Assembly: GCA_964423905.1 (NCBI GenBank)
Contig: CAYRGX010000012.1
Span: 6,994-70,993 of the forward strand
DNA from: an uncultured Leptospirales bacterium
GTDB taxonomy: Bacteria; Spirochaetota; UBA4802; UBA5550
Reading direction: 5' to 3'
DNA length: 64,000 nucleotides
This document shows, one piece after another, positions 1-64,000 of the stretch. Numbering within the stretch: the first letter of the stretch is position 1; the number at the start of each line of letters is the position of its first letter. The notes under the pieces are model-generated. The model was not told where the DNA came from. It searched no databases and saw only the letters and a program-made list of their open reading frames with translations. The translations under genes and the position numbers were made by a program.

Positions 1-1
1 G

Positions 2-595
2 GAACATGGCCTCGTGCTCCGAGAGCAGCGAGTTCTTCACGCCCTCCTTCCAGGCCTCGTAGCCCGCGCCGGTTTTCCCGGCCATGCTGACGCCGGTGAC
101 GATCACCGCGAGGTTCACGCGGCCGTCCCCGTAAAGAACCCTTCGCACCGCGAGCGCGTCCGCGGGCTCGTCGAACGGGATATCGGCGCGCATGCCCAGC
201 GTCGACTTTTTGCCGGATGTTTCGACAACCAGGTTCGTTTTCTCGCCGTTTCGCTTCGCAAGCCAGGCCTCGAGCACGTCCAGGCGCGACGAGATCGTCT
301 TCCCGTCAAGTGAAACGATCACGGCGCTGCGCCTGAGGCCCGCCTTGTCCGCGGGCGAATCCTTCATGATGCCGCCCACCGCGACCTTTCCGTCAGCGGC
401 GCGCACCACGTCAAAACCGGGATCGAAGCGCCGCACGTGGCCCTGCGGCAGAGGTTTCAGCCCGGTCTTACCGCCGCCCTGGGAGGTGGCGCACCCGGCG
501 GCCGCGGCAAGCGCGAGCAGGACCAGGGCCCCCGCGAGCGAACGCACGGTTCGCGTGGACGGCATGGTGTCGTGTGGATATGTCCGGGTTTTCAT
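2..595 (-). CDS. PDZ-domain lipoprotein, N-terminal part (runs off the window edge; not in the ORF track)
   Basis: Manual translation from ATG at 595 (alternative ATG 565): signal peptide ending LALAAAAG-C, then PDZ-like GFDVVRAADGKVAVGGIMKDSPADKAGLRRSAVIVSLDGKTI. No stop before the window start. Confidence 0.7.
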   Translation of the reverse strand, partial: MKTRTYPHDTMPSTRTVRSLAGALVLLALAAAAGCATSQGGGKTGLKPLPQGHVRRFDPGFDVVRAADGKVAVGGIMKDSPADKAGLRRSAVIVSLDGKTISSRLDVLEAWLAKRNGEKTNLVVETSGKKSTLGMRADIPFDEPADALAVRRVLYGDGRVNLAVIVTGVSMAGKTGAGYEAWKEGVKNSLLSEHEAMF

Positions 596-657
596 TGCGG
601 CCTGTTCCGTAAGCAAACTACGGGACGAGGTATTTGTCAAACGGTTTTCCGGGAGCG

Positions 658-1884
658 TTATATGCCGCGCGCCTCGCCGTCCTTTTTCAGGATATATCGG
701 TGCACGATGGCGAGCGCTGCCGCGACCGCCCCGGGTTGTATGTGGTCGACGGTGTCGCGGGAGGTATGGTAATAGAACGTATCGCGCGCGATGTCCTCGG
801 ACATGGCGACCAGGGTTGTCGCCCGGACGCCGATCGCCGCCATCTCGGCGGCGTCGGTGCCGCCCGCGCCGAACAGGAACCTGAACGGGCGCGCCCGGTA
901 GCCGAGCGACCCGGCTATGTCAACGCATTCGTCCGCCATCTTCCTGGAGAGCCTGACGAAGCCGTTCAGGTCGGTAAAGAGGAACTTGATCTGGTCCGGG
1001 TCGAAGATGCAGTCCATGTTGAAGTTCCATGCCGGGAGGGAGCGAAGTTCCTCGCGGTGACGCCGCGCGTAGGCGCGGGCGCCCCGGAGTCCCGACTCCT
1101 CGGCGTCATAGCTCACAAATATCAGGCGCGTGTGCGCGGGGCGCTTCTTTCCCGCGAAAAGGCCGGCCGTGCCGGCCGCGATCGCGGAGGCCACCAGGTT
1201 GTCGCCCGCGCCAGGGGACACGCCGGGCCCGGCGAAAAACCAGAGCTGGCCCACGAACGCCATGGCGAAGAACGCGGTGTAGCGCATGGCCCCGGCAAAG
1301 GGCGGCGCGGAGCCGGTGACGCATTCCATGATCACCCATATCCACGCCATGATGAAAGCGATATCGATCGACAGGAACGCGAACAGTATGCGCGCTTTGT
1401 AGAGGAAGGGGAAACGCGTGAAAAAGTTGAAGATCAGCGCGCTGTCGTGGTGGCCGCTCACGATCACCTGCTGCCTGGCCTCTCCTGAGGGCTCGATGAC
1501 GCCAACGACATTATATCCCTTCCCCTTTCGGTAGAACGGATCGAAGATCTGCCGGTAGAACACGAACTGGCTGAAGGTGATGACGACGGCGAAGGTGTAT
1601 CCAAGGACAGCGGGTACGAGGTACCCGAAGAAGAGGAACACGGACGCGAGCGTGTAGGCAACGGCCGAAGCCTTGAGAAACCCCAGGAAGGCGTTGGGGC
1701 GCACGTCGAACCCCTCGATCACGGCGGAATCGCACGCGTGCGCGAACTCGTCCCGGAGGATTTCCGCCGACCGCTTGCACGCATCGGTGCCGCACAATCG
1801 CGGGCCGCATTCCCTGATGATACGGTCTGTAAGTTCGATCGCCTTCGCCGCGTGTTTCTTCGAGGTTTTCTGGTCCATGCTCAC
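658..1884 (-). CDS. M28-family Zn peptidase with internal transmembrane segments
   Basis: Metal-ligand motifs SGHHDS, PGAGDN, DAEESGLRG, NMDC, GTDA and YYHTSRDT; two hydrophobic stretches. Confidence 0.8.
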   Translation of the reverse strand: MSMDQKTSKKHAAKAIELTDRIIRECGPRLCGTDACKRSAEILRDEFAHACDSAVIEGFDVRPNAFLGFLKASAVAYTLASVFLFFGYLVPAVLGYTFAVVITFSQFVFYRQIFDPFYRKGKGYNVVGVIEPSGEARQQVIVSGHHDSALIFNFFTRFPFLYKARILFAFLSIDIAFIMAWIWVIMECVTGSAPPFAGAMRYTAFFAMAFVGQLWFFAGPGVSPGAGDNLVASAIAAGTAGLFAGKKRPAHTRLIFVSYDAEESGLRGARAYARRHREELRSLPAWNFNMDCIFDPDQIKFLFTDLNGFVRLSRKMADECVDIAGSLGYRARPFRFLFGAGGTDAAEMAAIGVRATTLVAMSEDIARDTFYYHTSRDTVDHIQPGAVAAALAIVHRYILKKDGEARGI

Positions 1885-1913
1885 TATCCTGTGGTTCTTC
1901 GTTCAGCCAAATG

Positions 1914-2393
1914 TTACCGAAAGAACTCGTCTCTTGTCAGCCAGAGCTCCTCGATGCGGTACATGTGCCAGTATTCATGGAATATCATGTGGTTCAGGAG
2001 TATGGGGATGCCGTAGTCCCTGTACTCGGGATGCACCGCCTTCCTGGCGAGCTGCTCGCCGGTGAGGCCATCGATGAGGTACACCTGTTTCTGGCGCATG
2101 TCGCGATACGATGCCAGGACATCTTTCAGGGGTATGATCTTGTCCAGTTCCCGTCCCCCCTCGGAGGGGAAGTAGGGGCGGATGACCGGGTCCCTGGAGT
2201 TTTTTATCGTGTGTATGCGGTCGTAGAGCATCGGCTGGACATCGGCGATATGGGTGACGTGCTGCCTGATGCTCCAGGCGTCCGGCCCGCGCCTGGCGTC
2301 CAGCGCCTCGACCGGGATATTCAGGACGTAATCGCAGATCACCGCCGGGATGTTCTTAAGGGTTTCAACGATGGTACGGATTTCGCTTTGCAT
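1914..2393 (-). CDS. DinB family protein
   Basis: WSIRQHVTHIAD, PVIRPY, A-H-P-E-Y and HEYWH motifs; start taken at MQSEIRT (2393). Confidence 0.75.
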   Translation of the reverse strand: MQSEIRTIVETLKNIPAVICDYVLNIPVEALDARRGPDAWSIRQHVTHIADVQPMLYDRIHTIKNSRDPVIRPYFPSEGGRELDKIIPLKDVLASYRDMRQKQVYLIDGLTGEQLARKAVHPEYRDYGIPILLNHMIFHEYWHMYRIEELWLTRDEFFR

Positions 2394-2565
2394 GGTTGTT
2401 CTCCCCGCGCCTTTCGGCAACCTTGTGCCCGGACGAACGAATAATGGCGATACCGTGGAGCGCGTCAAGAAAGTTGTCGGCAGACACATTTTTTTCGAAA
2501 CGGAAAAATCCCTTGCGCTGCGCGCAAGGGATGCACTAAAGTGAAGATGTTTCCAAAATCAAATT

Positions 2566-3129
2566 ATGCCGGGGTTTATGATGAAAAAGATATTGGTTGT
2601 CGTATCGGTATTCGTGTTTGCCGTTGTCGCCTGTAAGAAGAAAGATGGCGAGGTCGGGAAGCAAGTGATTCTCTCCAAGATTGAAGTCATACAGGGCACG
2701 ACTTTTTCCGCCGGTTCATCGGTAGAGAAGGACGAAGCGGGCCTATTAAAAAAAGCGGTGCTCGGCGCTGACCAGAAGATAGCCGATGTCAGTTTCGGCG
2801 AATCCTTTCCCTACGTGTTCAAGAAGGGCACCGAACTCGAATACCGGCCGGGCATCGTCATCAAGAAGCCGGAAATGCCGTCCGTGATCACCATTAAAGA
2901 GAAGCATGTCATCATGGGGATCGAATTTCCCGCCGAAACGCGGCTCGAACCCGCGTCCGCGTCGGGCACTGTGGGCGACAAGAAGACCTCCAGCGTCATG
3001 TTCATACAGTTCCAGCTGGGGGACGCTCTCACTATCAAGGGAAAGACCTTCAAGGCCGGGGAATACATCCAGGTCTATTCGAAGGACAGGATCGTCTACC
3101 ACGAAAACGGAAAGGAGAAAACGCTGTAA
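2566..3129 (+). CDS. Hypothetical lipoprotein with three I-x-G-x-x-F-x-A repeats
   Basis: MKKILVVVSVFVFAVVA-C lipobox; 187-aa ORF. Confidence 0.6.
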   Translation: MPGFMMKKILVVVSVFVFAVVACKKKDGEVGKQVILSKIEVIQGTTFSAGSSVEKDEAGLLKKAVLGADQKIADVSFGESFPYVFKKGTELEYRPGIVIKKPEMPSVITIKEKHVIMGIEFPAETRLEPASASGTVGDKKTSSVMFIQFQLGDALTIKGKTFKAGEYIQVYSKDRIVYHENGKEKTL

Positions 3130-3188
3130 CATCGCGTCATTCTCCTGCGAGGAAGCCGTGTTCGCGCGCGGTTCCCCGCGTCGGCACA

Positions 3189-3596
3189 TCAATCGAGGAG
3201 GCGCCTGCTGCCCTCGAGCGAGCGAATGTCCTCGATGTCCATGGTGTGCTCCATGCAGCCCAGGTAGGTCCCGGAAGGGTCGCGGAGGGCGTAGAACTCT
3301 ATGAGCACCTTGTGCTTCCCGCCGGCGGGACCAAGGGGAAGATCGATCCAGAAACGCGCGCGGTCTCGGGTGCCCGACTTCATCTCGTCGACGATGCGCT
3401 CTACCAGGGGCAGGCTTTCCGTCGGATGGCATTCCCTGAAATTCAAGCCCATCGAGGTGAGCGAGCGCTTGAAGATGCGCCTGTCGTGCCGGTTCCATCC
3501 CACGACCTCGTCATTTGCGTCGATGACGGTGATCTCGGCGGGTAATGTCTCGATCACGGCCCTGACGGTTTTTTCGTCCATGCGGTCTATCATTGC
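3189..3596 (-). CDS. Stand-alone PAS-domain protein (DUF438/PAS_10-like)
   Basis: ETLPAEITVIDANDEVVGWN, GLNFRECHP and FYALRDPSGTYLGCME motifs. Confidence 0.75.
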   Translation of the reverse strand, partial: AMIDRMDEKTVRAVIETLPAEITVIDANDEVVGWNRHDRRIFKRSLTSMGLNFRECHPTESLPLVERIVDEMKSGTRDRARFWIDLPLGPAGGKHKVLIEFYALRDPSGTYLGCMEHTMDIEDIRSLEGSRRLLD

Positions 3597-3626
3597 ATAT
3601 CCTCCATGCACACGGGCGTAGCCGTC

Positions 3627-4375
3627 TCAGGCGCGCACCCGCCCGGTTTTCATGAACAGTGGAAACTCCACTCTGCGTATTATCGAACGATCCCCCCATG
3701 CGCGCCCGAGCTCGTCGCGTATCTCGTCGATGGGATCCTCTCCCTTTTCGCGCCGGTAGGCCCTGACGCTCGACCAGGTGCCGAGATAGCCAAGGAGCGC
3801 GTCCAGGTCCCACTCGGCGTTCATGCTGAATTCCGGCGCGGGAATCTCGTCGAACGGGAAGGGGATCGAGGCGTAGCGCGTCTCGATGTGCCGCCGCTCG
3901 GGAGGCCACCATGGGCCCACGATGTCGTGGTACAGGCGCCCCACCGCCTGGTCCACTTCGGGGCTGACGCGATGCAGGCCGTAACCCCACGCGGCGATGA
4001 CGCACCCCGGGGATGCGACACGACGCGCCTCCGCATAGAAGGCCCCGCAGTCGAACCAGTGAAGGGCCTGGGCCACGGTGATCGCGTCGATCGTGCCGTC
4101 GTCGATGCGCGCTCGCTCGGCAGGGAACACGCGGTAGTCGACGTTCGCCGCGGTCGCGCGTTTTGCACCTGGCTTTCGCTCGCGTCGGAAGCGATCACGC
4201 GGTCGTATCGTTCCGCCATTGCCAACGCGGCCTGGCCGTTGCCGGTCGCACAGTCCCAGGCACGCGCGGTCCGCGGCGAAAGGCCGGCGATGAAGTCGAA
4301 GATTTCGGGGGGATATGCCGGCCGGTGGGCGGCGTAGTCCGCCGAGTGTCCGGAGAAGTGGTCCTTGAAGATCAC
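3627..4375 (-). pseudogene. Class I SAM-dependent methyltransferase split by a 1-nt frameshift near 4150
   Basis: 5' frame FKDHFS...WDCATGNGQAA...DASESQV continues in another frame as NVDYRVFPAE...ITVAQALHWFD. Could be an assembly error. Confidence 0.75.
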
Positions 4376-4379
4376 GGCG

Positions 4380-4820
4380 TTAAACCGAAACCGTACCGCC
4401 GCATGACCTACACCTGCGCGCGCCCCTGAAAAGGCGCCCGCCGCACGAAGAACAGGCGTAGTGCGCCTCCTGGTCGGCCACCCATTCCCCGGTTTCCATC
4501 CGATTCCAGCGGGGGACTTCGCGCAGAATGACCTTTTTGCCTTCCTCCACGGGAAAGCTTTCGATGTGTTCGCATGGGAAATCGTCGCACCTGGAGCAGC
4601 CCTCGATGTTTCTCTGCGAGGTGCACTGCTTGATGGGACACGTGCGGCAGTACACGAACACCTCGTCCGAGAGGCATCCGCGGCAGGCGACCTGCTCGGG
4701 TGTCACGCCATAGGCCGCGGCAAGCTTTTTCTTCAACGATTCATCGGCCGCGGCATGGGCCAGGTAGATGCCGCAGGCGCCGCAGTACAATCCGCAGGGG
4801 GAAACGAGCTGCCTGTTCAT
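4380..4820 (-). CDS. DUF3795 Cys-rich protein with C-terminal Zn ribbon
   Basis: PCGLYCGAC, CRGC, CPIKQC, GCSRCDDFPC, CSSCG and CRSCG motifs. Confidence 0.8.
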   Translation of the reverse strand: MNRQLVSPCGLYCGACGIYLAHAAADESLKKKLAAAYGVTPEQVACRGCLSDEVFVYCRTCPIKQCTSQRNIEGCSRCDDFPCEHIESFPVEEGKKVILREVPRWNRMETGEWVADQEAHYACSSCGGRLFRGARRCRSCGGTVSV

Positions 4821-4942
4821 GGGGACCTCCTCGTGGCGGCCCGAACGGGGCCGGCCGTGATTAGATGAGCGCATACGGGACGGTTTTGCAAACATTTTTC
4901 AGCGGACACGGGCGCCGCATGGAGACGTTCCGGAACGGCATA

Positions 4943-5488
4943 TCAGACGGTGATGTCCACCTGGTAGTCGCCGTCACGCATGGTATATCGCACATCGTAC
5001 CCGAGCCCGTTAAGGACATGTCGTATCACGTCGTTGCCGGGATCCATCATGCTCCTGAACGATCTGATACCGTGTTCCTCGCCGATATCCACGATTTTCC
5101 CGAGCAGGATCGTGCCGAGACCGGCACGCTGCCAGTCGTCCCTGACCGCGATCGCAAGGTCGGTGAAGCCTTCGTCTGTGTCGAGGGCGTAGCGCGTCAC
5201 GGCGATCACGGCGTCGCGTCCGCCTTCCCCGACAACCGCGGCAAGCGCGAACTCGCGGTCGTAATCCACGTGCGTCAGGTGATGGAGCAGTTCATCGGGA
5301 AGGGAGGGGATATCGGACAGAAAGCGAAGGTGGACGGAGCGGGCCGAGAGGTGATCGAAAAGCGCCACGAGCAGGGGACCGTCATCGGGGCGTATGGGCC
5401 GGATGAAGACTTCCTTCCCGTTTTTCAGCGTAAGACGCTGCTCGTACCTGGGTGGATACGGCGCATGTTTTTTTCCCGGTTCGCTCAT
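4943..5488 (-). CDS. GNAT N-acetyltransferase (resembles the GNAT domain of Pat/Pka-type acetyltransferases)
   Basis: IRPIRPDD, RFLS, VDYDREFALAA and VRDDWQRAGLGT motifs. Confidence 0.8.
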   Translation of the reverse strand: MSEPGKKHAPYPPRYEQRLTLKNGKEVFIRPIRPDDGPLLVALFDHLSARSVHLRFLSDIPSLPDELLHHLTHVDYDREFALAAVVGEGGRDAVIAVTRYALDTDEGFTDLAIAVRDDWQRAGLGTILLGKIVDIGEEHGIRSFRSMMDPGNDVIRHVLNGLGYDVRYTMRDGDYQVDITV

Positions 5489-5561
5489 CGGACTTTCTGG
5501 TGAATTCACCGCCCTGAACGATTGGAGCATATCCTCGTGCTTCCCGCGAAGTGAACCGCGC

Positions 5562-8012
5562 CTACTTTTCCCTCATTTCGAAGACCCTGTTCCAGTTGGA
5601 GGGGGGCGGGTTCTGCTCGTAGCGTTCGCAGCGTTTCATGAGCACGCGTGCCGCCTCGTCGTGGGGATTCGCATCGATAATTTCCCCCAGCACTATCTTG
5701 GCCTTGGCGAAACGGCGATCCATGTAAATCTGAAGCGCCTGCTCGTATTTGCGGTTTGCCTTGATTATGTTTTCCGGGACTTCATCCGCGAATCCGGAGA
5801 TCTCGTATATGGCGATGGGTTCCTTTTTGCCCTTCACGGTCACGACATCAAGCATGCGCGTCTCCATCCTCCCGCCGAGGAGCTCGTAGGTGAAATGGCT
5901 GCATATGATGCCCGTTCCGTACTGCTTGTTGATTCCCTCGAGTCGGCTGGCCAGGTTGACCGTGTCCCCGATGACCGTGTAGTTGAGCCGCTTGTCCGAC
6001 CCCATGTTGCCCACGATCAATTCGCCGGTGTTGATGCCGAAGCGCGACATGAAAAGGGGGTGCCCCGTCTCCCTCCAGGTGGTCTGGCGCAGAAGGTGGA
6101 GGCGCTTTCTGCAGTCGAGGGCCGCCTTGCAGGCGTAAAACGCGTGGTCCTCGCAGTCGTTCGGCGCGTTCCAGAAGGCCATGATCGCGTCACCGATATA
6201 CTTGTCGATGGTACCGCCGTTGGCGAGGATCACGTCGCTCATCTCGCTCAGATAGCTTCCGAGGTAGCGGACAAGCTCGTCAGGGGTGAGGCTTTCAGAA
6301 ATAGCGGTAAAGTCGGCGATATCGGAAAAATAAACCGTCAGTATCTTGTTCTCACCGCCAAGTTCGGCCTCTGCCCCTGATTGCACGACGAACCGGACCA
6401 CGTCCTGGGGGACATACTTGCTGAACGAGCGTAGCCCGGTCTCCATGTTGTGGAAGGCCTCGCCCATCTGGTTGATCTCGATGAGCCGTGAATCGATCGT
6501 TACGGGTTCACCCAGGTTGAACACGCGAATCTTCTCGGTCTCGTCGACGAGCGTCTTCAGGTTCTGGGTTATGCTCCTGGCGATCCACAGCGCCAGGATG
6601 AACGAAAGCGCCATCATGAAGAGGGATACGATGATAAGAATGAGCGTGTTCTGTTTCGCGATGGCCATAAAATCGTCTTCGGGGATGACGATACCGACGA
6701 TCCACCTGAAGTTGCTGTTCGGGGGGAACGGCGAAAACGACCCGATGTACGGAGTGCCTTTGTAATCGAACCTGAATTGCTTCATTTTTGTCAGGCGGAT
6801 TTCTTTCTTTTCACCGGCTTTACCGCCTTTACCAGTGCCGGCCGGGCTCTCACCCGCGAGACCACTTTTCTGGAAGGACACGCGGTATAGGTCGTTGGGG
6901 CAGTTATGGATGGACGTCAGCTCGAAATCATAGCCGGTTACCTTTCCGGGGTCTTTAGCATCGTTGTGTTTCGGGATCTGCCTGATCAGTTTTGACAGCT
7001 CCTCGCGCGCGAAGGTTTCGCGTTTTACCGGGTCCTTGATGGCCTTCGAGTAGGGATTGTAGGCGATGAGCTCTCCGATCTCGTTGAGCAGGAACACCTT
7101 GCCGTTCGTGCCGACGTTCAGGTTCGCGAGGTATTTCGTGGATATGTCGATTATGCCGATATCGACGCAGTAAATGTAATCGATCTTTTTTTTGCCAAGC
7201 GCGATGGAGCAGGTGATGCCGGGCGTTTCATCGGAGAAGAATACGTATGCGGGGGTCCAGGTGGGCATGCGTTCCCTGCCGGCTTCGATGGCCTCGTTAA
7301 ATTCCCTGACCGCCAGGGAAAACCAGGGCCGCTGGCTGGGGTCATAGGCTCCGGCCGCCGGTTCTATGGCATTGGCATAATTTATCTTTCTGCCCGTTTT
7401 TGGATGTACGTAAGCCGCATTGTAGTACGATTCGTTCTGGTGGTCCCACACGGTGATGAGTACAGGCCCCGCTTTCGTGTTAAACCGCATGCGCCAGGTG
7501 GTGGACAGGCTTCCGTCGTCCATCCTTTTTACCATCGTGAAATCCTTGGAATGGTAGTCGGTCTTGTGGATCTTCGATATCTGCTGGTAGGTGCGGCACA
7601 GATCGGAGGAAAAATCGATGAAGGACGACATGGATTCCATGCGTGGCCTGATCATGGATGCCAGGCGTTCACGGGTAAGCCCATATTTTGAGAGCATCTT
7701 CGAGTCGTAGTACTTGACGGTTTTGCGAGCCTGCGGGCCGAACCCTATCATTCCCGCACCGCGGTTTTTTGCGGACGTGTTAAGGTAAAGAAAATGGCGT
7801 GTCCGGGAGGCCATGGTCGCTGGCTCGAGGAAGTCGAGGGTCTTCTCGGTGACCGACATCGATACGTTATCGATCAGATTGTCCAGGACATTGTTCACGG
7901 AGCTCCTTCCCATGACCACGGAAATGGTGATGAGAATAACGGAGCTAACGAACAGCAGAATTGTAAGGGCGAGAAATATCGTTATGCGAAGGGTAAATCT
8001 GAATTCTTTCAT
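5562..8012 (-). CDS. Class III adenylate cyclase with extracytoplasmic Cache-type domain and HAMP
   Basis: Two TM segments, YDPSQRPWF, HAMP (EINQMGEAFHNM), FSDIADFT, DKYIGDAIMAFWNAP, NYTVIGDTVNLASRLE; TPR-like C-tail. Confidence 0.9.
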   Translation of the reverse strand: MKEFRFTLRITIFLALTILLFVSSVILITISVVMGRSSVNNVLDNLIDNVSMSVTEKTLDFLEPATMASRTRHFLYLNTSAKNRGAGMIGFGPQARKTVKYYDSKMLSKYGLTRERLASMIRPRMESMSSFIDFSSDLCRTYQQISKIHKTDYHSKDFTMVKRMDDGSLSTTWRMRFNTKAGPVLITVWDHQNESYYNAAYVHPKTGRKINYANAIEPAAGAYDPSQRPWFSLAVREFNEAIEAGRERMPTWTPAYVFFSDETPGITCSIALGKKKIDYIYCVDIGIIDISTKYLANLNVGTNGKVFLLNEIGELIAYNPYSKAIKDPVKRETFAREELSKLIRQIPKHNDAKDPGKVTGYDFELTSIHNCPNDLYRVSFQKSGLAGESPAGTGKGGKAGEKKEIRLTKMKQFRFDYKGTPYIGSFSPFPPNSNFRWIVGIVIPEDDFMAIAKQNTLILIIVSLFMMALSFILALWIARSITQNLKTLVDETEKIRVFNLGEPVTIDSRLIEINQMGEAFHNMETGLRSFSKYVPQDVVRFVVQSGAEAELGGENKILTVYFSDIADFTAISESLTPDELVRYLGSYLSEMSDVILANGGTIDKYIGDAIMAFWNAPNDCEDHAFYACKAALDCRKRLHLLRQTTWRETGHPLFMSRFGINTGELIVGNMGSDKRLNYTVIGDTVNLASRLEGINKQYGTGIICSHFTYELLGGRMETRMLDVVTVKGKKEPIAIYEISGFADEVPENIIKANRKYEQALQIYMDRRFAKAKIVLGEIIDANPHDEAARVLMKRCERYEQNPPPSNWNRVFEMREK

Positions 8013-9271
8013 TGTTTCCGTACCGTGTCAGGGGCAGTCGTTTTAACGATTTCCGCAAACTTCAATATGGACACGGGTGGATAAAACTTGAGGCGCTTTG
8101 CCGTTTCCATGTTGACCAAGAACGAATATCGCTTGAGTGTCTCTATATTGATTTTCCCCGGGTTCTTGCCCCCGACGAGTATTTCAACCGCCTTGTAACC
8201 GGCAAACTGCCCCACGTTGTAGTAGTGGCTCACCACCCCCATGAGGGCTCCGCCCTTGATGATCGGGTCCTCCGTGGCGGAAAAGGTTTTTATCCCGAGG
8301 CGATTCAGCTCCTTCATCATGACGGTGGCGTGGGCGATGATGAAAGAATCGGATGGGATATACACGAGCGTAACGCCCTTCGATGCGATCTGCTCGACCA
8401 TGGCCGGCAGCGACGATGCGACTGGTTTTTTGGCATTGTCGAGGGGCAAAGGCGCGCGCACGAGCTCGATGCGGTTTTCACGGCACAGCCATTCGAGCTC
8501 GTCGACCTGCTGGATCGCGTTGTCCTCGGCGGGATTGTAAATGACGCCAATTTTTTTCACGTCGGTTACGGATCGCAGCGCGTTAAACTGGGCATCCATC
8601 GGGACAAGATGCGAGCAGCCGGTCAGGTTCCGGCCCGTCGTAAGAGATGTGTAATCGATCCGAAGAAGAATCTCCTGGAGCCGGGTCTCGGTGCGTTTCG
8701 AGATGCCTTTTACAAGAAGATACGAACGCCCGCGGCTCGCCATCCGGTATGACGAGTTGACGAGCACCCGGTCGCTCTTTTTCTCGAGACGTTCGAGTAT
8801 TTTTTTTTCGAAGACAGGGGCGCTAATTTTCCGCTCGAGCGCGGGGGGCGAGACAAACTTCGAGCCCACCGGTTTCGCTACGATGTTGAAAATGACGGGA
8901 ATGTCGGTGATGAACCTCTCCTTGTCCCGATCGCTATCAAGCCCGACGATGTACTTCGTCGTGGTCGTGCCGAAGGTGTATATCAGGTCTGGACGCTCTT
9001 TCTTGATCTCTGCCATGATGGCGGGCAGCGCGTTCTTGTCGTTTTTACAGTCGCGTATGGTATAGGTCGTGTTGACCTTTTTTTCAGCAAGGTAATCCAT
9101 GAACCCGCGCTCGGCGTCGGTAATACCCCGCCACACCACGAGAAACACCTTGTAGGGATCACGGGATTTTTCAGTGTTCCCGGCGGATGCCGCGATCGGG
9201 AGAAGCATCATGGCGGCGATGGCCACGGCGAGGATAGCCGCTCTGGAAAGGTTTTGCTTGATCGATTTCAT
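8009..9271 (-). CDS. ABC-type solute-binding protein (ABC_sub_bind family) with no ABC permease or ATPase nearby
   Basis: Signal peptide; DLIYTFGTT, IPVIFNIVAKPV, IGVIYNPAEDNA, GQFAGYKAVEILVGGKNPG. Overlaps both neighbours by 4 nt. Confidence 0.8.
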   Translation of the reverse strand: MKSIKQNLSRAAILAVAIAAMMLLPIAASAGNTEKSRDPYKVFLVVWRGITDAERGFMDYLAEKKVNTTYTIRDCKNDKNALPAIMAEIKKERPDLIYTFGTTTTKYIVGLDSDRDKERFITDIPVIFNIVAKPVGSKFVSPPALERKISAPVFEKKILERLEKKSDRVLVNSSYRMASRGRSYLLVKGISKRTETRLQEILLRIDYTSLTTGRNLTGCSHLVPMDAQFNALRSVTDVKKIGVIYNPAEDNAIQQVDELEWLCRENRIELVRAPLPLDNAKKPVASSLPAMVEQIASKGVTLVYIPSDSFIIAHATVMMKELNRLGIKTFSATEDPIIKGGALMGVVSHYYNVGQFAGYKAVEILVGGKNPGKINIETLKRYSFLVNMETAKRLKFYPPVSILKFAEIVKTTAPDTVRKQ

Positions 9272-11376
9272 TTTACTTTTTCCCGATGGTCTAGGATTGA
9301 ATAGGATATCATGAATATGAAGCTCGAAAGGATCGTAAGGATGCCTATGAACGCGATGGCATAGGGAAAGCTTTTCGTTTCGCCGTAGGAAGTCCCGAAA
9401 ATGGCAATCAGGACTCCCGCCACGATCGGTCCGGAGATGTTGCCAAGACGTTCGATCAGGCGATAGATGCCGACCACCGTGGCCATGCCGATGCGGCCGC
9501 CCTCCTCGACGCAGTCATCCGTGATCAGGGCCATCTGCGACGATACCTGTATGGAGTGGGCAACGCCGAGTATGCCGATGCTGAACAGAACGCCTGCCGT
9601 GGTCTGCCAGAAAAGCAACAGAAGAAGGCCGATGCCGGACATGATGCCGCCGATATTGGTAAACGCCCTCCTGAAATGCCACCGGTCCGCCACGGTCCCC
9701 ACCAGCGGGGATACGAATATCATCATGATCCCGTAGCTCATCAGGACTCGGCCTATTGACGATTGGGTATTGCCCAGTTGTTTAAGAAACATGGGCGCCG
9801 CATAGTACAGGAAACCGGTGAGGCATATCTTGGCGGGGATGGATGAAAACAGCGTGATCGACAGGAATTTTTTATTGCCCATGAGCAACTTGAAGTCCTG
9901 TATGCGCATCTTTTTTTTCTGGGCCGAGGCTTCCTTTCTTTGTTCCATGAGGTAGTTCGCCACGAAGAGGGCGGAGAGGAGCGATACCACCGCGGAGATA
10001 AAAAACGTAGTGCGAAAACCGATACGATCCACGAGGATTCCGCCGATGGCGGATCCGCACAACGAGCCCGAGAAGAACCCAGCGAGAAACATGGCCATGC
10101 CCTTGGTGCGGTTCTTCGACGTGGTGTTGTCGGTGATGTAGCCCTGGCAGGTGATGTACACCGTGCCGTATCCGATCGCGGTTATGGACCTCCAGAGAAG
10201 CAGGTCGTACATGGTCTGCGCGAGACCGGTGAGGATAAGGCCCGCCGACGTAAGGATTGCGCCCAGGATGAGGGGTTTGCGTCGGCCGATTTTATCCGAC
10301 CACGCCCCTGCGTACGGGAGCGAGAAGGCCCAGAAGAGCATGAATATGGATATCGGCAACCCGATGACGACGTTTTCGCTTATGCCGGGCACCGGCGTAT
10401 AGAGCTCTCTAACATAAAAGGGAAAAAACGACAGGGAAAGCGAATCCGCGAATATCAGCAGAAACAACGGCGGTCGTATGTAAATGAGACTGTTGAATGC
10501 GGTTTCCTGACGGTTGTCCGGTCCGAAGGTGTAGGTGCTCCGCAGCTTTTCGTAGCGTTTCTTGATTTCGGCGATTTTCGTACGCGCGCCCTTTTTCATC
10601 CGCGCGATCCTGTCCCCGAGTTCGTTGAAAGACCTGTTGATGGAAGTGATGACGTCGTTGAAGGTCTCCATGAAATCGCCGATTTCGTCGTTGGACTTGG
10701 TCTCGGTCAGGTACGAAAAATTCCCCCGCTTTGACCGCACCAGCAGGGCGTGGAGTGCGTTGATGGGCGCGGTTACTCCGTAATTTACGAGAAAGATGAC
10801 CATTTCGAACGAGATCAGGAGCGTGACAACGATTACGGTAATAATATCATATATGATGTCGAGCATCTTGGTGCGGACGTATTTCTTGTCGATGGCCACG
10901 GTAAGCGATCCCATGGTATTGCCGTCGAGAACGATGTTCGAAGTCTGCGTAAAATAATCGGAAGCATCGCCTGATGTTTTCACCGTCTTGGCGGTTTTAT
11001 CCTGCGACTGCGGGGCCGACCGGGTGTCGCGGGGTACATGCCCGGCCTGATAGAGACGGTGTTTCTGCATGTCGGTTATGATGATATAGGTTATCTCGGG
11101 ATTGTCTTTGATCACTGATGAAAGATATACTTCCATGCCGGTCAGCGACGTGAAGGGGACACCGTACCCGACTATTTTGCCCACGAGCGACTTGATGGAA
11201 TCGCTGATGACCACCGCCTTCTTGTCCATCTCGGGGACGATCGCCTTTTCGAAGCCTTTCAGCGCCACGTACGACATGGAAGCGGTGGAAATCAGGACCA
11301 GGGCAATGGTCGCAATGAAGATGCGGTTGTTGAAGCTCAGGTATTTTTTACTTTTTTCTGGCATGTTTTTTTGCAC
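9268..11376 (-). CDS. Fusion of TM-periplasmic sensor-TM-HAMP to a 12-TM MFS transporter
   Basis: N-terminal TM, ~130-aa extracytoplasmic domain, HAMP (APINALH...SNDEIGDFMETFN), then MFS motif A (GAWSDKIGRRK; GTVADRWHFRR). Confidence 0.85.
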   Translation of the reverse strand: MQKNMPEKSKKYLSFNNRIFIATIALVLISTASMSYVALKGFEKAIVPEMDKKAVVISDSIKSLVGKIVGYGVPFTSLTGMEVYLSSVIKDNPEITYIIITDMQKHRLYQAGHVPRDTRSAPQSQDKTAKTVKTSGDASDYFTQTSNIVLDGNTMGSLTVAIDKKYVRTKMLDIIYDIITVIVVTLLISFEMVIFLVNYGVTAPINALHALLVRSKRGNFSYLTETKSNDEIGDFMETFNDVITSINRSFNELGDRIARMKKGARTKIAEIKKRYEKLRSTYTFGPDNRQETAFNSLIYIRPPLFLLIFADSLSLSFFPFYVRELYTPVPGISENVVIGLPISIFMLFWAFSLPYAGAWSDKIGRRKPLILGAILTSAGLILTGLAQTMYDLLLWRSITAIGYGTVYITCQGYITDNTTSKNRTKGMAMFLAGFFSGSLCGSAIGGILVDRIGFRTTFFISAVVSLLSALFVANYLMEQRKEASAQKKKMRIQDFKLLMGNKKFLSITLFSSIPAKICLTGFLYYAAPMFLKQLGNTQSSIGRVLMSYGIMMIFVSPLVGTVADRWHFRRAFTNIGGIMSGIGLLLLLFWQTTAGVLFSIGILGVAHSIQVSSQMALITDDCVEEGGRIGMATVVGIYRLIERLGNISGPIVAGVLIAIFGTSYGETKSFPYAIAFIGILTILSSFIFMISYSILDHREKVK

Positions 11377-12250
11377 CTTTTCCGGCAGGTTTTGCAGACT
11401 TTCCGGCAGTTTTCGCGCCCCTGCCGGCCGGTTTTGCGTCCTTTCCGGTTGAATCTATTCGTTCGCCGATATCAGATATTTCATCCATGGCACGCGATAC
11501 GGTTCCCGAAAACTCGGCGAAATCGAGTTCCATGCCGTAGTGGGGTCCCGGGAGCGCGGCGCTCTCCCTGCGGGCAAGCAGTCCCTTCAGGGATTCGTTC
11601 ATCCCCACGATTTTATGGTTCAGTGAACGTGAAATGAGATGAACCGCGGCAAATGTTATCGCAGAGAACAGCAACAACGTCACAATAAAAAGAACAAGAA
11701 GATATATCAGTATACCCTGCATCGGTCGCGATATGATTGTCCTTGGATATGCCAGCGCCACCGAACCGACCCTGAGACCGAAGCTGTTGACGATGGGAAG
11801 AATGATATACGCGCGGTCGCCCAGAACGACTGTCGAGGTTCTTTCTTCGGTTTTTTTTGATTTCGAGACATGGTCGTGTTTTCTCATCGCGGCGATCAGG
11901 CTCGGGGACTCGGTTTTTCCCAGCCTGCCGGAATCCGTTCCGAAAAGGATGCGCCCCTTCTCGTCACAGACTTCCACCTCGGCGATGGCCGCGTCCTTTT
12001 TTTTCTGCTCCTCGGCGAACACCTGGATGTTTTTCATCTCCGGCAGGGCGAGACCCAGGTTCAGCTGGTATTCGATCGTGTTCTTGATATCCTTTCCCGC
12101 TACGTAGAACCGCGATGAAACCAGGTCGCCGTATGTTTTTTCGAAATTGAAAAAATTCAGGAGGAGGTTCAGTATGAGTGAAAAAACCAGGACAATGATC
12201 AGGATTATAGAAATTTTAAATGAGAAACGTTCCGTGAACCTGTTACCCAT
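11348..12250 (-). CDS. 2-TM extracytoplasmic sensor-like protein with degenerate HAMP and no output domain
   Basis: TM1-FEK-LGLALPEM-Cache-like-TM2; Lys/Ala-rich repeat tail; overlaps the MFS gene by 29 nt. Confidence 0.7.
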   Translation of the reverse strand: MGNRFTERFSFKISIILIIVLVFSLILNLLLNFFNFEKTYGDLVSSRFYVAGKDIKNTIEYQLNLGLALPEMKNIQVFAEEQKKKDAAIAEVEVCDEKGRILFGTDSGRLGKTESPSLIAAMRKHDHVSKSKKTEERTSTVVLGDRAYIILPIVNSFGLRVGSVALAYPRTIISRPMQGILIYLLVLFIVTLLLFSAITFAAVHLISRSLNHKIVGMNESLKGLLARRESAALPGPHYGMELDFAEFSGTVSRAMDEISDIGERIDSTGKDAKPAGRGAKTAGKSAKPAGKGAKKHARKK

Positions 12251-12638
12251 GGGTTACCGTCCGAAAGTGATACGTTTTATTGCAATGAAGCGGCTTATTT
12301 CTATTTACTAGTATCGGTATTAATTGTACACCTGTCAATGATAAATTCTTATATCCTCCCATCCGGGCGGAATAAACCGAATATCGGGCCTGGTGTTAGT
12401 GGCTGTTGAATCCCGCATGTTTTTTACGTGATGAATTATGCTCTCAAGGAGCGGCATGAAGGTCTAATGTGTCACTCGTGAGTGATTTCAAGTGCCTGGA
12501 ACGAATTGAGAATATGGCTGGATATGTTTCATTGCTGATATTGCATAACGTAGTTGACGGGCCACATGATCGATATGGGTGATCATGTCCGGTGCAGAAG
12601 CTTCGGCCGGATTATGTTGAATGCCATGTTCCGGTTGT

Positions 12639-13033
12639 TTAGCCGATGATTACCGAGCCGTCCGGGAAAACCAACACCCGGGTGCCGTCTGTCACCTCGT
12701 CTAAAAACGCGGGACCGAGCCTGTCGACGGTTTTTTCAAGAAGGCCGCAGGGCATTTTTTATAATCGAGGGGGCGGGGATCGGCGGTGAAGGGGCGCGGT
12801 GCGACGAGGCCCTCGCGGACGAGGTCGTCCATCAGCGAGAAAATGGGCTTCAGCATCGGGACGCCCACCGAGGTGACGATATGGCTGTCGTGGTCCAGCG
12901 GTGCAAGGCGGCCGGCGCCGAAGATCTCGCCATAACGAACGACTGATTCCATGGCTTTGCGGAGAACATCTCCCCGTGACCCGTCAAGTATCGCGCGCTC
13001 CTCACCGGTCAGGTTCATCGTGAATCGCGTCAT
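12639..13033 (-). pseudogene. Aconitase X (DUF521-DUF126 fusion type) remnant with a large internal deletion and a frameshift
   Basis: MNLTGEERAILDGSRG...AMESVVRYGEIFGA...FTADPRPLDY. A shift at the A6 run near 12755-12760 gives MPCGLLEK followed by TVDRLGPAFLDEVTDGTRVLVFPDGSVIIG*, resembling a swivel-domain C-terminus. Confidence 0.6.
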
Positions 13034-13226
13034 GCGTCGCTCCTTCGAGGATTGCCCGGCCGCATTTTCGCCGGTCCCGTTTACAAGATTACCACCGTCA
13101 TGTCCGGTGTCAAACAAATGACGGGCGCGGGAGAGCGCTTTCGTCCATCCGTCATTTTTTTGTTGCTTTTTCGTCGAAATGCTGTTCGGATCACATCGGT
13201 GTGCGAAAAAACCCACGGAGGCCCGC

Positions 13227-14675
13227 ATGCAGATTTTCGGCAACCCGATGACCCGATCGGCCGAACGTAAAGCCAGGCGCAACAAGGACAGGTTCGCGAA
13301 AAAATTCGGCTTTGACCCGCTCGCGACGTATCCCTTGAGCTCCTCGCCGAATGGAATCCTCGGCAGGTCAATGGGGCTCAGGGACCTCGTCGCCGGGAAG
13401 GAAGGCGATCCGCTCCGGGAAGGGAAGAGCCTTGTCGTTGGGACCATCCGGATGGGATATGGGCACTATCGTCCCGCGATTGCGGTGGCGTCCGCCGCGC
13501 ACTCGATGGGGATCACACCCTACTGGCTGGACCTCCTGGCCTTCGAAGGCACTCCCGGCGCAAAGATAATCCGTCATCTTGAGAAGCTCTACTCGCTCGG
13601 ATCGCGCCTGTCACAGAAAAGCGCGCTTTTCAACAGGCTTTACTGGGAGCCCCTCACCGCGGAAGGTTTCAAGAAACTCGCGTACAACGCCTCTGACAGG
13701 CTCATGTGCGAGCTCATGGCCCCCATCTACGGCGATATCCCGAAAGGCATCCCCGTGATAGGGACGCACGTGTGGCCGGCGATCGCCGCGCTCCACGCGG
13801 GAATGGAGAGGGTCGTGAACATGATCCCGGACAACTGGCCCCTGGGGCTGCACCTCGCCGAGGGCGCGATCCATGCGGTACAAACCCCGTCGGTGCATAT
13901 GGGATACCGCACGCTGAAAAACATGGCGAAAAAGGGCATGCCGTTGAATCCCATCCCGCCCGACAGTATCCGATGGGTGGGGCACAACATCGACCATGAG
14001 ATCGTGAAGGGCATCGAGAAGGATTGCGCCGCGCGCGTGAAAAGGGCCGAGGGGCGACAGACCCTCCGCGTGCTCATATCAATCGGGGGCGCCGGAGCGC
14101 AGATCGGCACCGTGCGCGCGATCATCAGGCACCTCGCACCGCGAATCAGAGACGGCGCGGTCGATCTATTCGTCAACTCCGGCGACCACGAAAACGTCTT
14201 TACTCTCCTGAACGAAGAGATGGAACGATGCCGGCTTTTACCGTCGCTTCATACCGACTGGAAGGATTCCGAGAAGACGGCGCTGCAGGCCCTGACAAAG
14301 CGCGCCCCGGGCGTGCACCATTTTTACAACGGTAATATTTTCGCAGCGGTCTACGCGACGAACCAGCTCATGCGAGCGAGCGACATACTAGTGACCAAAC
14401 CGAGTGAGCTATCGTTCTACCCGGTCCCGAAGCTTTTCATCAAGAGGGTGGGAGGGCACGAGGCGTGGGGGGCGATACGCAGCTCCGAGGTGGGCGACGG
14501 TACCCTGGAATGCGAGACTGATGCCCTCGCCCTTCAGGCCCTGGACCTGCTCACGGACGATCGGGATCTCCTTCTCATGTACTGTGAAAATATCATAAAA
14601 CAGAAAAAGATCGGCACCTATGACGGTGCCTACAACGTTGTGTCACTGGCGTTTGACCGGAAAAAAATGAAATGA
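13227..14675 (+). CDS. Uncharacterised GT-B-fold glycosyltransferase-like protein (MGDG-synthase/GT28-like)
   Basis: MGYGHYR, IGTHVWPA, ISIGGAGAQ, SDILVTKPSELS and VGGHEAWGA motifs; GGAGG RBS before ATG 13227. Confidence 0.55.
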   Translation: MQIFGNPMTRSAERKARRNKDRFAKKFGFDPLATYPLSSSPNGILGRSMGLRDLVAGKEGDPLREGKSLVVGTIRMGYGHYRPAIAVASAAHSMGITPYWLDLLAFEGTPGAKIIRHLEKLYSLGSRLSQKSALFNRLYWEPLTAEGFKKLAYNASDRLMCELMAPIYGDIPKGIPVIGTHVWPAIAALHAGMERVVNMIPDNWPLGLHLAEGAIHAVQTPSVHMGYRTLKNMAKKGMPLNPIPPDSIRWVGHNIDHEIVKGIEKDCAARVKRAEGRQTLRVLISIGGAGAQIGTVRAIIRHLAPRIRDGAVDLFVNSGDHENVFTLLNEEMERCRLLPSLHTDWKDSEKTALQALTKRAPGVHHFYNGNIFAAVYATNQLMRASDILVTKPSELSFYPVPKLFIKRVGGHEAWGAIRSSEVGDGTLECETDALALQALDLLTDDRDLLLMYCENIIKQKKIGTYDGAYNVVSLAFDRKKMK

Positions 14676-15871
14676 ACACGCAGCATGACGATACAACGGC
14701 AGAAACACGAGACCGCGCCATATCCGAAGGAACAGCCCTGTTCGGGAAGCACTTCGGGACCGAAGGCGATGTCGAGATATTCTTTTCTCCGGGGCGCGTG
14801 AACCTCATCGGAGAACACCTGGATTACAACGGGGGCCCGGTGTTTCCCGCCGCGATATCGGTCGGGATTTACGCCTTCGCCCGACCGAGGGCGGACGGCA
14901 TCGTGCGCATGCGCTCGGCGCAATTTAATGAAGAGATCGAGATCATGCCCGCAGCGGGGATGGAACGACCGCGGCAGGGGACCTGGGGTGATTTCCCGGC
15001 CGGCGTGGTGATGTGCTTTATGAACGCGGGGCGCGGAATGCCGCGGGGGTGCGACGTGTTTTTCATGAGTACCATGCCCGACGGCGCGGGCCTTTCGTCG
15101 TCCGCCTCACTCGAGGTTCTCACGGCGTGCGCGCTTTACGAAACAGTCGGGGACAGTCCCGGGGATCGCGTGGACGTGGCCCTGCTCTGCCAGAAGGCGG
15201 AGAACGAGTACGTGGGAGTGCAGTGCGGCATCATGGACCAGTTTGCGGTTGCCATGGGAAAAGCGGGGCACGCGATACTTCTCGATACCGGCACGCTGGG
15301 ATACCGCCATGTCCCCCTCCGCCTGGGGGAGTATTCGCTCGTGATCATGAACAGCAACAAGCGCCGCGAGCTTGCCGGTTCGAAATACAATGAGCGCCGG
15401 GGCGAGTGCGAACGCGCGCTCGAGGAGATGCGCGCCGCCCGGCAGGAGCTCACGTGCCTGGCGAATGCCACGCCCGGGGATCTCGCCTCTGTGACGGAAG
15501 GCACCTTGCGGAAAAGGGCCCGTCACGTGATGACCGAAACGGCGCGGGTGAACGAATCCGTCAGGCTCCTTGATGCCGACGACCTGGAGACGTTCGGTAC
15601 CCTGATGATCGAGTCGCACCGGTCGCTCCAGTCCGACTACGAGGTCACCGGTCACGAGCTCGATTCGCTGGTCGACGCCGCCCTCGAGGTCGACGGGTGC
15701 ATCGGCGCCCGCATGACGGGCGCGGGTTTCGGCGGGTGCGCGCTCGCGCTCGTCCACGGGGGGGCGCTCGGTGAATTCGAAAAATGGGTGCGGCACCGTT
15801 ATGCGGCCTCCACCGGACTCGACGCGGGCCTTTTTACCGCGCGGCCGGAAAATGGAGCCGGGAGGATATGA
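14672..15871 (+). CDS. galK: Galactokinase
   Basis: PGRVNLIGEHLDYNGG, GAGLSSSAS, CGIMDQFA and GARMTGAGFGGC motifs. Confidence 0.95.
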   Translation: MNTQHDDTTAETRDRAISEGTALFGKHFGTEGDVEIFFSPGRVNLIGEHLDYNGGPVFPAAISVGIYAFARPRADGIVRMRSAQFNEEIEIMPAAGMERPRQGTWGDFPAGVVMCFMNAGRGMPRGCDVFFMSTMPDGAGLSSSASLEVLTACALYETVGDSPGDRVDVALLCQKAENEYVGVQCGIMDQFAVAMGKAGHAILLDTGTLGYRHVPLRLGEYSLVIMNSNKRRELAGSKYNERRGECERALEEMRAARQELTCLANATPGDLASVTEGTLRKRARHVMTETARVNESVRLLDADDLETFGTLMIESHRSLQSDYEVTGHELDSLVDAALEVDGCIGARMTGAGFGGCALALVHGGALGEFEKWVRHRYAASTGLDAGLFTARPENGAGRI

Positions 15872-15883
15872 CAGGAGGATGCG

Positions 15884-17902
15884 ATGATATCCGTCGTCAA
15901 CATAGGGATACGATACCGCTGCGAAGGAAGACGGGAAACGCAAAAAATCTCGGCCGAGACCGTCCGGGACCTGTACCGGCTGCGCCTCGCCATGGACATC
16001 AGCCAGGTCGACGGAGGGCAGCGCGTGGGGCTTACGATAGAGCCTTTGGCGCAGATCGACCTGGAGGAGATATACCTGGAATGCGATCCCGGCATCAACG
16101 CAGCCGACAGGATATACTGCAACGGGTTCCAGTCGTGGACCGATTCACGCGAGTTCGATCCCTCGGAGGGAATGAAGGGATTGCGCAGAATCGTGAAGCT
16201 GGTGAAGCTCCACTGGTTCGGTGATTATCATTTTCATCATTACAAAAGGGGCAGGGGCAGGCTCCACGGGTATACCTATACCTATGTTCGCCGCGCGGGC
16301 GGGGATTTCGACCTGATCGGATCGATGGATGAACGTCACGGCTATACCGTGTTCCGGTGGGACGCGGGGAAAAACCGTCTGTATATCCACCTCGAATGCC
16401 AGGGCCTCGCGATACGGGAAAACAGGAAAATAATGGATCTGCTCGTGCTCTCCGGGGACGAGGGCGCGGTGTTTGATACGTATTTCGACTCGCGCGGGCT
16501 CCGGGCAAAGGCCCCGTATTGTACCGGGTGGACGAGCTGGTACAATTATTACACCGATATCAGTGAGGAAGTAATTGTTAAAAATCTGAGGGCCTTCACC
16601 GAGAACAAGGTGCCCATCGACATGTTCCAGATCGACGACGGATACCAACAGGCGGTGGGGGACTGGCTGGACATCAAGCCGGACTTCCACAACGGGATGG
16701 GGTATATCGCCTGGGCCATCAAGAATGAGGGATACAAGGCCGGCCTATGGCTGGCGCCGTTTATTTGCGAGAGCAAGTCAAGCATCATCACGAAGCATCC
16801 GCGATGGCTGCTCAGGGACGCGAAAAACCGGCGCGTGCCCGCGGGGTGGAACCCTCTCTGGAGCGGTAACTTTTACGCGCTGGACATCTACAACGAGGAA
16901 GTGCGGCATTACCTCAAGCAGGTCTTTTCCACGGTCCTTCACGAATGGGAATTCGACATGGTGAAGCTCGATTTCCTGTACGCGGCCGCGCAGATACCGC
17001 GAGACGGCAAGACCCGCGGCGAGATCATGTGCGACGCCATGGCCTTCCTGCGGGAATGCACCGGGGGAAGGATGATCCTCGGGTGCGGGGTGCCCCTTGG
17101 GGCCGCCTTCGGCCTGGTCGATTACTGCCGCATTGGCAGCGACGTTGCCCTCAAGTGGGAGGATTCATTCCTCAAGCGGGTACGGTACCGTGAAAGGGTT
17201 TCGACGATCAATTCGCTAACCAGCACCATCGGGCGCAGGCACCTGAACGGGAGGACATTCCTGAACGATCCCGACGTTTTCATCCTGCGCGCCGAGAACA
17301 ACAGGCTGGATCGCGACGAAAAATACTCGCTCTTCCTTCTGAACAACGTTTTCGGGGGGCTCCTTTTCTGCTCCGATTACATATCGATATACGACAAGGA
17401 GACCATGCTTCTCTACCGGTCAATGTTTCCATTCCAGAAAAAGGGAACCGTCAGGGTCAGGGAAAAGGCGAGCCTCTACGATATATCCTTCACGATCGGA
17501 GAGCTTTCCTACAGGGTCTTCGCAAACCTCTCCGGCGAGCCGAGCGAGGTCGCGCTCGACGGCGGGTGGCATTATTCCAGGGAGCGGGAGGAGCGATTCC
17601 TCCCGGAAGGCACCGCGGTGGCGCTCGGCCCGCACCAGTCGGCCTGTTTCCTCTCGGTGCCTGAAAACGCGCCGTCCATCGCGGGGAGCACCGGGCACCT
17701 CTTCCCGGGGAGCGACGTGACGCGACTCAAGATGGACGGAAGGGACATCGCGATCGAGCGGGATCACCGCGCCATGATACCGGCGGACATCTACGTGCGG
17801 GTACCGTCCGAAGGCTCGTACACTGTCAACGGCCGCCCGGTCAGGGCGGAGGAGATCGTCGATGGATTTTATACCATAGTAATCGAACGGGGGCGAGAGT
17901 GA
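15884..17902 (+). CDS. GH36-like alpha-galactosidase
   Basis: TGWTSWY, FQIDDGYQ, AGLWLAPF, VKLDFLY, RIGSDV and NDPDVF motifs. Confidence 0.85.
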   Translation: MISVVNIGIRYRCEGRRETQKISAETVRDLYRLRLAMDISQVDGGQRVGLTIEPLAQIDLEEIYLECDPGINAADRIYCNGFQSWTDSREFDPSEGMKGLRRIVKLVKLHWFGDYHFHHYKRGRGRLHGYTYTYVRRAGGDFDLIGSMDERHGYTVFRWDAGKNRLYIHLECQGLAIRENRKIMDLLVLSGDEGAVFDTYFDSRGLRAKAPYCTGWTSWYNYYTDISEEVIVKNLRAFTENKVPIDMFQIDDGYQQAVGDWLDIKPDFHNGMGYIAWAIKNEGYKAGLWLAPFICESKSSIITKHPRWLLRDAKNRRVPAGWNPLWSGNFYALDIYNEEVRHYLKQVFSTVLHEWEFDMVKLDFLYAAAQIPRDGKTRGEIMCDAMAFLRECTGGRMILGCGVPLGAAFGLVDYCRIGSDVALKWEDSFLKRVRYRERVSTINSLTSTIGRRHLNGRTFLNDPDVFILRAENNRLDRDEKYSLFLLNNVFGGLLFCSDYISIYDKETMLLYRSMFPFQKKGTVRVREKASLYDISFTIGELSYRVFANLSGEPSEVALDGGWHYSREREERFLPEGTAVALGPHQSACFLSVPENAPSIAGSTGHLFPGSDVTRLKMDGRDIAIERDHRAMIPADIYVRVPSEGSYTVNGRPVRAEEIVDGFYTIVIERGRE

Positions 17903-17903
17903 T

Positions 17904-19205
17904 ATGAGAGAACCGTTTGCCATTCCCAGGAGCCTTAAACTCGGCGCCGCGACCTCAGCGTTCCAGATCGAGGGCGGCGCGGACAATCACTCGTGGTACC
18001 GGTGGTCACGCGAACCGGGACGGATTCGCGACGGGAGCGACTGTTCCGTCGCCTGCGACCACTGGAACCGGGTCAAGGAAGACACCGCGCTCATGAAGCG
18101 CATGAACCTCCAGTGCTACCGCTTCGGCATCGAGTGGAGCAGGATCGAGCCGCGGGAGGGCGTGTTCGACGACCGCGCGCTCGCGCACTACCGCGCGGAA
18201 ATCGAGTTGCTGCGTAAAGCTGGCATAGAACCGCTCGTGACCCTGCACCACTTCTCGAACCCGCTCTGGATGGAAGACAGCGGGTCCTGGATCGATCCCT
18301 CGTGCATCGAACGTTTTGTCCGATATGCCGATTACGTCGCGAGGAACCTCGGCGACCTCGTCCGGGACTGGATCACCATCAACGAACCGAACGTCTACTG
18401 CCTCATGAGCTACGCGCAGGGGCTCTTCCCGCCTGGAAAGAAAAGCATCCGGCTCTATTTTCGCGGCGCGAAGAACATGATCGGCGCCCACGCTGCCGCG
18501 TATCGGGCCATTCACGAGGCGGGCAGGGCGGCCGGGCGCAGGGACACGCGTGTCGGCGTGGCGCACCACCTGAGAATACTGGAACCGCTCACGGGCTCCC
18601 CTGTCGAGAGGGGGATCGCCTCGTTGATCGACCGCGTGTTTCAGGAGATTTTCGTCGCGGGCATGGCCGAGGGCAGGTTGATCGTTCCCGCGGGGAGGGG
18701 ATATCCCTTCGGTCAGGGTGACTTCCAGGATTTTTTCGGGATAAATTACTACTCGCGCGACATGATAGCCTCGCCCCCGGGGAAGGTCATGCAGGTGCGC
18801 GAGGACGCGCCCACGAACGATCTCGGATGGGAAATCTATCCGGAGGGCCTCTACCGCGTGTGCGAGCGATACTATGCGCGCTACGGGAAGCCTATCTTCA
18901 TCACCGAGAACGGCACCTGCGACGAGGACGACTCGTTCCGTCCCGCCTACGTGGTGGACCACCTGAGGGAGGTGGTCCGGCTTATCGAAAACGGGATCAA
19001 TGTGGAACGCTATTTCCACTGGAGCCTCATGGACAATTTCGAGCTCGCAGAGGGCTTGAATTACCGGTTTGGCCTGATACATGTGGATTTCAAGACCCAG
19101 AAGCGCACGATTAAGAAAAGCGGAATGCTCTACCGCGACATCTGCGCCAGGCGCAGTGTCACGGCTGAAATGCTGAAAAAATATCTGCCCGGAAAGGGCA
19201 GGTGA
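17904..19205 (+). CDS. GH1 beta-glucosidase/beta-galactosidase
   Basis: GAATSAFQIEG, TINEP (acid/base), ITENG (nucleophile), WSLMDNFE. Confidence 0.92.
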   Translation: MREPFAIPRSLKLGAATSAFQIEGGADNHSWYRWSREPGRIRDGSDCSVACDHWNRVKEDTALMKRMNLQCYRFGIEWSRIEPREGVFDDRALAHYRAEIELLRKAGIEPLVTLHHFSNPLWMEDSGSWIDPSCIERFVRYADYVARNLGDLVRDWITINEPNVYCLMSYAQGLFPPGKKSIRLYFRGAKNMIGAHAAAYRAIHEAGRAAGRRDTRVGVAHHLRILEPLTGSPVERGIASLIDRVFQEIFVAGMAEGRLIVPAGRGYPFGQGDFQDFFGINYYSRDMIASPPGKVMQVREDAPTNDLGWEIYPEGLYRVCERYYARYGKPIFITENGTCDEDDSFRPAYVVDHLREVVRLIENGINVERYFHWSLMDNFELAEGLNYRFGLIHVDFKTQKRTIKKSGMLYRDICARRSVTAEMLKKYLPGKGR

Positions 19206-19245
19206 CAATTCACCCGCCACGCGGGGAACGGAGGGCCACCTTAGA

Positions 19246-19806
19246 ATGACAATCATCTGCGCGGTTCGCAAAAACGAAGAGTCGGTCATCGCGGCCGATA
19301 CGCGGGTCCATTACGGGGGGGAGATCATACCCGGCGACAATCTTCCCGTGACGAAGATCACGACGATCGGCGATTCCCTTGCCGGTTCTTCGGGCTGGGG
19401 GATATACGACAACATCCTCGAGGATTATCTCTCGAAAAAGGGGGCGTTCGCCCTTGACGGCATTGCCCCGATTTTCGCCTTCTTCATGAAATTCTGGCAG
19501 GAGCTGCACAAGAGCTATCATTTCGTGAACGACCAGTGCAGCGACAAGGAATCGCCCTTCGGCGACCTCGACTCGAAGTTCCTCATCGTGAACAGGACGG
19601 GAATCTATCTCGTTTCAGGGAACATGAGCGTCCGCCGCTTCGAGAAGTATTACGCGATTGGGGCCGGGTCCAGCTACAGCCTGGGCGCGCTCGACGTGCT
19701 CTATGAGACGCGCAGGGACGCGGCCTCGATCGCGCGCAGGGCGGTGCAGTCCGCGATCAAGTTCAACAACACCTGCGGCGGCGACATAGAGGTTCGGAAA
19801 GCCTGA
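19246..19806 (+). CDS. Ntn-hydrolase, proteasome-beta/HslV superfamily (BPH-like)
   Basis: Thr after Met (MTIICAVRK), IAADT, conserved K in VTKI, YAIGAGSSYSLGAL, and CGGDI at the C-terminus. Confidence 0.75.
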   Translation: MTIICAVRKNEESVIAADTRVHYGGEIIPGDNLPVTKITTIGDSLAGSSGWGIYDNILEDYLSKKGAFALDGIAPIFAFFMKFWQELHKSYHFVNDQCSDKESPFGDLDSKFLIVNRTGIYLVSGNMSVRRFEKYYAIGAGSSYSLGALDVLYETRRDAASIARRAVQSAIKFNNTCGGDIEVRKA

Positions 19807-19808
19807 TG

Positions 19809-20513
19809 CTAGCGGGAAGGGCCCGCGGCGGGCTTCTTCCCGCCCACGGTCAGTTTGGCTTTCTCCTTGCTCCACCTGAGCTCGATGCTCCTGTACCTGA
19901 AGGCTTTTGTAAAACGCGGCTGAAGCGCTTGCATGAGCTTCTGCGTTTCCTCGAACCTGCCCGGATCGTCCTGGTGCTTCGAGTAGAGGACGATCTCGGC
20001 GATGACGGTCGTGCCCACCCTGGGTACGGTGTAATTGATGATCGTGTGATCCAGAAGCTCCCTGTCCGGTGGCGCGGAGCCGCCGGCGAAGGCGCGCCAT
20101 GAAAGCTCCGGCACCACGGCCCGGGTTTCGTCGCGCCAGTTCCCGCTTCCGAGGTACTTATAGAACTTGAGCTTGTTCGAGCTGAACGATATGTACATGT
20201 CGTTTCCTTTCGCGCTGAAAATCGCGCACGAAACAATCTCCGGGTGGCACGAACACCCGGTGGTATACTGGAGGTACCCGTTGGCCAGGTCGACAATAAC
20301 GTTGAAGGCACCGGTCGTTCCGCGGGTTTTCCAGCGGATTGTGCCGTCACCCGCCGCCTCCCTTTCGATGAGCCAATCGGTGCCCTTCTTGCTCCAGATG
20401 ATGAAGGAGTTATAGTACGTGTCCACGCCCATGGATTTCGCCGCCGGCCGCGAGGGCGCGAAAAGGGCGGCGGTCGCAAGCACCAGGATTATCGAGGCAA
20501 TGCGTTTTTTCAC
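19809..20513 (-). CDS. Hypothetical secreted protein
   Basis: GTG start, signal peptide MKKRIASIILVLATAALFA; host-like codon usage. Confidence 0.6.
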   Translation of the reverse strand: MKKRIASIILVLATAALFAPSRPAAKSMGVDTYYNSFIIWSKKGTDWLIEREAAGDGTIRWKTRGTTGAFNVIVDLANGYLQYTTGCSCHPEIVSCAIFSAKGNDMYISFSSNKLKFYKYLGSGNWRDETRAVVPELSWRAFAGGSAPPDRELLDHTIINYTVPRVGTTVIAEIVLYSKHQDDPGRFEETQKLMQALQPRFTKAFRYRSIELRWSKEKAKLTVGGKKPAAGPSR

Positions 20514-20598
20514 GGTTTGATCTCCTGTCAGACAAGTATTTCCGAGCGGATGGCGGATTTTCACGCCATGCGGCCGGCGGCATGAGGCCGTAACCGGG

Positions 20599-21588
20599 TT
20601 ATGCGGGGATATGGCTTTCAGCACGCACGGTCCCCAGCGTGATGGCGTCCGCCGGACAACGACCTGCACAGAGCCCGCAACCCACGCAGAGATCGGCGGA
20701 CACGCGCGCGACATCCTCCAAGGCGATCGCCCCAACAGGGCAGACATCCGCACACTGGCCGCAGGCGGTGCAGGCCCCTTCGTCCACCTTCGCGAGGAAG
20801 CGGCTCGGCGACATTATCCATTTTTTGCCCGACGTCTTCACCAGGCGGAACATCTCGCAGCAGCAGCTGCAGCAGTTGCAGATGGCGTTGCCCATGCCCC
20901 TGTTCTCGGTCATGTGCACCAGACCGGCCTCTTCCGCTTTCGCGAGTATATCCCTCGCTTCTTCTTTTGTTACGGCCCTGCCGTGCCCCCTGTCGAGCGC
21001 GTAATCCGCCCCGCGGTCGAGCTGCAGGCAGGTTTCAACAGGCGCGTCGCATTTCTTCTGGCTGAGCCGGCATGGGCACCTGACGACCGCGAGCCTTTCC
21101 GCGCGGTCGACGATCTTGAGGCATTCCTCGATGGGAAGCACCCCCGACTGCGACGACACGGCCTGGTTCACGGGAATGACGCGCATGAACGAGGGCAGGG
21201 TAACGCCGTCGGGGAGCGAGGCGAGCATGCGGGGGAAATCCTCGTCCATGACGCCCTTCCAGAGGTTCATGAATCCGTCGTCCGCGCCTTCCCAGAGGAG
21301 GCTCGAGTCATGCAGCTGGATCAGATTTTTCGCGAGCTTGAAAATGACGGCCCCGTCTTTTTTCCCTTTGAACACGACCCCCTTGTGGAACAGGACGGCG
21401 AGCATCGCGTCGGCGGATTCCGCGCCCATCCCCGTAGTTGCGATGAGGCTGGTCCCGTTTCCGGGGAGTGCGAGTGCGAGCGCGGCCTCCTCCGGGGAGC
21501 AGAGTCTTTTCCAGATTTCCCTGAGTCTCTGCGATTGCGGCAGGGCAAGTTTTGCGCAGAGCTGGTCGTACAGGGCTTCGCTCGGCAT
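20599..21588 (-). CDS. Cys-rich 4Fe-4S binding protein (paralogue 1)
   Basis: CPCR...C...C, CNCCSCCC, then two CxxCxxCxxxCP ferredoxin motifs. Confidence 0.85.
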   Translation of the reverse strand: MPSEALYDQLCAKLALPQSQRLREIWKRLCSPEEAALALALPGNGTSLIATTGMGAESADAMLAVLFHKGVVFKGKKDGAVIFKLAKNLIQLHDSSLLWEGADDGFMNLWKGVMDEDFPRMLASLPDGVTLPSFMRVIPVNQAVSSQSGVLPIEECLKIVDRAERLAVVRCPCRLSQKKCDAPVETCLQLDRGADYALDRGHGRAVTKEEARDILAKAEEAGLVHMTENRGMGNAICNCCSCCCEMFRLVKTSGKKWIMSPSRFLAKVDEGACTACGQCADVCPVGAIALEDVARVSADLCVGCGLCAGRCPADAITLGTVRAESHIPA

Positions 21589-21816
21589 AGGGGCCTCCGT
21601 GAGGTGTTGTTCATGACTGCGGGTATCAATGCCTTATTCTTACGGAGGCGGGGATGCGTGTCAACTCGTTTACGCGATCCGGGAATGCCATGCCGGTTCA
21701 GCCTTCGCCCTTCGAGTGCTTAATCACTTGACCTCGCGCATCGGGATGGTATATGTGACAGAAAAAACGTCGGCAGCTTGATCAGCCGCCGACGAAACAG
21801 CGCTTGAGGTACACGC

Positions 21817-22950
21817 ATGGATGCACGCAACGACGTTTACGCCAGGCTGGCGGAGGTGTTCAGCACCGAGGCCATGATCGGCCCCGATAAAAACGAGTCC
21901 CTGCTCATGGAGCTTTTGCTCCACTGCTTCACGCCCGGGGAGGCGGAGATCGCCCTTCACCTGCCTTTCTTCTATAAAACGATACCGCTCGAAAAGGTGG
22001 CGAAGTCAGCCGGGAAAAAGCCCGGCGAGATAAAACCGCTCCTTGACGCCATGACGAAAAGAGGGGTCATCCGGGGGAGGGGCAAGGGTTATGCGCTTTT
22101 GCCCATCCTTCCCGGCCTCTTTGAAAACGTGCTCATGGACGGCGATGACGGGCCGTGGCATCGCGAGTTTGCGCGCATCGCGAACCGCCTCTACGAAACG
22201 GGCTACGTGCGCAAGTACCTGGAGCACCCCACCAGGGTGGTGCGGAGCATCCCCCTCGAAAGCGAGCTCGATTTGAGAAACGAGCATGTCGATCCGGACA
22301 GGATCGAGCAGATGATCCGCTCGCACGAGACCATCGCCGTGCTCGACAACTGCCAGTGCCGGCACGCGCGCCACCTGGAGGGCCACGACTGCAGGCGCGC
22401 GGACAGGCTGGACGGCTGCATCGCCTTCGGGTCCTTCGCGCGCCTCTACGCAGAGCGCGGCGGTGCGCGCCTGGTGGACCGGGACACCATGCGTGCGATC
22501 GTGCGCGACAGGATCGACAAGAAGCTCCTGTTCCTCGCGGGGAACGTCGCCGCAGGGAGCTCGAACCAGATCTGCACCTGCTGCGACTGTTGCTGCCACA
22601 TGCTGGGGCAGATCATCAGCTTCGATCCCGGCTTGATCGTCACCGCGCCCAAGTACCGCGCGGTAGTGGACGAATCGCGCTGCACCAACTGCGGAAAGTG
22701 CGTGGCCGCGTGCAACCTTCTGGCGCACGGGATGAAGGGCAAACGGCATACCTACGACCCGAAACGCTGCATCGGGTGCGGCCTCTGCGCGGGGGCGTGC
22801 AAGGCCGTGGCGATCGACATGGTGGAGAACGACGACTACCGGAAGCCCTCGGGCGGGTTCAAGCGCCTCGCGGTCAGGCTTGCGCCGTCCAAGGCCATGG
22901 CCGTCATTAAAAGCAAGATGAAAAAGCCCGATGCCGGAACGGCAGGGTAG
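21817..22950 (+). CDS. Cys-rich 4Fe-4S binding protein (paralogue 2)
   Basis: CQCR...C...C, CTCCDCCC, CTNCGKCVAAC, CIGCGLCAGAC. Confidence 0.85.
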   Translation: MDARNDVYARLAEVFSTEAMIGPDKNESLLMELLLHCFTPGEAEIALHLPFFYKTIPLEKVAKSAGKKPGEIKPLLDAMTKRGVIRGRGKGYALLPILPGLFENVLMDGDDGPWHREFARIANRLYETGYVRKYLEHPTRVVRSIPLESELDLRNEHVDPDRIEQMIRSHETIAVLDNCQCRHARHLEGHDCRRADRLDGCIAFGSFARLYAERGGARLVDRDTMRAIVRDRIDKKLLFLAGNVAAGSSNQICTCCDCCCHMLGQIISFDPGLIVTAPKYRAVVDESRCTNCGKCVAACNLLAHGMKGKRHTYDPKRCIGCGLCAGACKAVAIDMVENDDYRKPSGGFKRLAVRLAPSKAMAVIKSKMKKPDAGTAG

Positions 22951-22965
22951 CCTTGGAGGAAAGTC

Positions 22966-24072
22966 ATGGCGGAAAATAAGGTATGGATTGATTTCAAGAC
23001 CCTCGAAAGGTTCATGATCGACGTGTTCATGGGACTCGGGGTGCCCCCGGATGACGCGAAGATCTGCGCGGACGTGCTGATGGAGTCCGACAGGCGCGGC
23101 ATCGAATCGCACGGCATCAACCGGCTGAAGCCGATCTACTTCGACCGCATCAGGGACGGCATCCTCTTCCCGGTCACGGAATTCCAGGTGGTCCGAGAGG
23201 GGCCCACGACCGCGGTAGTGGACGGCCACAACGGCATGGGAATGGTGATTGCGAAAAGGGCCATGGACATGGCCATGGACAAGGCAGCGAAGTTCGGCAT
23301 GGGAATGGTAGCGGTACGCAATTCGAGCCACTACGGCATTGCGGGATATTACCCGCTCATGGCGTGCAGGCGCGGCATGATAGGCGTCACCGGCACGAAC
23401 GCTCGCCCCTCCATCGCGCCGACCTTCGGCGTGGAGAACATGCTCGGAACGAACCCCCTCGTGTTCGGCATGCCCACGGACGAGGACTTTCCCTTCGTGA
23501 TCGACTACGCCACCTCCATCACCCAGCGCGGAAAGATCGAGGTGTACGCCCGCGACGCCAAGACCATGCCCGCGGGCTGGGTGATCGACGAGAGCGGCGA
23601 GACCTTCACCGACCCATCGCGCGCGCTCAAGGCGCTGGTAAACGGTACCGCGGCTCTCTCGCCGCTCGGCGGCATCGGCGAGGACCTGGGCGGGTACAAG
23701 GGGTACGGCTACGCCGCGGTTGTTGAGATTCTGTCAGCGGCGCTGCAGGCGGGCAGCTTCATGAAGGCGCTCACCGGCTTCGAGGGCGGGAAGAAGATCC
23801 CCTACAGGCTGGGGCATTTTTTCATCGCGGTGGATATATCCTCATTTACCGAACCCGATTCGTTTAAAAAAACGGCGGGGGATATACTCCGCGCTCTCAG
23901 GGCCTCGAAGAAGATGCCGGGACAAGACCGCATCTACACCGCGGGAGAGAAGGAGCATATCGCCTGGCTCGAGCGCAAAGAGAAGGGCGTGCCCGTCAAC
24001 GAGAGCCTGCAAAAGGAGATTCTCTTCATGCAGAAGGAGCTCGGCCTTTCGGGATACGGGTTTCCTTTTTGA
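22966..24072 (+). CDS. Ldh_2 family (malate/L-lactate/sulfolactate-type) oxidoreductase
   Basis: GIESHG, VRNSSHYGIAGYY, GTNPL and GYKGYG motifs. Confidence 0.9.
   Translation: MAENKVWIDFKTLERFMIDVFMGLGVPPDDAKICADVLMESDRRGIESHGINRLKPIYFDRIRDGILFPVTEFQVVREGPTTAVVDGHNGMGMVIAKRAMDMAMDKAAKFGMGMVAVRNSSHYGIAGYYPLMACRRGMIGVTGTNARPSIAPTFGVENMLGTNPLVFGMPTDEDFPFVIDYATSITQRGKIEVYARDAKTMPAGWVIDESGETFTDPSRALKALVNGTAALSPLGGIGEDLGGYKGYGYAAVVEILSAALQAGSFMKALTGFEGGKKIPYRLGHFFIAVDISSFTEPDSFKKTAGDILRALRASKKMPGQDRIYTAGEKEHIAWLERKEKGVPVNESLQKEILFMQKELGLSGYGFPF
23498..23679 (+). repeat. 182-bp direct repeat, copy 1 (inside the Ldh_2 gene)
   Basis: Aligned by eye to 35731-35912: 177 of 182 positions identical. Confidence 0.95.
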
Positions 24073-24480
24073 TTTTCGATGGAGCAGGCAGCAGTCGATT
24101 AAGAATTGGTCTTTGAACCGGACGCCGATTGGCGTTTGCGGGTAAGTTGTGGCAGCGTATTCGAGAGCGATCATCTCATTGTCGTCATTGATGGACTGTC
24201 ACGTCTATCGTCATACCTCGGCAATATGACAGACTACGCTTGAAGCAATATACATACTATGTAATGCTAGGAATCTCATATTATTGTGTTATGTGGTATA
24301 CAGCTATCCCTCGTTGATGCAGTACATCAATATAAATAGTGGGCCTCTCTTCATAATGTCCAGCAGCCGATTATCATTAGATATATCCAACCATTATTAA
24401 ATATTGCCATTAACTGTGGTGTTTGCTACATTTATCATGGCAAGGGAATTACATCGAAACTCATAAATAGGAGGCGTAAA

Positions 24481-24690
24481 ATGAAATATGGTGCGCAAAA
24501 CAATATTGTCGCGAAAGTCAAAAAGATCAAGAGCGGAGATATCATGTCACAGGTAACCTTTGATGTGATTTCGGCCACTGAAATGAGCTCTGTTCTGACT
24601 GTTGACTCGGTCAATTCCCTTGAGTTAAAACCTGGCGACACGGTGCATCTTATCATCAAGGCCATACATGTTTTGCCGGTAAAAGAGTAA
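24481..24690 (+). CDS. Molbindin / TOBE-domain protein (Mop-like)
   Basis: MKYGAQNNIVAKVKKI, SSVLTVDSVNSLELKPGDTV and IKA motifs; AGGAGG RBS. Confidence 0.85.
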   Translation: MKYGAQNNIVAKVKKIKSGDIMSQVTFDVISATEMSSVLTVDSVNSLELKPGDTVHLIIKAIHVLPVKE

Positions 24691-24743
24691 GCCAGGTTTC
24701 GACTGTCGGTTAATCTGCTGGTTGAGCGAGCGATTGTATTAAT

Positions 24744-24814
24744 CTGAGGGTCAAGGATTCGAACCTTGGTTTGTGGGGCCAGAACCCACCGTCCTGCCGT
24801 TGAACGATCCCTCA
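24744..24814 (-). tRNA. tRNA-Gln (anticodon CUG), 71 nt, no encoded CCA
   Basis: Cloverleaf folded by hand: acceptor TGAGGGA/ACCCTCA (7:66 A-A mismatch), D stem GTTC/GGAC, anticodon stem GTGGG-TTCTGGC-CCCAC, T arm CAAGG-TTCGAAT-CCTTG. Confidence 0.9.
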
Positions 24815-25328
24815 TTAAGTTATACATGTATTCACGATGGCGAGTCCCTTCATGCATACATGTATATGCAATTGGAGAGTTATCCCAACATCTTGCGGGC
24901 GATCCTGTATGCCGTACGCTTTAGCGAGGGAATATCCATGGCGAAGAGCGACAGTGCTAGATCATGCCGACCATCTCGACCTTCTTTCCATCGACATTAA
25001 GTAAATGTAGGCGGTCCGAAGATATTGAAACATCCAGCATGTTTTAAAGCTTAAATGATAATACTTACCGGCTTGACAAATCGAGAATCGCCATAAAACG
25101 CATTAATCTAAGAGATAATTTGATTTACCTAATGCCTGTCGCACGTAACTGGTTCGGCTGATACTTATATTAGCAATGACAATCAGTCTCATAGATGATA
25201 GTTCAAATGCATGTATCCACTTAGCACCGCCATATATATTAGTCCCTTGTCAATTGGTTGTATATCACAGTTATTAAGTGGTGCACTTCATAACAGAATC
25301 CGGGTAATCAATCATTGATATATCGTAC

Positions 25329-27293
25329 TTATGCTTCAAGTATAGCATCAGGTACAAGTGGGTCTTTGTTTAAATTGGTCTCTCCATTTTCCTGATTAAC
25401 ATGCTTCATGTGGGGAAAATGCATTGCCAAGGCAAATTCCCGTTCGAACGACTCATGTGACGTCAGTTCTAGATAGCAGATATCATCGGCGATTAATTTT
25501 GCTTCCTCACGCCGTCGGTGATCTATGAGGGCTGCAATGGCTCCTTCTCCGGCGGCGTTCCCCACCGTAAGAACAGAGTCAATGGGGCAGAAGGGATATA
25601 ATCCGATTTGCGCGGCGGATATGGGATTTATGACATTCCCGAACGATCCGGCAATCAAAACGGCACCGATGGAGTCAATACCGGCATGCTTCATCAGCAG
25701 TCTTGAAGCGGCATATAGGGCCCCTTTTGCGAGCTGCACCGCTCTTATATCGTCGATTGTTACGACTATTATCTCCCTGCTGAAGGATTCGTTTTCATAA
25801 GCGATTATATATTGTGGTCCGTTGTCCGTGATCTGCAAACGCGCAAAATTACGGTCGGTGTCGAACCTTCCATCCTTTTTTACGATGCCGGCGATAAAGA
25901 GTTGCGCAACTGCGTCGATTATGCCAGACCCACAGATACCCTTAGCCGGTGGGATAGGGGCTTCACAGCTCCAGAAATCACAACCTATCACCTTGAACTT
26001 CACATCCCCTGTCTCTTTGTCGATGATTACTTTTTCTATTGCACCGGGAGCGCCCCTCATTCCATGGAGAATCATTGCACCCTCAAAAGCGGGGCCGGTG
26101 GCGCATGACGTACAGTAGAGCTTTTTCCCGTTCCACAGGACGATTTCCCCGTTCGTTCCGATATCGATGATCAGGGCGGATTTATACCTTTGCAGATCCA
26201 GTTCAGATAGCAATACCCCGATAGTGTCCGATCCTACGAAAGCCGAAACTACGGGAAGAGCATGAACGTCCGCTCCTGGAGCAATGTCAATTCCCAGATC
26301 CCGGGCCTTCAGTGTCCAGGGACTTGTTATTTGGGGAGTAAAGGGAGCCGTACCGAGCGGTGAAGTGTCAAGGCCCAGCGCGCTGTGATGCATGAATGTA
26401 TTGCCCACTATCGTCATATCGACTATCTGTGACGGGTCGATCCCACCATCCATCGCGGCCTTTCCAATGGTTTCATTGATTCCATCGATAACGGCCTCTC
26501 GCATCCGTTCCCGTTCTTCCGGTCCACCGGCCGAGTATGCGATTCGCGTAATAACATCATCGCCGTACCTCACCTGGGGATTTATCATTGCTGCGGTCGC
26601 GACGACTTCACCGCTTGCGAGGTCGCAAAGATACGCCGCCAGCGATGTGGTCCCGATATCAAAGGCTATACCGAAATAATGGGGATCATTTTCATCGCGA
26701 CGAAGGTGCACGATCTCATCGGACCGATTTATATATACCGAGACGTCGGAGGACGTTCTGGAGGGATTGTGTCCAAAATCATTCAGTGCCGCGATGTCAA
26801 TGGAAGCAGGAATGATATTATGCTGATCACTCAATGCCCTGCAGATTTTTTCATATTCCGAGGACGCGACAATGCCGGGCATTAATTCAACTCGGTAACG
26901 GCGAACATGAGGAAACAGATGCCTTGTGTATCGGCTGACAGTTTTATGTATGATATGGCGCTCGTTCTTGCTTTCTTCGGGGATGAAGATCACAACGTTT
27001 TCGGTAATTAGTGCAAGACAGGCCAATCGTAAACCCCGGAGTTCGGGATTCCATGAAAAAAACTCCGCTTCCCTTTGACACATGGGGGATACGGGAGGCG
27101 CGCAGGCATCGCCGGGATTCATCACCCTGACCCTGCACTTGCCGCAAAGTCCATTTCCGCCGCAGTGGTTTTTCAGGTCCGCTCCCAATGCGAGGGCAGC
27201 ATCCATCACTGTTATCCCGGAGCTGAAAGTGCCCCGCAACCCGGAGGGCTCAAAAACGACCGTACATGTGCGGGACAATGAGGCTCGTTTCAT
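25329..27293 (-). CDS. ASKHA (DUF4445) reductive activator of corrinoid proteins with N-terminal 2Fe-2S domain (RACo-like)
   Basis: CGGNGLCGKC, RLAC, AFDIGTTS, IDIGTNGEI, CATGPAFEG, GICGSG and GNAAGEGA motifs. Confidence 0.92.
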   Translation of the reverse strand: MKRASLSRTCTVVFEPSGLRGTFSSGITVMDAALALGADLKNHCGGNGLCGKCRVRVMNPGDACAPPVSPMCQREAEFFSWNPELRGLRLACLALITENVVIFIPEESKNERHIIHKTVSRYTRHLFPHVRRYRVELMPGIVASSEYEKICRALSDQHNIIPASIDIAALNDFGHNPSRTSSDVSVYINRSDEIVHLRRDENDPHYFGIAFDIGTTSLAAYLCDLASGEVVATAAMINPQVRYGDDVITRIAYSAGGPEERERMREAVIDGINETIGKAAMDGGIDPSQIVDMTIVGNTFMHHSALGLDTSPLGTAPFTPQITSPWTLKARDLGIDIAPGADVHALPVVSAFVGSDTIGVLLSELDLQRYKSALIIDIGTNGEIVLWNGKKLYCTSCATGPAFEGAMILHGMRGAPGAIEKVIIDKETGDVKFKVIGCDFWSCEAPIPPAKGICGSGIIDAVAQLFIAGIVKKDGRFDTDRNFARLQITDNGPQYIIAYENESFSREIIVVTIDDIRAVQLAKGALYAASRLLMKHAGIDSIGAVLIAGSFGNVINPISAAQIGLYPFCPIDSVLTVGNAAGEGAIAALIDHRRREEAKLIADDICYLELTSHESFEREFALAMHFPHMKHVNQENGETNLNKDPLVPDAILEA

Positions 27294-29380
27294 TATTTCC
27301 GATGATCACGTTTTACTAATCTCGCCACGAGTGTTCTGCTGGGAGGGAATCCACTGACGGGATCGAGGTCACTGTTGTCGGTGAGCTCGTTTGCGTTTGC
27401 CTCTGGCCATCCCTGAGGGATGCGCAAATTGCCGGGAAGAATCGCCTCGCTTATGCTGGCATTCAATGTAATACTACCACGGGGTGACTCAACTGAAATC
27501 GCTTCACCGTCAGAGATGTTCAACTGTCGAGCCGTTTCCGGATGAATTTCAACGATCGGCCCTTTGCTCTTCTCGACCAGGTACGGAATATTGTGATACC
27601 TGCTGTTGATGAATTCCAGCGTTCGCGATCCGGCGGTGAGGGTAAAGGGATACTCATTGCCGATCCCCGGGTTGCCGTGAGGGCTTTCCGATGTTTCTCG
27701 AAACAAGGGGAGCGGATCGTAACCATGAATCTCTAAGCGTTCCGAATAGAGCTCAACCTTTCCGGAGGGCGTATTGAACCCTCTGGTCATATATTTTTTT
27801 TCGGTTATTCTGGCGTATTCATGCCCTCGAGGCATTTGTTTCAATTCCTCCAAGGTGATTCCCAGTGGCTTAATGCGGTGATTCAGAATTTCCTCTTCGG
27901 TGTTCCAGGGAAACGCTTCGTCCATGCCCAGTTTCTTTGCCAGCTTCAGGAAAATGAGAACATTGGACATACTATTCCCGTCTTCCATTACGGGAGGTGA
28001 ATAGCCAATACGGGGAATGCCGTAATAATTTGAAGAAATCCAGAATTCATTGCATGACCAGTAAGACGCAGAAGGGAGAATGATATCGGCCAACTGCGCC
28101 GATTCGTTCATGTACTGTTCCATCACCACAAGCAGATCCAATCCGCTCAGCGCCTTCTTTACGCGCGAGGCGTTGGCCCACGACATTATCGGGTTTGCAC
28201 CAGCCACTATCATTCCTTTCAGTGGATAGGGGATGCCGTCAAGTATGGCGTCGCAGAAAAGGTTGGCCTGGGCCTGGCCGGTAAATTCATGAAAAAGTGG
28301 ATACCTGTCGCTGCCGATGGCGGGCTTCGCGGAATTGACCGGCAGTGTCAGCGGATCGAGTTGTGGTGGGGGTATAAATATGCTGCCGCCCCGCACATCG
28401 AGATTGCCGGTGATCGCTTGCAGAAAGGCAATGGCCCGTGTTGTCTGGAACCCATTCGTGTGCATTTCCAGGGAGTTTCCGGGATAGATGCACGCGGTCT
28501 TCGCGGCGGCATATTCCCGAGCCGCTCTGAGGATCATGTCAGCAGGAACGCCGCTAATTTTTCCAGCCCATTCCGGTGTGAAGGTTCTGCAGTGTTCCGC
28601 CAGGCGATCAAAGCCAATGGTCCATTGTGAAACGAAATCCTCATCATAAAGGTTTTCCATTATAATGACGTGGATCATGGCCAACACAAGAGCGCAATCG
28701 CTCCCCGGCCGGGGCTGAAGAAAAAAATCCGCCTTTCCCGACAATTCCTGTTTTTTTGTATCCACGACCATGAGTTTAGAGCCTTTTTTTAATCCTTCGC
28801 GAATACAGATAACCTGGGGCGGGCAGGTATTATGAGGATTGTACCCCCAAAGTACGATAAAATTGCTATTTTCATAATCAGGGAAGCCTCCAGCGCCGTA
28901 GGTCAATACGCTTGCCATGGTTTTTGACATATGGCAATGGCTTCCGGCAGTGGAAAAGTTAGGCGATCCGAACGCCTGGGTAAAGCGTTCGGCCACCGGC
29001 CAGAATTCCTTGTAGACCCCGGTCTGGCCGATGTTGACCGCCAGGGCCTCCGGTCCGAATGATTTCTTCAGCCTCACCAGTTCCCCGGAGATGTAATCGA
29101 ACGCGTTCTCCCATGATATCTCCTCGAATCCGCCGTCCTTTCTTTTTTTCATCGGAGCCTTCACCCTGTCAGGCGAGTTGATGATTTCGGTCGCAGCCCT
29201 TCCCTTTGGACAGATATGTCCCTTCGATATGAAATGATCCCCATCACCTGATACACCGGTGAGTTTGCCGCCGTTTATTTCCAGCTTAAGGCCGCAATAA
29301 CCAAAGCATAACCCGCAGACCGTGTTTTTTGTCTCAGCATGATCCGCTCCTTGTTTTTTCATTTCGTTAGTTTTACTCAT
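27293..29380 (-). CDS. Cytoplasmic Mo/W-bis-PGD oxidoreductase, acetylene-hydratase-like branch of the DMSO reductase family
   Basis: CGLCFGYC...CPKG 4Fe-4S motif, NFSTAGSHC, LQPRPGSD, ADIILP, GFNTPSGKVEL, EIHPETA; no Tat signal. Confidence 0.88.
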   Translation of the reverse strand: MSKTNEMKKQGADHAETKNTVCGLCFGYCGLKLEINGGKLTGVSGDGDHFISKGHICPKGRAATEIINSPDRVKAPMKKRKDGGFEEISWENAFDYISGELVRLKKSFGPEALAVNIGQTGVYKEFWPVAERFTQAFGSPNFSTAGSHCHMSKTMASVLTYGAGGFPDYENSNFIVLWGYNPHNTCPPQVICIREGLKKGSKLMVVDTKKQELSGKADFFLQPRPGSDCALVLAMIHVIIMENLYDEDFVSQWTIGFDRLAEHCRTFTPEWAGKISGVPADMILRAAREYAAAKTACIYPGNSLEMHTNGFQTTRAIAFLQAITGNLDVRGGSIFIPPPQLDPLTLPVNSAKPAIGSDRYPLFHEFTGQAQANLFCDAILDGIPYPLKGMIVAGANPIMSWANASRVKKALSGLDLLVVMEQYMNESAQLADIILPSASYWSCNEFWISSNYYGIPRIGYSPPVMEDGNSMSNVLIFLKLAKKLGMDEAFPWNTEEEILNHRIKPLGITLEELKQMPRGHEYARITEKKYMTRGFNTPSGKVELYSERLEIHGYDPLPLFRETSESPHGNPGIGNEYPFTLTAGSRTLEFINSRYHNIPYLVEKSKGPIVEIHPETARQLNISDGEAISVESPRGSITLNASISEAILPGNLRIPQGWPEANANELTDNSDLDPVSGFPPSRTLVARLVKRDHRK

Positions 29381-29410
29381 AGGAGTTCTCCTTTCCGGAT
29401 TATATCGGAA

Positions 29411-29722
29411 TCACTTTTGAAAGGATATCGATACGTCCTTAATCAGCGATGTTCCCACTTCGACCTCTATGGCTTTAATTAGCCCGGATGGCACGGGACA
29501 TCCGGGATGCCTGATGCAGGCAAATGACGCGGCAAATACGGGATTCGACGGTACGTTCCTCAGGCATTCCATGTACGCGATATTCGATAGTGATTTTACA
29601 AATGCTTCGACCATTTCACACCGGGTGTCAACGATAACGGATATTAATCCCTTTTCCTCTCGTGCTACGGTTATGTCTATGATGAATCCGCACGCCCCGG
29701 CATGTATCTCTAATGAAGTCAT
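29411..29722 (-). CDS. DUF6951-like small Cys/His protein
   Basis: IHAGACGF, TRCEMV and HPGCPVPSGLIKAIEVE motifs. Confidence 0.7.
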   Translation of the reverse strand: MTSLEIHAGACGFIIDITVAREEKGLISVIVDTRCEMVEAFVKSLSNIAYMECLRNVPSNPVFAASFACIRHPGCPVPSGLIKAIEVEVGTSLIKDVSISFQK

Positions 29723-29755
29723 AGCTCTTTACATTTCATGTGGGGATAATCTGTT

Positions 29756-30832
29756 TCAATACCATCCAAAAGCGTCTATGGCCTTTCGCATCGTATAAAT
29801 ATTGTACGGCGGCGTCGCTGGAGCGATCTCGCAACCCGAGGATAGCATAAATCCCCGAGGTGCCGTTCTCCCGACCGAGATGGCTTCCCTGCACATTGTG
29901 TAGACTTCGTCGGAACCCTTCTCGAGTATTTCGGACGGATCGATGTTTCCCACGATAACGGCCTTGTCGCCAAGGTATTTGATAGCGTCGCGGAGGTCTA
30001 TCTGAGCCCCGAAACTGCACAATCCCGTTTCGCCCATGGGGACTTTCGACCACAGAGGGAGGTTTCCGTTTTGCTCCCCGCAAATATGGAAAAGGATATG
30101 TCGGATCCCCATCTTCAGGAAGCTCTCGGCGGTTTCTTGGAGATAGGGGAGCACGAATTTCTCGAAAAGCTGCGGAGAAATAATGTCGTTCGAAGCGGTG
30201 GGCTCCCAAAGCTGGGGAATGATATTTTCCGGTCCGAACGTTTCTATCCAATGGCGAACAACGCCGATGATGTGGTCGGTCGCCAGCCTCATTATCCGGT
30301 GCGTGAGATCGGGTTTGCGTATCATCCATCGGAGCAACGTTTCAATGGGGCAGATGTTCCCGGCTATGGTGAAATTACCTCCCATAATAACGGATATAGG
30401 GCAGTCGTGTTTTTTTTGCAGTTTAGAGAATTCCATGGCGATGGGAAGGCATCCGGCCGTTCTAACATCGGGAAGGATGAGCCGGTTAACGTCGTCTTCA
30501 CTTTTAACGGGAATCATTTTATGCACCGGGGCTTGCTGGTACCCACCTGAAGGAAACTCGATAATTCCGCCGAATTCCCATGTTCCGTACGACGCGTACC
30601 CGTAGGATGGTCCCCAGTCTAATCTGTATTGTTCGAAGGTTTTTATCTGGGCGAAAAAACTTTTTTCCGCGTCGTTGTAAATCGAAGCGAGTGGATAGCC
30701 AACGTTTTTAGCACAAAACCCCAGCATGAAAGGATAAAAAGGGATCCGGTCAATATGCTTTCCCTGCAGTAGTCGGTCGATCCTCTCCCTGTTGGTCAGT
30801 GCATCTTTTTTTAGCTGAAAAACCATGCTCAC
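29756..30832 (-). CDS. URO-D-fold (MtaA/MtsA/CmuA-like) cobamide-dependent methyltransferase
   Basis: DRIPFYPF, WEPTASNDIISP, Zn motif FHICG and SSGCEI. Confidence 0.85.
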   Translation of the reverse strand: MSMVFQLKKDALTNRERIDRLLQGKHIDRIPFYPFMLGFCAKNVGYPLASIYNDAEKSFFAQIKTFEQYRLDWGPSYGYASYGTWEFGGIIEFPSGGYQQAPVHKMIPVKSEDDVNRLILPDVRTAGCLPIAMEFSKLQKKHDCPISVIMGGNFTIAGNICPIETLLRWMIRKPDLTHRIMRLATDHIIGVVRHWIETFGPENIIPQLWEPTASNDIISPQLFEKFVLPYLQETAESFLKMGIRHILFHICGEQNGNLPLWSKVPMGETGLCSFGAQIDLRDAIKYLGDKAVIVGNIDPSEILEKGSDEVYTMCREAISVGRTAPRGFMLSSGCEIAPATPPYNIYTMRKAIDAFGWY

Positions 30833-31491
30833 GCTATAGCCTCGGCCTTGATCAGCTCGGTCGCTTTTTTTACTGCCGAGACAGCATCACCCGCGTAGCC
30901 ATCGGCGCCGTACTGCTTTGCTATATCCGCCGTAATTGGCGCGCCGCCGATCATTATTTTTACGTTGGGATCTGCGTCTCTCAACATCTGGATAGCCTTG
31001 GGCATTGCCAGCATGCTGCTAGTCATAAGTGCCGAAAGCGCAACGATGTCCGCTTTTTCTTTAATCTGTCCTTCGATAATGACATTGAGCTTAACATCTT
31101 TACCCATGTCGATAACGTTCCACCCGGCCGCGACAAACATTGCTTTCACCAGGTTCTTCCCTATGTCGTGAATGTCCCCTTCGATGACACCCATCAGCAC
31201 TTTACCGCTAACTTTCACTTCATCGAGCTTAATGTGCGGTTTCAGAATATCGAGCCCGGCATAGAGCGCGTCCGAGCTAAGCAGGAGTTCCGGAACGAAG
31301 TATTCTTTTTTTGCGTAGAGATCGGCGACCACCTCCATCCCGCCGGCAAGTCCCTGAACCACCGCGTCATTGGCGTTTACCCCCTCCTCAACCACTTTGT
31401 CGCACCATTCAATGCACCTGTCACTGTCGAGCTCGATGACCGCTGTTTTGATGCTTTCAATAATTTCTCTCGTTCGTGTTTGCGCCGCCAT
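30829..31491 (-). CDS. Corrinoid (B12-binding) methyl-carrier protein
   Basis: EYFVPELL cap domain, GDIHDIGKN (DxHxxG), SALMT and IGGAP motifs. Confidence 0.93.
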   Translation of the reverse strand: MAAQTRTREIIESIKTAVIELDSDRCIEWCDKVVEEGVNANDAVVQGLAGGMEVVADLYAKKEYFVPELLLSSDALYAGLDILKPHIKLDEVKVSGKVLMGVIEGDIHDIGKNLVKAMFVAAGWNVIDMGKDVKLNVIIEGQIKEKADIVALSALMTSSMLAMPKAIQMLRDADPNVKIMIGGAPITADIAKQYGADGYAGDAVSAVKKATELIKAEAIA

Positions 31492-31531
31492 ATCATTCCT
31501 CCGTTTGAATTTACATCATCAACTGATATCA

Positions 31532-32587
31532 TTACTGATATGTCCCGTGTTCCCTGACCGCCGTCATCATTGCGTCGATGTTTTCTTTTGGTGTGAGAAC
31601 AGGCATGCCGCAGGCGGGCATGAGTATGAAACCGCCTGGGAGATCCTTCCCCTCATTGATGCATCTTTTTGTCTCGTTATACGCGTCACGGGCGGCACCC
31701 CCCGCAAGGATTGATGTGGACATGTTTCCCGCAATGACATGCCTGTGCCCGAACGCCTCGGCGACCTTGGTGATGCTCATTTTTTCCGAAATGCTTATGA
31801 TTGCCCGGGGCGGCATGGGAAGATCTTTTAAAATGTCGAGGTTCCCGTTATGGTCGCCGCATACGTGATACAGGTGCTGCATTATTCCCTTGTCAATCAT
31901 GAGCTTGTTCAACCTTGCCAGTGAGGGGAAGACAATTTTTTCAAACATGCGGGGACTGATGAGTTCGTTGGAATCCAGGGGGTTCGCCCAGAAGGCGCTC
32001 ACGTTCTCAAGCCCGAAATCCTCGATCATGGCATCGGCTGTGTTGACAAGAAAATCATGAACTTTATCGTACACGATTTTGACCGCTTCCGGTTCCTTGA
32101 TGAACCACCGCATCAGGCGCTCTTTCCCGATTATGGAACCAACCAGCGTGGTGGACGATCCCGAGGTGAACCCGGCTGGCATGCCCATTTCGCACTTCAA
32201 TTTATTGAACGCAAACATAATCGGATGACAGCCAGCAGTCCTCGCGTTGGGAACCTTCAGTTTGTCTACGTCGGATGGTTTGTCGATGGGCGTTGCAATG
32301 GTTCTCGGCGCGTTGTAGTTGTATCCTTCGGGAAATTGGATTTTACCGCCAAATTCCCATCCGCCGTAATCTGCATAACCGTAACTTGGAGCGTCGTCAT
32401 AACCGTGAACACCGATTCCGTGAAGCTGTGCCTTCATGCATGCCAGTGGATCGTTGTAATAGTCGGCGAGGCTTATTCCCGCTAACTTTGCGTTATATCC
32501 ACCTGAAAACGCGATTATGGGGATCCTATCCGGTTTTTTCCCCATCATTACCGCTGTCATACGTTCTGGAGTGGTCATTGTTTCCAT
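31532..32587 (-). CDS. Second URO-D-fold cobamide-dependent methyltransferase
   Basis: PDRIP, ANPLDSNELISP, Zn motif YHVCG and MPACG; clearly paralogous to 29756-30832. Confidence 0.85.
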   Translation of the reverse strand: METMTTPERMTAVMMGKKPDRIPIIAFSGGYNAKLAGISLADYYNDPLACMKAQLHGIGVHGYDDAPSYGYADYGGWEFGGKIQFPEGYNYNAPRTIATPIDKPSDVDKLKVPNARTAGCHPIMFAFNKLKCEMGMPAGFTSGSSTTLVGSIIGKERLMRWFIKEPEAVKIVYDKVHDFLVNTADAMIEDFGLENVSAFWANPLDSNELISPRMFEKIVFPSLARLNKLMIDKGIMQHLYHVCGDHNGNLDILKDLPMPPRAIISISEKMSITKVAEAFGHRHVIAGNMSTSILAGGAARDAYNETKRCINEGKDLPGGFILMPACGMPVLTPKENIDAMMTAVREHGTYQ

Positions 32588-32656
32588 ATTCGAGGTTCCT
32601 TATATTTGTTAATGGGAAGATATAATCATTAATCGGAAATTGCGTGATCATGTCAA

Positions 32657-32706
32657 TATTAATAAAATTAATACATGATATTAAAATTATTGATAATAAA
32701 TTATCA
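32657..32706. promoter_or_regulatory. Two AT-rich palindromes upstream of the methyltransferase operon (candidate operators)
   Basis: TATTAAT-AAA-ATTAATA (32657-32673) and TGATAAT-AA-ATTATCA (32691-32706). Confidence 0.35.
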
Positions 32707-33020
32707 CGATGAAGTTGCTTATTGTAAAATGGTCAACAGGTATAAATCCGAGTGTCTACATCAGAAGGGAGAGATGAGTCCGAATTAAAATCATTCAGAA
32801 TTATCGTGGCAAGTGGCTTAATAATCGTAGTCACACTACAATAGTTATGAGAACCACAGATATATGACATTTTTAGGCTCACGAACAATGACTTAAAAAC
32901 CATACTCCTCGGCAGCGGGGCATTACTGCAAATATGGCATATAATGCGGTATGAGTATTAAATTATTTTCGAAAAGAAGGTCTTGGCGATGGAGTGCACC
33001 GCAATGCTTACAGGGGACTA

Positions 33021-33917
33021 TTATAAATATTGATTTTCCATTTCCTTTATGAAAAGATCGACTGCTTTTGTCTGCTTTTGTTTGGAACGGTGAACAAGAA
33101 AAAAATCCCTTTTAATGGCTGGTCCCTGGATTATGATTTTTTTTAGTAACCCGAGCTTGATCTCCCGATCAACGGCGAGATTAGAAATAAACCCAAACCC
33201 AATGCCAGCGATAACCGATTCTTTGAGGCTTTCGGTTGATGAGCATTCTAAAACAAGGTTAAGCTCGGAAAAGCGTATATTCAAGGTTGATAGATATTGC
33301 TCTATTGCGTTTCTCGTTCCAGATCCTTTTTCACGTACGATAAGAGGGGCTTTGCGGAGTCCATAAAGTTTCATAGTATCAGACGAAGAGGCCGGTCCTA
33401 TAAGAATTATGGAATCGGAAGCGATTTTTTTATATGAAAGCGACCGATGCCTGATCTGATAGCCGAGAACCCCGACCTGACAGGTGCCATCCTTCAATCG
33501 TTCCGCAGTTTCTTTACTGTCGCCTGTGATAACCGTATATCGGAAGCCAGGGTAAGCCTTTTCAAGTGCCGCTATTACACGCGGTACCAGATACGCGGCA
33601 GGTATGGTGCTTGCCGCGATGCTCGCGCTTCCCCTGTAAGAGTCCTGTGTAATCGCCGAAAGCATTTCTTCGGTGGAAGAGAATATCGCATGGCAATAGT
33701 CCTTGAAAATCATCCCTTCCCGGGTAAGAGAAAACTCCTTGCTTGACCGCAGTATGAGTGACACGCCCAGTGTTTTTTCCAGGATGGCAATCTGGTGGCT
33801 TATCGTTGATTGACCGGTCCTGAGCGCACGCGAGGCCCGAGTGAAGCTTCCTTCTCGGCACACCTCGTGAAAGGCCCATAGCTGCTTCAAGTCAAAATTA
33901 ATATTTTTGTATTTCAT
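33021..33917 (-). CDS. LysR-family regulator (resembles the selenium-metabolism-associated subgroup)
   Basis: N-terminal HTH (SFTRASRALRTGQSTISHQIAILE), STIPAAY, REKGSGTR; divergent from yedE. Confidence 0.88.
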   Translation of the reverse strand: MKYKNINFDLKQLWAFHEVCREGSFTRASRALRTGQSTISHQIAILEKTLGVSLILRSSKEFSLTREGMIFKDYCHAIFSSTEEMLSAITQDSYRGSASIAASTIPAAYLVPRVIAALEKAYPGFRYTVITGDSKETAERLKDGTCQVGVLGYQIRHRSLSYKKIASDSIILIGPASSSDTMKLYGLRKAPLIVREKGSGTRNAIEQYLSTLNIRFSELNLVLECSSTESLKESVIAGIGFGFISNLAVDREIKLGLLKKIIIQGPAIKRDFFLVHRSKQKQTKAVDLFIKEMENQYL

Positions 33918-34083
33918 TGGTATCCCTACTATCAGCGGATGCCGTACATATCAAGCGTAAAAAAGTATATGTTCTCTTGTTGTTTATTCCCAACAAAAAC
34001 AACTTGTATTTTATCGATCAATTTTATTAATGTTAATTATCCTACAATTTCATGAATTGAATATGTTTTTACGGAGGATATTC

Positions 34084-35163
34084 GTGAAAAATATTTTTGC
34101 ATCAAAAATTGGTATTATACTCGTGGGTGTGATCATTGGGATCATTGCTCCTCTGTTGCAGTACCTTGGAAATCCCGGGAACATGGGGATTTGCGTGGCC
34201 TGCTTTGAGCGGGATATTGCCGGAGCCCTTGGTCTTCACCGAGCCGATTTGGTCCAGTATATTCGACCTGAGATTATCGGTTTTGTGATTGGTTCGTTCG
34301 TCATTTCAATAATTGCGAAGGAATTCAGACCGAGGGGGGGGTCTTCGGTGCTGATCCGCTTTTTTCTGGGCATTTTCGCCATGATCGGAGCCCTTGTGTT
34401 CCTCGGCTGTCCCTGGCGGACGCTGCTACGTCTTGCCGGGGGTGACGGGAATGCGGTAATCGGTCTTCTTGGGCTTGTTTCAGGAATAGGCTTCGGTGTG
34501 TTGTTCCTGAAAAACGGCTTCAATCTGGGGCGGTCATATCCCTCAAAAATGGCATCCGGGTGGCTTATGCCTGCATGTATGCTGGCACTGTTACTGTTGC
34601 TCGTGTTCCAATTTTCAGCGCAGGAAGGCGGTCCGCTCTTTTTCAGTGAAAAAGGTCCTGGGTCAATGCACGCCAATATCTGGATAAGCCTGGGCGCCGG
34701 GTTGTTGATCGGTGGCCTGGCACAACGGAGCAGGTTTTGCACCATGGGTTCTTTACGCGATGTCATACTTGCCCGTGATTTTCATCTTGTTAGCGGGGTC
34801 GGGGCGTTTGTAGTTTCTGCCCTTGTCATGAATCTAATATTAGGGCAGTTTAAACCCGGCTTCGTGGAGCAGCCGGTGGCGCATACAATGCATATATGGA
34901 ATTTTACGGGCATGCTGCTTTCCGGTCTGGCGTTCACCCTTGCAGGGGGATGTCCGGGGCGACAGCTGATCCTTTCCGGAGAGGGTGATTCCGATGCCGG
35001 CATATTCGTTCTCGGCATGATAACAGGGGCCGCGCTTGCCCACAATTTTGCGCTTGCCAGTTCGCCGAAAGGGGTGGGCGCGTACGGGCCTGTTGCGGTC
35101 GTAATCGGTATACTGTTCTGCCTGATTGTCGGTTTTACGATGAGGGAGAAAATATCTATCTGA
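34084..35163 (+). CDS. yedE: YedE-family S/Se transporter (selenium-associated subfamily)
   Basis: GNPGNMGICVACFERDIAGALGLH, LGCPWR, RSRFCTMG and GGCPGRQ motifs; multi-TM; GTG start. Confidence 0.88.
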   Translation: MKNIFASKIGIILVGVIIGIIAPLLQYLGNPGNMGICVACFERDIAGALGLHRADLVQYIRPEIIGFVIGSFVISIIAKEFRPRGGSSVLIRFFLGIFAMIGALVFLGCPWRTLLRLAGGDGNAVIGLLGLVSGIGFGVLFLKNGFNLGRSYPSKMASGWLMPACMLALLLLLVFQFSAQEGGPLFFSEKGPGSMHANIWISLGAGLLIGGLAQRSRFCTMGSLRDVILARDFHLVSGVGAFVVSALVMNLILGQFKPGFVEQPVAHTMHIWNFTGMLLSGLAFTLAGGCPGRQLILSGEGDSDAGIFVLGMITGAALAHNFALASSPKGVGAYGPVAVVIGILFCLIVGFTMREKISI

Positions 35164-35203
35164 AATGTTATCAACGCTACAAAACCATTTAATGGAGGAA
35201 ACC

Positions 35204-35413
35204 ATGTCTGATACTATAGATGCACGCGGTCTTTCATGTCCCCAGCCGGTGATCCTGACACAAAAAGCGATCAGCATTGGAAAAGAGCGATTTTCGGTTC
35301 TGGTGAACAGCGTTGTATCAATGGAGAACGTTACCCGGTGTGTCGAGAACAGCAACATGAAGTGCTCGGTCACAACAGAAGGTGATGATTTTATCATCGA
35401 AATTTCGAAGTGA
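35204..35413 (+). CDS. SirA/TusA/YedF-like sulfur (selenium) carrier
   Basis: IDARGLSCPQPV motif; GGAGG RBS before MSDTID. Confidence 0.88.
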   Translation: MSDTIDARGLSCPQPVILTQKAISIGKERFSVLVNSVVSMENVTRCVENSNMKCSVTTEGDDFIIEISK

Positions 35414-35463
35414 TATGCCCTTCGGTTAACTCAATAAAGGAAACCACAGAAGCGGTTGATGTC

Positions 35464-35685
35464 ATGGAAGAATATGCCGTTGTTCTTTTCCATTCGACAA
35501 ATTACGCGCTATGGTGCTCGCGCGTTATGAAAGACGCCGGGCTGTATCATAAAATACGTCCCATCCCCCGGCACCTGAGTTCGGATTGCGGCTTCTGCGT
35601 GCAGATACGTTCTGCTGATCAAAAGAGTGTTGAAGACAAAATGTCGGACAATGGTATCGAATATGATCGTGTTGAACGGATATGA
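35464..35685 (+). CDS. DUF3343 small protein
   Basis: FHSTNYAL, PIPRHLSSDCG motifs. Confidence 0.8.
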   Translation: MEEYAVVLFHSTNYALWCSRVMKDAGLYHKIRPIPRHLSSDCGFCVQIRSADQKSVEDKMSDNGIEYDRVERI

Positions 35686-35730
35686 TTGGTGCGGGTTTTA
35701 CGGCGGGAATCTCGCAGTCTCTTTTATCGT

Positions 35731-35912
35731 TGATCGACTACGCCACTTCCATCACCCAGCGCGGAAAGATCGAGGTGTACGCCCGCGACGCCAAGACCAT
35801 GCCCGCGGGCTGGGTGATCGACGAGAGCGGCGAGACCTTCACCGACCCGTCGCGCGCGCTCAAGGCACTGGTAAAAGGCACCGCGGCTCTCTCGCCGCTC
35901 GGCGGCATCGGC
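35731..35912 (+). repeat. 182-bp direct repeat, copy 2: internal fragment of the Ldh_2 gene
   Basis: GC-rich patch in AT-rich context; 5 differences from copy 1, all at third codon positions. Confidence 0.95.
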
Positions 35913-36094
35913 ACAAAAAAGATGTCCTCTACATCGAGCCGAAATCGGTTCTCGTGTTTTATTTCTCCAAGGATTACGACAGCAATTTTAAATGATATCG
36001 TCAATGCATCAAGGCGTTCGTCTGTCTATAATTCCGTCAGAACTGCAGCGTCTGTTTACTAATGACTTGTAACCCGTTTGCGATACCCGGAAGG

Positions 36095-36820
36095 TCATTT
36101 TTCCGTCGCGCCGGCTTTTTCGAGCAACTCCTTCACCTTCCGGTTATCTCCAATTATTGCAATAGTCAATACTTTCGTTCCTGCGGGGAATTCCACTGAC
36201 TTGTTGCTCCCGGGGATCGGCACGACCACCACTTTTTTCAATTTCGCGTTCACATTAGCCTTGTAACCGATGAGCAGCTTGGTCATCGACGGATTGCCGC
36301 GCATGACCGCATAGGCGATGGGCGTCAGTCCGTCTTTCCTGGCCGCATTCACATTGGCTCCTTTTTCCAGCAGGAACCTGGCGATGTCAACCCTCCCGAA
36401 ATCGGCGGCGACTATCAGGGGCGTCGCGCCATTGAGATTGGGTCTATTAATGTCCGCGCCTTTTTCCGCAAGGAGTTTAATCATCTCAAGGGTCCCTTTG
36501 TCCAGGTATGCAAGGAGGGCCGTAGTTCCCCCTTTTTTTTCGGCGTCATTCACTTTAGCTCCATTTTCCAGGAGGATTTTCAAGGTATCCATGTTCGGCT
36601 TGTTGGAAGACAGCATGAGGGCGGTAATTCCGTTTTTGTCCTTGAAATTGACATTGGCCCCGTCTTTGAGGGCTTTTTTCACGCCCGATGCATTTCCCTT
36701 TGTAGCGGCATTGAACAGATCGCTATTTGGGTCCGCGAAAGCTATGCCGGTACCGAAGATCAGTACCACAGCGATACTGCATGTCATGGTGATTAATCGC
36801 TTCATGAACGAAACCTCCAT
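36095..36820 (-). CDS. Secreted ankyrin-repeat protein
   Basis: Signal peptide plus repeats GITALM, GATPLIVAA and GLTPIAYA, each with LLEKGA(N/D)(V/I)N. Confidence 0.9.
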   Translation of the reverse strand: MEVSFMKRLITMTCSIAVVLIFGTGIAFADPNSDLFNAATKGNASGVKKALKDGANVNFKDKNGITALMLSSNKPNMDTLKILLENGAKVNDAEKKGGTTALLAYLDKGTLEMIKLLAEKGADINRPNLNGATPLIVAADFGRVDIARFLLEKGANVNAARKDGLTPIAYAVMRGNPSMTKLLIGYKANVNAKLKKVVVVPIPGSNKSVEFPAGTKVLTIAIIGDNRKVKELLEKAGATEK

Positions 36821-37711
36821 TCATTGAGTGTCGATAAGGCTGTTGCAAGTCGTGAATTTCCAATTGATAGAGACCACAAAAGGCACTTCCACACTAAAAC
36901 ATACTGGTTGCAGCAGTTCAACGATTTATTTATCATCCCAATAAAAATATTCCGCGGCATTGAGCGATAATGGTATGGGGGCTGGTGAGCCTGGCCCTCG
37001 CGCGTTCTCAGGCCTGCCAGCAGCCACGCGAAGCGTGAAACCGATTTTCTCATCTCCATCGGGCCAGCGGCGGAACAGTCTTGACGAACCACGGCAGGGC
37101 ACCAACAGCGATCGCGTTCTCCGGTATACCGGGATCGTACACAATGTTGACCGTCTCCCCCTTTTCCAACAGGCCCTCGGGCATGCCGACATTGCCTTCA
37201 TGGTCCGATATCTCTGTACGAGAATATTGATAACAGTGCCATTTGCGGACGCAATTACTTTCAGGGGTTTATTCATGGCCGCAGGACGCTGCGCGCAGTC
37301 GTGGCCAGATCAGCACTGTGCGCGGCTCCTCCGCTCTCAATAAAATTTCTTGTCTTTGTGAAGAATGTCCGCTGAAATCACAGCGCTTGTTGCAGAAAGA
37401 ATAATTCTTATTGTGGTTCACTGCTTCATCGCAATCTTCTTGTAATACTTACAATTGACGGTTTTTACAAAAATAATTCCCTGTACACGTCGTGCTGTTA
37501 GATTTATTGCCGAATGGATAATGCTTGATTCAGTAATGCGTATGTTTAGACTGCTCCTCTGACTTGACAAGCCATCCATAAGACATTATATATTGTAATA
37601 AAAAGAGAATATGTCATGAATATAGAACAGAACAATAAAGGTACCCGGAACTGGGCTACAAAGCGAAAAGATGCATTCGTGTTAAGCATTTTCAGTTTAT
37701 TCCGGGATCCA

Positions 37712-37843
37712 ATGCGTAACATCAATGAATGGATACTTTGGCATAACAGTGAACACCCGCATCAGGCTTTGAAATATTTGAGCCCAAGGGAGTATCATGT
37801 AAAGCAATCTTGTCAGGTGGCTTAACAGACGTGGAACAATACA
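37712..37843 (+). mobile_element. IS3-family-like remnant: transposase C-terminus and right end
   Basis: INEWILWHNSEHPHQALKYLSPREY (integrase-core tail), then the stop codon and GTGGCTTAACAGACGTGGAACAATACA ending in CA. Confidence 0.6.
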
Positions 37844-38970
37844 TGTTTTTTCTAAACAGAAGTCTATTCCTTGCAACAAATATTATTTTGCTGTATATTT
37901 TTTTGACACCTAAGCGAACGCGTGTTTTTCAGGTTGTTGTGTTTCTTCTGTCCTGGTTTGTCATATATTTTTTGCGACTTGTGACCGGACCGCTGAACAT
38001 TGATCCACTCCTTGAGAGCAACATATTGGGATCATTATACCTGATACCATGTATGCTGATATTCAGCGAAACCCCGCAGGCAAAGTTTTTTGTCTTTTAC
38101 ATGATATATTCCCTTTCCCAGCTTACATACCTTGTATTCATGTATGTGGATAGGTTTTTGTTTCCTGCGATTCCTCAAATGTATATTCTGATCGGGATGA
38201 TTCTGGAAATAGCCCTGCTGCCTGTGATAAAGCGGTATATGAAAACGCCGATCAGAGAAATCGTCGACATATTGAATAAGCAGAATCCTGTCTTTACGAT
38301 GTTTCCTGTATTATCGTTTCTCTTACTCGTCATCTATAGTTTGCAGGAAACGAATCTGGTTTTTGAATTTATCACACTGGTCATATCAACTGTTATAATA
38401 TTTTTTTCATATTTCATGATATCAATCTCGATTTCAGGAACAAGGCGTCAGCAGGAACTGGAATTAATCTCGATGACCGACAACCTGACCGGGCTTTATA
38501 ACAGGCGGTATGTCGAACGAAGATTCCAGGAAGAATATTTACGGTATGGTCGAACCGGCCAGGAATTCACGCTTATCATAGCTGATATTGATTTCTTTAA
38601 AAAGATAAATGACACATACGGACATGCTTGCGGAGATTTTCTGCTGAAGGCTGTCTCGGAAGATATCCGAAAATCGGTCAGGACTTATGACGTGGTCGTC
38701 AGATGGGGAGGGGATGAATTCTTCGTATTATTGCCTGCGACAAATGAGGAACTTGGTTTGAATCTCGCGGAGCGGATCAGGAAAACGGTTGAGACGAGCA
38801 GATATGACTATAATAGTAATTTGTTGGCCATGACTCTGACGCTTGGCGTATCTATTGTCAAGCCAGGGGATACGCCTGACGGCATGATCAAGAAAGCCGA
38901 TGTGGCATTGTATTACGGCAAAAAGAATAATCGAAATTGCACTATTTTGTATAATGAGAATATTGAATGA
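37843..38970 (+). CDS. Membrane-bound diguanylate cyclase
   Basis: ~6 TM N-terminus; DNLTGLYNRR, DIDFFKKINDTYGH, RTYD I-site, GGDEF; low GC. Confidence 0.92.
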   Translation: MFFLNRSLFLATNIILLYIFLTPKRTRVFQVVVFLLSWFVIYFLRLVTGPLNIDPLLESNILGSLYLIPCMLIFSETPQAKFFVFYMIYSLSQLTYLVFMYVDRFLFPAIPQMYILIGMILEIALLPVIKRYMKTPIREIVDILNKQNPVFTMFPVLSFLLLVIYSLQETNLVFEFITLVISTVIIFFSYFMISISISGTRRQQELELISMTDNLTGLYNRRYVERRFQEEYLRYGRTGQEFTLIIADIDFFKKINDTYGHACGDFLLKAVSEDIRKSVRTYDVVVRWGGDEFFVLLPATNEELGLNLAERIRKTVETSRYDYNSNLLAMTLTLGVSIVKPGDTPDGMIKKADVALYYGKKNNRNCTILYNENIE

Positions 38971-39150
38971 GATAAATAGATAAATGATGTCGTATGTTAG
39001 CGGCGCGCATTAAATGTCGGTATGAGCTTTTACATATAATTGAACCATGCAGAATCATATTCTGAAATAGTATGTGATATCAAAGAAAGATGCACCATTT
39101 CCAACTGTGCCAGCATATGTGCATGGATCGGCGTCGGAATATCACCCCCA

Positions 39151-39597
39151 TTATTGCACGAACTCCCAGAGCGGCAAGCCCGTGGTTTCATCGAATCCCC
39201 GACTGAGGGGCGTCCCGACCACTGCCGTGATCACAATCTCGCAGGCGAATACGGTGCATCCTTTCACCAGGTGTCCCCCGAATGCCTTTCCGGTATCGTC
39301 GCCGAGCACAATATGGGCGTGGCAGACGGGCGAGCCCTCCTTCATTGAGACGTTTCCGGTCAGGTTCAGTATCTCATAGTGGCCCGGAAACGATAATTCC
39401 CTGTATTTTTTTTCTGCCTGGTCGTAGTAGGCCACCCTGGCCGAGCTAACCGCGCCGATGGCCTGGATAGTGCCCATGTGTATGGCCTTTTCACTGCAGA
39501 GGGTGAGTATGCCTTCCAACAAGTCTGCCCCGTGCCTCAATCGACCGATATGGATTTCCCCGCCGAGGTAGGTTTCTGTAGATGATTCCCGGGGCAT
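39151..39597 (-). CDS. PPC/DUF296 domain protein
   Basis: IGAV, EILNLTGNV, HAHIVLG and GGHL motifs. Confidence 0.88.
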   Translation of the reverse strand: MPRESSTETYLGGEIHIGRLRHGADLLEGILTLCSEKAIHMGTIQAIGAVSSARVAYYDQAEKKYRELSFPGHYEILNLTGNVSMKEGSPVCHAHIVLGDDTGKAFGGHLVKGCTVFACEIVITAVVGTPLSRGFDETTGLPLWEFVQ

Positions 39598-39771
39598 ACC
39601 GCAGCCTCCTTGTAGAAATGATACTGAAAATAATTGATTCAGCAGCGGTTATGGCGCAAGTTCTTTTTGCAGAAATCATTTTATATGTCTGGGGAGTCCG
39701 AACGGACCACGGGGAGAAAAAGAAGTCCTCCGGCAAAGGCATTACGCCCATGCCGGAGGGGAGGACTCAAT

Positions 39772-42700
39772 TTACGAATAACAGGTCCTGTTGATGATGA
39801 TCAGTTTCAACTCGTCGGACAGCTCGTTGAAGTAGGCGCAGTATCCGGCGACGCGGACCATGAGATACTTGTGCTTTTCAGGATTTTTGTAGGCATCCAG
39901 CAAAATTTCCCGGTTGATCACATTGGGCTGGAACTGCATACCGCCCTTCGTGAGGAAGGTTTTGAAAATGCTCGCCAGGTTTTTCACACCTGCCGCGCCC
40001 GGGAAGAGGGCCGAGTCGATGGTAAACGTCACGGTAGATCCGTTGGCGGCGAAATCAGTGAAGTTCACCCTGGCGATCGAGTTCAGCGACGAAAACAGGT
40101 CGCTCTCTTCCATCCCGTAGTGGGGGGTGACGCTGTTGGCCAGGGGAACGCCCTTCAGCCTGCCTGAGGGGAGGGCCTGGGTTTTTTTACCGTAACGGTC
40201 GCTGACGTTCAACGCGTAATATCCGGCCGAATAGATGCCGTTGCGGGGGCAGTTTTTCACGGACTTGAGGGCCTTGTTGTAGCTTTCCATGACCCAGGTG
40301 ACCCATTCGGAGGCCCTGTCGGACGAATCGTCGCCGAATTTGGGGACTTCGAGCAACGCGGCCCTGATCTGCTGGTTGAATTCGCCCTCGAAGTTGCTGT
40401 CGATGGCGTCGATGATGTAGTTGATCGAGTAGAGCTTTTTCTTGAACACGATTTCCTCGATCGCGTGCAGTGAGTCTGCCACGTCAGTGACCCCGACCGC
40501 CTGGATGCCGCTGCTGTTCAGGGTGGTGCCGCCCTCGTATGCGTCCTTGCCGCTTTCAATGCAGCCTCTGTAGAGCGACGATGCGAGGGGCGTGGTGAAA
40601 TTCTCGCGGAGCTCTTTCTCGATTTTCTGGTGATCCGTCAGGATTCCCGAGGCGAGATGGTTGAGCCGCTTCTGGTAGCGATCGAGAAGCTCTTCCATGC
40701 TTGATGGCGGGTTGATTTTAAAGAGCCCCTTCCTGGAGTGGATTTTCTTAACGATGGCGTTGTGAATTGCCGTAAGCGACCTTGAAAAGATGTTCTTCCC
40801 ACTGAAAGTGAAATCCACGAATTTCGACATCATCTTTTCCATCTGGTCGAGGAGGCCGAAGTTCCACAGGTCGTGTTCGTGCCCCTTCAACGCCTGCAGC
40901 AGAGGCAGGGCGAGGTTCATGTTGGCGCAGTCGGTATTGCCGAAGTGATCGTCCGACGCATTGGGTTCGACGCATCCCACGATCGCGTAGTTCCTCGCGT
41001 CCTGGACACTCACCGGGTAATGCCGCTGGATGTCCTCGATGTAGATCTCATCGCTGAAGAGTTCCGGCATGGGGCACCCGTTGATGTATATCTCGGCGAG
41101 CCTGTCCAGGTACCTGTCAGGGCTGTTCTTGTGTATTCTTGCCGTCATATTGATCGCCAGCGGCTGCAGCTCGCATGCGTCGATGAGCATATAGGTGACG
41201 TCGTTGGTGGCGTCGTTGCCGTCCCTGTCCACGCCGCCGAAGGTCACCGACTGGTCGGTGGAAAGGGTTTCGAAGAGCTTGCTGACGTTGAGGTATGAAT
41301 CGCCGTCGTTTACCAGGATCGCCTCGTCCATCTTGAGGACCAGCAGGCAAAGGAGCTCCTTCGCCTTCTCGTAGGTTATTCTCCCCTCTTCGAGGTCTTT
41401 CTTGTAGTAGGGATAAAGCACCTGGTCGAGCCTGCCGAACGAAACCGCGTTCTCGTAGGACTCGATGCAAAGGGCGATCTGCAAGAACGTGATGCTCTGG
41501 ACGGCTTCGTGGTAAGTACGCGCCGGATATTTCGGAACATGCGCGCAGATATCCGCCATTTCCGCGAGCTCGGCACGGCGCGCGGGGTCTTTTTCCTGTT
41601 CGGCCATGGTCCTCAGCGTGTCCGAGTACCTTTGTGCAAAGGCCTCCAGGCCCTGGAGGGCGATGATGGCGCCGTTATAGAAATCCTGGTTGTTTTCGGG
41701 TTTCTCTTTCTGCTTCGCCCTGATTTCATCGATTATGCCCGTGGTGCCGAGCGAAAGCATCCGATCGAAGTTCACGATAAAGTGGGCGATCGCCGCCATG
41801 TTGTTGTTGAATCCGGCGATCATCTCTGAAGAACGCGCAACGGTTAACATCATGTCGGACAACCTTGGATTCACCTTCCTGAAAAGGCTGTGCTTGAGCC
41901 AGAAGGGAAATATATAAAAGTAAAAGCTCATTCTCTCCCTGAAGGAACACTTAAACGACACGGGTTTCTGCTTGTTGATCTTGTACAGGAATGATATCTC
42001 AAGGATGCCGTAGTGCTCTTCCCATACCTGTCCTGCGACCCTCTTCGAGGTGAAGTTCCCGACGATGAGCTCCCCGGGATACACTTTGACGGTCTTGTTG
42101 TTCAGTACGTAGGCGAGGCGTTCCGCCCTGTGAATGGGGGTCGGTTTCTTGAAACCGTTTTTCTTGTAATATCTTGTCTTAAGCTTTGATACTTCCACGC
42201 AAAGCGCCCTTCCACTTTCGCGTATCTCGTTCTGGATGTCGAGGACGCGCTGGGTGAAGGTGGCCTTCTGTCTCGAGGAATCCAGGTCGTCGTTATGGGC
42301 CCTGATGCCGTACTGCCGGAAGAGAGCCACCGCATTCTTGAGGGAGTTCAGGCTCTGCTCCGCGGTGATGTTCAATGACGCCTGTTCGATGCCTAATCGC
42401 CGGGCCTTCTCCTCGTACATGTTGTGATACCTGAGCAGTTCAATCGAGTCGTGCCCGACTGCCTTCAGAAATTCGGCAGCCGCCCGGATGTTTTCCGCAG
42501 CGTCGTTCAGCCCGGGAACAATCACCATGCGGAACCGTAAGGCCGCCTTCAGGTCGAGGAGCTTCTGGATATTCTTGCGTATAAGGACACCGTCCTGGCT
42601 CGTCAGCTTTTTATGGAGTTCGTCGTTTCCCGCGACCTTAAGATCAACGATGAATAGATCGATATACTGTGCCACCTTTGATATCGTTTTCCAGGGGGCA

Positions 42701-43116
42701 TGAAGGGTTGTTTCCGCTGATACGTGGATATTTTCATCTTTTATCTGTTTTAACAGGTTGAGCAGGCTTTCGGCATCCTGGATCATAGGATCTCCGCCGC
42801 TCAGGGTCACTCCGCCGCCGGTTGAATGATAGTATTCCCTGTCCCTGACAATAATATCCATAATGTCGGAAATTGAAGAATTGGCGTCTGGAGCGATGTC
42901 CGGATTGTATGTCAGGGCCTCGGGGTTCTGGCACCATGCGCACCTCAGGTTGCATCCCTGGAAGAAAATGGTACTGCGGATACCTGGGCCGTCATGCACG
43001 CAGGTACGTTGAATTTTGAGAACGTGCAGCCTGTCGCCCGGCACGGCCTCGGGGATTTGATAATTATGAATGGCGTCAGATTCCCTGTAAGCTTGCTCGA
43101 CTTGAGTTGTCTGCAT
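39772..43116 (-). CDS. Radical-SAM activating enzyme fused to a glycyl-radical enzyme (eliminase-like)
   Basis: N-terminus HDGPGIRSTIFFQGCNLRCAWCQNPE and GGVTLSGGDP; C-terminal ~830 aa with ELIVG, SFGRLDQ, GCVEP (Cys loop) and VRVAGYCAYF (Gly loop); one uninterrupted frame. Confidence 0.92.
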   Translation of the reverse strand: MQTTQVEQAYRESDAIHNYQIPEAVPGDRLHVLKIQRTCVHDGPGIRSTIFFQGCNLRCAWCQNPEALTYNPDIAPDANSSISDIMDIIVRDREYYHSTGGGVTLSGGDPMIQDAESLLNLLKQIKDENIHVSAETTLHAPWKTISKVAQYIDLFIVDLKVAGNDELHKKLTSQDGVLIRKNIQKLLDLKAALRFRMVIVPGLNDAAENIRAAAEFLKAVGHDSIELLRYHNMYEEKARRLGIEQASLNITAEQSLNSLKNAVALFRQYGIRAHNDDLDSSRQKATFTQRVLDIQNEIRESGRALCVEVSKLKTRYYKKNGFKKPTPIHRAERLAYVLNNKTVKVYPGELIVGNFTSKRVAGQVWEEHYGILEISFLYKINKQKPVSFKCSFRERMSFYFYIFPFWLKHSLFRKVNPRLSDMMLTVARSSEMIAGFNNNMAAIAHFIVNFDRMLSLGTTGIIDEIRAKQKEKPENNQDFYNGAIIALQGLEAFAQRYSDTLRTMAEQEKDPARRAELAEMADICAHVPKYPARTYHEAVQSITFLQIALCIESYENAVSFGRLDQVLYPYYKKDLEEGRITYEKAKELLCLLVLKMDEAILVNDGDSYLNVSKLFETLSTDQSVTFGGVDRDGNDATNDVTYMLIDACELQPLAINMTARIHKNSPDRYLDRLAEIYINGCPMPELFSDEIYIEDIQRHYPVSVQDARNYAIVGCVEPNASDDHFGNTDCANMNLALPLLQALKGHEHDLWNFGLLDQMEKMMSKFVDFTFSGKNIFSRSLTAIHNAIVKKIHSRKGLFKINPPSSMEELLDRYQKRLNHLASGILTDHQKIEKELRENFTTPLASSLYRGCIESGKDAYEGGTTLNSSGIQAVGVTDVADSLHAIEEIVFKKKLYSINYIIDAIDSNFEGEFNQQIRAALLEVPKFGDDSSDRASEWVTWVMESYNKALKSVKNCPRNGIYSAGYYALNVSDRYGKKTQALPSGRLKGVPLANSVTPHYGMEESDLFSSLNSIARVNFTDFAANGSTVTFTIDSALFPGAAGVKNLASIFKTFLTKGGMQFQPNVINREILLDAYKNPEKHKYLMVRVAGYCAYFNELSDELKLIIINRTCYS

Positions 43117-43537
43117 ATGGGGCTCCTTTTTAAGGTTATTTTCAAATATTGGGCTGTGTTTCAGGGCTTAACTACTATGAAATATAAATCTTATTATAAA
43201 AACCTTCAACCCCCCATAGTGTATTGGATTAATATTCAGCTGGATTATATAAGCTGATGTAAACGAATTGGCAAACCGGGGGGCCGGATTGTATTTATTT
43301 GTAAAAATGCATAGTTTTTATACAAATTGGTTATATATGATTAATATGAATATCCAAAAAATAGACATTAAATATTATTGTATATAATTTGATATCTTCA
43401 TAATATTTATCCACCAGATAACCTGGATTGACCCTGCCATGAAAACCGGACATGTCGGAATCAGCCGATGATATGAAACCGCGCGCTTGACATGCACGTC
43501 TGTTCATGTTATGGTGATATACCCTAAGGAGGAAACC

Positions 43538-44575
43538 ATGCAACACGAAATCACCACACCCATTGACCTCCTTGACGATGAAGGCCTTGTCGTGGATGAG
43601 GGCTGGGCGAGAAAACCGTACTGGGCCTACGATCGGAACAGGATACGCGCCCCGTGGTACCGCATCAAGGAATGGGATTACTATGCGATTCTGTCGCATG
43701 ATAAGCTCTATGGTATCTGCATGACCATTGCCGACCTCGGATATATCGCCTTCTGTGCGCTGTGCTGGCTTGATTTGAAGAACAAAATCTGCTTACAGCT
43801 TGATACCATCTCCATGTTGCCGCGTGGAAAAACCGGGTTCCCGCCATCTTCAGATGCGGGAGACGTCAGTTTCAGCGATAAAAAGATGGATATCGCTTTC
43901 CGCCTGAAGAACGGCCGGCGTACGCTCACGGTGAGCGCCCCCGGCGTGGAACACCCAGACGGATCGCGGGGACTTTCGGCAGAGATCGTTCTCACGCAGG
44001 ATTCCGCCGCGGACAGCATGAACATCGCGACCTCATGGAAGGAAAACCGGAAAGCCTTCTACTACAACTGCAAGGTGAATTGCATGCCCGCAGAGGGTGT
44101 CGTGAAGATAGGGAACCGGTCTTATCCCTTTACGCCGAAAACCGATTTCGGGTGCCTGGATTGGGGCAGGGGCAATTGGACCTACAAGAACCGATGGTAT
44201 TGGGGGTCGGCGTCCGGTCTTCTCAAGGGCGTGCCGTTCGGCTGGAACATAGGCTACGGTTTCAGCGACAGGACTCCCGCGTCCGAGAACATGCTTTTTT
44301 ACCGGGGCAGGGCCCACAAGCTCGGCGAAGTCACGTTCAACATCGACACCTCGGACTATCTTAAGCCATGGAAATTCACGAGCGACGACGGAAGGTTCGA
44401 GCTCGGCTTCAGGCCGCTCATCGATCGCTACAGCGGCATGAACCTGCTGGTCATGAAATCGGTACAGCACCAGGTATTCGGCATGTTCGATGGCCAGGTG
44501 GTACTCGACGACGGCACCCGGTTACAGGTCGAGAACTTCCTCGGGTTTGCGGAGGATGTGCTGAACTGGTGGTGA
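43538..44575 (+). CDS. DUF2804 family protein
   Basis: RIKEWDYY, LDWGRGNW, WYWGSA, FGWNIGYGF and QHQVFG motifs; AAGGAGG RBS. Confidence 0.85.
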   Translation: MQHEITTPIDLLDDEGLVVDEGWARKPYWAYDRNRIRAPWYRIKEWDYYAILSHDKLYGICMTIADLGYIAFCALCWLDLKNKICLQLDTISMLPRGKTGFPPSSDAGDVSFSDKKMDIAFRLKNGRRTLTVSAPGVEHPDGSRGLSAEIVLTQDSAADSMNIATSWKENRKAFYYNCKVNCMPAEGVVKIGNRSYPFTPKTDFGCLDWGRGNWTYKNRWYWGSASGLLKGVPFGWNIGYGFSDRTPASENMLFYRGRAHKLGEVTFNIDTSDYLKPWKFTSDDGRFELGFRPLIDRYSGMNLLVMKSVQHQVFGMFDGQVVLDDGTRLQVENFLGFAEDVLNWW

Positions 44576-44680
44576 CGGTTCCTTCCTGGAACCGTTTTCG
44601 AAAAATACCGGGATGAGCTCTGCACGGTCGTCTGCGCATCTTTCGCCCATTCCGCGGAACGCACGGTCTCACAAGGATTT

Positions 44681-44887
44681 CTGCAGGGAATGCTGCGACG
44701 GACGATTTATCACAACGGCGAGTTTTTCCCGTATATGGTTCTCGCCGCCCTCGCGGGATCGCTGCTCCTGGCGGGGTTCACCGCTTTCTTTTTCAACATA
44801 GTGATGAGCCTCGGGATAAAAGGGGTGGTGGGGATATTCCTGCCGTCTCAGTTGAAAACCGGGGACCTGCTGCCGCCGGACAAATGA
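44681..44887 (+). pseudogene. Orphan C-terminal fragment resembling a heme-copper oxidase superfamily subunit I
   Basis: GMLRRTIY...GEFFPYMVLAALAGSLLLAGFTAFFFNIVMSLG (G-M-x-R-R plus TM helix); no upstream portion. Confidence 0.4.
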
Positions 44888-44949
44888 GCAGGATATGCCG
44901 CTGATGGCGTACCCGGACGGGAGAGGCTTCCACCGGTTCCTCCTGTCTG

Positions 44950-45900
44950 TTATCTCTGACGGTTTCCCCTGGCTGTGACGCGAACGCATTCAACCTGCGG
45001 ATCAAGGTAATCGTCAAACGAATCAGGATCGTCGACCGGCTCGAAATGGATAAACACGTCGGAGCCGGGCAGGGCCTTTCGTATATCCTTTTCAATTGTT
45101 TTCGACAGGGAATGGGCTTTCCGGACCTGCCATGTGCCCGGCATGACCAGGTGCAGGAAAATGAAATTCTTGCTTACCGACTTTCTGGTGTAGAGGCTGT
45201 GGTAGCGAATCCCCGTATCCCCGCCGTGATTCTTCAATATTCCTTCTATGCTTTCAATTTCATTTTTCGGGAGCGCCTTGTCCATCAACCCGGACACCGA
45301 TCGCATTATAAGCTTTATCCCCGATACGACGATATTCAGCGCGACGACGATCGCGATCACGGGATCGAGGACCGTCCACCCGGTGAGTTTTACAATCAGC
45401 AATCCCACGAGGACGCCGCCGGTCGTCCATACGTCGGTCATCAGGTGTCGGGCGTCGGCTTCGAGAGTAATCGAGTTGTATCGTCTGCCGGCGCGAAGGA
45501 GGACGATCGACGTGAAAAGGTTGATCGCCGACGCCACGACCGAGATGGCAAGCCCGAGGCCGAGATCCTCGAGTGCGCGCGGGTTCCTGATGCGTTCGAT
45601 CGCGGTCACCCCGATCGCCACGGCGGCAACGAGGACCATCGAGCCTTCGAGTACGCTCGAAAAGTATTCGGCCTTGCTGTGACCGAACAGATGGTCCCTG
45701 TCGGGGGGCCTCAGGGCGATGGTTAAAAGGACAAGGGCCATGACGGCCGCGACGAGGTTGATCAGTGATTCGAGCGCATCGGATAATAGCCCGACCGAAC
45801 CCGTGAAATAATAGGCCAGGCCTTTTAAAACGATTGTCAGTATGGATGCGATGATCGACAGGTACAGGAATTTGACGGGTGAATCGTGTGCCATGATCAT
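44950..45900 (-). CDS. Cation diffusion facilitator (FieF-like) transporter
   Basis: SVGLLSDALES, HLFGHSKAEY, ADARHLMTD and IHFEP motifs. Confidence 0.92.
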   Translation of the reverse strand: MIMAHDSPVKFLYLSIIASILTIVLKGLAYYFTGSVGLLSDALESLINLVAAVMALVLLTIALRPPDRDHLFGHSKAEYFSSVLEGSMVLVAAVAIGVTAIERIRNPRALEDLGLGLAISVVASAINLFTSIVLLRAGRRYNSITLEADARHLMTDVWTTGGVLVGLLIVKLTGWTVLDPVIAIVVALNIVVSGIKLIMRSVSGLMDKALPKNEIESIEGILKNHGGDTGIRYHSLYTRKSVSKNFIFLHLVMPGTWQVRKAHSLSKTIEKDIRKALPGSDVFIHFEPVDDPDSFDDYLDPQVECVRVTARGNRQR

Positions 45901-46172
45901 TTCCCGTTGAGTATCTTCAGCCTTGATTGTTACTTCATTGTTTATTTATATATATGGATGTCTTTCCGAGGCTATCAGAAATCTTTTCAATCACCGGACC
46001 AACCCTTGTACTCCGTTATCAATATTATGGAATCCACAGCAATGTGTCAATGTATAATCACGAATGGGATGCGATAGAACGACCCGGCGAGACGCCGGAA
46101 GAAAAGTAAATTATCCATGCGACATAATTTTTTACTTGCATTGCAACGGGGATAATGCTACTGTTTCCCCGC

Positions 46173-47501
46173 ATGCTAGACGGCAACTCGAACAAGATCT
46201 TCGTAATCGACACGAACGTCGTCCTTTACGATTACCGGTGCATCTACTCGTTTCAGGAACACAACGTCATAATACCCATCACCGTGCTCGAGGAGATCGA
46301 CAAGTTCAAGCGCGGGAACGAGATCATCAATTACAATGCGCGGGAGTTCTCGCGAGAGCTCGATGCGCTCATCGGCGACAGGTTCCTTTCCGAGGGGGTG
46401 CATCTCGATTCGGGTGGCATTCTCCTGGTGAGCGCCGCGGCGAAGCGGGACAACGAGCTGAGAAACGTTTTCTGGGAGGATAATCCCGATCATCGTATCC
46501 TGGCGATGGCGCACACCATGGCCTCCAAATACGGCCGGGAGCGCGTGATCCTCGTTTCGAAAGACATCAACCTCAGGATGAAGGCCAAGGGGCTCGGCAT
46601 TTCCGCCGAGGACTACGAAACCGGAAAAATACGCGACATTGACGAGCTCTACACGGGGAAAAACCTCATCGAGGGCGTGGCAGATACCGTGATCGACCGG
46701 CTGTACCGTGAAGGTTCCGTACCGCTGCACGAAATGGAAATGGAACTCGCGCCCTGTCCCAACGAGTATTTTATCCTTCGAAACGGGACCAAAAGCGCGC
46801 TGGCGAGTTTCGCGGCAGAAACGGGAAGTATCAGGCTCGTCGAAAAGCGCCGCGCCTACGGCATACAACCACGTAACGCCGAGCAGACCTTTTCGCTGGA
46901 CGCGCTCATGAATCCCGCGGTGAGCCTCGCGACGCTGTCGGGCAAGGCGGGGACCGGCAAGACGCTCATGGCGCTGGCCGCTGCACTCGAGCGCAGAAAG
47001 GACTACAAGCAGATCCTCCTGGCACGGCCCATCATACCGCTTTCGAACCGCGACATAGGATACCTGCCGGGTGATATAAAGGAGAAGATCGACCCCTACA
47101 TGCAGCCCCTCTTCGACAACCTGTCCGTGATCAAGCACCAGTTCGACGAGGACTCGCCCGAGTTCAGGCGCATCTCGGACATGGTTACGAGCGAAAAGTT
47201 GCTGATCATGGCACTCGCCTACATCAGGGGCAGGAGCCTTTCCAAGGCGTACTTCATCGTCGACGAGGCGCAGAATCTCACGCCGCACGAGGTGAAAACG
47301 ATCATCACAAGGGCGGGGGAGGGGACCAAGGTCGTTTTCACCGGCGACCCCTACCAGATCGATACGCCCTACCTGGATTCGCGGTCGAACGGACTGACCT
47401 ACCTCATCGACAAGATGAAGGGCCAGGACATATACGCGCACGTGACCCTCGAGAAAGGGGAACGCTCCCACCTGGCCGAGCTCGCCTCGGATCTCCTCTG
47501 A
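46173..47501 (+). CDS. PIN-PhoH family ATPase/ribonuclease
   Basis: VIDTNV, PDHRIL, SKDINLR, GKAGTGKT, YIRGRS, DEAQN and GDPYQID motifs. Confidence 0.93.
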   Translation: MLDGNSNKIFVIDTNVVLYDYRCIYSFQEHNVIIPITVLEEIDKFKRGNEIINYNAREFSRELDALIGDRFLSEGVHLDSGGILLVSAAAKRDNELRNVFWEDNPDHRILAMAHTMASKYGRERVILVSKDINLRMKAKGLGISAEDYETGKIRDIDELYTGKNLIEGVADTVIDRLYREGSVPLHEMEMELAPCPNEYFILRNGTKSALASFAAETGSIRLVEKRRAYGIQPRNAEQTFSLDALMNPAVSLATLSGKAGTGKTLMALAAALERRKDYKQILLARPIIPLSNRDIGYLPGDIKEKIDPYMQPLFDNLSVIKHQFDEDSPEFRRISDMVTSEKLLIMALAYIRGRSLSKAYFIVDEAQNLTPHEVKTIITRAGEGTKVVFTGDPYQIDTPYLDSRSNGLTYLIDKMKGQDIYAHVTLEKGERSHLAELASDLL

Positions 47502-47508
47502 TTCCGGT

Positions 47509-47691
47509 CTATTCCGACAACAGGCGTCCGCCGACCGCCCAGTTTTCCCTGTCCACTTCGTCGAATACGACGTAGGTCGTTTCTGGCTTCTTGTCGGCCA
47601 GAACGAAAAGCGCCTCGGCGATTTTCGAGGCGATCTCCTTTTTCTGGTGCGGAGTGAGCGCGCCGGCGACCTTGACGTTCACGTACGGCAT
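47509..47691 (-). CDS. 4-oxalocrotonate tautomerase family protein
   Basis: N-terminal Pro (MPYVNVK), ~60 aa, ENWAVGG. Confidence 0.88.
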   Translation of the reverse strand: MPYVNVKVAGALTPHQKKEIASKIAEALFVLADKKPETTYVVFDEVDRENWAVGGRLLSE

Positions 47692-47820
47692 GTGAGCCTC
47701 CTTATCGTGCGATGCCGAACAAGTCGGCGTGAACACAATGGGATATGCCGGTCCGTGGAAGAATCAAGCTTTTTTCGATTGTCGAGTTGAGAGGATATGC
47801 GCCGCGTCTGCGGATCGGCG

Positions 47821-48762
47821 TCACCTGAGCGAACTGAAGAATTTCCAGATCTCGTCGCAGGCGTTGATGTCGCGGTTGGTCGTTCCTATGATTCGTTTCG
47901 ACAGGTATTGCCGGCCGCCCGGCCAGGTGTGCCCCCCGCCCTCGATCCGGTAGAGGACTACCGGGCGCCCTTTCCCGCCCGGGGAGAAATCCCATCGCGT
48001 CACCTTCGATCCGTCATCTGTATTCGCGTCGGGCAGTGGCGTGATCGCGGGCTCCGCGGCGCACCCGTTGCGCGCGGCCCAGGCACGCACCGCCATCTCG
48101 GTCGGGGACGCCACACCCCTGGTCAGGTGAAGCAGCTTCACCGGACCTCCGCGGTACGGGCACAGCGGATCGTCGGTGCCGTTCATGAAGAGGATCGCCA
48201 TGCGGGCAGCCGGTTCGCAGGGATGGACCGGGTCAGCGGGCTCCGCGGCGCACACGATCGCGGCGCCGTGGATCTTCGTCGAAAGTTCGCAGGCGAGCCT
48301 GAGGCTCATGAACCCGCCGTTGGATATCCCGGTGACGAAGATCCTGTCGCCGTCGATGCCGTACCTGATCTTCATCCTGTCAATCATGGATGACAGAAAA
48401 CCGGTGTCATCGACGTTTGTCAGGTGGGCGCTGTCCTCGACATTCCTGCGCATGTCGTTCCAGTGTTTCTTGTGCCCGTCAGGATATACGACATAGAAAC
48501 CGTTCGCATCGGCCAGCTCGTTGAACCTACCCTGCGTAAGTCGTATCATGTCCCTTCCAGTACCCCCGCCGCCGTGAAGCGCGATGAGAAGCGGGCATTT
48601 TCCCGCGGGCCTGATCTTCGGCTCGTGCATCACGAGCGAACGCTTCAGCCCTCCGTGATTGAAGCTCAGTATTTTGTCGCCCGCTTCGCCGTGGCGTGCC
48701 GCCGAAACAATGATGAGGATGGCGGCTGTGGCTATTATCAATTGATGTCTGAAACACACCAT
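47821..48762 (-). CDS. Secreted alpha/beta-hydrolase (PHB-depolymerase/LpqC-like esterase)
   Basis: LHGGGG, VYPDG, VDDTGF, GISNGG (GxSxG), GTDDP and GGGHTWPG motifs. Confidence 0.88.
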   Translation of the reverse strand: MVCFRHQLIIATAAILIIVSAARHGEAGDKILSFNHGGLKRSLVMHEPKIRPAGKCPLLIALHGGGGTGRDMIRLTQGRFNELADANGFYVVYPDGHKKHWNDMRRNVEDSAHLTNVDDTGFLSSMIDRMKIRYGIDGDRIFVTGISNGGFMSLRLACELSTKIHGAAIVCAAEPADPVHPCEPAARMAILFMNGTDDPLCPYRGGPVKLLHLTRGVASPTEMAVRAWAARNGCAAEPAITPLPDANTDDGSKVTRWDFSPGGKGRPVVLYRIEGGGHTWPGGRQYLSKRIIGTTNRDINACDEIWKFFSSLR

Positions 48763-49079
48763 GAATGTTCGACTCCGATGAAGCCATTTCATGGCAGGAT
48801 AAAAAGCCCGTGTCAATTGAAAAAAGTGCTCACCCCGTTTGCTGCGTGATCGACATATCATCCAGGGAAGGATGGCCGGTAATGCCCAGATACGCGGTTC
48901 TCCTGGCAATGGCACGGGTATTACAGGATGCATATCCCCCATTATCGAATGATCGGTCCGCATCAAGCACCGCCGGACCTGTATGATTTCTTTTCAGGTA
49001 TTGTGTCCGATGTCCGAAAAATAACATTGGGATACCGTTCTTTTTGGCGGATATACCCTTCGAGTTTTTTCGCGTCACG

Positions 49080-51311
49080 GGGATGATGATCATGGCATTT
49101 TTCGGGGAGATGGCGGCGCGCATCGGAACGCTCAGAGGGGACCTTTTCGGCGGATTCGCCGCGATGCTGGTGGCCCTGCCCTCGGCCATCGCGTACGGAT
49201 TGATCGTGTATGCGCCCCTTGGCGCGGAATTCGCGTCTGCAGGGGCCGTGGCGGGACTGGTGGGCTCGGTGGTCATGGGCATCCTGGCGCCGTTGATCGG
49301 CGGCACCTCCAGGATGGTATCGGCTCCATGCGCGCCCGCGGCTGCGCTCCTGTCCGCGTTCGCCGCCGATGCCGTTGCCGGAGGAACGATCGCGCCCGAG
49401 ATACTGCCTCTCTGCATAACCCTCATCGCCATGGGCGCAGGCATCATACAGATAGGCGCGGGGCTTCTTCGCGGCGGAACCTTCATCAAGTTCATCCCGT
49501 ATCCTGTCGTCACGGGCTACCTGAGCGGCGTCGGGGTCCTGATATTCGTCGGGCAGCTTCCCGGGTTCCTCGGGCTCCCGAGGGACGTGTCCCTTGCAAG
49601 GGGTATCCTCGAGCCGGGCCGGTGGAGCGTCGAAAGCATCATCATCGGTTCCGTTACCATCGCCATCATGCTCGTCCTGCCAAGGATCGTAAAGGCGGTC
49701 CCCGCATCGATAGCCGCGCTCGCGGCAGGGATCGGTGTGTATTTCATCCTTTCGTTGTGGAACCCCGCGCTGCTCGCCCTCGAAAAAAACCCATTCGTGG
49801 TCGGGACCATACACGCCTCGTTCGGCGATATCGCGGGCCATGCGGGACGCAACATTCGTACTATCGCTTCGATAGATATCCGGACACTGCAGTCGCTCCT
49901 CGTGCCGATTATCTCGCTCGGCGTACTGCTCTCCATCGATACGTTGAAAACATGCGTGGTACTGGATGTCATGACCGGATCGCGACATCATTCGAACAGG
50001 GAGCTTTTCGGGCAGGGCGCATCGAACATGGTTTCCGCGCTCATGGGGGGCATGCCTGGCTCCGGTACCATGGGAGGGACGCTGGTCAATTTCTACAGCG
50101 GGGGTAAGACTCGTTTCTCGGGCATCGTGGAGGGGATATGCGCGCTCCTGGTACTGGTGTTCTTCGCCAGGCTTGTCGCGTGGGTCCCACTTGCCTCCCT
50201 GGCAGGGGTGCTACTGGTCGTGGCGGTGCGCATGCTGGACCGCAAATCAATCGAGCTCCTGAAACATCGCTCAACTTTGTTCGATTTCGCGGTCATCCTC
50301 GCGGTCGTCATCTCCGCGGTGGCCCTGAGCCTCATCGCGGCGGCCGGTGTCGGCATCGCGTTCGCGATTATTCTTTTCCTGCGCGACCAGGTCAGGTTTC
50401 CCGTTGTGCGGCACAAAATATTCGGAAACCAGGCGTTTTCGAAGAAAAACCGCCCGCCTTCAGAGCAGAGCATCCTGCTCACAAAAGGTTCCGAAACGCT
50501 GATAGTCGAGCTCCAGGGGCAGCTTTTTTTCGGCACCACGGACCAACTCTATACCGAAATCGAGCCCTTCATCGGCCGCTGCAGGCATTTCATACTGGAC
50601 ATGCGGCGTGTGCTGACGGTGGATTTCACTGCGGCGAACATGCTTTCCCAGCTGAAAACCAAAATACTCGAATCGGGCGGGGACCTCAGCTTTTCATCAG
50701 TGCCGCAAAGCCTGCCCACCGGGCTGCACGTGCGGGACTATCTCCAGCGTCTGGGTTTCTCCAGGGAGAGCGGGAGAGTACGTTTTTTTCCCGACATGGA
50801 CGAGGCCCTCGAGTGGGTCGAAGACGAGTACATTCGGGAAGCGATGCCCGGGTCCATCGAGGGGAAGGCGCTCATACTTTCCGAGTTCGATTTTTTTGAG
50901 GGGTTCTCCCCCGGGGTGCTCAACACGATCGCCGCGAACGGCGAGGAGAAACAATACCAGGAGGGGGATCCGATTTTCGCGCGCGGCGACAGGGGCGGAG
51001 AAATCTACTTCATAAAGAAGGGCGAGGTGCGGATAGAGATCATGCTCCCTTCCGGGATGGCGCACCATCTCGCCACGTTCGGGCGCGGCGCGTTCTTCGG
51101 CGACATGTCGTTTCTCGACAGGCAGCCGAGGTCAGCGGATGCCAAGGCCGTGGGAAACGTGGAGTTGTTCATCCTGAACAGGCGCGTCTTCAACCGGATC
51201 GTCAGGCAGTACCCGGAGGTGGCCGGGATTTTTTACGAACGCTTGTCGCTTGAGATCGCGAGAAGGCTCAGGATCAACGTCATGGAGCAGACCGCCCTCG
51301 ACGAAATGTGA
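49080..51311 (+). CDS. SulP/SLC26 anion transporter with STAS and cyclic-nucleotide-binding domains
   Basis: ALPSAIAYG, PYPVVTGY, ELFGQG, LQGQLFFGT (STAS), FFGDMSFLDRQPRSADA (cNMP). Confidence 0.92.
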   Translation, partial: GMMIMAFFGEMAARIGTLRGDLFGGFAAMLVALPSAIAYGLIVYAPLGAEFASAGAVAGLVGSVVMGILAPLIGGTSRMVSAPCAPAAALLSAFAADAVAGGTIAPEILPLCITLIAMGAGIIQIGAGLLRGGTFIKFIPYPVVTGYLSGVGVLIFVGQLPGFLGLPRDVSLARGILEPGRWSVESIIIGSVTIAIMLVLPRIVKAVPASIAALAAGIGVYFILSLWNPALLALEKNPFVVGTIHASFGDIAGHAGRNIRTIASIDIRTLQSLLVPIISLGVLLSIDTLKTCVVLDVMTGSRHHSNRELFGQGASNMVSALMGGMPGSGTMGGTLVNFYSGGKTRFSGIVEGICALLVLVFFARLVAWVPLASLAGVLLVVAVRMLDRKSIELLKHRSTLFDFAVILAVVISAVALSLIAAAGVGIAFAIILFLRDQVRFPVVRHKIFGNQAFSKKNRPPSEQSILLTKGSETLIVELQGQLFFGTTDQLYTEIEPFIGRCRHFILDMRRVLTVDFTAANMLSQLKTKILESGGDLSFSSVPQSLPTGLHVRDYLQRLGFSRESGRVRFFPDMDEALEWVEDEYIREAMPGSIEGKALILSEFDFFEGFSPGVLNTIAANGEEKQYQEGDPIFARGDRGGEIYFIKKGEVRIEIMLPSGMAHHLATFGRGAFFGDMSFLDRQPRSADAKAVGNVELFILNRRVFNRIVRQYPEVAGIFYERLSLEIARRLRINVMEQTALDEM

Positions 51312-51405
51312 TTCCGGCTTAACCCGTCGTACCCCGCCACAGTGCGGACACCGACGCTGTCGGATCATCCCCTGGCCATGAGAGCATCCACCGTCCCGGG
51401 CGCGA

Positions 51406-52473
51406 TCAGACGATGCCCCTCAGCTTCGCGATCTGCAGCATCTGTTCCGCGCTTGTCGCCGGGGGTACCATCTGCGTCGCTCCCTGTTTCGGGGCGAGGG
51501 TGATCGCGCCGGCAGTGCATGCGACGACGCACAGGCCGCAGCCGATGCAGCGTTCTTGGCTGACAGAGGCGGCGCCACCATCGGGGAGCGTGATCGCTTC
51601 CATCTGGCAGCGGTCGATGCACGCTCCGCAGGCGGTGCAATTTTTCCCGGCGCTTTCGGCCTGGTAATTGGAAAAGACGAGTTCCGCGGGCCTGGGGAAG
51701 CGTTTTATCGCCTGTAGGACGCCGCAGCAATCCCCGCAGCAGTTGCACATGCCGGCCGGGTTCTGGGCCGTGCCGGGCTGGGTCACGAGGCCCTGCTCCT
51801 GCGAGTTCCTGAGAATGGCGAGGGCCTCGGCCTGATCTATCTTTCTGCCGATCCCGTTATCGATATAGTACCGGGCCATGGACCCGAACATGAAGCACGT
51901 CTCGAGGGGCTTGCCGCAGCCTTTTCCCGAGATACTTTTTTCCTTCCGGCAGATGCATTCGGCGACCGCGATCGCATCGTTTTTTTCGATGATCGCCCGG
52001 GCATCCTCGAACGCGGCCACACGGGGCTCGAGAATGATGGAACGCTCCACGGGGACCGGCCGCAGGAAAAGCCCCTTGATGCCGGCGATGGCCCTGTGGA
52101 ATTTTTCCTCGTAATACTTTTCGAAGAGCTCCGCCAGTTCGGGATCGAGCCTGGCAATCCTGAATTCGAGCAACCCGTGCATGAATGGAATGGCCCCGTA
52201 TTTTACCGAATCCCCTTTTCTGAGGCGGAAGAGGAGGCCGCGGCCTGCCATGTCTTCGAGGCGGGCCGAAACCTCTTCGGCAGGCATTCCCAGCCGCGCC
52301 GCCACTGAAGCGGGATCTTCCAGCTTCGGGCTCATCAACAGAAAGAACGAGGCTTCCTTTTCGTCGAAGAGCCGTTTCAGTATTTCGATCTCGATCCCCG
52401 ATTCCGTTTCCGGGAAGCCCAGGGAATACATGTCCAGCCGTTTCCGCAATTCATGATACACGCTATCCGTCAT
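51406..52473 (-). CDS. Cys-rich 4Fe-4S binding protein (paralogue 3)
   Basis: CICR...C...C, CNCCGDCC, CTACGACIDRC, CIGCGLCVVAC. Confidence 0.85.
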   Translation of the reverse strand: MTDSVYHELRKRLDMYSLGFPETESGIEIEILKRLFDEKEASFFLLMSPKLEDPASVAARLGMPAEEVSARLEDMAGRGLLFRLRKGDSVKYGAIPFMHGLLEFRIARLDPELAELFEKYYEEKFHRAIAGIKGLFLRPVPVERSIILEPRVAAFEDARAIIEKNDAIAVAECICRKEKSISGKGCGKPLETCFMFGSMARYYIDNGIGRKIDQAEALAILRNSQEQGLVTQPGTAQNPAGMCNCCGDCCGVLQAIKRFPRPAELVFSNYQAESAGKNCTACGACIDRCQMEAITLPDGGAASVSQERCIGCGLCVVACTAGAITLAPKQGATQMVPPATSAEQMLQIAKLRGIV

Positions 52474-52547
52474 GATCGTTCTCCTGTGGCGTGCGAACGT
52501 AGGGGTGCACCTTCAGATGTCGCGATTCGCGCCTCGAAGAAATTGCC

Positions 52548-53624
52548 TCAGTATCTGAAACCGAGACCTGCGTGAATCGCGGTATAACCCTTTTTCACCG
52601 TGTGCTTTTTGTCGTTAAAAATCATTCCATAATAGGCGCCCAGCGTTATTTTTAGCAGAGATCCCGGATGGATCTCGCAGAGCAGCCCTGGCTTAACAAA
52701 GCCGTTGAGCTCATTTTTCTGGCCCTTTTTCGGGTAATTGATATATGGATATCGTCCCAGGTTCTTTGACCAGTTCCATGCACCACCGCCTGACACGTAC
52801 GGGACAAGGCTGAATAGTTCCCCGATGATCAGGTTGAAGCCGACAGTCGCGCACACGGGCATCGTGAGATAGTACCCCTTCTGGGAGGCCTTGCTTCGAA
52901 ATTTTATCACGGTTCCTTCTATACCGAGGACAATGCCATCGCGGTACTGAAACGCGATCGCCCCCCCGTATCCCATGTGGACGAGATCCTTCATGGTGCC
53001 CATGGGAAGGCCGATGGCAAATTCAGTTATAAGATGTTCCTTTTTGGATTCACGGAACGCGAGGATTGATTTCCCGCTCTTTTTCTTTTTATCCGCGAGG
53101 GACGAGTCGTCGTTTTTCTTTCTTTTCTTCGGCAGTTCGACGGTCACGCCCGCGATGCTTTTTGCCGCCAGCTCCGCGATGCTGTTAACCGCGTCCTGGA
53201 TGTCGTTATCCGTCTGCGCGTTTTCCGCGTGGGCGAACTTGACGCTGCCCCGCTCGACCTTGATTATCTTGAGCGTTACCGTGTATCCCGACGTCCGGTC
53301 GACGCTCCCGACGGCGATATATTCCGCCGCGAGAAGTCTGCCAACCTCGAGTGCGGATGAGGTATCGGTCACGCCCGTCATCTGGAGGCCGTGTTCCCTG
53401 AGTATCGAGTTGATTTCCCTTCTTTCGACAAGCTTGAACGCCTTTGTCTGAAACAATGCCACTTCCATCTTGTTGCGGACCGATAGGGCGTATTCCTTTG
53501 TGGTGTTGTTGGGGGTAAAGTCCAATACGGCAAGGCGTATACGTTTCTTTTCTGCTGCTGACACGTTTGTCGCGACCATGAACGTCATGCATATTCCCGT
53601 TAGCAGCATAACGACATTCTTCAT
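52548..53624 (-). CDS. CsgG/FlgO-like domain plus probable outer-membrane beta-barrel
   Basis: Signal peptide; RLAVLDF, VERREINSILRE, VGRLLAAEYIAVGSV; Lys-rich linker; alternating C-terminal strands ending GLGFRY. Confidence 0.7.
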   Translation of the reverse strand: MKNVVMLLTGICMTFMVATNVSAAEKKRIRLAVLDFTPNNTTKEYALSVRNKMEVALFQTKAFKLVERREINSILREHGLQMTGVTDTSSALEVGRLLAAEYIAVGSVDRTSGYTVTLKIIKVERGSVKFAHAENAQTDNDIQDAVNSIAELAAKSIAGVTVELPKKRKKNDDSSLADKKKKSGKSILAFRESKKEHLITEFAIGLPMGTMKDLVHMGYGGAIAFQYRDGIVLGIEGTVIKFRSKASQKGYYLTMPVCATVGFNLIIGELFSLVPYVSGGGAWNWSKNLGRYPYINYPKKGQKNELNGFVKPGLLCEIHPGSLLKITLGAYYGMIFNDKKHTVKKGYTAIHAGLGFRY

Positions 53625-53783
53625 AATGTATTCTCCGCTAGTATAATGGTGCTTTCAGATACTACCCTTCCCTCCGTCGGAAATGATGGCAAGGTATTTT
53701 TCTTCTGTAATGAATTGGTGTGATTGCCTGCGGTTGAAGGCGTTAACTATGCCCCGGTATGACCGGGGCATAGTTCGGCTTGT

Positions 53784-54377
53784 TCAGATTCGAAACCGCA
53801 CTCCCGCATGGCCCGTATGGGTATAGGGCGCGGTGTTCTTGACGTTCGATATGGTATAGAGGTATTCGAGGTAAATGCTGAACTTGTCCAGGACTTCAAT
53901 GTTGGCGAGGGGGATATCCAGCCCGCCGCCGAATGCATACGTTTTGAAATACTCGGAGATGGATACGTTTTTCCAATTTTTGACGCGGAAGCCTTCGTTC
54001 TGGTCCCATATATTGGTCGAAACCCTTCCATAGGGACGGAGGTTGGCCTTCGGAATATTGATCTGGAGGTAGCCATCAAGCCCTACGGAATCGCGATAGG
54101 TCATCTTCTTTTTGTCGAAACCGAAATAGTTGATGGTTTTTATTTCGTACGCGCGCTGGTAATACGCTCCGAGCCCGAGGGTGACTACCTCGGCGAGCGT
54201 GAAGCTTGCATGGGAGATCAGGCCGAGGTGAGGTCCATACACGGTCGGGTTGTAAGCCTTACCGCCGAAATTATATCCTCCATATGCACCTATGTCGATG
54301 ATGGCGTGACCCGACACGGGCGCGAGGAGAAAGAGCGCAAGAGCAAGACCCGAACAGAATACCGTTATTCTTTTCAT
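53784..54377 (-). CDS. Probable outer-membrane beta-barrel protein
   Basis: Signal peptide; Gly/aromatic alternating strands ending HAGVRFRI. Confidence 0.65.
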   Translation of the reverse strand: MKRITVFCSGLALALFLLAPVSGHAIIDIGAYGGYNFGGKAYNPTVYGPHLGLISHASFTLAEVVTLGLGAYYQRAYEIKTINYFGFDKKKMTYRDSVGLDGYLQINIPKANLRPYGRVSTNIWDQNEGFRVKNWKNVSISEYFKTYAFGGGLDIPLANIEVLDKFSIYLEYLYTISNVKNTAPYTHTGHAGVRFRI

Positions 54378-54575
54378 TATTTTCTCCTTCTTTCTTGCGA
54401 AATTTGTTTTATCCAGACTGGATTTTGACACGGCCATACACCCGTGTCAACAGTATTGGCGGCACTTTTCTTTTTTTTGTTGAGCTCTCATTGCTGACTG
54501 TTCCAATCGTCGCATCAATGTCGTCCCGGTCCTCGAAAATCACATGGGCCTGCGGTCAAGCTCGACGCAGGCGAG

Positions 54576-54601
54576 GGCCCCTCCCCGTCGCAGGAGGGGC
54601 C
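54576..54601. terminator. GC-rich hairpin downstream of the EXPERA gene (possible terminator; no U-tract)
   Basis: Perfect 9-bp stem GGCCCCTCC/GGAGGGGCC with an 8-nt loop. Confidence 0.4.
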
Positions 54602-54615
54602 GCGCGATCCTGTTC

Positions 54616-55185
54616 CTAACCGTCTTTTCTGCTGAATGGCCTGTCCTTCCACATCCTCACCGCGAGAAGCAATGGCACGATTTTGTAGGGAAGGTTGAAC
54701 GCCAGGAACTTGGCCGCGTTTTGCACGGTGAGGTCCGGCGTGAGCCCGGATTTCGCGAGCTCCTCGGCGGTTTTCAGACCACCCGCGCTCATCTGAGCGT
54801 AGAACGCCCCGTCGCCGGCGAATTCAACCACGAGGATCACTATCATGCTTTCGATGATCATGCCCGCGTACACCAGGGCGAAGGGCCTGATCCAGTTCCT
54901 GCCCCTGATGAATGAATAGACAAGAACCAGGTAAAACGGGCCGAAGACGAACGCCGAGATCGCGCACATGGTGCGGAGCCACAGCGGGTTTGCGATGAGA
55001 AGGGGATCGCACCCCAGAGCATAGGCGTGGTACGCGGCACGGGCCCAGAAGTAGCCGCTGGCCGGGTCCGGCCGCATGACCGCGTTGACCATGTCAGCGG
55101 CGAACGAAGTGAATGCAAAAGCCGAAAACATGACAATGAAAAACAGGTCATATTTCCGCTCCTTCAGGGGAATGATGGAATCCAT
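54616..55185 (-). CDS. EXPERA / emopamil-binding (sterol delta8-delta7 isomerase-like) membrane protein
   Basis: YA-x-G-x-DPLL-x-x-NP-x-W-x-R, SAFVFGPFY, FNLPY-x-x-VPLLL; 4 TM; AAGGAGG RBS before ATG 55185. Confidence 0.75.
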   Translation of the reverse strand: MDSIIPLKERKYDLFFIVMFSAFAFTSFAADMVNAVMRPDPASGYFWARAAYHAYALGCDPLLIANPLWLRTMCAISAFVFGPFYLVLVYSFIRGRNWIRPFALVYAGMIIESMIVILVVEFAGDGAFYAQMSAGGLKTAEELAKSGLTPDLTVQNAAKFLAFNLPYKIVPLLLAVRMWKDRPFSRKDG

Positions 55186-55293
55186 AGGCAAATCCTCCTT
55201 TATGGTTCGCCGTCCTCCCTGTGTGTGTTGAGGGGGCCGGCGTTTGTGCGCTGTATAGAACCGTCCGCGCGGAACCGCGTCGGGGGTTTTCTG

Positions 55294-56571
55294 TCAATAT
55301 ATCCGCGGGACGATCCGCCATGGGACGAGCTTCTTGTATTCGTCCCAGTCGGTCCCGTATTTCAGGGAGCACTTGCGATCGTCCCGCCGCTCCCTGTGAA
55401 CCAGGAGCGCGGTGAAGTAGATCACGTAGAAATAGGGTATCGGCGAATCGAAAAGGCAGGGCAGGCACCACGCGAGGGCCATCATGATGTCGCCCACGTA
55501 ATTGAAATGCCGTGCAAGGCCCCAGAATCCCGAAACAAGAATGCGGTTCCCATGGGAGGTCTGGATGAAGCGGGGTTCATGACCCCAGATGCGCTGCCCC
55601 GGCCGCGTGCGGAACCTGTGCTTCTGGAGATTGGTCGCGCGGAAGATGTAATATCCCGCCATGTTGAGAAGAATGATCCCCGCGGCGGCCATAACAGGCA
55701 GCGCGTGGGGGTGGCCTATCAGGTAGAATGCCTGCAGGCTGTACGTCAGCGGCACCCAGACAAGGTCGCCGAAAGCAAGCATCCAGCCGAAACGGTCGTG
55801 GACGATGTCCACCGTGGTGAGGATCGCCGGTTCATGTAGGTAGTAATCGGCCACGTATAGGAACTGGATCGCCACGGTGACCGCCATCGCCAGGGTGATT
55901 TCACCGTGCGTCCGGTACTGGACCGCCATGAACGAAAAATTGATCATCATCCAGCCGATGAGACCGGGCCGCGCCTCGCAGAAAAATTTCAAGTCGAACC
56001 CCGTTTTCGGGGGGATGCGCGGATTAAGGGAGGTCCCGAGAAAGAAGTCCTGTATGATGCTCCCAGATGGATTATCGCTGCCGGTTTTTTTCCCGAAAAA
56101 ATACAGGAACGCGGCAAAGGCGTATACGAAAATAATCCCCGCGGATATGATCCCGCCGAAATTATCGTACACGATCGCGGGGTCGACAATGTCGAACCAG
56201 ACGAGAACCGCGGCAGTGGCGATTGATACCAAAAACGCCGCGGGACCGTTCATCCTGTACGAGAGGGCGCTTCCATCGGGGAGTTTCACCCCCGTGTGCA
56301 TGCGCCCGGGAAGGAGCGCGGCAAGCGCGGCCTGGAACGCGAACCATCCCAGGAACACCGCCCACGCGCCCGGGGCCGGCACGATGCTCTCCAGAAAAGA
56401 GCCGAACGGCGCGTAACTGATAAAAGCACCGGGAAGTAAGGCGCCCCCGTTGAAGCGTACGGAAAAATAAAGATAATACACCGTCAACGGCAGGCCGATC
56501 ATTAGAATGACGTTCCCGGCCGGGCCTCCGAATTCAAACTTCGGTTTTTCGATGCTGTTCGTCGTTGCCAT
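55294..56571 (-). CDS. ERG4/ERG24 family sterol reductase (C14-/delta7-reductase-like)
   Basis: GSIIQDFFLGTSLNPR, FFCEARPGLIGW, FGWMLAFGDLVWVP, GFWGLARHFNY, LVHRERRDDRKCSLKYGTDWDEY. Confidence 0.93.
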   Translation of the reverse strand: MATTNSIEKPKFEFGGPAGNVILMIGLPLTVYYLYFSVRFNGGALLPGAFISYAPFGSFLESIVPAPGAWAVFLGWFAFQAALAALLPGRMHTGVKLPDGSALSYRMNGPAAFLVSIATAAVLVWFDIVDPAIVYDNFGGIISAGIIFVYAFAAFLYFFGKKTGSDNPSGSIIQDFFLGTSLNPRIPPKTGFDLKFFCEARPGLIGWMMINFSFMAVQYRTHGEITLAMAVTVAIQFLYVADYYLHEPAILTTVDIVHDRFGWMLAFGDLVWVPLTYSLQAFYLIGHPHALPVMAAAGIILLNMAGYYIFRATNLQKHRFRTRPGQRIWGHEPRFIQTSHGNRILVSGFWGLARHFNYVGDIMMALAWCLPCLFDSPIPYFYVIYFTALLVHRERRDDRKCSLKYGTDWDEYKKLVPWRIVPRIY

Positions 56572-56893
56572 GGCTGCTCCCTGTCCTGACAGATGAGGCT
56601 TTTAAGTATTCGCGGTTTGTGCAAGTATTTTTCCGGGGGGTGGTGAAAGGAGGATATTCGCCGGAGTGCAGCTCTATCGGCTGTTTTATGTCATATTGAA
56701 AGCTTGAGTAGCTACGGAACCCGGTTTTGGCAAAAAAAATGCTTGCAATATTACTGATATTTTCATTAATTCAAACATTGTACTAAATAATGCCTTTATA
56801 TATGATTTTCGGCGTTATTGAAGCCCTGTTCCCTTTCGGGGACGGGATACTATTTATAATATTTATGGATTATCCATATAAACGGAGGTATAT

Positions 56894-57160
56894 ATGGCAG
56901 GCTTTTCTCCCAATGACATGAGGCAAATCAGGAGCAACGAAGAGGAAAAACTGAAGGAACACATAATCGAAGCGTGGTCGATTATGGTAAAGACCAACTG
57001 GGGAATCAAAACCCATTGCATTTACAATCCCCAGGAAAGAATTCAATACCCTATGGCCATGAGCTTGAAGAAGTTCTATGACAACGAAGGTTGGGACGTT
57101 CACATCATGGACGAAGTGTCGAACTACAAGTTCGCGATTTATCTGCCTGTCGGTGCATAA
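56894..57160 (+). CDS. Small hypothetical protein (88 aa)
   Basis: GGAGG RBS, AT-rich upstream region and its own terminator. Confidence 0.7.
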   Translation: MAGFSPNDMRQIRSNEEEKLKEHIIEAWSIMVKTNWGIKTHCIYNPQERIQYPMAMSLKKFYDNEGWDVHIMDEVSNYKFAIYLPVGA

Positions 57161-57194
57161 AATCGGATAGTATTTTCACCACATTGAAATGCAG

Positions 57195-57226
57195 AGGGAC
57201 CGTGGTTCGGACCACGGTCCCTTTTT
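57195..57226 (+). terminator. Rho-independent terminator
   Basis: Perfect 12-bp stem AGGGACCGTGGT-TCGG-ACCACGGTCCCT followed by TTTT. Confidence 0.85.
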
Positions 57227-57275
57227 ATGTGTGCGCCCAGTACGGCGCACATTCTGGACCCGCGGTTCGGGAAGA

Positions 57276-58460
57276 TCATGACGTTTCTCTGACGGCTTTT
57301 TCCAGCAATAGCAGCCCCTTTTCGAGCATGCTCCGCGGGCAGGCGTAATTGATGCGCACGAATCCCTCGCCGCCCGGGACCCCGAAGATGTAGCCGTAAT
57401 CGGGTGCAACTCCCGCCCGTTCGGTAATGAGCCGTTTCAGGGAAGCGCGTTCAAGACCCAGTCTCCCGCAGTCGATCCACGCGAGGTACGTGCCCTCGGG
57501 TTCCACCAGGGACAACCGGGGCAGGCGATCCCTTAAAAAATTTCTCAGGCACCCGAGATTTTCCGCGAGATAGGCCATGAGCGCGTCGAGCCAGGGACCC
57601 CCTTCGGTGTAAGCGGCCACGCTGGCGGCTGCGCCGAACACCGTGGGGCCGAGGATTCCCATGTCTCTCTGGGAGGACGTGATGGCCTTACGCATCCCCG
57701 CGTCGGCTGCGATGATGTTTGCCGTATGAAGTCCGGCCAGGTTGAAGGTCTTGCTCGGCGCGATGCAGGTAAGGGATCGTTCCAGCGCGCGTTCCGACAG
57801 CGACCCGAACGGAACGTACCTTGCGTGGGGGTAGACCATATCCCCCCATATCTCGTCGGAAACCACCATCACGCCGGATTCGTCGCAGATCCGGAAGAGT
57901 TCACCCAGTTCGCTTTTACTCCACGCCCGTCCCACGGGATTGTGCGGGTTGCACAGTATGAGCATCGTGGTGCGCGGGCCGCGTGCCTTTTCGCGCAGGT
58001 CGTCCAGGTCCATCCGGTAGCGCCCTCCCTCGATCACAAGCGGGTTGTCGACGAGTTCCCTGCCGTTGTTGAGCACGGTCGTGGAAAACGGGTAGTAGAC
58101 CGGGCGCTGGATGATTATGCCGTCGCCGGGTCGGGTGAATGTCCGCACGATGCAATTGAGGGCCGGCACCACGCCGGGGTGGTAGACGAGCCATTGCGTG
58201 TCGATGGCCCACCCGTGCCTGTCCCGGTACCATTGTGCAATCGAGGAATAATACGCGGCGGTCGTGGCGGTGTACCCGAACACGCCGTGTGCCGTCCGTT
58301 CCGCGAGCGCGCGGATGACCGGTTCCGGGGATGCAAAGTCCATGTCCGCGACCCAGAAGGGCAGGAGGCCCTTCCCGTGGAACAGCTCATCGACCAGGTC
58401 CCACTTGACCGAACCGGTGCCGCGGCGCTCGATCGTCCTGTCGAAATCGAAGCCCGTCAT
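57276..58460 (-). CDS. MalY/PatB-family PLP C-S lyase
   Basis: PFWVADMDF, GVVPAL, CNPHNPVGR, SDEIW, APSKTFNLAGL and EGTYLAWID motifs. Confidence 0.93.
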   Translation of the reverse strand: MTGFDFDRTIERRGTGSVKWDLVDELFHGKGLLPFWVADMDFASPEPVIRALAERTAHGVFGYTATTAAYYSSIAQWYRDRHGWAIDTQWLVYHPGVVPALNCIVRTFTRPGDGIIIQRPVYYPFSTTVLNNGRELVDNPLVIEGGRYRMDLDDLREKARGPRTTMLILCNPHNPVGRAWSKSELGELFRICDESGVMVVSDEIWGDMVYPHARYVPFGSLSERALERSLTCIAPSKTFNLAGLHTANIIAADAGMRKAITSSQRDMGILGPTVFGAAASVAAYTEGGPWLDALMAYLAENLGCLRNFLRDRLPRLSLVEPEGTYLAWIDCGRLGLERASLKRLITERAGVAPDYGYIFGVPGGEGFVRINYACPRSMLEKGLLLLEKAVRETS

Positions 58461-58629
58461 GCGGAAGGAGTCGCACTGTAAAAGACGAATGTCAACCAGT
58501 ATTCAGCGGCGTCGTGACGGTGTCATGGGAAATCGGGTTGACAGATCGCGTGATGGGGGATATGTTCCCCGTCCCCGGAACGAGTGGCTGGGACGCGGTA
58601 CCGGATGGTTTGACACGAAGGGGGATGCG

Positions 58630-60135
58630 ATGGGGAACAGGCTCGATGCTTTGAAGGACAAGTGGGCACGGATTTCACGGCTGGGTCAGACCCTGGCACT
58701 GCTCCAGTGGGACATGGAAACCTGCATGCCCCCCGGGGGAGTGCGAGGGCGGACTGAACAGATGGGACTCATCGCCGGGGTCGTGCACCGATGGCTTACC
58801 GAGCCTGAAACTGGCGCGCTCATAGAGGGCGCCGAGGACGAGACCTCGGGGCACCCGTACGACTCCGACGAGGCGGGCATGGTGCGCGCGGCAAGGCGGG
58901 CGTACGACCAGAAGGTGAAGATCCCGGAGTCGCTGGTCGAGCGGCTGACACGCGCCACCGCGCGGGCGAACGGCATCTGGATTCGCGCCAGGGAAGAATC
59001 CGATTTCGCGGCCTTTGCCCCGGTCCTCGCCGAGATCGTCGACATGAACAGGGAGATGGCGCGCTGCCTCGGCGGCGGGGAGCGCCCCTACGACGCGCTC
59101 CTCGACATCTACGAACCGGGTCTCGCTACGGAGACCGTGGACGGGCTCTTCGGCGAGCTCAGGAAACGGCTCATTCCCCTTTCGGAAAGACTCGGCGCGG
59201 CGCGCTTCGAAACGCCGCGGTATCTCACGGGGAAAACATTCGACACGGCCCGCCAGGAAGAGTTCGGGCTCATGGTGCTTCGTGACATGGGTTATGACTT
59301 CAACAGGGGCAGGCAGGACCGGTCTGCGCATCCTTTCACGACATCGTTCGGTCCGTGGGACGTGCGCATCACCACCCGCTTTTCGGAGGACGATCCCCTT
59401 TCCGCGCTCTTCAGTTCCATCCATGAAGGAGGCCACGCCCTGTACGAGCAGGGCCTGCCGCTGGAGCACGCGGACACGCCGCTGTGCGAGGCGGTGTCAC
59501 TCGGGGTCCACGAGTCGCAGTCCCGCCTGTGGGAAAACATTGTGGGGCGCAGCCGCGGGTTCTGGGAGCACTATCTTCCGGAATTCGCGCGGCTTTTCCC
59601 CGATGCGCTCGGGGAGGCTGACATCGATTCGTTCCATCGCGCGGTGAACGCGGTGCGGCCGGGACTCATCCGCGTGGAAGCCGACGAGGTGACCTACAAC
59701 CTTCACGTGTTCGTGCGCTACGAGCTCGAGAAGGAGCTCATCGAGGGAAGCCTCTCCACTGCCGATATTCCCCGTGCCTGGAACGAGCTCTACGCGCGCT
59801 ACCTGGGCATTACGCCCGCACGGGACGATGTGGGCTGCCTCCAGGACATCCACTGGGCGCACGGCGCGTTCGGCTATTTCCCCACCTACACCATCGGCAA
59901 CCTGCTCTCGGCCCAGCTGTATGCCGCCGCGCGGAACGATCTGCCGGACCTGGAGGGCGACATCGCCTCCGGGACCTTCAGTGCGCTTCTCGCCTGGCTC
60001 AGGGACAAGGTACACCGGCACGGGACGCGCTATACCCCGGGGGAGCTCGCGCTTCACGCCGCGGGCGCGCCGATTTCGGCAGGGCCGTTCATGGATTACC
60101 TCGAGAAGAAATACGGGGAACTTTTCGGGGTATGA
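58630..60135 (+). CDS. M32 carboxypeptidase (carboxypeptidase Taq family)
   Basis: SAHPFT, DVRITTR, IHEGGHALYEQ, HESQSR, IRVEADE, GCLQDIHW and YFPTY motifs; real start MGNRLDALK at 58630. Confidence 0.95.
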   Translation: MGNRLDALKDKWARISRLGQTLALLQWDMETCMPPGGVRGRTEQMGLIAGVVHRWLTEPETGALIEGAEDETSGHPYDSDEAGMVRAARRAYDQKVKIPESLVERLTRATARANGIWIRAREESDFAAFAPVLAEIVDMNREMARCLGGGERPYDALLDIYEPGLATETVDGLFGELRKRLIPLSERLGAARFETPRYLTGKTFDTARQEEFGLMVLRDMGYDFNRGRQDRSAHPFTTSFGPWDVRITTRFSEDDPLSALFSSIHEGGHALYEQGLPLEHADTPLCEAVSLGVHESQSRLWENIVGRSRGFWEHYLPEFARLFPDALGEADIDSFHRAVNAVRPGLIRVEADEVTYNLHVFVRYELEKELIEGSLSTADIPRAWNELYARYLGITPARDDVGCLQDIHWAHGAFGYFPTYTIGNLLSAQLYAAARNDLPDLEGDIASGTFSALLAWLRDKVHRHGTRYTPGELALHAAGAPISAGPFMDYLEKKYGELFGV

Positions 60136-60294
60136 GGTGGTTGCCATGGCGAACGATTTTCGCCATGGCAGGTAGCAGAAAAGCTATTAAGCCTTCGCGC
60201 CTCCGACAGAAAGGCGTTTGATAGGCTCGGCCGCCGGGCCGCGGAAGGCGTGCTGACGGCGAGGTGCCAGTGCAGAACGCTCCCGCAGCTCTTT

Positions 60295-61635
60295 TTACTT
60301 CACCATGGTCCTGGCCCTTTGCGCGAGGATCTTATGGAGGGCGGCCTCGTCCCTCGGGAAGGTGATCATCATCAGGAGAAGGACCACCCCGCACACCACC
60401 CAGAAAAGGTTCGCGATGTTGAAGGCCCAGACCCGGCCGAACTGCGCGATGAGGAGGCTTATGATCACGGGCCCGAATCCCTTGCCGAGGTTGTCGGTCA
60501 GGTTGAAGAGCGAGAAGATGGACCCGCGCGATTCGGGCGTGTTCACGTTCAGGAGCATGGCCCTCACGTTGGAACTCGTAATGGTCACGGTGAAGCCCGT
60601 CACGAAGCCGAGGATTATTGGACCGATCGCGCTCGGATCGGCAACCCCTTTCTGCGAGGGATAATTGATCAGGAATGCCATGGGGATGACTCCCAGAATG
60701 GTGCTCGATCCACAGAGGAGCGGGAGGTACCGGGACTTGATGTTGTAGAGCCTGTTACCCACAAGGCCGCCGATGAAGCTGCCGAATATGGCCGCGCCCC
60801 CAACCACCATGACGATGAGGGTTGCCACTCCCTTCGAGTAGCCCTTGTCGTACTCGTAAAAATCATTCAGAAAGATGAAGAAGACTCCCCAGGGAACGGT
60901 GCCGGGTATGCCCTGGAGGAAAACCATCAGGTTGCTTTTGATCTTGAAAATGTTGATGTACTCTGAGAGGTTGATCTTCCCGGTGTACACGCTGCCGCTT
61001 TCGATGAGATCCTTCAGGCTGTCCTCTGTGTTGCCCCGTGACGGCTCCCTGAACGTGAAGAAAAAGACGACGCACAGGATGAAGTTGGGTATCGCGACCG
61101 CGATGAAAGGCTCGCGCCAGGTCCAGCCGATCACCGGGGCCACGCTGCCCGCGAGGAGCTGACCCATGGCGATGCCGAGTCCCTCGGCGAGACCGATGAA
61201 GGCGGTGGCCGATGCGCGGTTTCCGTGGGAAAAATAATCGCCGATCATTGAATAGGTCAGCGGAAGGGCGCCGCCGATCCCGATGCCGGTAGCGGCCCTG
61301 AGCCAGAACAGCTGCTCGTAGTTCTGCGCGAAAGCGGTGAGCAGGCAAGGGACTTCCCCGATGATGATGACTATGAGAAAGAGGTTCCTTCGCGACACCA
61401 GGTCCGTGAGGTACCCGATGGGGATGGTGACCAGGGCGCCGAGAACCCAGAATACGAGCGATATGCGCCCCCCGAGCATGATGTCGCGCTGGATGTCGTC
61501 GAGCCCGAATTCCCTGGCGATCTCGGTGAGGTGCGGCGCCATGAGGTTCTGGTCGGCGAACAGGAAGAAGTTCATGACCGCCAGCAGTATGACCGCGAAG
61601 AGCTCCTTGCCGCCGAAACCGGATTTCTGTTCCAT
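60295..61635 (-). CDS. MFS transporter (spinster-like)
   Basis: FLFADQNLMAP, GYLTDLVSRR, WREPF, EPSRG and PESRGSIFSLFNLTDNLGKGFGP motifs. Confidence 0.88.
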   Translation of the reverse strand: MEQKSGFGGKELFAVILLAVMNFFLFADQNLMAPHLTEIAREFGLDDIQRDIMLGGRISLVFWVLGALVTIPIGYLTDLVSRRNLFLIVIIIGEVPCLLTAFAQNYEQLFWLRAATGIGIGGALPLTYSMIGDYFSHGNRASATAFIGLAEGLGIAMGQLLAGSVAPVIGWTWREPFIAVAIPNFILCVVFFFTFREPSRGNTEDSLKDLIESGSVYTGKINLSEYINIFKIKSNLMVFLQGIPGTVPWGVFFIFLNDFYEYDKGYSKGVATLIVMVVGGAAIFGSFIGGLVGNRLYNIKSRYLPLLCGSSTILGVIPMAFLINYPSQKGVADPSAIGPIILGFVTGFTVTITSSNVRAMLLNVNTPESRGSIFSLFNLTDNLGKGFGPVIISLLIAQFGRVWAFNIANLFWVVCGVVLLLMMITFPRDEAALHKILAQRARTMVK

Positions 61636-61875
61636 TGACGCACCTCGTGTTCGATTATTCACCTCCCGGACGGTACGGTGACGCGTTCATGTATAAACGA
61701 TCGACATGCGAAATTCAAGAAATTTATGGTTCCGGTGTTATAATTGTTCAAAACGGTTTTTGGATATGTCCGCGGGAATGGGTTCGACATCCGTGCAGCG
61801 CATGACGCGGGATATCGCCGGAGGTGATTTGTGCGAGGGAAATATCCCATGGATAACACGATCCATTGCCCGCCG

Positions 61876-63987
61876 TCAATCGACGTCCAGGCAGATGAGG
61901 CACACGTCGTCGTCGAAATTATCGCTCCCGCGGTAATCGACCAGCTTCTTATAGAGGTTCTCGATGAACTGTCCGCAGGATACGTTCCTGTTCTTGTCCA
62001 TGACTTCGAAGAGATGGGCATATTCGAAAAAGGTATCGTCGCGGTCGTGCGGCTGCGCCTCGGTGAGCCCGTCGGTATAGAGCAGCAGTTTGCTTCGGGG
62101 ATGCAGGGAGGCACGGGAATTGGAGTACAACTTGTTGTGCGAATCGAGCGCAAGATTCTTGTAGATTCCCAGCGGTACGCTCCTGTTGCCGGTCAGCTGG
62201 GAAATGGGACCATCTGCTATTACGTACGGCGGATTGTGCGCGGCGTTTGAGTAGATGATGTTTCTGTGCACGGGTTCGTAGATGCAGTAGAAGGCGGTGA
62301 TGAAATTGCCGCCGGTCTGGTTGAAAAGGATGTCGTTTACGTACAGAAGAAGCTCCGCGGGGTCTTCTTTCTTCTGGCCGGCCTGGAGTATGATTGTTTT
62401 CATCATGGAGGTGATGAACGCGGCGGGTACCCCGTGCCCCGACACGTCGCTTATGAAAATGCCGATACGGTTGGAATCCTCGAAAGTTATGAAATCGTAA
62501 AAATCACCGCCCACGAGTTCCATGGGCTTGTAGAACGAACGTATGAAAGGGCAGGGGGTGCTTGTCGGGATGAGCTGTTCCTGAATCTTTCGTGCGAGGC
62601 TGATTTCCTCTTCCATCGCCCTGTTGCGGATCACGAGCTTGTTGCGTTCCATCTGGAGCTCCTGCGTCCTCTCATTGACGGTCCTTTCGAGGGATTCGCT
62701 GTGGTCCTTTTGGATCCGAATGACCTCCTCCTGCGCCTGGACTTTTTCCTGCTTCATGATGTTGATGCGGTCGGCGAGCGCGAGTGAGAGCAGCATGACC
62801 TCGAGTGCCGTTCCTATCTGCAGCGAATAGTCCGTGAAGAAGAAGCTCTCAAGTATGCCGAAGGCGCGCAGGCCGGTGATGGTAAGCCCTGCAAGGAGGA
62901 GCAGCCAGGCCAGTAAAAAGTACTTGGCCGTCTTCACGCCCTTGATGAACAGGTAGATGCCGGTGCCGGCTATGATAAACGGCGCGACAACGACAAAGAG
63001 CACCGTATACTGGATGATGATGGAATACCTGGCGAAAAATGACAGGGCCATGCCAACGATGGATATGAGCATCAGGCCGAGGATGACACGGTAAAGGCGG
63101 GGCGCGTTGGTTTTCGTGTCAAGGAAGCGGTTGCAGAACACGTTTCCGCAGAAGAGGGCAGAGTTCAGGGCGAGCGGGAAACTCCTGTTGACCCACAGGG
63201 GCGAATCCTTCAGAAGGTATTCGGCCGTGAACCCGTGGAGCGACGCCTGCGTGAGTATTGCGCACGAGATGTACAGCACGTAGTACAGATACACTCTGTC
63301 CCTGACCGAGAAGAATATGAACAGGTTGTAAAAAACCATTATGAGGAGTATCCCGAAATAACCTCCCCAGAGTGTCAGCTCCGTGTTCGCCCGCTGCAGA
63401 AACTCGTTTTTTTCCCAGAGAACCAGGGGTAGCTGCATGGAGCTGTCGGTTTTTACACGCATGTAATATGTCGATGCCTTCTGCGGATCGATTTCGAAAA
63501 GAAAATTCTTGTATTTGAGTTCACGGTCGCGGTACGGCAGAAAGTCCCCCGATTTTTTTTCGCTAATCAGCGTGCCGTTCGCATCGAACGCATACAGGGT
63601 AATGTAGTCCAGGAGTGGGTAGCACACCTCGATAAACATGTTTTCAGTGTGCAGACCGGGTTTTATCTTGAAACGCGCCCAGTACGTGGAACGGGTAAAG
63701 CCCAGGTTCGGGACTTCGGCGGTGCTGGGAATCCATTGCCTGTCGAATTCCGGCGAGCGTGCTTGGTCGATGCCAAGCGCTCCTGCCCTGTCTTCGAGCA
63801 GGTCCAGGTGCAGCCCGAGGGGATACCGTCCGGTCCCCGGCACGGTTGCGACAGTTGATGAGGCGTGGGAAGCGTCGATCATGCCGAGGAAAAGAAAGGC
63901 GGCTACACAGAGGGCCGCGATGAGAAGAAGGCTGGATTCAGGACGGGCCCCGGAAACATTGCCGCGTAGATCAATCATGGGATGCAT
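61876..63987 (-). CDS. 7TM-DISM sensor fused to a SpoIIE/PP2C phosphatase
   Basis: NLGFTRSTYWARF (DISMED2), 7 TM, VGGDFYDF, DVSGHGVPAA, LYTDGLTE, DDDVC. Confidence 0.92.
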   Translation of the reverse strand: MHPMIDLRGNVSGARPESSLLLIAALCVAAFLFLGMIDASHASSTVATVPGTGRYPLGLHLDLLEDRAGALGIDQARSPEFDRQWIPSTAEVPNLGFTRSTYWARFKIKPGLHTENMFIEVCYPLLDYITLYAFDANGTLISEKKSGDFLPYRDRELKYKNFLFEIDPQKASTYYMRVKTDSSMQLPLVLWEKNEFLQRANTELTLWGGYFGILLIMVFYNLFIFFSVRDRVYLYYVLYISCAILTQASLHGFTAEYLLKDSPLWVNRSFPLALNSALFCGNVFCNRFLDTKTNAPRLYRVILGLMLISIVGMALSFFARYSIIIQYTVLFVVVAPFIIAGTGIYLFIKGVKTAKYFLLAWLLLLAGLTITGLRAFGILESFFFTDYSLQIGTALEVMLLSLALADRINIMKQEKVQAQEEVIRIQKDHSESLERTVNERTQELQMERNKLVIRNRAMEEEISLARKIQEQLIPTSTPCPFIRSFYKPMELVGGDFYDFITFEDSNRIGIFISDVSGHGVPAAFITSMMKTIILQAGQKKEDPAELLLYVNDILFNQTGGNFITAFYCIYEPVHRNIIYSNAAHNPPYVIADGPISQLTGNRSVPLGIYKNLALDSHNKLYSNSRASLHPRSKLLLYTDGLTEAQPHDRDDTFFEYAHLFEVMDKNRNVSCGQFIENLYKKLVDYRGSDNFDDDVCLICLDVD

Positions 63988-64000
63988 CCGCGATTTACGT

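Follow-up and report, generated by a model that had tools for sequence, protein, structure and literature searches.

Four overlapping genes in the genome of an uncultured Leptospirales bacterium raise the question of whether they encode a single membrane complex and, if so, which of them belong to it and what it controls. The genes lie in a 64,000-nucleotide stretch of DNA, referred to here as the window, and encode a sensor that has no output domain (g1), a sensor-HAMP-MFS fusion (g2), a binding protein (g3), and an adenylate cyclase (g4). An earlier note on this DNA had proposed a unit of all four, in which ligand binding by g3 gates the MFS carrier through a HAMP heterodimer and/or couples the transport state to cAMP output. 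The features of the locus are as follows.

11348..12250, minus strand: g1 (P0001, 300 aa), output-less sensor paralogue, from the open reading frame
9268..11376, minus strand: g2 (P0002), sensor-HAMP-MFS fusion, 702 aa from GTG 11376 or 698 aa from ATG 11364
10777..11376, minus strand: g2 sensor module (residues 1-200), with TM1 at 19-37, an sCache_3-like periplasmic domain, and TM2 at 178-196
10612..10776, minus strand: g2 HAMP domain (residues ~201-255), with P204 in AS1, G218 in the connector, and DEIG 231-234 and FN 239-240 in AS2
9292..10491, minus strand: g2 MFS domain (residues ~296-695), 12 TM helices, DHA1-like, MFS_1
8009..9271, minus strand: g3 (P0003, 420 aa), secreted PF04392 (ABC_sub_bind, TrpX-like) binding protein, Pfam score 94.1 bits against a cut-off of 25.9
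5562..8012, minus strand: g4 (P0004, 816 aa), class IIIb adenylate cyclase, from Pfam
12310..12338, minus strand: promoter-like site, TTGACA, 17 nt, GATACT, with 10 of 12 consensus matches, a pattern match only

Gene layout and domain content

ORF calling placed all four genes on the minus strand at the coordinates first given. The overlaps described in the earlier note are present at every junction, with 4 nt of the ATGA type at both g2/g3 and g3/g4; the 29 nt given for g1/g2 hold only if g2 starts at GTG 11376, and the overlap is otherwise 17 nt, from ATG 11364. The ATG, which has AAGGTG 9 nt ahead of the codon and agrees with a 698-aa database gene call, is more likely to be the better start. 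The promoter-like site precedes the g1 start codon by approximately 60 nt, inside an AT-richer intergenic region of 450 nt, and a terminator scan at the locus found no convincing operon end.

The g1 protein consists of TM1 (~13-31), a periplasmic sCache/PDC-like domain, TM2 (~180-198), a HAMP-like helical hairpin (~205-270), and a disordered C-terminal tail rich in Lys, Ala, and Gly. Pfam gave no match in g1, and its hairpin contains neither the Pro nor the DExG of the HAMP signature. The AF2 model of g1 (pLDDT 85.8) nevertheless has predicted helices at 171-230 and 240-270, that is, a helix-loop-helix after TM2. Comparison of g1 with the N-terminal module of g2 gave a BLASTP E value of 4e-4, in an alignment that opens at an FEK common to both, and an hhalign match of 98.6% (E 1e-15, 211 columns). 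This homology marks g1 as a paralogue of that sensor module, and no output domain was found in g1, in agreement with the earlier description of g1. The best Foldseek matches of the g1 model were the TM-sCache-TM-HAMP part of WalK and the sensor domains of WalK, DcuS, and CitA. The closest fold was the N-terminal half of WalK (YycG; 9a5d, 284 columns), including its TM-sCache-TM-HAMP-like hairpin, and the extracellular domain of WalK superimposed on g1 with a target-normalised TM-score of 0.77 and an rmsd of 2.4 A at an identity of ~14%.

The sensor module of g2 carries a membrane-embedded glutamate in TM2 (E191), which hydropathy and the alignment identify as an invariant column of the family. 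Matches to sCache_3_2 were obtained for 7 of 20 family members, and the g2 N-terminus matched the sensor-kinase N-terminal domain NF053592 of NCBIfam with an E value of 1.6e-9 and 37.7 bits, where the curated cut-off is 194. The possibility that g2 or g1 is a two-component sensor histidine kinase, including the 'YfiR-like-associated' type of NF053592, was rejected, because neither DHp (HisKA) nor HATPase_c is present and only the N-terminal sensor region of NF053592 is matched. The HAMP domain of g2 scored 18.6 bits against PF00672 (E 0.0023), which is below the 25-bit cut-off. At the family level, 6 of 20 members matched HAMP at E<0.01 (best 7.9e-6), and the family profile matched a HAMP-GCN4 kinase chimera (9trk, E 9.6e-6). 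The segment also lies where a HAMP domain is expected, directly after TM2, as a helix-connector-helix of ~50 aa with the Pro, Gly, and DExG of the signature, the Pro (P204) being invariant, and in the AF2 model of a Vibrio homologue TM2 continues as a helix-loop-helix ahead of the MFS domain.

The carrier part of g2 scored 161.6 bits against MFS_1 (cut-off 33.4), and together with the HAMP signature residues and the family-level matches this bears out the earlier claim of an MFS protein with an N-terminal TM-periplasmic-TM-HAMP module. It belongs to the DHA1-like MFS proteins and shares with its family motif A (GAWSDKIGRRK), motif B (LLLWRS..GYG), a motif C-like segment (GSLCGSAIGG), an acidic residue in the first TM helix of the MFS domain, and R396 in TM4. 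Profile matches in the PDB were EmrB, NorA, VMAT, and YajR, and Foldseek of the Vibrio homologue model returned VMAT2, NorA, MdfA, and SotB with target-normalised TM-scores of 0.75-0.88. The nearest solved relatives are thus DHA1/DHA2 antiporters. NorA, MdfA, SotB, VMAT, and E. coli YajR share the 12-TM fold and motifs A and B with g2, whereas they have neither the N-terminal TM-sCache-TM-HAMP module nor a dedicated binding protein, both of which g2 has. The linker between HAMP and the first MFS helix differs in length and sequence across the family, an unusual property that speaks against rigid helical transmission of a signal. More than 250 full-length homologues of g2 were found, and its sensor module is represented by 306 clusters at 50% identity (E<=1e-30). 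The top 150 matches to the sensor-module profile are nearly all of MFS-fusion length, suggesting that this module is dedicated to MFS output.

In g3, the PF04392 fold is preceded by a signal peptide ending in ..AASA/G and contains an insert of ~70 aa; its relatives in the PDB are 3lkv, 3lft, and 6hni. Its identity as TrpX itself was rejected, since its 94 bits compare with a cut-off of 390 for the TrpX equivalog of NCBIfam. It is the sole PF04392 protein in a genome that is 89% complete, and no ABC permease or ATPase gene was found within ~5 kb of it or beside the homologous genes in the representative related loci examined, so that the description of g3 as a binding protein without an ABC partner was upheld.

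The g4 protein comprises a TM helix, a dCache_1-like periplasmic domain (~30-450), a second TM helix, HAMP (476-523), the cyclase domain (558-736), and a TPR-like tail. As had been noted earlier, this cyclase has Cache and HAMP domains of its own (dCache_1, E 3e-7; HAMP, 20.7 bits), and its Guanylate_cyc domain scored 75.6 bits (cut-off 21.9). Solved cyclases, including P. aeruginosa CyaB, matched with E values of 1e-38 to 1e-36, and the segments FSDIADFT, IDKYIGD, and NYTVIGDTVNLASRLE correspond in the alignment to the catalytic motifs of CyaB (3r5g) and of 6fht, a bacteriophytochrome-adenylate cyclase chimera. The two metal Asp residues of class III adenylate cyclases, together with the Lys/Thr and Asn/Arg pairs, are all retained; from what is known of this class, we take their roles to be metal binding, substrate recognition by Lys with Thr/Asp, and stabilization of the transition state by Asn and Arg. 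The protein is therefore predicted to be catalytically competent. Over the whole catalytic domain, which is like that of CyaB (3r5g), it aligns with class IIIb cyclases that have Cache-HAMP inputs, and it is an ordinary member of that group, unusual only in its 4-nt overlap with the gene for g3.

The g1-g2-g3 trio across 80 loci

The conserved part of the operon was identified when 80 loci were compared; these represent at least six phyla, including Spirochaetota, Thermodesulfobacteriota, Planctomycetota, Fibrobacterota, and the Beta- and Gammaproteobacteria. A separate or fused g1 was present in 79 of the 80 loci, and g3 followed g2 in 77, in the same g1-g2-g3 order and with median junctions of -4 nt. 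The recurrence of this order and of the overlaps in 80 loci of several phyla is far beyond chance, and the conserved unit is a widespread trio of g1, g2, and g3. An accidental operon of four independent membrane and periplasmic proteins is accordingly a highly improbable explanation. For the trio it is excluded by the conserved order, the overlaps, the paralogy, and the repeated fusion across phyla, and it fits the fourth gene only, whose association with the trio is confined to a small clade. The operon is also compositionally distinct and patchily distributed, and may thus be a recent mosaic. No paralogues were found in the window's own genome, and the operon is missing from 24 genomes of the same family, so that no series of vertical inheritance could be used.

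In 24 loci of Vibrio and Motilimonas, as well as in Thiobaca, Achromatium, and one Gammaproteobacteria metagenome-assembled genome, g1 and g2 form a single ORF. The first module of these fused proteins matches the g1 profile best and the second matches the g2 profile best, and among the 150 best representatives in the database at least 13 have the fused length. The tree requires at least four changes of the fused state, and the fusions are judged to have arisen several times independently. The AF2 model of a fused protein (pLDDT 84.5, pTM 0.80), which was read through pLDDT, pTM, and secondary structure, contains two tandem sCache modules, the HAMP hairpin, and the MFS domain; rows of g1 were left out of the alignment of fused proteins for structure prediction because MAFFT set them on the second module.

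Repeated fusion is what a g1:g2 heterodimer predicts, and it argues strongly that g1 and g2 pair to form one pseudo-dimeric receptor. This part of the proposed HAMP heterodimer is in keeping with the fusions, whereas its HAMP part is uncertain: the g1 hairpin lacks the signature and has shrunk to approximately 25-45 residues in the Vibrio fusions, where it is nearly lost, which makes a canonical four-helix heterodimeric HAMP doubtful. The subunits could form a dimer of heteromers. Of the membrane complex envisaged by the earlier note, the part formed by g1, g2, and g3 stands, in that these three behave as one by strict synteny and coupling across phyla, by paralogy, and by fusion, and the cyclase falls outside it.

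The fourth gene and the type VI secretion context

Tabulation of the neighbours, as had been suggested for the locus, gave the expected picture: the genes for the binding protein and the sensor are retained, and the enzyme encoded beside them varies between cyclase and SpoIIE. The dCache-HAMP cyclase accompanies the trio only in the Spirochaetota-type clade of the window and a few others, and SpoIIE phosphatases or unrelated genes take its place elsewhere. Besides the window, a cyclase adjoins the trio in only 3 of the 80 loci and is nearby in five more; orthologues of g4 itself adjoin g3 only in L001 and L015, and most of the 80 loci contain no signalling enzyme. The four-gene unit was therefore rejected. 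The partner enzymes that do occur are a dCache-HAMP cyclase, a TPR-cyclase, a dCache-HAMP-SpoIIE-HATPase protein, and a 5TMR-LYT-SpoIIE protein. The periplasmic part of the window cyclase has no specific similarity to those of the SpoIIE protein in L017 and the cyclase in L013, and the hypothesis that these partners descend from a single dCache protein by exchange of outputs was dropped for this reason. Because the cyclase is rare and the partners' sensor domains are unrelated, the coupling of transport state to cAMP that had been proposed would be at best a lineage-specific elaboration, and the cyclase itself is probably a lineage-specific add-on to the trio.

The neighbourhood nevertheless bears on a different interpretation, in which frequent adjacency to signalling enzymes and type VI secretion (T6SS) genes may mean that the real output of the trio is signalling instead of transport. 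The MFS protein would then be a scaffold that does not transport, or that senses a substrate, comparable to UhpC or Rgt2/Snf3, within a pure signalling complex or 'transceptor', an explanation that we consider unlikely. The trio would pass information to the g4 cyclase in the window, to the Fha/T6SS machinery in Vibrio, and to SpoIIE phosphatases in other loci, an assignment to which we give equally little credence. Five different arrangements place class III cyclases or SpoIIE phosphatases beside the trio; the dCache-HAMP-SpoIIE-HATPase gene of L017 overlaps g3 by 4 nt, as the cyclase gene does in the window, and the MFS of L015 is extended by a C-terminal DUF5939. Furthermore, 35 of the 80 loci adjoin or sit inside T6SS operons, and in Vibrio the trio is located between clpV and fha. 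However, approximately half of the loci, mostly from Betaproteobacteria, have neither a signalling enzyme nor a T6SS gene nearby, and the partner enzymes' own sensor domains are mutually unrelated. In addition, motifs A and B and the charged TM residues of the MFS are strongly constrained, as in a working transporter, and the position of HAMP upstream of the MFS points to the MFS as output, not as input.

Proposed mechanism and comparison with known systems

Our leading explanation, for which we consider the chances evenly balanced, is that the trio forms an MFS transporter gated by HAMP and controlled by the binding protein, and that the cyclase is co-expressed with it as a partner. Its core would be a three-protein machine of the inner membrane, in which g1 and the N-terminal half of g2, as paralogous WalK-like modules (TM, sCache, TM, and helical hairpin), would pair as the pseudo-dimeric receptor. 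The g3 protein, acting outside any ABC importer, would be a dedicated periplasmic ligand-binding co-receptor that docks on g1-g2 in the manner of LuxP on LuxQ, as synteny and translational coupling suggest. Ligand occupancy would then be relayed through TM2 to the HAMP domain of g2 and on to the covalently attached DHA1-like MFS, in the direction expected from the universal sensor-to-HAMP-to-output polarity, so that an external ligand would switch a proton-coupled transporter on or off. By its nearest relatives this transporter is most likely an exporter or antiporter, and DHA1 similarity leaves the direction unfixed. The g4 protein would sense separately, having been recruited into the operon in the window's lineage, and would give the same environmental niche a cAMP read-out, for which physical contact with the trio would be optional. 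More tentatively still, the trio may represent the first receptor-type module with a secondary-transporter output, in which a pseudo-dimeric receptor reads g3 and gates the MFS, and which has entered T6SS operons of Vibrio and Oceanospirillaceae as a hitherto unrecognised accessory unit for sensing or transport and is paired with a cAMP-producing receptor in Spirochaetota-type lineages.

Alternatively, the trio could be a binding-protein-dependent MFS importer, in which g3 hands its substrate to g2, the sensor domains serve for docking, and HAMP only couples docking to the opening of the gate. We regard this as improbable, and hold the same opinion of the corollary that the trio is a third kind of tripartite secondary transporter beside TRAP and TTT. 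Such an importer would account for a g3 gene that is always adjacent and translationally coupled without an ABC partner, and the make-up of the trio, with a binding protein plus one small membrane protein and one large transporter, follows the logic of TRAP and TTT. Relatives of g3 in PF04392 bind amino acids for uptake (3lft, 3lkv, and TrpX), and some loci have a second binding-protein gene beside the trio (TAXI/NMT1_3 or SBP_bac_3-like). In contrast, the nearest MFS relatives (EmrB, NorA, MdfA, VMAT, and SotB) are proton antiporters or exporters and motif C is of the antiporter type. Modules of the sCache-TM-HAMP kind serve in signalling, and the sCache pair in the periplasm would be positioned to the side of the MFS pore and not on top of it. 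We know of no binding-protein-dependent transporter with an sCache-TM-HAMP module. TRAP (DctPQM) and TTT (TctCBA) systems resemble the trio in their tripartite gene logic and in having no ATPase, whereas Pfam found no match to DctQM/TctAB or DctP/TctC in g1-g3, and the trio differs in its small subunit, which is paralogous to the sensor and bears a Cache domain in the periplasm, in the presence of HAMP, and in its DHA1-like MFS.

In LuxP-LuxQ and TorT-TorS, as in the trio, a dedicated binding-protein gene adjoins that of a receptor with PDC/Cache-type domains, no ABC transporter is involved, and signal transfer to a module in the cytoplasm is expected to take place through TM helices. The trio differs in having an MFS as output instead of a kinase, a binding protein of PF04392 instead of the LuxP/TorT type, docking that is putative, and a receptor made of two paralogous chains or one fused chain, where LuxQ and TorS receptors are homodimers. 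WalK is controlled by accessory extracytoplasmic proteins (YycH/YycI); unlike WalK, g1 and g2 have no DHp or catalytic kinase domain, and their partners are unrelated to YycH/YycI. HAMP domains relay signals to kinases, chemoreceptor tips, cyclases, and phosphatases, and we are not aware of any HAMP relay to carriers, nor of MFS carriers that a receptor controls or that require a binding protein. Sensor-transporter fusions and trigger transporters, namely Sd-Amt1 (Amt-HAMP-GGDEF, PMC11152129), CbrA, and UhpC/UhpB, also join a transporter fold to HAMP or another signalling module within a single protein or complex. There, however, the transporter precedes HAMP and acts as input to an enzyme as output, whereas the polarity of g2 is reversed, with the periplasmic sensor and HAMP ahead of an MFS that forms the C-terminal output. 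No published description was found of the trio, of HAMP-MFS fusions, of PF04392 in signalling, or of an MFS or binding protein in Vibrio T6SS. A paper on V. fluvialis lists just an 'ABC-type periplasmic component and MFS transporter' at the VflT6SS1 border, and one on the T6SS of V. coralliilyticus does not mention the MFS and binding protein.

If the gated transporter is correct, bacteria would possess a kinase-free coupling of an external ligand straight to transport, and a third family of binding-protein-linked secondary transporters would be added. It would also account for 'orphan' PF04392 binding proteins as a class and for several hundred genes annotated just as 'MFS transporter'. The natural g1-g2 fusions are ready-made single-chain targets for structure determination, and the T6SS position in Vibrio offers a concrete, genetically tractable phenotype.

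Layout and origin of the window operon

The operon in the window comprises four genes, which are an output-less sensor (g1), a sensor-HAMP-MFS fusion (g2), a PF04392 binding protein (g3) and an adenylate cyclase (g4), all on the minus strand and arranged head to tail. What an earlier note had observed of them, namely the open reading frames, the overlaps, the domains and the lack of an ABC partner nearby, was correct in every point.

Features of the window operon and its borders
12701-13033: truncated AcnX (aconitase X) frame, first 90 or so residues and then a stop, at the upstream border of the operon
12338-12310: sigma-70-like site, a good match, found by pattern match in the spacer preceding g1
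11348-12250, minus strand: g1, ORF of 300 aa
11351-11449: Lys/Ala/Gly-rich, repetitive tail of g1 (..GKDAKPAGRGAKTAGKSAKPAGKGAKKHARKK), residues about 268-300, predicted disordered
9268-11376, minus strand: g2, ORF of 702 aa counted from GTG
10804-10806: E191 of g2, invariant Glu within TM2 of the sensor module, motif FE[LM], just before HAMP (alignments A1/A5 of the g2 family)
8009-9271, minus strand: g3, ORF of 420 aa
8639-8848: insert in g3 of about 70 residues (about 142-211), common only to the Leptospirales homologue in locus L001
5562-8012, minus strand: g4, ORF of 816 aa
4943-5530, minus strand: GNAT acetyltransferase gene, starting 31 nt past the g4 stop

Both g2/g3 and g3/g4 overlap at an ATGA. 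The g1/g2 overlap stands as well, its previously reported length of 29 nt depending on the start codon chosen for g2: it is 29 nt with the GTG at 11376, and 17 nt with the ATG at 11364, which has AAGGTG 9 nt before it and is the start implied by the database's 698-aa gene call. This long overlap is due to the Lys/Ala/Gly-rich tail of g1, which is missing from all g1 homologues. The spacer upstream of g1 is 450 nt long and AT-richer. At the other end, the GNAT gene is a candidate fifth cistron; g3 is likewise followed by a GNAT gene in loci L007 (Fibrobacterota; by Pfam) and L005 (by sequence clustering). No ABC permease or ATPase was found among the neighbours of the operon (GNAT, DUF3795, M28 peptidase, AcnX fragment, DUF6937/6938 and GalK), and g3, a secreted protein matching PF04392 with 94 bits, is the sole PF04392 protein in the 89%-complete source genome. 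The g3 insert is absent from all other g3 homologues and from solved PF04392 structures.

No g2 family member occurs in 24 genomes from the same taxonomic family as the window, the G+C content of window positions 5000-13000 is 50-59% (53-56% inside the four genes) compared with 60-65% on both sides, and the truncated AcnX gene at the upstream border may be an insertion scar. Together, these observations suggest that the operon was acquired horizontally.

Conservation of the trio and fusion of g1 with g2

More than 250 full-length homologues of g2, mostly of 650-720 aa, were retrieved by a word-indexed search; their annotations go no further than 'MFS transporter' or 'MFS permease/HAMP domain-containing protein'. 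Eighty loci were fetched from Spirochaetota, Desulfobacula, Planctomycetota, Fibrobacterota and many Beta- and Gammaproteobacteria, a sample biased to sequenced Vibrio and Oceanospirillum. A g1 homologue lies directly upstream of g2, or is fused to it, in 79 of the 80 loci (tblastn and profile HMMs), and a g3 homologue lies directly downstream in 77, two of the three exceptions being contig ends; the median junction is -4 nt for both g1/g2 and g2/g3. That g1, g2 and g3 (the trio) are mutually independent genes is excluded.

In 24 Vibrio/Motilimonas loci, Thiobaca, Achromatium and one gammaproteobacterial metagenome-assembled genome, g1 and g2 form one open frame of about 850-970 aa, the fused state requiring at least four changes on the tree of the g2 core. 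The first module of these proteins matches the g1 profile best and the second the g2 profile, which rules out module duplication as their origin and marks them, by their profile matches, as genuine g1+g2 fusions. Such Rosetta-stone fusions are the strongest computational evidence available that g1 and g2 would work physically as a single receptor. For the V. coralliilyticus fusion (849 residues), the AF2 model (pLDDT 84.5) has two sCache modules in tandem, one HAMP hairpin and an MFS of 12 TM helices, and its pTM of 0.80, high for a multi-domain chain of this length, suggests a defined mutual arrangement of the domains.

Although g1 has no match in Pfam, it is collinear with g2 residues 42-265 from the common FEK onward (BLASTP E 4e-4; profile-profile comparison with 98.6% probability, E 1.1e-15, over 211 columns). 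Its AF2 model (pLDDT 85.8) runs from a long TM1 helix through a small helix/beta-sheet sensor domain to a long TM2 helix, a second cytoplasmic helix and the disordered tail. The sensor domain is sCache/PDC-like by fold, the best matches of the model being the TM-sCache-TM-HAMP half of WalK, whose sensor-half fold g1 shares, and the sensor domains of WalK, DcuS and CitA.

In g2, a Pfam MFS_1 match of 161.6 bits lies behind the N-terminal TM-periplasmic-TM segment. The HAMP match of 18.6 bits is under Pfam's 25-bit cut-off, but the signature residues are present (P204, G218, DEIG231-234, FN). Among 20 family members, six have a Pfam match to HAMP (best E 7.9e-6) and seven to sCache_3_2 (best 3.4e-7), and a PDB search with the family profile retrieved a HAMP-GCN4 kinase chimera. 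The g2 N-terminus also matches the sensor region of NCBIfam NF053592 (E 1.6e-9, far below the model's cut-off), whose kinases take their family name from a periplasmic YfiR-like partner. At E<=1e-30, the g2 sensor-module profile retrieved 306 clusters (50% identity level); since nearly all of the top 150 have the length of an MFS fusion (640-760 aa) or exceed it (820-1005 aa), this type of module is essentially dedicated to MFS output.

Genes accompanying the trio

The earlier note had described a four-gene operon and proposed to look for loci in which the binding protein and sensor persist while the output swaps. The fourth gene falls outside the conserved unit: only in L001 (Leptospirales, 58% identity) and L015 (Spirochaetota, 42%) is g3 followed by an orthologous dCache-HAMP cyclase. 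Swapping was found: enzymes of cAMP or PP2C type stand beside the trio in five distinct arrangements, which is far above chance for such rare genes. For instance, a 608-aa dCache-HAMP cyclase lies upstream of g1 in Sulfuriflexus, a cyclase of the same type lies two genes downstream in three Chitinimonas genomes, and a 5TMR-LYT-SpoIIE gene lies upstream in Fibrobacterota, while locus L017 has a TPR-cyclase upstream and a dCache-HAMP-SpoIIE-HATPase_c_2 gene with a 4-nt overlap on g3. In L015, the gene for a HAMP-MFS protein of 1117 aa (P0065; L015:7983-11336) is followed by g3 and then by the g4 orthologue; the C-terminal cytoplasmic extension of the HAMP-MFS protein, of about 420 aa, has a partial match (E 4e-18) to DUF5939, which is typical of cyclase N-termini. 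Comparison of the window's cyclase with two partner enzymes, the L017 SpoIIE protein and the Sulfuriflexus cyclase, revealed no specific common periplasmic domain.

The window's own g4 has the architecture TM-dCache-TM-HAMP-class III cyclase, and alignments of the catalytic domain with P. aeruginosa CyaB and with cyanobacterial cyclases reach E 1e-36 to 1e-38. The domain retains FSDIADFT, IDKYIGD and NYTVIGDTVNLASRLE, which hold both metal aspartates, the class IIIb Lys/Thr pair and the Asn/Arg. We read g4 as an adenylate cyclase that is probably competent, has its own sensor and would be expressed together with the trio in the window's lineage.

The genes tssF and tssG lie just upstream in 35 of the 80 loci. 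In Vibrio, the fused g1g2 and g3 stand mid-way in an uninterrupted T6SS operon, in the order tssF, tssG, clpV, g1g2, g3, an SBP_bac_3-like gene, fha, tssJ, tssK and two further ORFs:

L055:1849-17780 (V. coralliilyticus ATCC BAA-450): T6SS operon with g1g2 and g3, gaps of 0-50 nt

The placement is the same in L048-L071, L075 and L079. An unfused trio follows tssF/tssG in L022, L025, L028, L031, L034, L035, L037, L040, L045 and L046 (Oceanospirillaceae/Oleiphilus) and in L004 and L008. A gene for a TAXI-type (NMT1_3) binding protein directly precedes g1 in these Oceanospirillaceae-type loci and in L008, and these, like the Vibrio loci with their SBP_bac_3-like gene, therefore carry a second periplasmic binding protein; in L004 the gene preceding g1 is on the opposite strand. 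The T6SS papers examined do not mention g1g2/g3. One paper places a periplasmic component of ABC type and an MFS transporter, apparently the same kinds of genes, at the flanks of VflT6SS1.

Neighbours were annotated via representatives of sequence clusters, and about half of the 80 loci have unrelated ones only (DapB, HisA-like, DNA polymerase III tau, glycerate kinase, lanthipeptide/radical-SAM genes). In Oxalobacteraceae/Iodobacter (L006, L009, L010, L011, L026, L018, L042), RamC-like lanthipeptide synthetase, radical-SAM and TolC-like (OEP) genes lie downstream of the trio at gaps of about 40-620 nt, the subset varying by locus, and may tie the trio to the export of peptide natural products.

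The partner enzymes and the T6SS loci are in line with a trio that is a pure signalling 'transceptor' feeding one or the other; weighed together with the many loci with unrelated neighbours and with the conserved carrier residues of g2, such a role seems unlikely to us.

A transporter in the output position of HAMP

To our knowledge, HAMP follows a transmembrane input and precedes a C-terminal output in every characterised HAMP protein. In g2, a complete MFS domain occupies the output position. Motifs A (GAWSDKIGRRK) and B (LLLWRS..GYG) are conserved in the family, a motif C-like GSLCGSAIGG is present, and the TM1 acidic residue, K516, H607 and the RLIERxGN loop are invariant or nearly so, which argues for a functioning alternating-access carrier. 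The closest relatives by sequence and fold are the proton antiporters EmrB, NorA, MdfA, SotB and VMAT. Because of the position of the MFS, its conserved carrier residues and these relatives, we give about an even chance to the trio being a receptor-gated transporter, with g4 as a co-expressed partner and with a direction of transport that we infer. The trio also has the tripartite logic of binding protein and secondary transporter known from TRAP and TTT systems, as would a TRAP-like importer dependent on its binding protein, which we consider improbable next to the kinship with proton antiporters.

In the receptor-gated transporter, g3 would bind a periplasmic ligand and, following the model of LuxP-LuxQ, dock on the sCache pair of g1 and g2, and the signal would pass through TM2 and then HAMP to the MFS. 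The membrane-embedded E191 in TM2 is a candidate residue for proton or partner sensing; D177 is likewise invariant and T180 nearly so. Two points weaken the receptor-gated reading: the HAMP-to-MFS linker varies in length across the family, and the g1 hairpin shows no HAMP signature and has nearly disappeared in Vibrio.

The components, namely sCache, HAMP, a DHA1-like MFS, a PF04392 binding protein and the class IIIb cyclase, are ordinary, but their wiring is not. The closest known systems, WalK and TRAP/TTT among them, each have a single aspect in common with it. A binding protein is paired with a receptor in LuxPQ and TorTS, as proposed for the trio, and transporters are fused to signalling domains, as in g2 but with opposite polarity, in Sd-Amt1 (PMC11152129), CbrA and UhpC. 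The family is widespread, and our literature search found no published description of the sensor-HAMP-MFS architecture or of its placement in T6SS clusters. On the boldest reading, a HAMP domain with a transporter as its output would, if true, be new in kind.

Follow-up and report, generated by a model that had tools for sequence, protein, structure and literature searches.

A single gene of an uncultured Leptospirales bacterium encodes an oxygen-sensitive glycyl-radical enzyme (GRE) covalently joined to a radical-SAM activase, and comparison of its sequence makes it likely, with a probability of about 0.8, that the product is a functional single-chain activase-GRE in which the GRE carries its own activating domain. 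The gene lies in a 64,000-nucleotide stretch of contig CAYRGX010000012.1 (the window), and an earlier, sequence-only reading had arrived at the same central view, which held in every sequence test available. That reading had also stated that characterised GREs use a separately encoded activase, in agreement with a 2026 review of these enzymes (PMC13450708), in whose text the words "fused" and "fusion" do not occur; neither that review nor full-text literature searches yielded an account of a natural activase-GRE fusion. From the domain content, we infer that the enzyme would be self-activating, and our best reading is of a putative self-activating 1,2-eliminase whose substrate may be a small diol or amino alcohol.

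Gene architecture

The gene forms one uninterrupted frame, as the ORF list and translation bear out, and the four motifs on which the sequence-only reading relied (CxxxCxxC, the linker, GCVEP and RVAGYC) were all found where it had placed them. The features of the gene and its surroundings are as follows.

39772..43116, minus strand: whole activase-GRE fusion gene, 1114 aa plus stop (ORF list, translation, Pfam, AlphaFold2)
43123..43127, minus strand: Shine-Dalgarno sequence AGGAG, 6 nt before ATG 43116 (read off the sequence)
43030..43116, minus strand: variable N-terminal extension, residues 1-29 (15% column identity in 62 homologues; pLDDT <50 at 1-24)
42259..42300, minus strand: interdomain linker, residues 273-286 (no indels and 46% identity in 62 sequences; pLDDT about 77-83)
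43117..43537, no strand: AT-rich divergent intergenic region of 421 bp, promoter region (sequence, Rfam and composition scans)

Translation starts at ATG 43116, and the domains follow in the order radical-SAM activase (residues 30-272), 14-residue linker and complete GRE. Pfam recovered the whole expected architecture on the 1114-aa protein, with Fer4_12/Radical_SAM at 42-208 (E 1e-13), PFL-like at 289-746+ (PF02901, E 5.5e-143) and Gly_radical at 993-1097 (PF01228, E 7e-20), and the AlphaFold2 model of the whole fusion reached a mean pLDDT of 85.2 and a pTM of 0.84. In this model, the N-terminal extension is probably disordered and the linker apparently ordered. The linker, which includes HNDDLDSSRQK (residues 274-284; 42265-42297), is itself conserved, with a D-L-D motif and a fixed length among homologues. 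Inspection of codons and Shine-Dalgarno sequences upheld the observation that no ATG or ribosome-binding site lies near the junction: no in-frame ATG occurs between residues 234 and 395, and none of the three in-frame GTG/TTG codons nearby (248, 263 and 307) is preceded by a Shine-Dalgarno-like sequence at a suitable distance. An Rfam scan of 38500-46200 (E <= 1) found neither a riboswitch nor a leader, and no known RNA family in the intergenic region; scanning the surroundings of the gene for repeats and composition likewise revealed no trace of a mobile element.

The glycyl-radical enzyme domain

The GRE domain has an eliminase-type fold, and its features are listed below.

39775..42258, minus strand: GRE domain, residues 287-1114 (PFL-like and Gly_radical; Foldseek)
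41782..41784, minus strand: H445, equivalent to His166 of Roseburia inulinivorans propanediol dehydratase and His164 of glycerol dehydratase (HMMER alignment to 5i2a; invariant)
41446..41457, minus strand: pocket motif Y554-E555-N556-A557 (alignments to 5i2a and 2f3o; E555, N556 and A557 invariant)
40963..40977, minus strand: Cys loop GCVEP, residues 714-718, with putative thiyl-radical Cys715 and general-base Glu717 (alignment; invariant)
40930..40932, minus strand: D729, equivalent to Asp452 of propanediol dehydratase and Asp447 of glycerol dehydratase (alignment; invariant)
40717..40881, minus strand: family-specific insert of about 40-55 residues (746-800), absent from all PDB GREs (2f3o runs 455->469 where the query runs 461->517)
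39838..39855, minus strand: glycyl radical motif RVAGYC, residues 1088-1093 (Pfam Gly_radical)

The domain contains the PFL-like ten-stranded barrel, and Foldseek matched it to 5i2g, 9rco, 1r8w and 2f3o (TM on target 0.90-0.93), with propanediol and glycerol dehydratases as the best structural matches. The catalytic set of Cys, Glu, His and Asp (C715, E717, H445 and D729) aligns with 5i2a, 1r8w and 2f3o, C715 falling on C438 of 5i2a, and the catalytic residues of both the activase and GRE halves are invariant columns in 62 homologues of 65-78% identity. In the radical motif, which fits the pattern RVxG[FWY], R1088, A1090, Y1092, C1093 and the radical site itself, G1091 (39844-39846), are invariant in the same 62 homologues. 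In diol dehydratases, the equivalent His and Asp hold the substrate hydroxyls. The insert at 746-800 is the least conserved part of the domain (43% identity) and is modelled by AlphaFold2 as a helical hairpin (helices 755-770 and 776-795). An aromatic stretch at 395-410 (FYFYIFPFWLKH) was also considered as an insert and rejected, since it corresponds to ordinary N-terminal helices in the alignment with 2f3o.

A single Cys in a C-x-E motif marks the eliminase class rather than PFL, and in the fusion the PFL Cys-Cys pair is replaced by G-C-V-E; the score against TIGR01255 is 120, below its cut-off of 994. The GRE also reached the cut-off of no characterised eliminase model (HpfG, 374.6 < 1000; HypD, 342.7 < 1100; CutC, 317.8 < 1050), and it also missed that of the PFL2-3 subfamily (TIGR01774, 514 < 678.2). 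The segment after the Cys, which the sequence-only reading had singled out as unfamiliar, is indeed so: the Cys-loop tail NASDDHFGNTDC matches no characterised enzyme.

Among known systems, the B12-independent diol dehydratases, namely R. inulinivorans 1,2-propanediol dehydratase (5I2A/5I2G, 9RCO) and Clostridium butyricum glycerol dehydratase (1R8W), share the fold (TM on target 0.90-0.92) and the aligned catalytic Cys, Glu, His and Asp at 26-28% identity. They differ from the fused enzyme in the pocket, where S-G-H-S (281-284 of the propanediol enzyme) stands in place of Y-E-N-A and V696 of the propanediol enzyme in place of L969, and in having a separate, ferredoxin-type activase, whereas the activase of the fusion is attached and devoid of a ferredoxin-like domain. 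The fusion also lacks the microcompartment or pathway operon of these enzymes. The best PDB sequence match is Archaeoglobus fulgidus PFL2 (2F3O; E 3e-104, about 31% identity), which has the same GCVE Cys loop, His and Asp and is the only solved GRE to share the Y-E-[NQ]-A pocket motif (Y-E-Q-A in PFL2). Unlike the fusion, PFL2 is a stand-alone GRE of 776 aa with a separately encoded activase; it lacks the 746-800 insert, and the Cys-loop tails differ (IAPFGNSFTSSD in PFL2 against PNASDDHFGNTD in the fusion). PFL2 is itself uncharacterised and hence gives no substrate for the fusion.

Gene context and the chemistry of the enzyme

Gene context was surveyed at 10 loci obtained by identity look-up and at 80 from GTDB by all-against-all clustering and Pfam censuses covering 256 flanking ORFs, and no conserved metabolic partner was found in these 10 + 80 loci. 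The DUF2804 and PCC neighbours in the window belong to no flanking-gene cluster common to at least 3 of the 80 loci. About a third of the loci have a one-component regulator. Alcohol dehydrogenases resembling GldA, YqhD or FucO occur at a few, as in diol-dehydratase pathways; iron alcohol dehydrogenases of three subfamilies adjoin the fusion gene or lie within about 2 kb of it at five loci from three phyla, which hints at an aldehyde product. These iron enzymes make up 4 of the 134 ORFs directly flanking the fusion gene, and most loci show nothing. Together with a GlcD-like oxidase and GDPD, which are also among the sparse neighbours, the alcohol dehydrogenases hint at a small C2-C3 diol or amino alcohol as substrate.

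The chemistry could nevertheless be other than 1,2-elimination, because the pocket is unlike that of any characterised eliminase and all the equivalog and PFL2-3 cut-offs were missed. A self-activating GRE might instead cleave C-N, C-S or C-C bonds or catalyse an isomerisation, on an unrelated substrate that could be a lipid polar head; we regard this as unlikely on balance, yet as the most serious of the alternatives. The unmatched pocket motif and Cys-loop tail speak for it, as does the very long stem branch of the fusion family on the GRE tree (1.43 substitutions per site), which would be expected after a change of function. The lipid variant draws on the adjacent regulators, which score best, weakly, against the acyl-CoA sensors FadR and FasR, and on lipid-related genes at scattered loci (GDPD, PI-PLC-X, a DUF374 acyltransferase, patatin and an Aas-like acyltransferase). 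It stays a lead and no more, because the candidate sensors are not told apart by the regulator scores (best scores of 90 bits for FadR, 87 for LldR, 81 for PdhR and 75 for NanR, with no clear separation) and each type of lipid-related neighbour is confined to a few related loci. Against non-elimination chemistry more generally stand the retention of all four C-O eliminase residues (Cys, Glu, His and Asp) and the propanediol and glycerol dehydratases as best structural matches. A 1,2-elimination stays our best reading.

The activase domain

The activase half of the protein contains the following features.

42301..43029, minus strand: radical-SAM activase domain, residues 30-272 (Pfam Radical_SAM/Fer4_12; TIGR02494; PDB PflA match)
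42976..42993, minus strand: DGPGIR motif, residues 42-47 (conservation in 62 sequences)
42931..42954, minus strand: CX3CX2C (CNLRCAWC; C55, C59 and C62), predicted SAM-binding [4Fe-4S] cluster site (all three Cys invariant)
42877..42921, minus strand: short loop, residues 66-80, at the ferredoxin-insert site (profile gap; pLDDT <50 at 74-77)

DGPGIR is an activase signature that, from work on the PFL activase, binds the glycine loop; D42, G43 and G45 are invariant in the 62 sequences, and P44 and R47 are at least 90% conserved. The SAM motif G107-G108-D109 is likewise kept, being invariant in the 62 homologues except for D/E at 109. Other GRE activases carry a two-cluster ferredoxin insert of about 55 residues at the site of loop 66-80; activases of this ferredoxin type are in the majority and partner the eliminases. 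No such eight-Cys insert was found in the fused activase, and no Fer4 Pfam match besides Fer4_12; TIGR02494 aligns only over profile positions 1-44 and 104-288, leaving 45-103 unmatched, and the loop is a 52-residue gap relative to the fused relative P0123.

The description of a short, PflA-like activase without a ferredoxin insert therefore stood as regards the insert and the architecture, but its sequence type is that of PflC/PflE, not PflA. E. coli PflA (3C8F, 8FO0) is a radical-SAM-only protein of about 245 residues without an auxiliary domain and aligns over its full length with residues 40-271 (E 1e-25 to 1e-27); it is, however, a free protein serving PFL, a Cys-Cys enzyme, and the fused domain fails the PflA equivalog cut-off (TIGR02493, 150.5 < 231.75 bits) while passing that of the PFLE_PFLC model (TIGR02494, 212.7 > 174.35 bits; 219.4 in the genome search). 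A secondarily trimmed, ferredoxin-type (PflC/PflE-type) enzyme is more likely, because TIGR02494 is passed, the PflA model is failed and the nearest relatives, themselves fused, keep the insert.

Distribution and relatives of the fusion

The same four-domain architecture was found in more than 120 protein clusters and at least 166 species genomes at 60-78% identity, in Spirochaetota, Smithella and other Thermodesulfobacteriota, Clostridia, Myxococcota, Dehalococcoidia and Asgard archaea. Homologues that are always two genes would have contradicted the fusion; instead, every close homologue is fused, and no natural split form was found among the clusters and genomes examined. Two candidate stand-alone activases, P0230 and P0166, were rejected as frameshifted fragments with frameshift-type garbage tails. 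Members of the family are frequent in digesters, in sediments and among Asgard archaea, and their hosts are uncultured anaerobes.

Among related genomes, 7 of 41 carry the fusion gene, and a copy of 78% identity from the same family has a gene context that differs from that of the window. The window copy groups with Bacillota copies, its genome sharing a GTDB family with Spirochaetae bacterium HGW-Spirochaetae-1, and the Asgard copies nest among bacterial ones. Needing no partner activase, the fusion acts as a self-contained single-gene unit, which has passed from phylum to phylum and also reached Asgard archaea.

The fused architecture is not unique to this family, as the sequences reveal two or three more divergent fused clusters. 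The nearest outside relatives are the metagenomic activase-GRE fusions P0123 (1095 aa), P0126 (1136 aa) and the fragment P0133, which have the same domain order at 36-38% identity; they differ in keeping the two-cluster ferredoxin insert (8 Cys) and in their longer or low-complexity linkers. Their activase domains group with those of the family, against the four separate activases that the window's genome encodes (95/92), and the GRE tree neither establishes nor rejects one common origin for all fusions (AU p = 0.10).

Proposed self-activation

GREs are usually dimeric. In the proposed mechanism, the reduced [4Fe-4S] cluster would cleave SAM to a 5'-deoxyadenosyl radical, which would take hydrogen from G1091, either within its own chain or across the dimer in the partner chain. 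The resulting glycyl radical would generate a thiyl radical at C715, which would in turn take hydrogen from the hydroxyl-bearing carbon of the substrate; with E717 as base, the neighbouring leaving group (OH, possibly an amine) would be eliminated to yield a carbonyl compound, probably an aldehyde.

It is possible, albeit very unlikely, that the activase domain of a real fusion does not activate its own GRE and is either a degenerate docking or structural domain or a general activase for the other GREs of the cell. The window's genome does contain five other GREs, one of which (contig C17) has no adjacent activase among the matches, and in the HPAD system a lasting radical reportedly requires a ferredoxin-like domain, which the fused activase has lost (PMC13450708). 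A mere scaffold, however, would not need the cluster ligands, SAM motif and glycine-loop motif that are all invariant here, and the activase and GRE domain trees recover the same family clade with a similar internal order, as expected from joint evolution. Unfused GREs of the same genomes keep their own neighbouring activase: the other four in the window's genome each adjoin a separate, insert-bearing one, and those of two Christensenellales genomes likewise adjoin theirs, whereas the fused GRE has in each case its own domain only. In one Dehalococcoidales MAG (1.1 Mb, and possibly incomplete), no GRE and no GRE-type activase was found besides the fusion.

An artefact in which two adjacent genes were merged by a sequencing or assembly frameshift or a lost stop codon is untenable and effectively refuted at sequence level, even though the genome is a 111-contig, 89% complete assembly and frameshifted fragments of the family occur in public data, because the same architecture and linker length recur in the more than 120 independent clusters (from NCBI, JGI, ENA and Logan assemblies) and 166 species genomes, and both the conserved linker with its D-L-D motif and the junction without start codon and ribosome-binding site argue against it.

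Taking the protein as a single-chain, self-activating GRE, we tentatively suggest, as possible rather than probable, that tethering altered activation itself. The activase would be docked through the rigid 14-residue linker and the helical hairpin, so that the radical is installed, and re-installed after quenching, within the chain or dimer at a 1:1 ratio; proximity would have made the ferredoxin-like domain dispensable, with its loss following the fusion, and the gene would then have spread horizontally across phyla and into Asgard archaea as an enzyme dehydrating or deaminating a ubiquitous C2-C3 diol or amino alcohol, for example from lipid head groups. If this is true, the auxiliary ferredoxin-like domain, whose role is still called unknown in the 2026 review (PMC13450708), would normally serve docking or radical persistence.

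Significance

No GRE-activase complex was found among the PDB sequence or fold matches. There has long been a gap in understanding how an activase gains access to the glycine buried in a GRE, and a natural single-chain activase-GRE, which fixes the stoichiometry and proximity of the partners, would be suited to cryo-EM and EPR as a one-chain model of activation. The ferredoxin domain, present in the sister fusions and absent from this family, provides a natural experiment, and a radical enzyme encoded by one gene would lend itself to heterologous expression and engineering. The clade that the family forms within the GREs is large and strongly conserved, and identifying the compound on which it acts would supply a further step in anaerobic carbon turnover.

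A single chain carries activase and glycyl radical enzyme

The fusion gene (39772..43116, minus strand) was found, by open reading frame listing and translation alike, to be one unbroken frame of 1114 codons, in which a radical-SAM activase, the enzyme that installs the glycyl radical, precedes a complete glycyl radical enzyme (GRE). Its features are as follows (residue numbers refer to the product).

43116, minus strand: start ATG, with AGGAG 6 nt upstream
Residues 42-208: Fer4_12/Radical_SAM (Pfam)
42931-42954, minus strand: CX3CX2C motif of the activase
42265-42297, minus strand: linker HNDDLDSSRQK
From residue 289: PFL-like domain (Pfam)
40963-40977, minus strand: Cys loop GCVEP
Residues 993-1097: Gly_radical (Pfam)
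39838-39855, minus strand: glycyl radical motif RVAGYC

The sequence-only reading had described a 1114-aa frame with activase, linker and full GRE; the reading frame and the Pfam domains agree with this, and the positions it quoted for the two Cys motifs, the linker and the glycyl radical motif are all four exact. It had also seen no ATG or ribosome-binding site at the junction, and indeed no in-frame ATG is present there, and none of the three in-frame GTG/TTG codons is preceded by a correctly spaced ribosome-binding site. An assembly artefact is excluded as the source of the frame, because the same architecture recurs across clusters and species: among the 5.8 billion protein clusters searched, at least 120 (1055-1133 residues, 65-78% identity) matched, with an identical domain set in every one, and when each GTDB species was represented by one genome, the fusion protein appeared in 166 species, from which 80 loci were fetched for the locus comparisons below. 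Homologues are thus not always two genes, and no natural split form, with activase and GRE separate, was seen among the family homologues searched. Across an alignment of 62 members, linker residues 273-286 show zero indels at 46% identity. Candidates for stand-alone forms, namely short "activase-only" entries of the library clustered at 50% identity, were rejected, their tails being garbage typical of frameshifted contigs. Three entries of the protein library (P0230, P0166 and P0125) are truncated family members in public assemblies with out-of-frame garbage as C-terminal tails; these truncations come from frameshift errors and might pass for genuine stand-alone activases.

The glycyl radical enzyme half

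The best PDB sequence match of the GRE half is Archaeoglobus fulgidus PFL2 (2f3o, E 3e-104), a GRE without an assigned function, followed by propanediol dehydratases, CutC, PflD and glycerol dehydratase. An AlphaFold2 model of the fusion protein (pLDDT 85.2, pTM 0.84) matches solved GREs with target-normalised TM scores of 0.90-0.93. Residue alignment with the Roseburia propanediol dehydratase pairs C438/E440 with C715/E717, H166 with H445 and D452 with D729, whereas the pocket S-G-H-S (281-284) becomes Y554-E555-N556-A557 and V696 becomes L969; all of these fusion-protein residues are invariant across the 62 members. In the residue alignments the Y-E-N-A type of pocket motif is common only to the fusion protein and PFL2, which has Y-E-Q-A instead. 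Segment 746-800 (about 40-55 residues), predicted to form a helical hairpin, is absent from all solved GREs and varies more within the family than any other part of the GRE domain. The fusion protein scores below the cut-off of all characterised-enzyme models, the PFL2-3 subfamily model included. From these alignments and scores, the GRE half appears to work like a 1,2-eliminase and to be a member of no characterised family.

The activase half

In the activase, C55, C59 and C62 are invariant across the 62 members, as are G107-G108 of the SAM motif and D42-G43-x-G45 of the DGPGIR glycine-loop motif. The domain passes the cut-off of TIGR02494, the PflC/PflE-type activase model (212.7 against 174.35), matching the profile at positions 1-44 and 104-288 only, with the ferredoxin-like insert of about 55 residues missing; the PflA model is failed (150.5 against 231.75). 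The activase had been described as short, PflA-like and devoid of a ferredoxin insert; the absence of the insert stands, the likeness to PflA extends to architecture only, and the fused activase is best read from its profile matches and nearest relatives as a trimmed ferredoxin-type enzyme. According to a comprehensive 2026 GRE review, this auxiliary domain, whose function is stated there as unknown, is present in the vast majority of GRE activases and absent only from those of PFL and class III RNR (PMC13450708). Since only these activases are reported to be without the domain, an eliminase-type GRE with an insert-less activase is unusual in itself.

Origin of the fusion

Clustering at 50% reduces the fusion family to a single full-length representative, and its next best matches, at 36-38% identity, are other activase-GRE fusions (P0123, P0126 and P0133) whose activases retain the eight-Cys ferredoxin insert. 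In an IQ-TREE phylogeny of GRE domains the family forms a 100/100 clade whose crown is shallow and whose stem is very long, at 1.43 substitutions per site; the 99/96 clade around it also contains the insert-bearing fusions and six unfused GREs, and this tree neither supports nor rejects monophyly of all fusions (AU p = 0.10). The activase-domain tree, with the four activases encoded separately in the window's genome as a small outgroup, places all fused activases on one side (95/92) and P0126 as sister to the family. Several independent fusions are possible; the simplest reading would be that a ferredoxin-type activase was fused first and lost its insert later. The central claim of a GRE fused to its own activase is confirmed, and its interpretation is supported with two refinements, namely the probable trimmed ferredoxin type of the activase and the existence of other fused clades. 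A 1129-aa frame in a related genome (G034:C9:33893-36043, minus strand) shows 30% identity over query residues 56-743, spanning activase and GRE parts, and contains two in-frame TAA stops; it may represent another type of fusion, either decaying or recoded.

Gene context and substrate

The fusion gene stands alone in the window, with the following flanking genes.

43538-44575, plus strand: DUF2804 gene (Pfam E 2.5e-133), divergent across a 421-bp AT-rich spacer, with a strong GGAGG ribosome-binding site
39151-39597, minus strand: PCC/DUF296-domain gene (148 aa), 174 nt downstream of the fusion gene on the same strand

The PCC/DUF296 gene may be co-transcribed with the fusion gene, as no terminator is predicted between them. 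Neither flanking gene is in any flanking-gene cluster common to at least three of the 80 homologous loci, and no notable Rfam family, terminator or repeat was found around the fusion gene. Just one kind of neighbour is frequent, a GntR/FCD regulator gene that directly precedes the fusion gene in the same orientation (18 of the 80 loci, all Thermodesulfobacteriota-type); in four or five Myxococcota-type loci a TetR regulator stands in its position. The best family scores of these regulators (FadR, LldR, PdhR; FasR, FadR) do not tell the families apart. In five loci from three phyla, iron alcohol dehydrogenases lie beside the fusion gene or within 2 kb of it; they represent three subfamilies (GldA, scoring above its cut-off, YqhD-like and FucO-like). 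A GlcD-like oxidase adjoins it in one locus, and a protein with the same two FAD-oxidase domains lies a few genes upstream in another. In three Eubacteriales loci (L012, L046 and L077) the next gene downstream, in the same orientation, encodes a GDPD-family phosphodiesterase; a PI-PLC-X protein, xylose-isomerase-like TIM barrels and an FAD oxidoreductase are encoded close by, the whole resembling a small cluster of the lipid head-group or inositol type. MFS_2 transporters occur near the gene in several Clostridia. The dehydrogenase, GlcD-like, GDPD and MFS_2 neighbours, weak singly, together suggest, at somewhat less than even odds, a C2-C3 substrate, either a small diol or an amino alcohol, that would give an aldehyde.

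Other GREs of the carrier genomes

Six GREs are encoded in the window's genome, four of which adjoin their own full-length, insert-bearing activase; the only activase of the fusion gene is its own domain. The five further GREs (frames of 803-1014 aa) match at these positions.

C2:209046-209360
C2:194454-194765
C66:5511-5822
C9:21488-21799
C17:49519-49815, with no adjacent activase among the matches

The same arrangement, separate GREs with an activase and a fusion with its own domain, recurs in two Christensenellales genomes, and in a 1.1-Mb Dehalococcoidales MAG the fusion is the sole GRE and the sole GRE-type activase. Separately, many related genomes and the window's own (G000:C2:195363-196742) encode GREs about 990-1060 aa long that are extended N-terminally by about 170-220 residues; P0142, P0145 and P0164 represent them, and the extension of P0142 contains an SCP2 lipid-carrier domain.

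Distribution and standing

Carriers are uncultured anaerobes throughout, from Thermodesulfobacteriota (Smithella, Syntrophaceae, Desulfomonilia), Bacillota (Christensenellales, Eubacteriales) and Spirochaetota to Myxococcota-labelled MAGs, Dehalococcoidia, Hydrogenedentota, Nitrospirota and Asgard archaea (Promethearchaeota, Sigynarchaeota). The gene occurs in 3 of 25 genomes of the GTDB family that the window's genome shares with Spirochaetae bacterium HGW-Spirochaetae-1 and in 4 of 16 from the order's other families (62-78% identity), and the neighbourhood of the 78%-identical copy is wholly unlike the window's. The window's copy is placed with Bacillota copies in the family tree (99), most Spirochaetota copies fall in the other major clade, and Asgard copies are nested among bacterial ones. 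Smithella sp. Yes70-30 (L073, L078) and Candidatus Sigynarchaeum springense (L037, L075) each have two paralogues, which belong to different subclades and have all active-site residues identical in both copies. This patchy presence, the tree groupings and the paralogues fit repeated horizontal transfer of what would be a one-gene unit.

A search of the full-text literature outside the subscription journals found no account of a natural activase-GRE fusion, and the words "fused" and "fusion" occur nowhere in the 2026 review (PMC13450708). The parts of the fusion protein and their chemistry are already familiar; what is not familiar is the single-chain architecture, the combination of an eliminase-type GRE with an insert-less activase, and a pocket that matches no assigned enzyme.

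Follow-up and report, generated by a model that had tools for sequence, protein, structure and literature searches.

To our knowledge, all characterized members of the ERG4/ERG24 family (PF01222) are sterol reductases. Homologs are also found in Coxiella and Legionella, which make no sterol and are thought to modify the sterols of their hosts; we know of no EXPERA partner for these reductases. In the pathway of human EBP, whose catalytic residues are His76, Glu80 and Glu122, C14 reduction and Δ8-Δ7 isomerization come after C14 demethylation. The Δ8-Δ7 step is performed by two unrelated families, EBP and ERG2, the latter supplying the fungal isomerase, and TMEM97, the sigma-2 receptor, itself showed no Δ8-Δ7 isomerase activity (bioRxiv 10.1101/2021.04.29.441652). 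In aerobic methanotrophs, C14 demethylation is carried out by Cyp51 (PMC13277303). In the methanotroph reductase MaSR1, Y241 and D363 are the putative catalytic residues, while N359 and R395 belong to the NADPH pocket (PMC12489058; PMC4951196). The enzyme 8,14-Bsr (PMC13277303) was considered as a further relative and discarded, as it has an NTF2 fold and is unrelated.

In the window analyzed here, a stretch of 64,000 nucleotides from an uncultured Leptospirales bacterium, two genes of these families lie in tandem on the minus strand, just as the initial annotation had described them, with an ERG4/ERG24 gene followed about 110 nt later by an EXPERA gene. The first (55294..56571) encodes a predicted NADPH sterol reductase of MaSR1 type with 425 residues and about 10 transmembrane (TM) segments by homology, and the second (54616..55185) encodes a sigma-2/TMEM97-like four-helix membrane protein of 189 residues. 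The spacer between them, read from the sequence on the same strand (55186..55293, 108 nt), shows no terminator-like site on the minus strand and carries the ribosome-binding site of the second gene, AAGGAGG (55200-55194), located 8 nt before the ATG at 55185. This ATG is the likely start and matches the database gene call, the mechanically delimited open reading frame being 55191..54616. In addition, a GC-rich hairpin devoid of a U tract (54576..54601, minus strand) is predicted by RNA folding 15 nt past the EXPERA stop codon (fold of 54615..54566, -29.9 kcal/mol, 10-bp G+C stem, z = -2.2 with respect to shuffled sequences), and it could possibly represent the 3' end of a bicistronic transcript. 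A promoter-like site, TTGACA-17-CAAAAT, was read at 54450-54422, preceding the next gene.

The reductase matches the PF01222 profile over its full length, scoring 434.5 bits where 27 bits is the cut-off (profile positions 4-432 of 432). A phmmer search of the PDB retrieved two solved relatives only, both of them Δ14 enzymes: MaSR1 (4QUV, 438 bits), to which the protein is about 50% identical over its full length, and a fungal Δ14-reductase (9L5R, 289 bits). In ungapped blocks of the phmmer alignment, residues Y239, D361, N357 and R393 correspond to Y241, D363, N359 and R395 of MaSR1. A quick tree, built without DHCR7 or ERG4 reference sequences, places MaSR1 outside the clade that holds the spirochete sequences. 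Both family signatures, which we take to be the PROSITE patterns G-x2-[LIVM]-[YH]-D-x-[FYWM]-x-G-x2-L-N-P-R and [LIVM]2-[HN]-R-x2-R-D-x3-C-x2-K-Y-G, were read as initially annotated: the first, GSIIQDFFLGTSLNPR, deviates at a single position, having Q in place of [YH], and the second reads LVHRERRDDRKCSLKYG, an exact match. This Q is not special, because the position is occupied by H (20), Q (4) or Y (3) among the 27 closest homologs where the motif was found, and a change of specificity at this residue was ruled out on the same variation within the clade.

The partner had been described as an EBP/EXPERA isomerase-like protein. Its assignment to EXPERA stands (56.5 bits to PF05241, cut-off 25.7 bits), but its likeness to EBP is marginal: a search of the PDB with the family profile matched TMEM97 (E = 2.7e-14), TM6SF1 (2.8e-9) and, far behind, EBP (0.006), and the AlphaFold2 model (mean pLDDT 93.8), a four-TM EXPERA fold, retrieved the bovine sigma-2 receptor as the top Foldseek match (TM-score 0.71-0.74), followed by EBP (0.51-0.59). 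On both counts, sequence and predicted fold, the EXPERA protein stands closer to sigma-2/TMEM97 than to EBP. Since TMEM97 showed no isomerase activity, such a role for its bacterial relative is one that we infer, and its best support would be the analogy with the ERG2-reductase pairing of other bacteria described below. Across 110 homologs, residues D13, D31, D60 and E121 either do not vary or remain acidic throughout. The equivalents of sigma-2 Asp29, Asp56 (loop 1), Tyr50 and Tyr103 are kept as D31, D60, Y55 and Y106, respectively, and Ser77 stands where sigma-2 has an acid at position 73; the invariant E121 may substitute for this missing acid. Our literature search yielded no relevant paper on bacterial EXPERA proteins, nor on U32 proteins combined with sterol terms.

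The host genome is a metagenome-assembled genome (MAG) of a member of the Spirochaetota, with an assembly of 4.38 Mb and 89% completeness. In line with the observation that the window holds no cyclase, epoxidase or desaturase, none of the sterol-synthesis gene types searched for in the whole assembly was found, namely OSC/SHC, squalene epoxidase, P450, squalene synthase (SQS_PSY) and FA_hydroxylase-type oxygenase. Moreover, tblastn searches with the OSC, U32-like, idi2 and DUF116 genes of relatives gave no match in this genome, whereas NrdD from the same region of the relatives was recovered at 77-83% identity. The sole cyclase-like protein is a 300-residue monodomain (31.6 bits in the genome search, 46.6 bits as a protein), encoded next to an amine-oxidase-family flavoprotein gene on another contig, unlinked to the pair. 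The MEP pathway and polyprenyl synthases are also encoded. Regarding oxygen, motif-level searches revealed NrdD together with at least four glycyl-radical-type enzymes, and neither a catalase motif nor a heme-copper oxidase motif. The anaerobic lifestyle first suggested for this organism appears reasonable from this gene content, but not in a strict sense, given that a CydA-like cytochrome bd subunit is encoded as well (motif level).

The pair is also syntenic elsewhere, a point that the initial annotation had raised. Of 48 genomes of the same family that were searched, 14 have the reductase and EXPERA genes next to each other, oriented either in tandem or convergently, and all 12 spirochete genomes fetched through either gene have them side by side (10 tandem, 2 convergent). 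The pairwise identities of both proteins co-vary (r = 0.94, 66 pairs). Across genera, the two genes of the pair are the only shared neighbors; the remaining ones differ by genus and encode mostly signaling proteins, and the loci compared share no gene for a transporter or for lipid uptake beside the pair. Neighboring genes for a 4Fe-4S protein and a SpoIIE phosphatase are common to the window and two other genomes, and the pair of one genus sits amid genes for cNMP-binding, HDOD and adenylate-cyclase proteins.

The spirochete family is not uniformly sterol-free, because some relatives own a true sterol cyclase. A cyclase is carried by 11 of the 48 genomes, five of which also have the pair, and the cyclases of the four genomes checked proved to be true OSCs, scoring 637 bits against human lanosterol synthase and bearing the DCTAE motif; in some relatives the cyclase adjoins a U32-family gene. 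These true cyclases occur without squalene epoxidase, squalene synthase or CYP51, the latter being absent from all 13 pair genomes examined, and an FA_hydroxylase-type oxygenase is present in 11 of 19 family genomes searched for one. Given the cyclase and FA_hydroxylase of these relatives, the pair may derive from an endogenous sterol pathway or serve one in some members of the family. A tie of the pair to the cyclase was ruled out, as no significant association was detected (Fisher p = 0.26): 9 of the 14 pair genomes lack a cyclase, and four of these nine are 96-99% complete. In cyclase-less genomes both genes are under purifying selection, with dN/dS of 0.093 for the reductase and 0.041 for the EXPERA gene at dS ~0.6, and these values (0.04-0.09) discard the idea of relic genes.

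In other bacteria the partner is a different one. Of 22 loci with MaSR1-type reductase genes, from methanotrophs, Rokubacteria and Polyangia, 17 carry an ERG2_Sigma1R gene (160-180 bits) immediately upstream of the reductase, and an EXPERA gene was found at none of the 22; conversely, no ERG2 gene was found at any spirochete pair locus examined. Our results indicate that the bacterial C14-type reductase gene couples with either an ERG2/sigma-1-type or an EXPERA/sigma-2-type gene. Among distant EXPERA homologs (35-47% identity), none of five contexts (Myxococcales, Catellatospora and three metagenomic contigs) has an ERG4/ERG24 neighbor.

Taken together, these features lead us to favor, with somewhat better than even confidence, a model in which the pair is one functional unit that remodels sterol ring double bonds without O2. 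The two inner-membrane proteins would act jointly on these bonds, needing NADPH and not O2. The reductase would saturate a nuclear C=C bond with NADPH, the model activity being that on the Δ14 bond of a Δ8,14-diene shown for MaSR1, its closest characterized relative. The buried acidic pocket of the EXPERA partner could shift the neighboring double bond by protonation and deprotonation (Δ8 to Δ7 type) or, alternatively, the partner could bind the sterol and present it to the reductase. Because no gene for making squalene, oxidosqualene or the sterol nucleus was found in the host genome, the substrate would most likely be an external sterol that the cell acquires from eukaryotic material around it; in cyclase-owning relatives, the endogenous product could serve as substrate for the pair. 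In this regard, the membranes of anaerobic Brachyspira are rich in sterol (cholesterol and cholestanol; PMC4683989). The lack of CYP51 in the 13 pair genomes implies that the canonical Δ8,14-diene would come from outside, where it is a rare intermediate, and the true regiochemistry may be Δ7, Δ24 or other. The absence of sterol-synthesis genes, together with synteny and selection in cyclase-less genomes, fits the O2-independent tailoring of lipids not made by the cell that had been proposed for this locus; the EBP-type partner of that proposal has to be corrected to a sigma-2/TMEM97-like one, and cyclases do occur in part of the family.

It appears rather improbable that the EXPERA protein is a sterol sensor or chaperone beside a reductase that alone is catalytic, in a unit that detoxifies, adjusts or signals membrane sterols. 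Such a role would agree with the failure of sigma-2/TMEM97 in isomerase assays (bioRxiv 10.1101/2021.04.29.441652), with the perturbation of the C14-reduction step upon TMEM97 loss, for which a physical interaction was not detected (PMC13382799), and with the cNMP-binding, HDOD and adenylate-cyclase genes surrounding the pair in one genus. However, these neighbors are not conserved beyond that genus, the persistence of the four buried acidic residues in the 110 bacterial homologs is more typical of catalysis, and the protein that takes the partner's place in other bacteria is a member of the ERG2 isomerase family. We likewise consider it unlikely that the substrate of the pair is a non-sterol isoprenoid of the cell's own making, such as the product of the monodomain cyclase-like protein and its flavoprotein neighbor or a polyprenol. 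More remote members of the reductase fold, SRD5A3 and TECR, reduce non-sterol lipids, the MEP pathway, polyprenyl synthase, cyclase-like and amine-oxidase-family genes are all at hand, and the pair persists in genomes without sterol cyclase. Nevertheless, the full-length identity to MaSR1 with conservation of its catalytic residues, the binding of sterols by the closest structural relatives of the EXPERA protein (including 7MFI, with cholesterol), the unlinked position of the cyclase-like gene and, as far as we know, the restriction of characterized PF01222 members to sterols all speak against this reading. Finally, a de novo sterol pathway of the host, its cyclase and remaining genes missing from the 89% complete assembly, would be in keeping with the true OSCs of the family and the five genomes that hold cyclase and pair together, but is very unlikely in view of the relatives' genes left unmatched beside a well-matched NrdD, the concurrent lack of SE, P450, SQS and FA_hydroxylase, and the four nearly complete cyclase-less pair genomes (probability that incompleteness alone hides the gene in all four < 1e-6).

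Together, our findings on this reductase-EXPERA unit extend putative sterol-modifying enzymes to free-living, apparently anaerobic spirochetes without detected sterol synthesis, and bear on the alteration of sterols in anoxic communities and on the reading of sterane and stanol biomarkers. The true cyclases that occur without squalene epoxidase, squalene synthase or CYP51 make this family a good place to seek unconventional early steps of sterol synthesis. The either/or coupling offers a simple, testable handle on what sigma-2/TMEM97 and sigma-1, two pharmacologically interesting proteins with no known enzymatic activity, do biochemically, and the bacterial pair hints at the original job of the human sigma-2/TMEM97 family. 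In human cells, the loss of TMEM97 leads to the accumulation of FF-MAS, the substrate of C14 reductase (PMC13382799). A broader idea, which we regard as quite unlikely in its entirety, is that both human sigma-receptor families (ERG2/sigma-1 and EXPERA/sigma-2) stem from obligate partners of C14-type reductases, that reductase and acidic-pocket partner constitute one two-component machine acting on conjugated ring dienes, and that in this spirochete family, with a U32 gene replacing squalene epoxidase beside the cyclase in some members, the machine is part of an O2-free sterol metabolism. If true, such a machine would explain the block in C14 reduction upon TMEM97 loss.

With respect to known systems, the EXPERA protein shares with human EBP (6OHT) the superfamily and the pathway neighborhood of ERG24/TM7SF2/LBR, but EBP possesses five TM helices, and the genes of eukaryotes, which serve an O2-dependent pathway, form no operon. 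Coxiella and Legionella, unlike the host of the window, live inside eukaryotic cells. MaSR1 of Methylotuvimicrobium alcaliphilum (4QUV) resembles the reductase in family, length, catalytic Tyr and Asp and NADPH-pocket Asn and Arg, and the gene of its 99% identical ortholog in M. buryatense likewise adjoins that of a small membrane protein from an isomerase-supplying family; this partner is, however, of ERG2/sigma-1 type instead of EXPERA, and the host is an aerobic, sterol-producing methanotroph. TMEM97 (7M93, 7M95, 7MFI) is the best match of the EXPERA protein in both sequence and fold, with four kinked TM helices, but the two are only about 20% identical, and TMEM97 has an acid where the bacterial protein has Ser77 and no counterpart of its invariant Glu121. 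Furthermore, about 35 additional residues separate TM3 from TM4 in the protein of the window, whose bacterial gene is linked to that of a reductase in an operon.

The reductase gene (56571..55294, minus strand; 425 aa) matches the whole Pfam ERG4_ERG24 profile at 434.5 bits, and the EXPERA gene that follows it on the same strand (ORF 55191..54616) scores 56.5 bits against Pfam EBP/EXPERA, for which the cut-off is 25.7 bits. Both minus-strand ORFs therefore belong to the families that the initial annotation had assigned to them; NCBIfam holds no model for either protein. Our reading of the DNA places the likely start of the EXPERA gene at ATG 55185, 8 nt past an AAGGAGG, which gives a product of 189 aa, identical in extent to the database gene call P0121, and, counted from this ATG, a spacer of 108 nt. 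A scan of the spacer found no terminator-like site, RNA folding places a 10-bp G+C hairpin (-29.9 kcal/mol) after the EXPERA stop codon, and the next gene downstream has a promoter-like site ahead of it; taken together, these features suggest that the two genes form a bicistronic unit. Further down, the same strand carries genes for an OMP-beta-barrel-like protein and a CsgG/LpoB-like lipoprotein, neither of which is kept beside the pair in relatives. In addition, a protein of 355 aa whose C-terminal part is a 2x[4Fe-4S] domain is encoded three genes downstream of the pair (51406-52473, minus strand), and its orthologue also occurs near the pair in two relatives' loci, L031 and L038.

The synteny on which the earlier proposal had been made to depend is found in relatives. 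The two genes are adjacent in all 12 genomes whose spirochaete loci were fetched via either protein (10 tandem, 2 convergent), and in 14, spread over 5 genera, of the 48 family genomes that were searched for reductase, EXPERA and cyclase. Between genomes, the pairwise identities of the reductase rise and fall with those of EXPERA (r = 0.94), so the two are inherited together. The distribution is narrow: the reductase occurs in 16 of 122 species genomes of the order, all from one family, and in 15 of 401 genomes sampled evenly across the phylum, 14 of them from that same family. None of the five contexts examined for distant bacterial EXPERA proteins (35-47% identity) showed linkage to a reductase. 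Another EXPERA type, shorter at 170-178 aa, occurs unlinked in eight genomes of the family, and a divergent second ERG4_ERG24 copy (~255 bits), unlinked to an EXPERA gene, is present in L063 (G117:C2:196000-213999, 8058-9398, plus strand) and in the genomes G090 and G095. In one genus (loci L006-L010; e.g., L010 3991-5937 and 8367-12372), the pair is flanked on the same strand by cNMP-binding and HDOD genes upstream and by genes for a Cache-HAMP adenylate cyclase and a FecR-domain protein downstream, an arrangement not kept in other genera.

A PDB sequence search with the reductase returned two entries only, MaSR1 of Methylotuvimicrobium alcaliphilum (4QUV, 438 bits) and a fungal delta14-reductase (9L5R, 289 bits). 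In ungapped C-terminal alignment blocks, N357 and R393 correspond to MaSR1 N359 and R395, of the NADPH pocket (PMC4951196), and Y239 and D361 to MaSR1 Y241 and D363, the putative catalytic pair (PMC12489058). The glutamine noted in the first family signature sits at a position where the closest homologues vary between H, Q and Y. A quick maximum-likelihood tree places the protein inside a spirochaete group (SH-aLRT 81), nested with a mostly Myxococcota-labelled group in a larger clade (SH-aLRT 95); MaSR1 falls outside this clade, and the fungal enzyme far outside. With MaSR1 and the fungal delta14-reductase as the named reference enzymes of this tree, the regiochemistry may be delta14, delta7 or delta24.

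With regard to the partner, the designation "EBP isomerase-like" proved too specific. A single-sequence PDB search retrieved sigma-2/TMEM97 only (E 2.5e-4), and a profile of 65 bacterial homologues ranked TMEM97 (E 2.7e-14) and TM6SF1 (2.8e-9) far ahead of EBP (0.006). AlphaFold2 gave a confident model (pLDDT 93.8), for which Foldseek likewise placed bovine sigma-2 first (TM 0.71-0.74) and EBP second (0.51-0.59). By profile alignment, D31 corresponds to the ligand-pairing acid of sigma-2, Asp29, D60 to Asp56 in loop 1, and the conserved Y55 and Y106 to Tyr50 and Tyr103, but the second acid of sigma-2, at position 73, is replaced by S77. Four acidic positions do not vary across 110 bacterial homologues: D13, D31 (D or E), D60 and E121. 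Although all components of isomerase chemistry seem present in sigma-2, it fails to rescue erg2 yeast or to convert zymostenol (bioRxiv 10.1101/2021.04.29.441652). On sequence and predicted fold, the protein is a bacterial TMEM97-like member of the EXPERA family, of putative function.

The window is part of a 115.6-kb contig in a 4.38-Mb MAG (111 contigs, 89% complete, 0.1% contamination). Both proteins have their best homologues in Spirochaetota MAGs, some of which bear the label Leptospirales. The lack of sterol-synthesis genes first noted for the window extends to this genome: whole-genome searches found no oxidosqualene cyclase (OSC), squalene-hopene-type cyclase (SHC), squalene epoxidase, P450, squalene/phytoene synthase, FA_hydroxylase or ERG2-type gene, and neither the reductase nor the EXPERA gene turned up a second time. 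The only cyclase-like protein is a monodomain one of 300 aa (PF13243, 46.6 bits over ~90 residues), encoded behind a 324-aa amine-oxidase-family gene on contig C3 (~110.9-113.9 kb; L001 103-2007, plus strand), possibly as a small terpenoid-cyclase cassette. The description of the organism as an apparent anaerobe is upheld by NrdD, at least four glycyl-radical-type enzymes and the absence of catalase or haem-copper oxidase motifs in a simple motif scan, but has to accommodate a CydA-like cytochrome bd subunit I with a GRQPW motif (contig C2, ~87.2-88.5 kb); an anaerobe that is probably oxygen-tolerant is a fair reading.

A full-length cyclase occurs in 11 of the 48 family genomes. Detailed checks in four relatives identified it as a genuine OSC (637 bits to human lanosterol synthase vs 164 to SHC), with the motif ITDCTAE and with Y/H/I at the positions that mark cycloartenol synthases. 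Cyclase and pair co-occur in five genomes, the pair alone is found in nine and the cyclase alone in six, with no significant association between them (p = 0.26). The lack of a cyclase is real, since four of the pair-only genomes are 96-99% complete, and in a pair-only lineage (L031 vs L038) the reductase has a dN/dS of 0.093 and EXPERA one of 0.041, with unsaturated dS, resembling the values in cyclase-bearing lineages. These observations, read from sequence, argue that the pair is functional without endogenous sterol synthesis. In cyclase-bearing relatives, the gene for a 442-aa protein that matches Peptidase_U32 weakly precedes the OSC in an operon (L047, G003:C2:1866000-1885999, 11361-14730, minus strand; also L048 and L064-L143), with a full MEP-pathway gene set after the OSC, beside nrdDG. 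Searches of these genomes found no squalene epoxidase, SQS_PSY or P450, and most contain one unlinked FA_hydroxylase gene. The U32-like protein, 56-93% identical over 80 fetched loci (Spirochaetota, Myxococcota, Fibrobacterota, Bacteroidota and others), is encoded directly upstream of the OSC in 40 of them and is missing from the window's own genome; it is a candidate enzyme for some unconventional step early in sterol synthesis.

Mechanistically, a ring diene would be protonated to an allylic cation, to which the reductase would pass hydride from NADPH, as proposed for ERG24 (PMC12489058). The EXPERA partner could use a buried acidic pocket to shift the adjacent double bond through acid-base chemistry, or hand the sterol to the reductase. 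No pair genome has CYP51 according to the P450 search, and the cell therefore cannot make the classical delta8,14 substrate; in this genome the substrate would be exogenous, such as delta5,7, delta7 or delta8 sterols of fungal, algal or protist origin. Anaerobic Brachyspira are known to have sterol-rich membranes (PMC4683989). We lean slightly towards a reductase with an isomerising or sterol-delivering partner, acting in this organism on exogenous sterol. The original idea of an O2-independent module for scavenged lipids is supported in part: the maintenance of the pair without endogenous sterol synthesis stands, and the label of EBP-type isomerase was too specific. The cassette gives experiments direct access to the function of the sigma-2/TMEM97 family. 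Loss of human TMEM97 leads to accumulation of FF-MAS, the C14-reductase substrate, and no physical interaction was detected by the authors of that study (PMC13382799).

The two genes make up a sterol reductase plus TMEM97-like cassette, conserved in bacteria without detected sterol synthesis. With MaSR1 as query, 17 of 22 loci (L144-L165), from methanotrophic Methylococcales, Rokubacteria, Polyangia and others, carry an ERG2_Sigma1R gene (160-180 bits) directly upstream on the same strand, as in L154 (3292-3930 and 3950-5233, plus strand), where the reductase is the M. buryatense orthologue of MaSR1, 99% identical to it; in one further Haliangium MAG, the ERG2-type gene is convergent with the reductase. 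EXPERA occurs in none of these 22 loci, and ERG2 in no spirochaete pair locus examined. The delta8-delta7 isomerisation is catalyzed by both ERG2 and EBP, unrelated families that have the two sigma receptors as their animal relatives (bioRxiv 10.1101/2021.04.29.441652). The ERG2/sigma-1-type partner of MaSR1-type reductases is the non-homologous counterpart of the EXPERA partner in the window, and because two non-homologous "isomerase-family" genes fill one slot beside one reductase family, this parallel provides the strongest genomic argument that the EXPERA partner would work on the same sterol ring system as the reductase.
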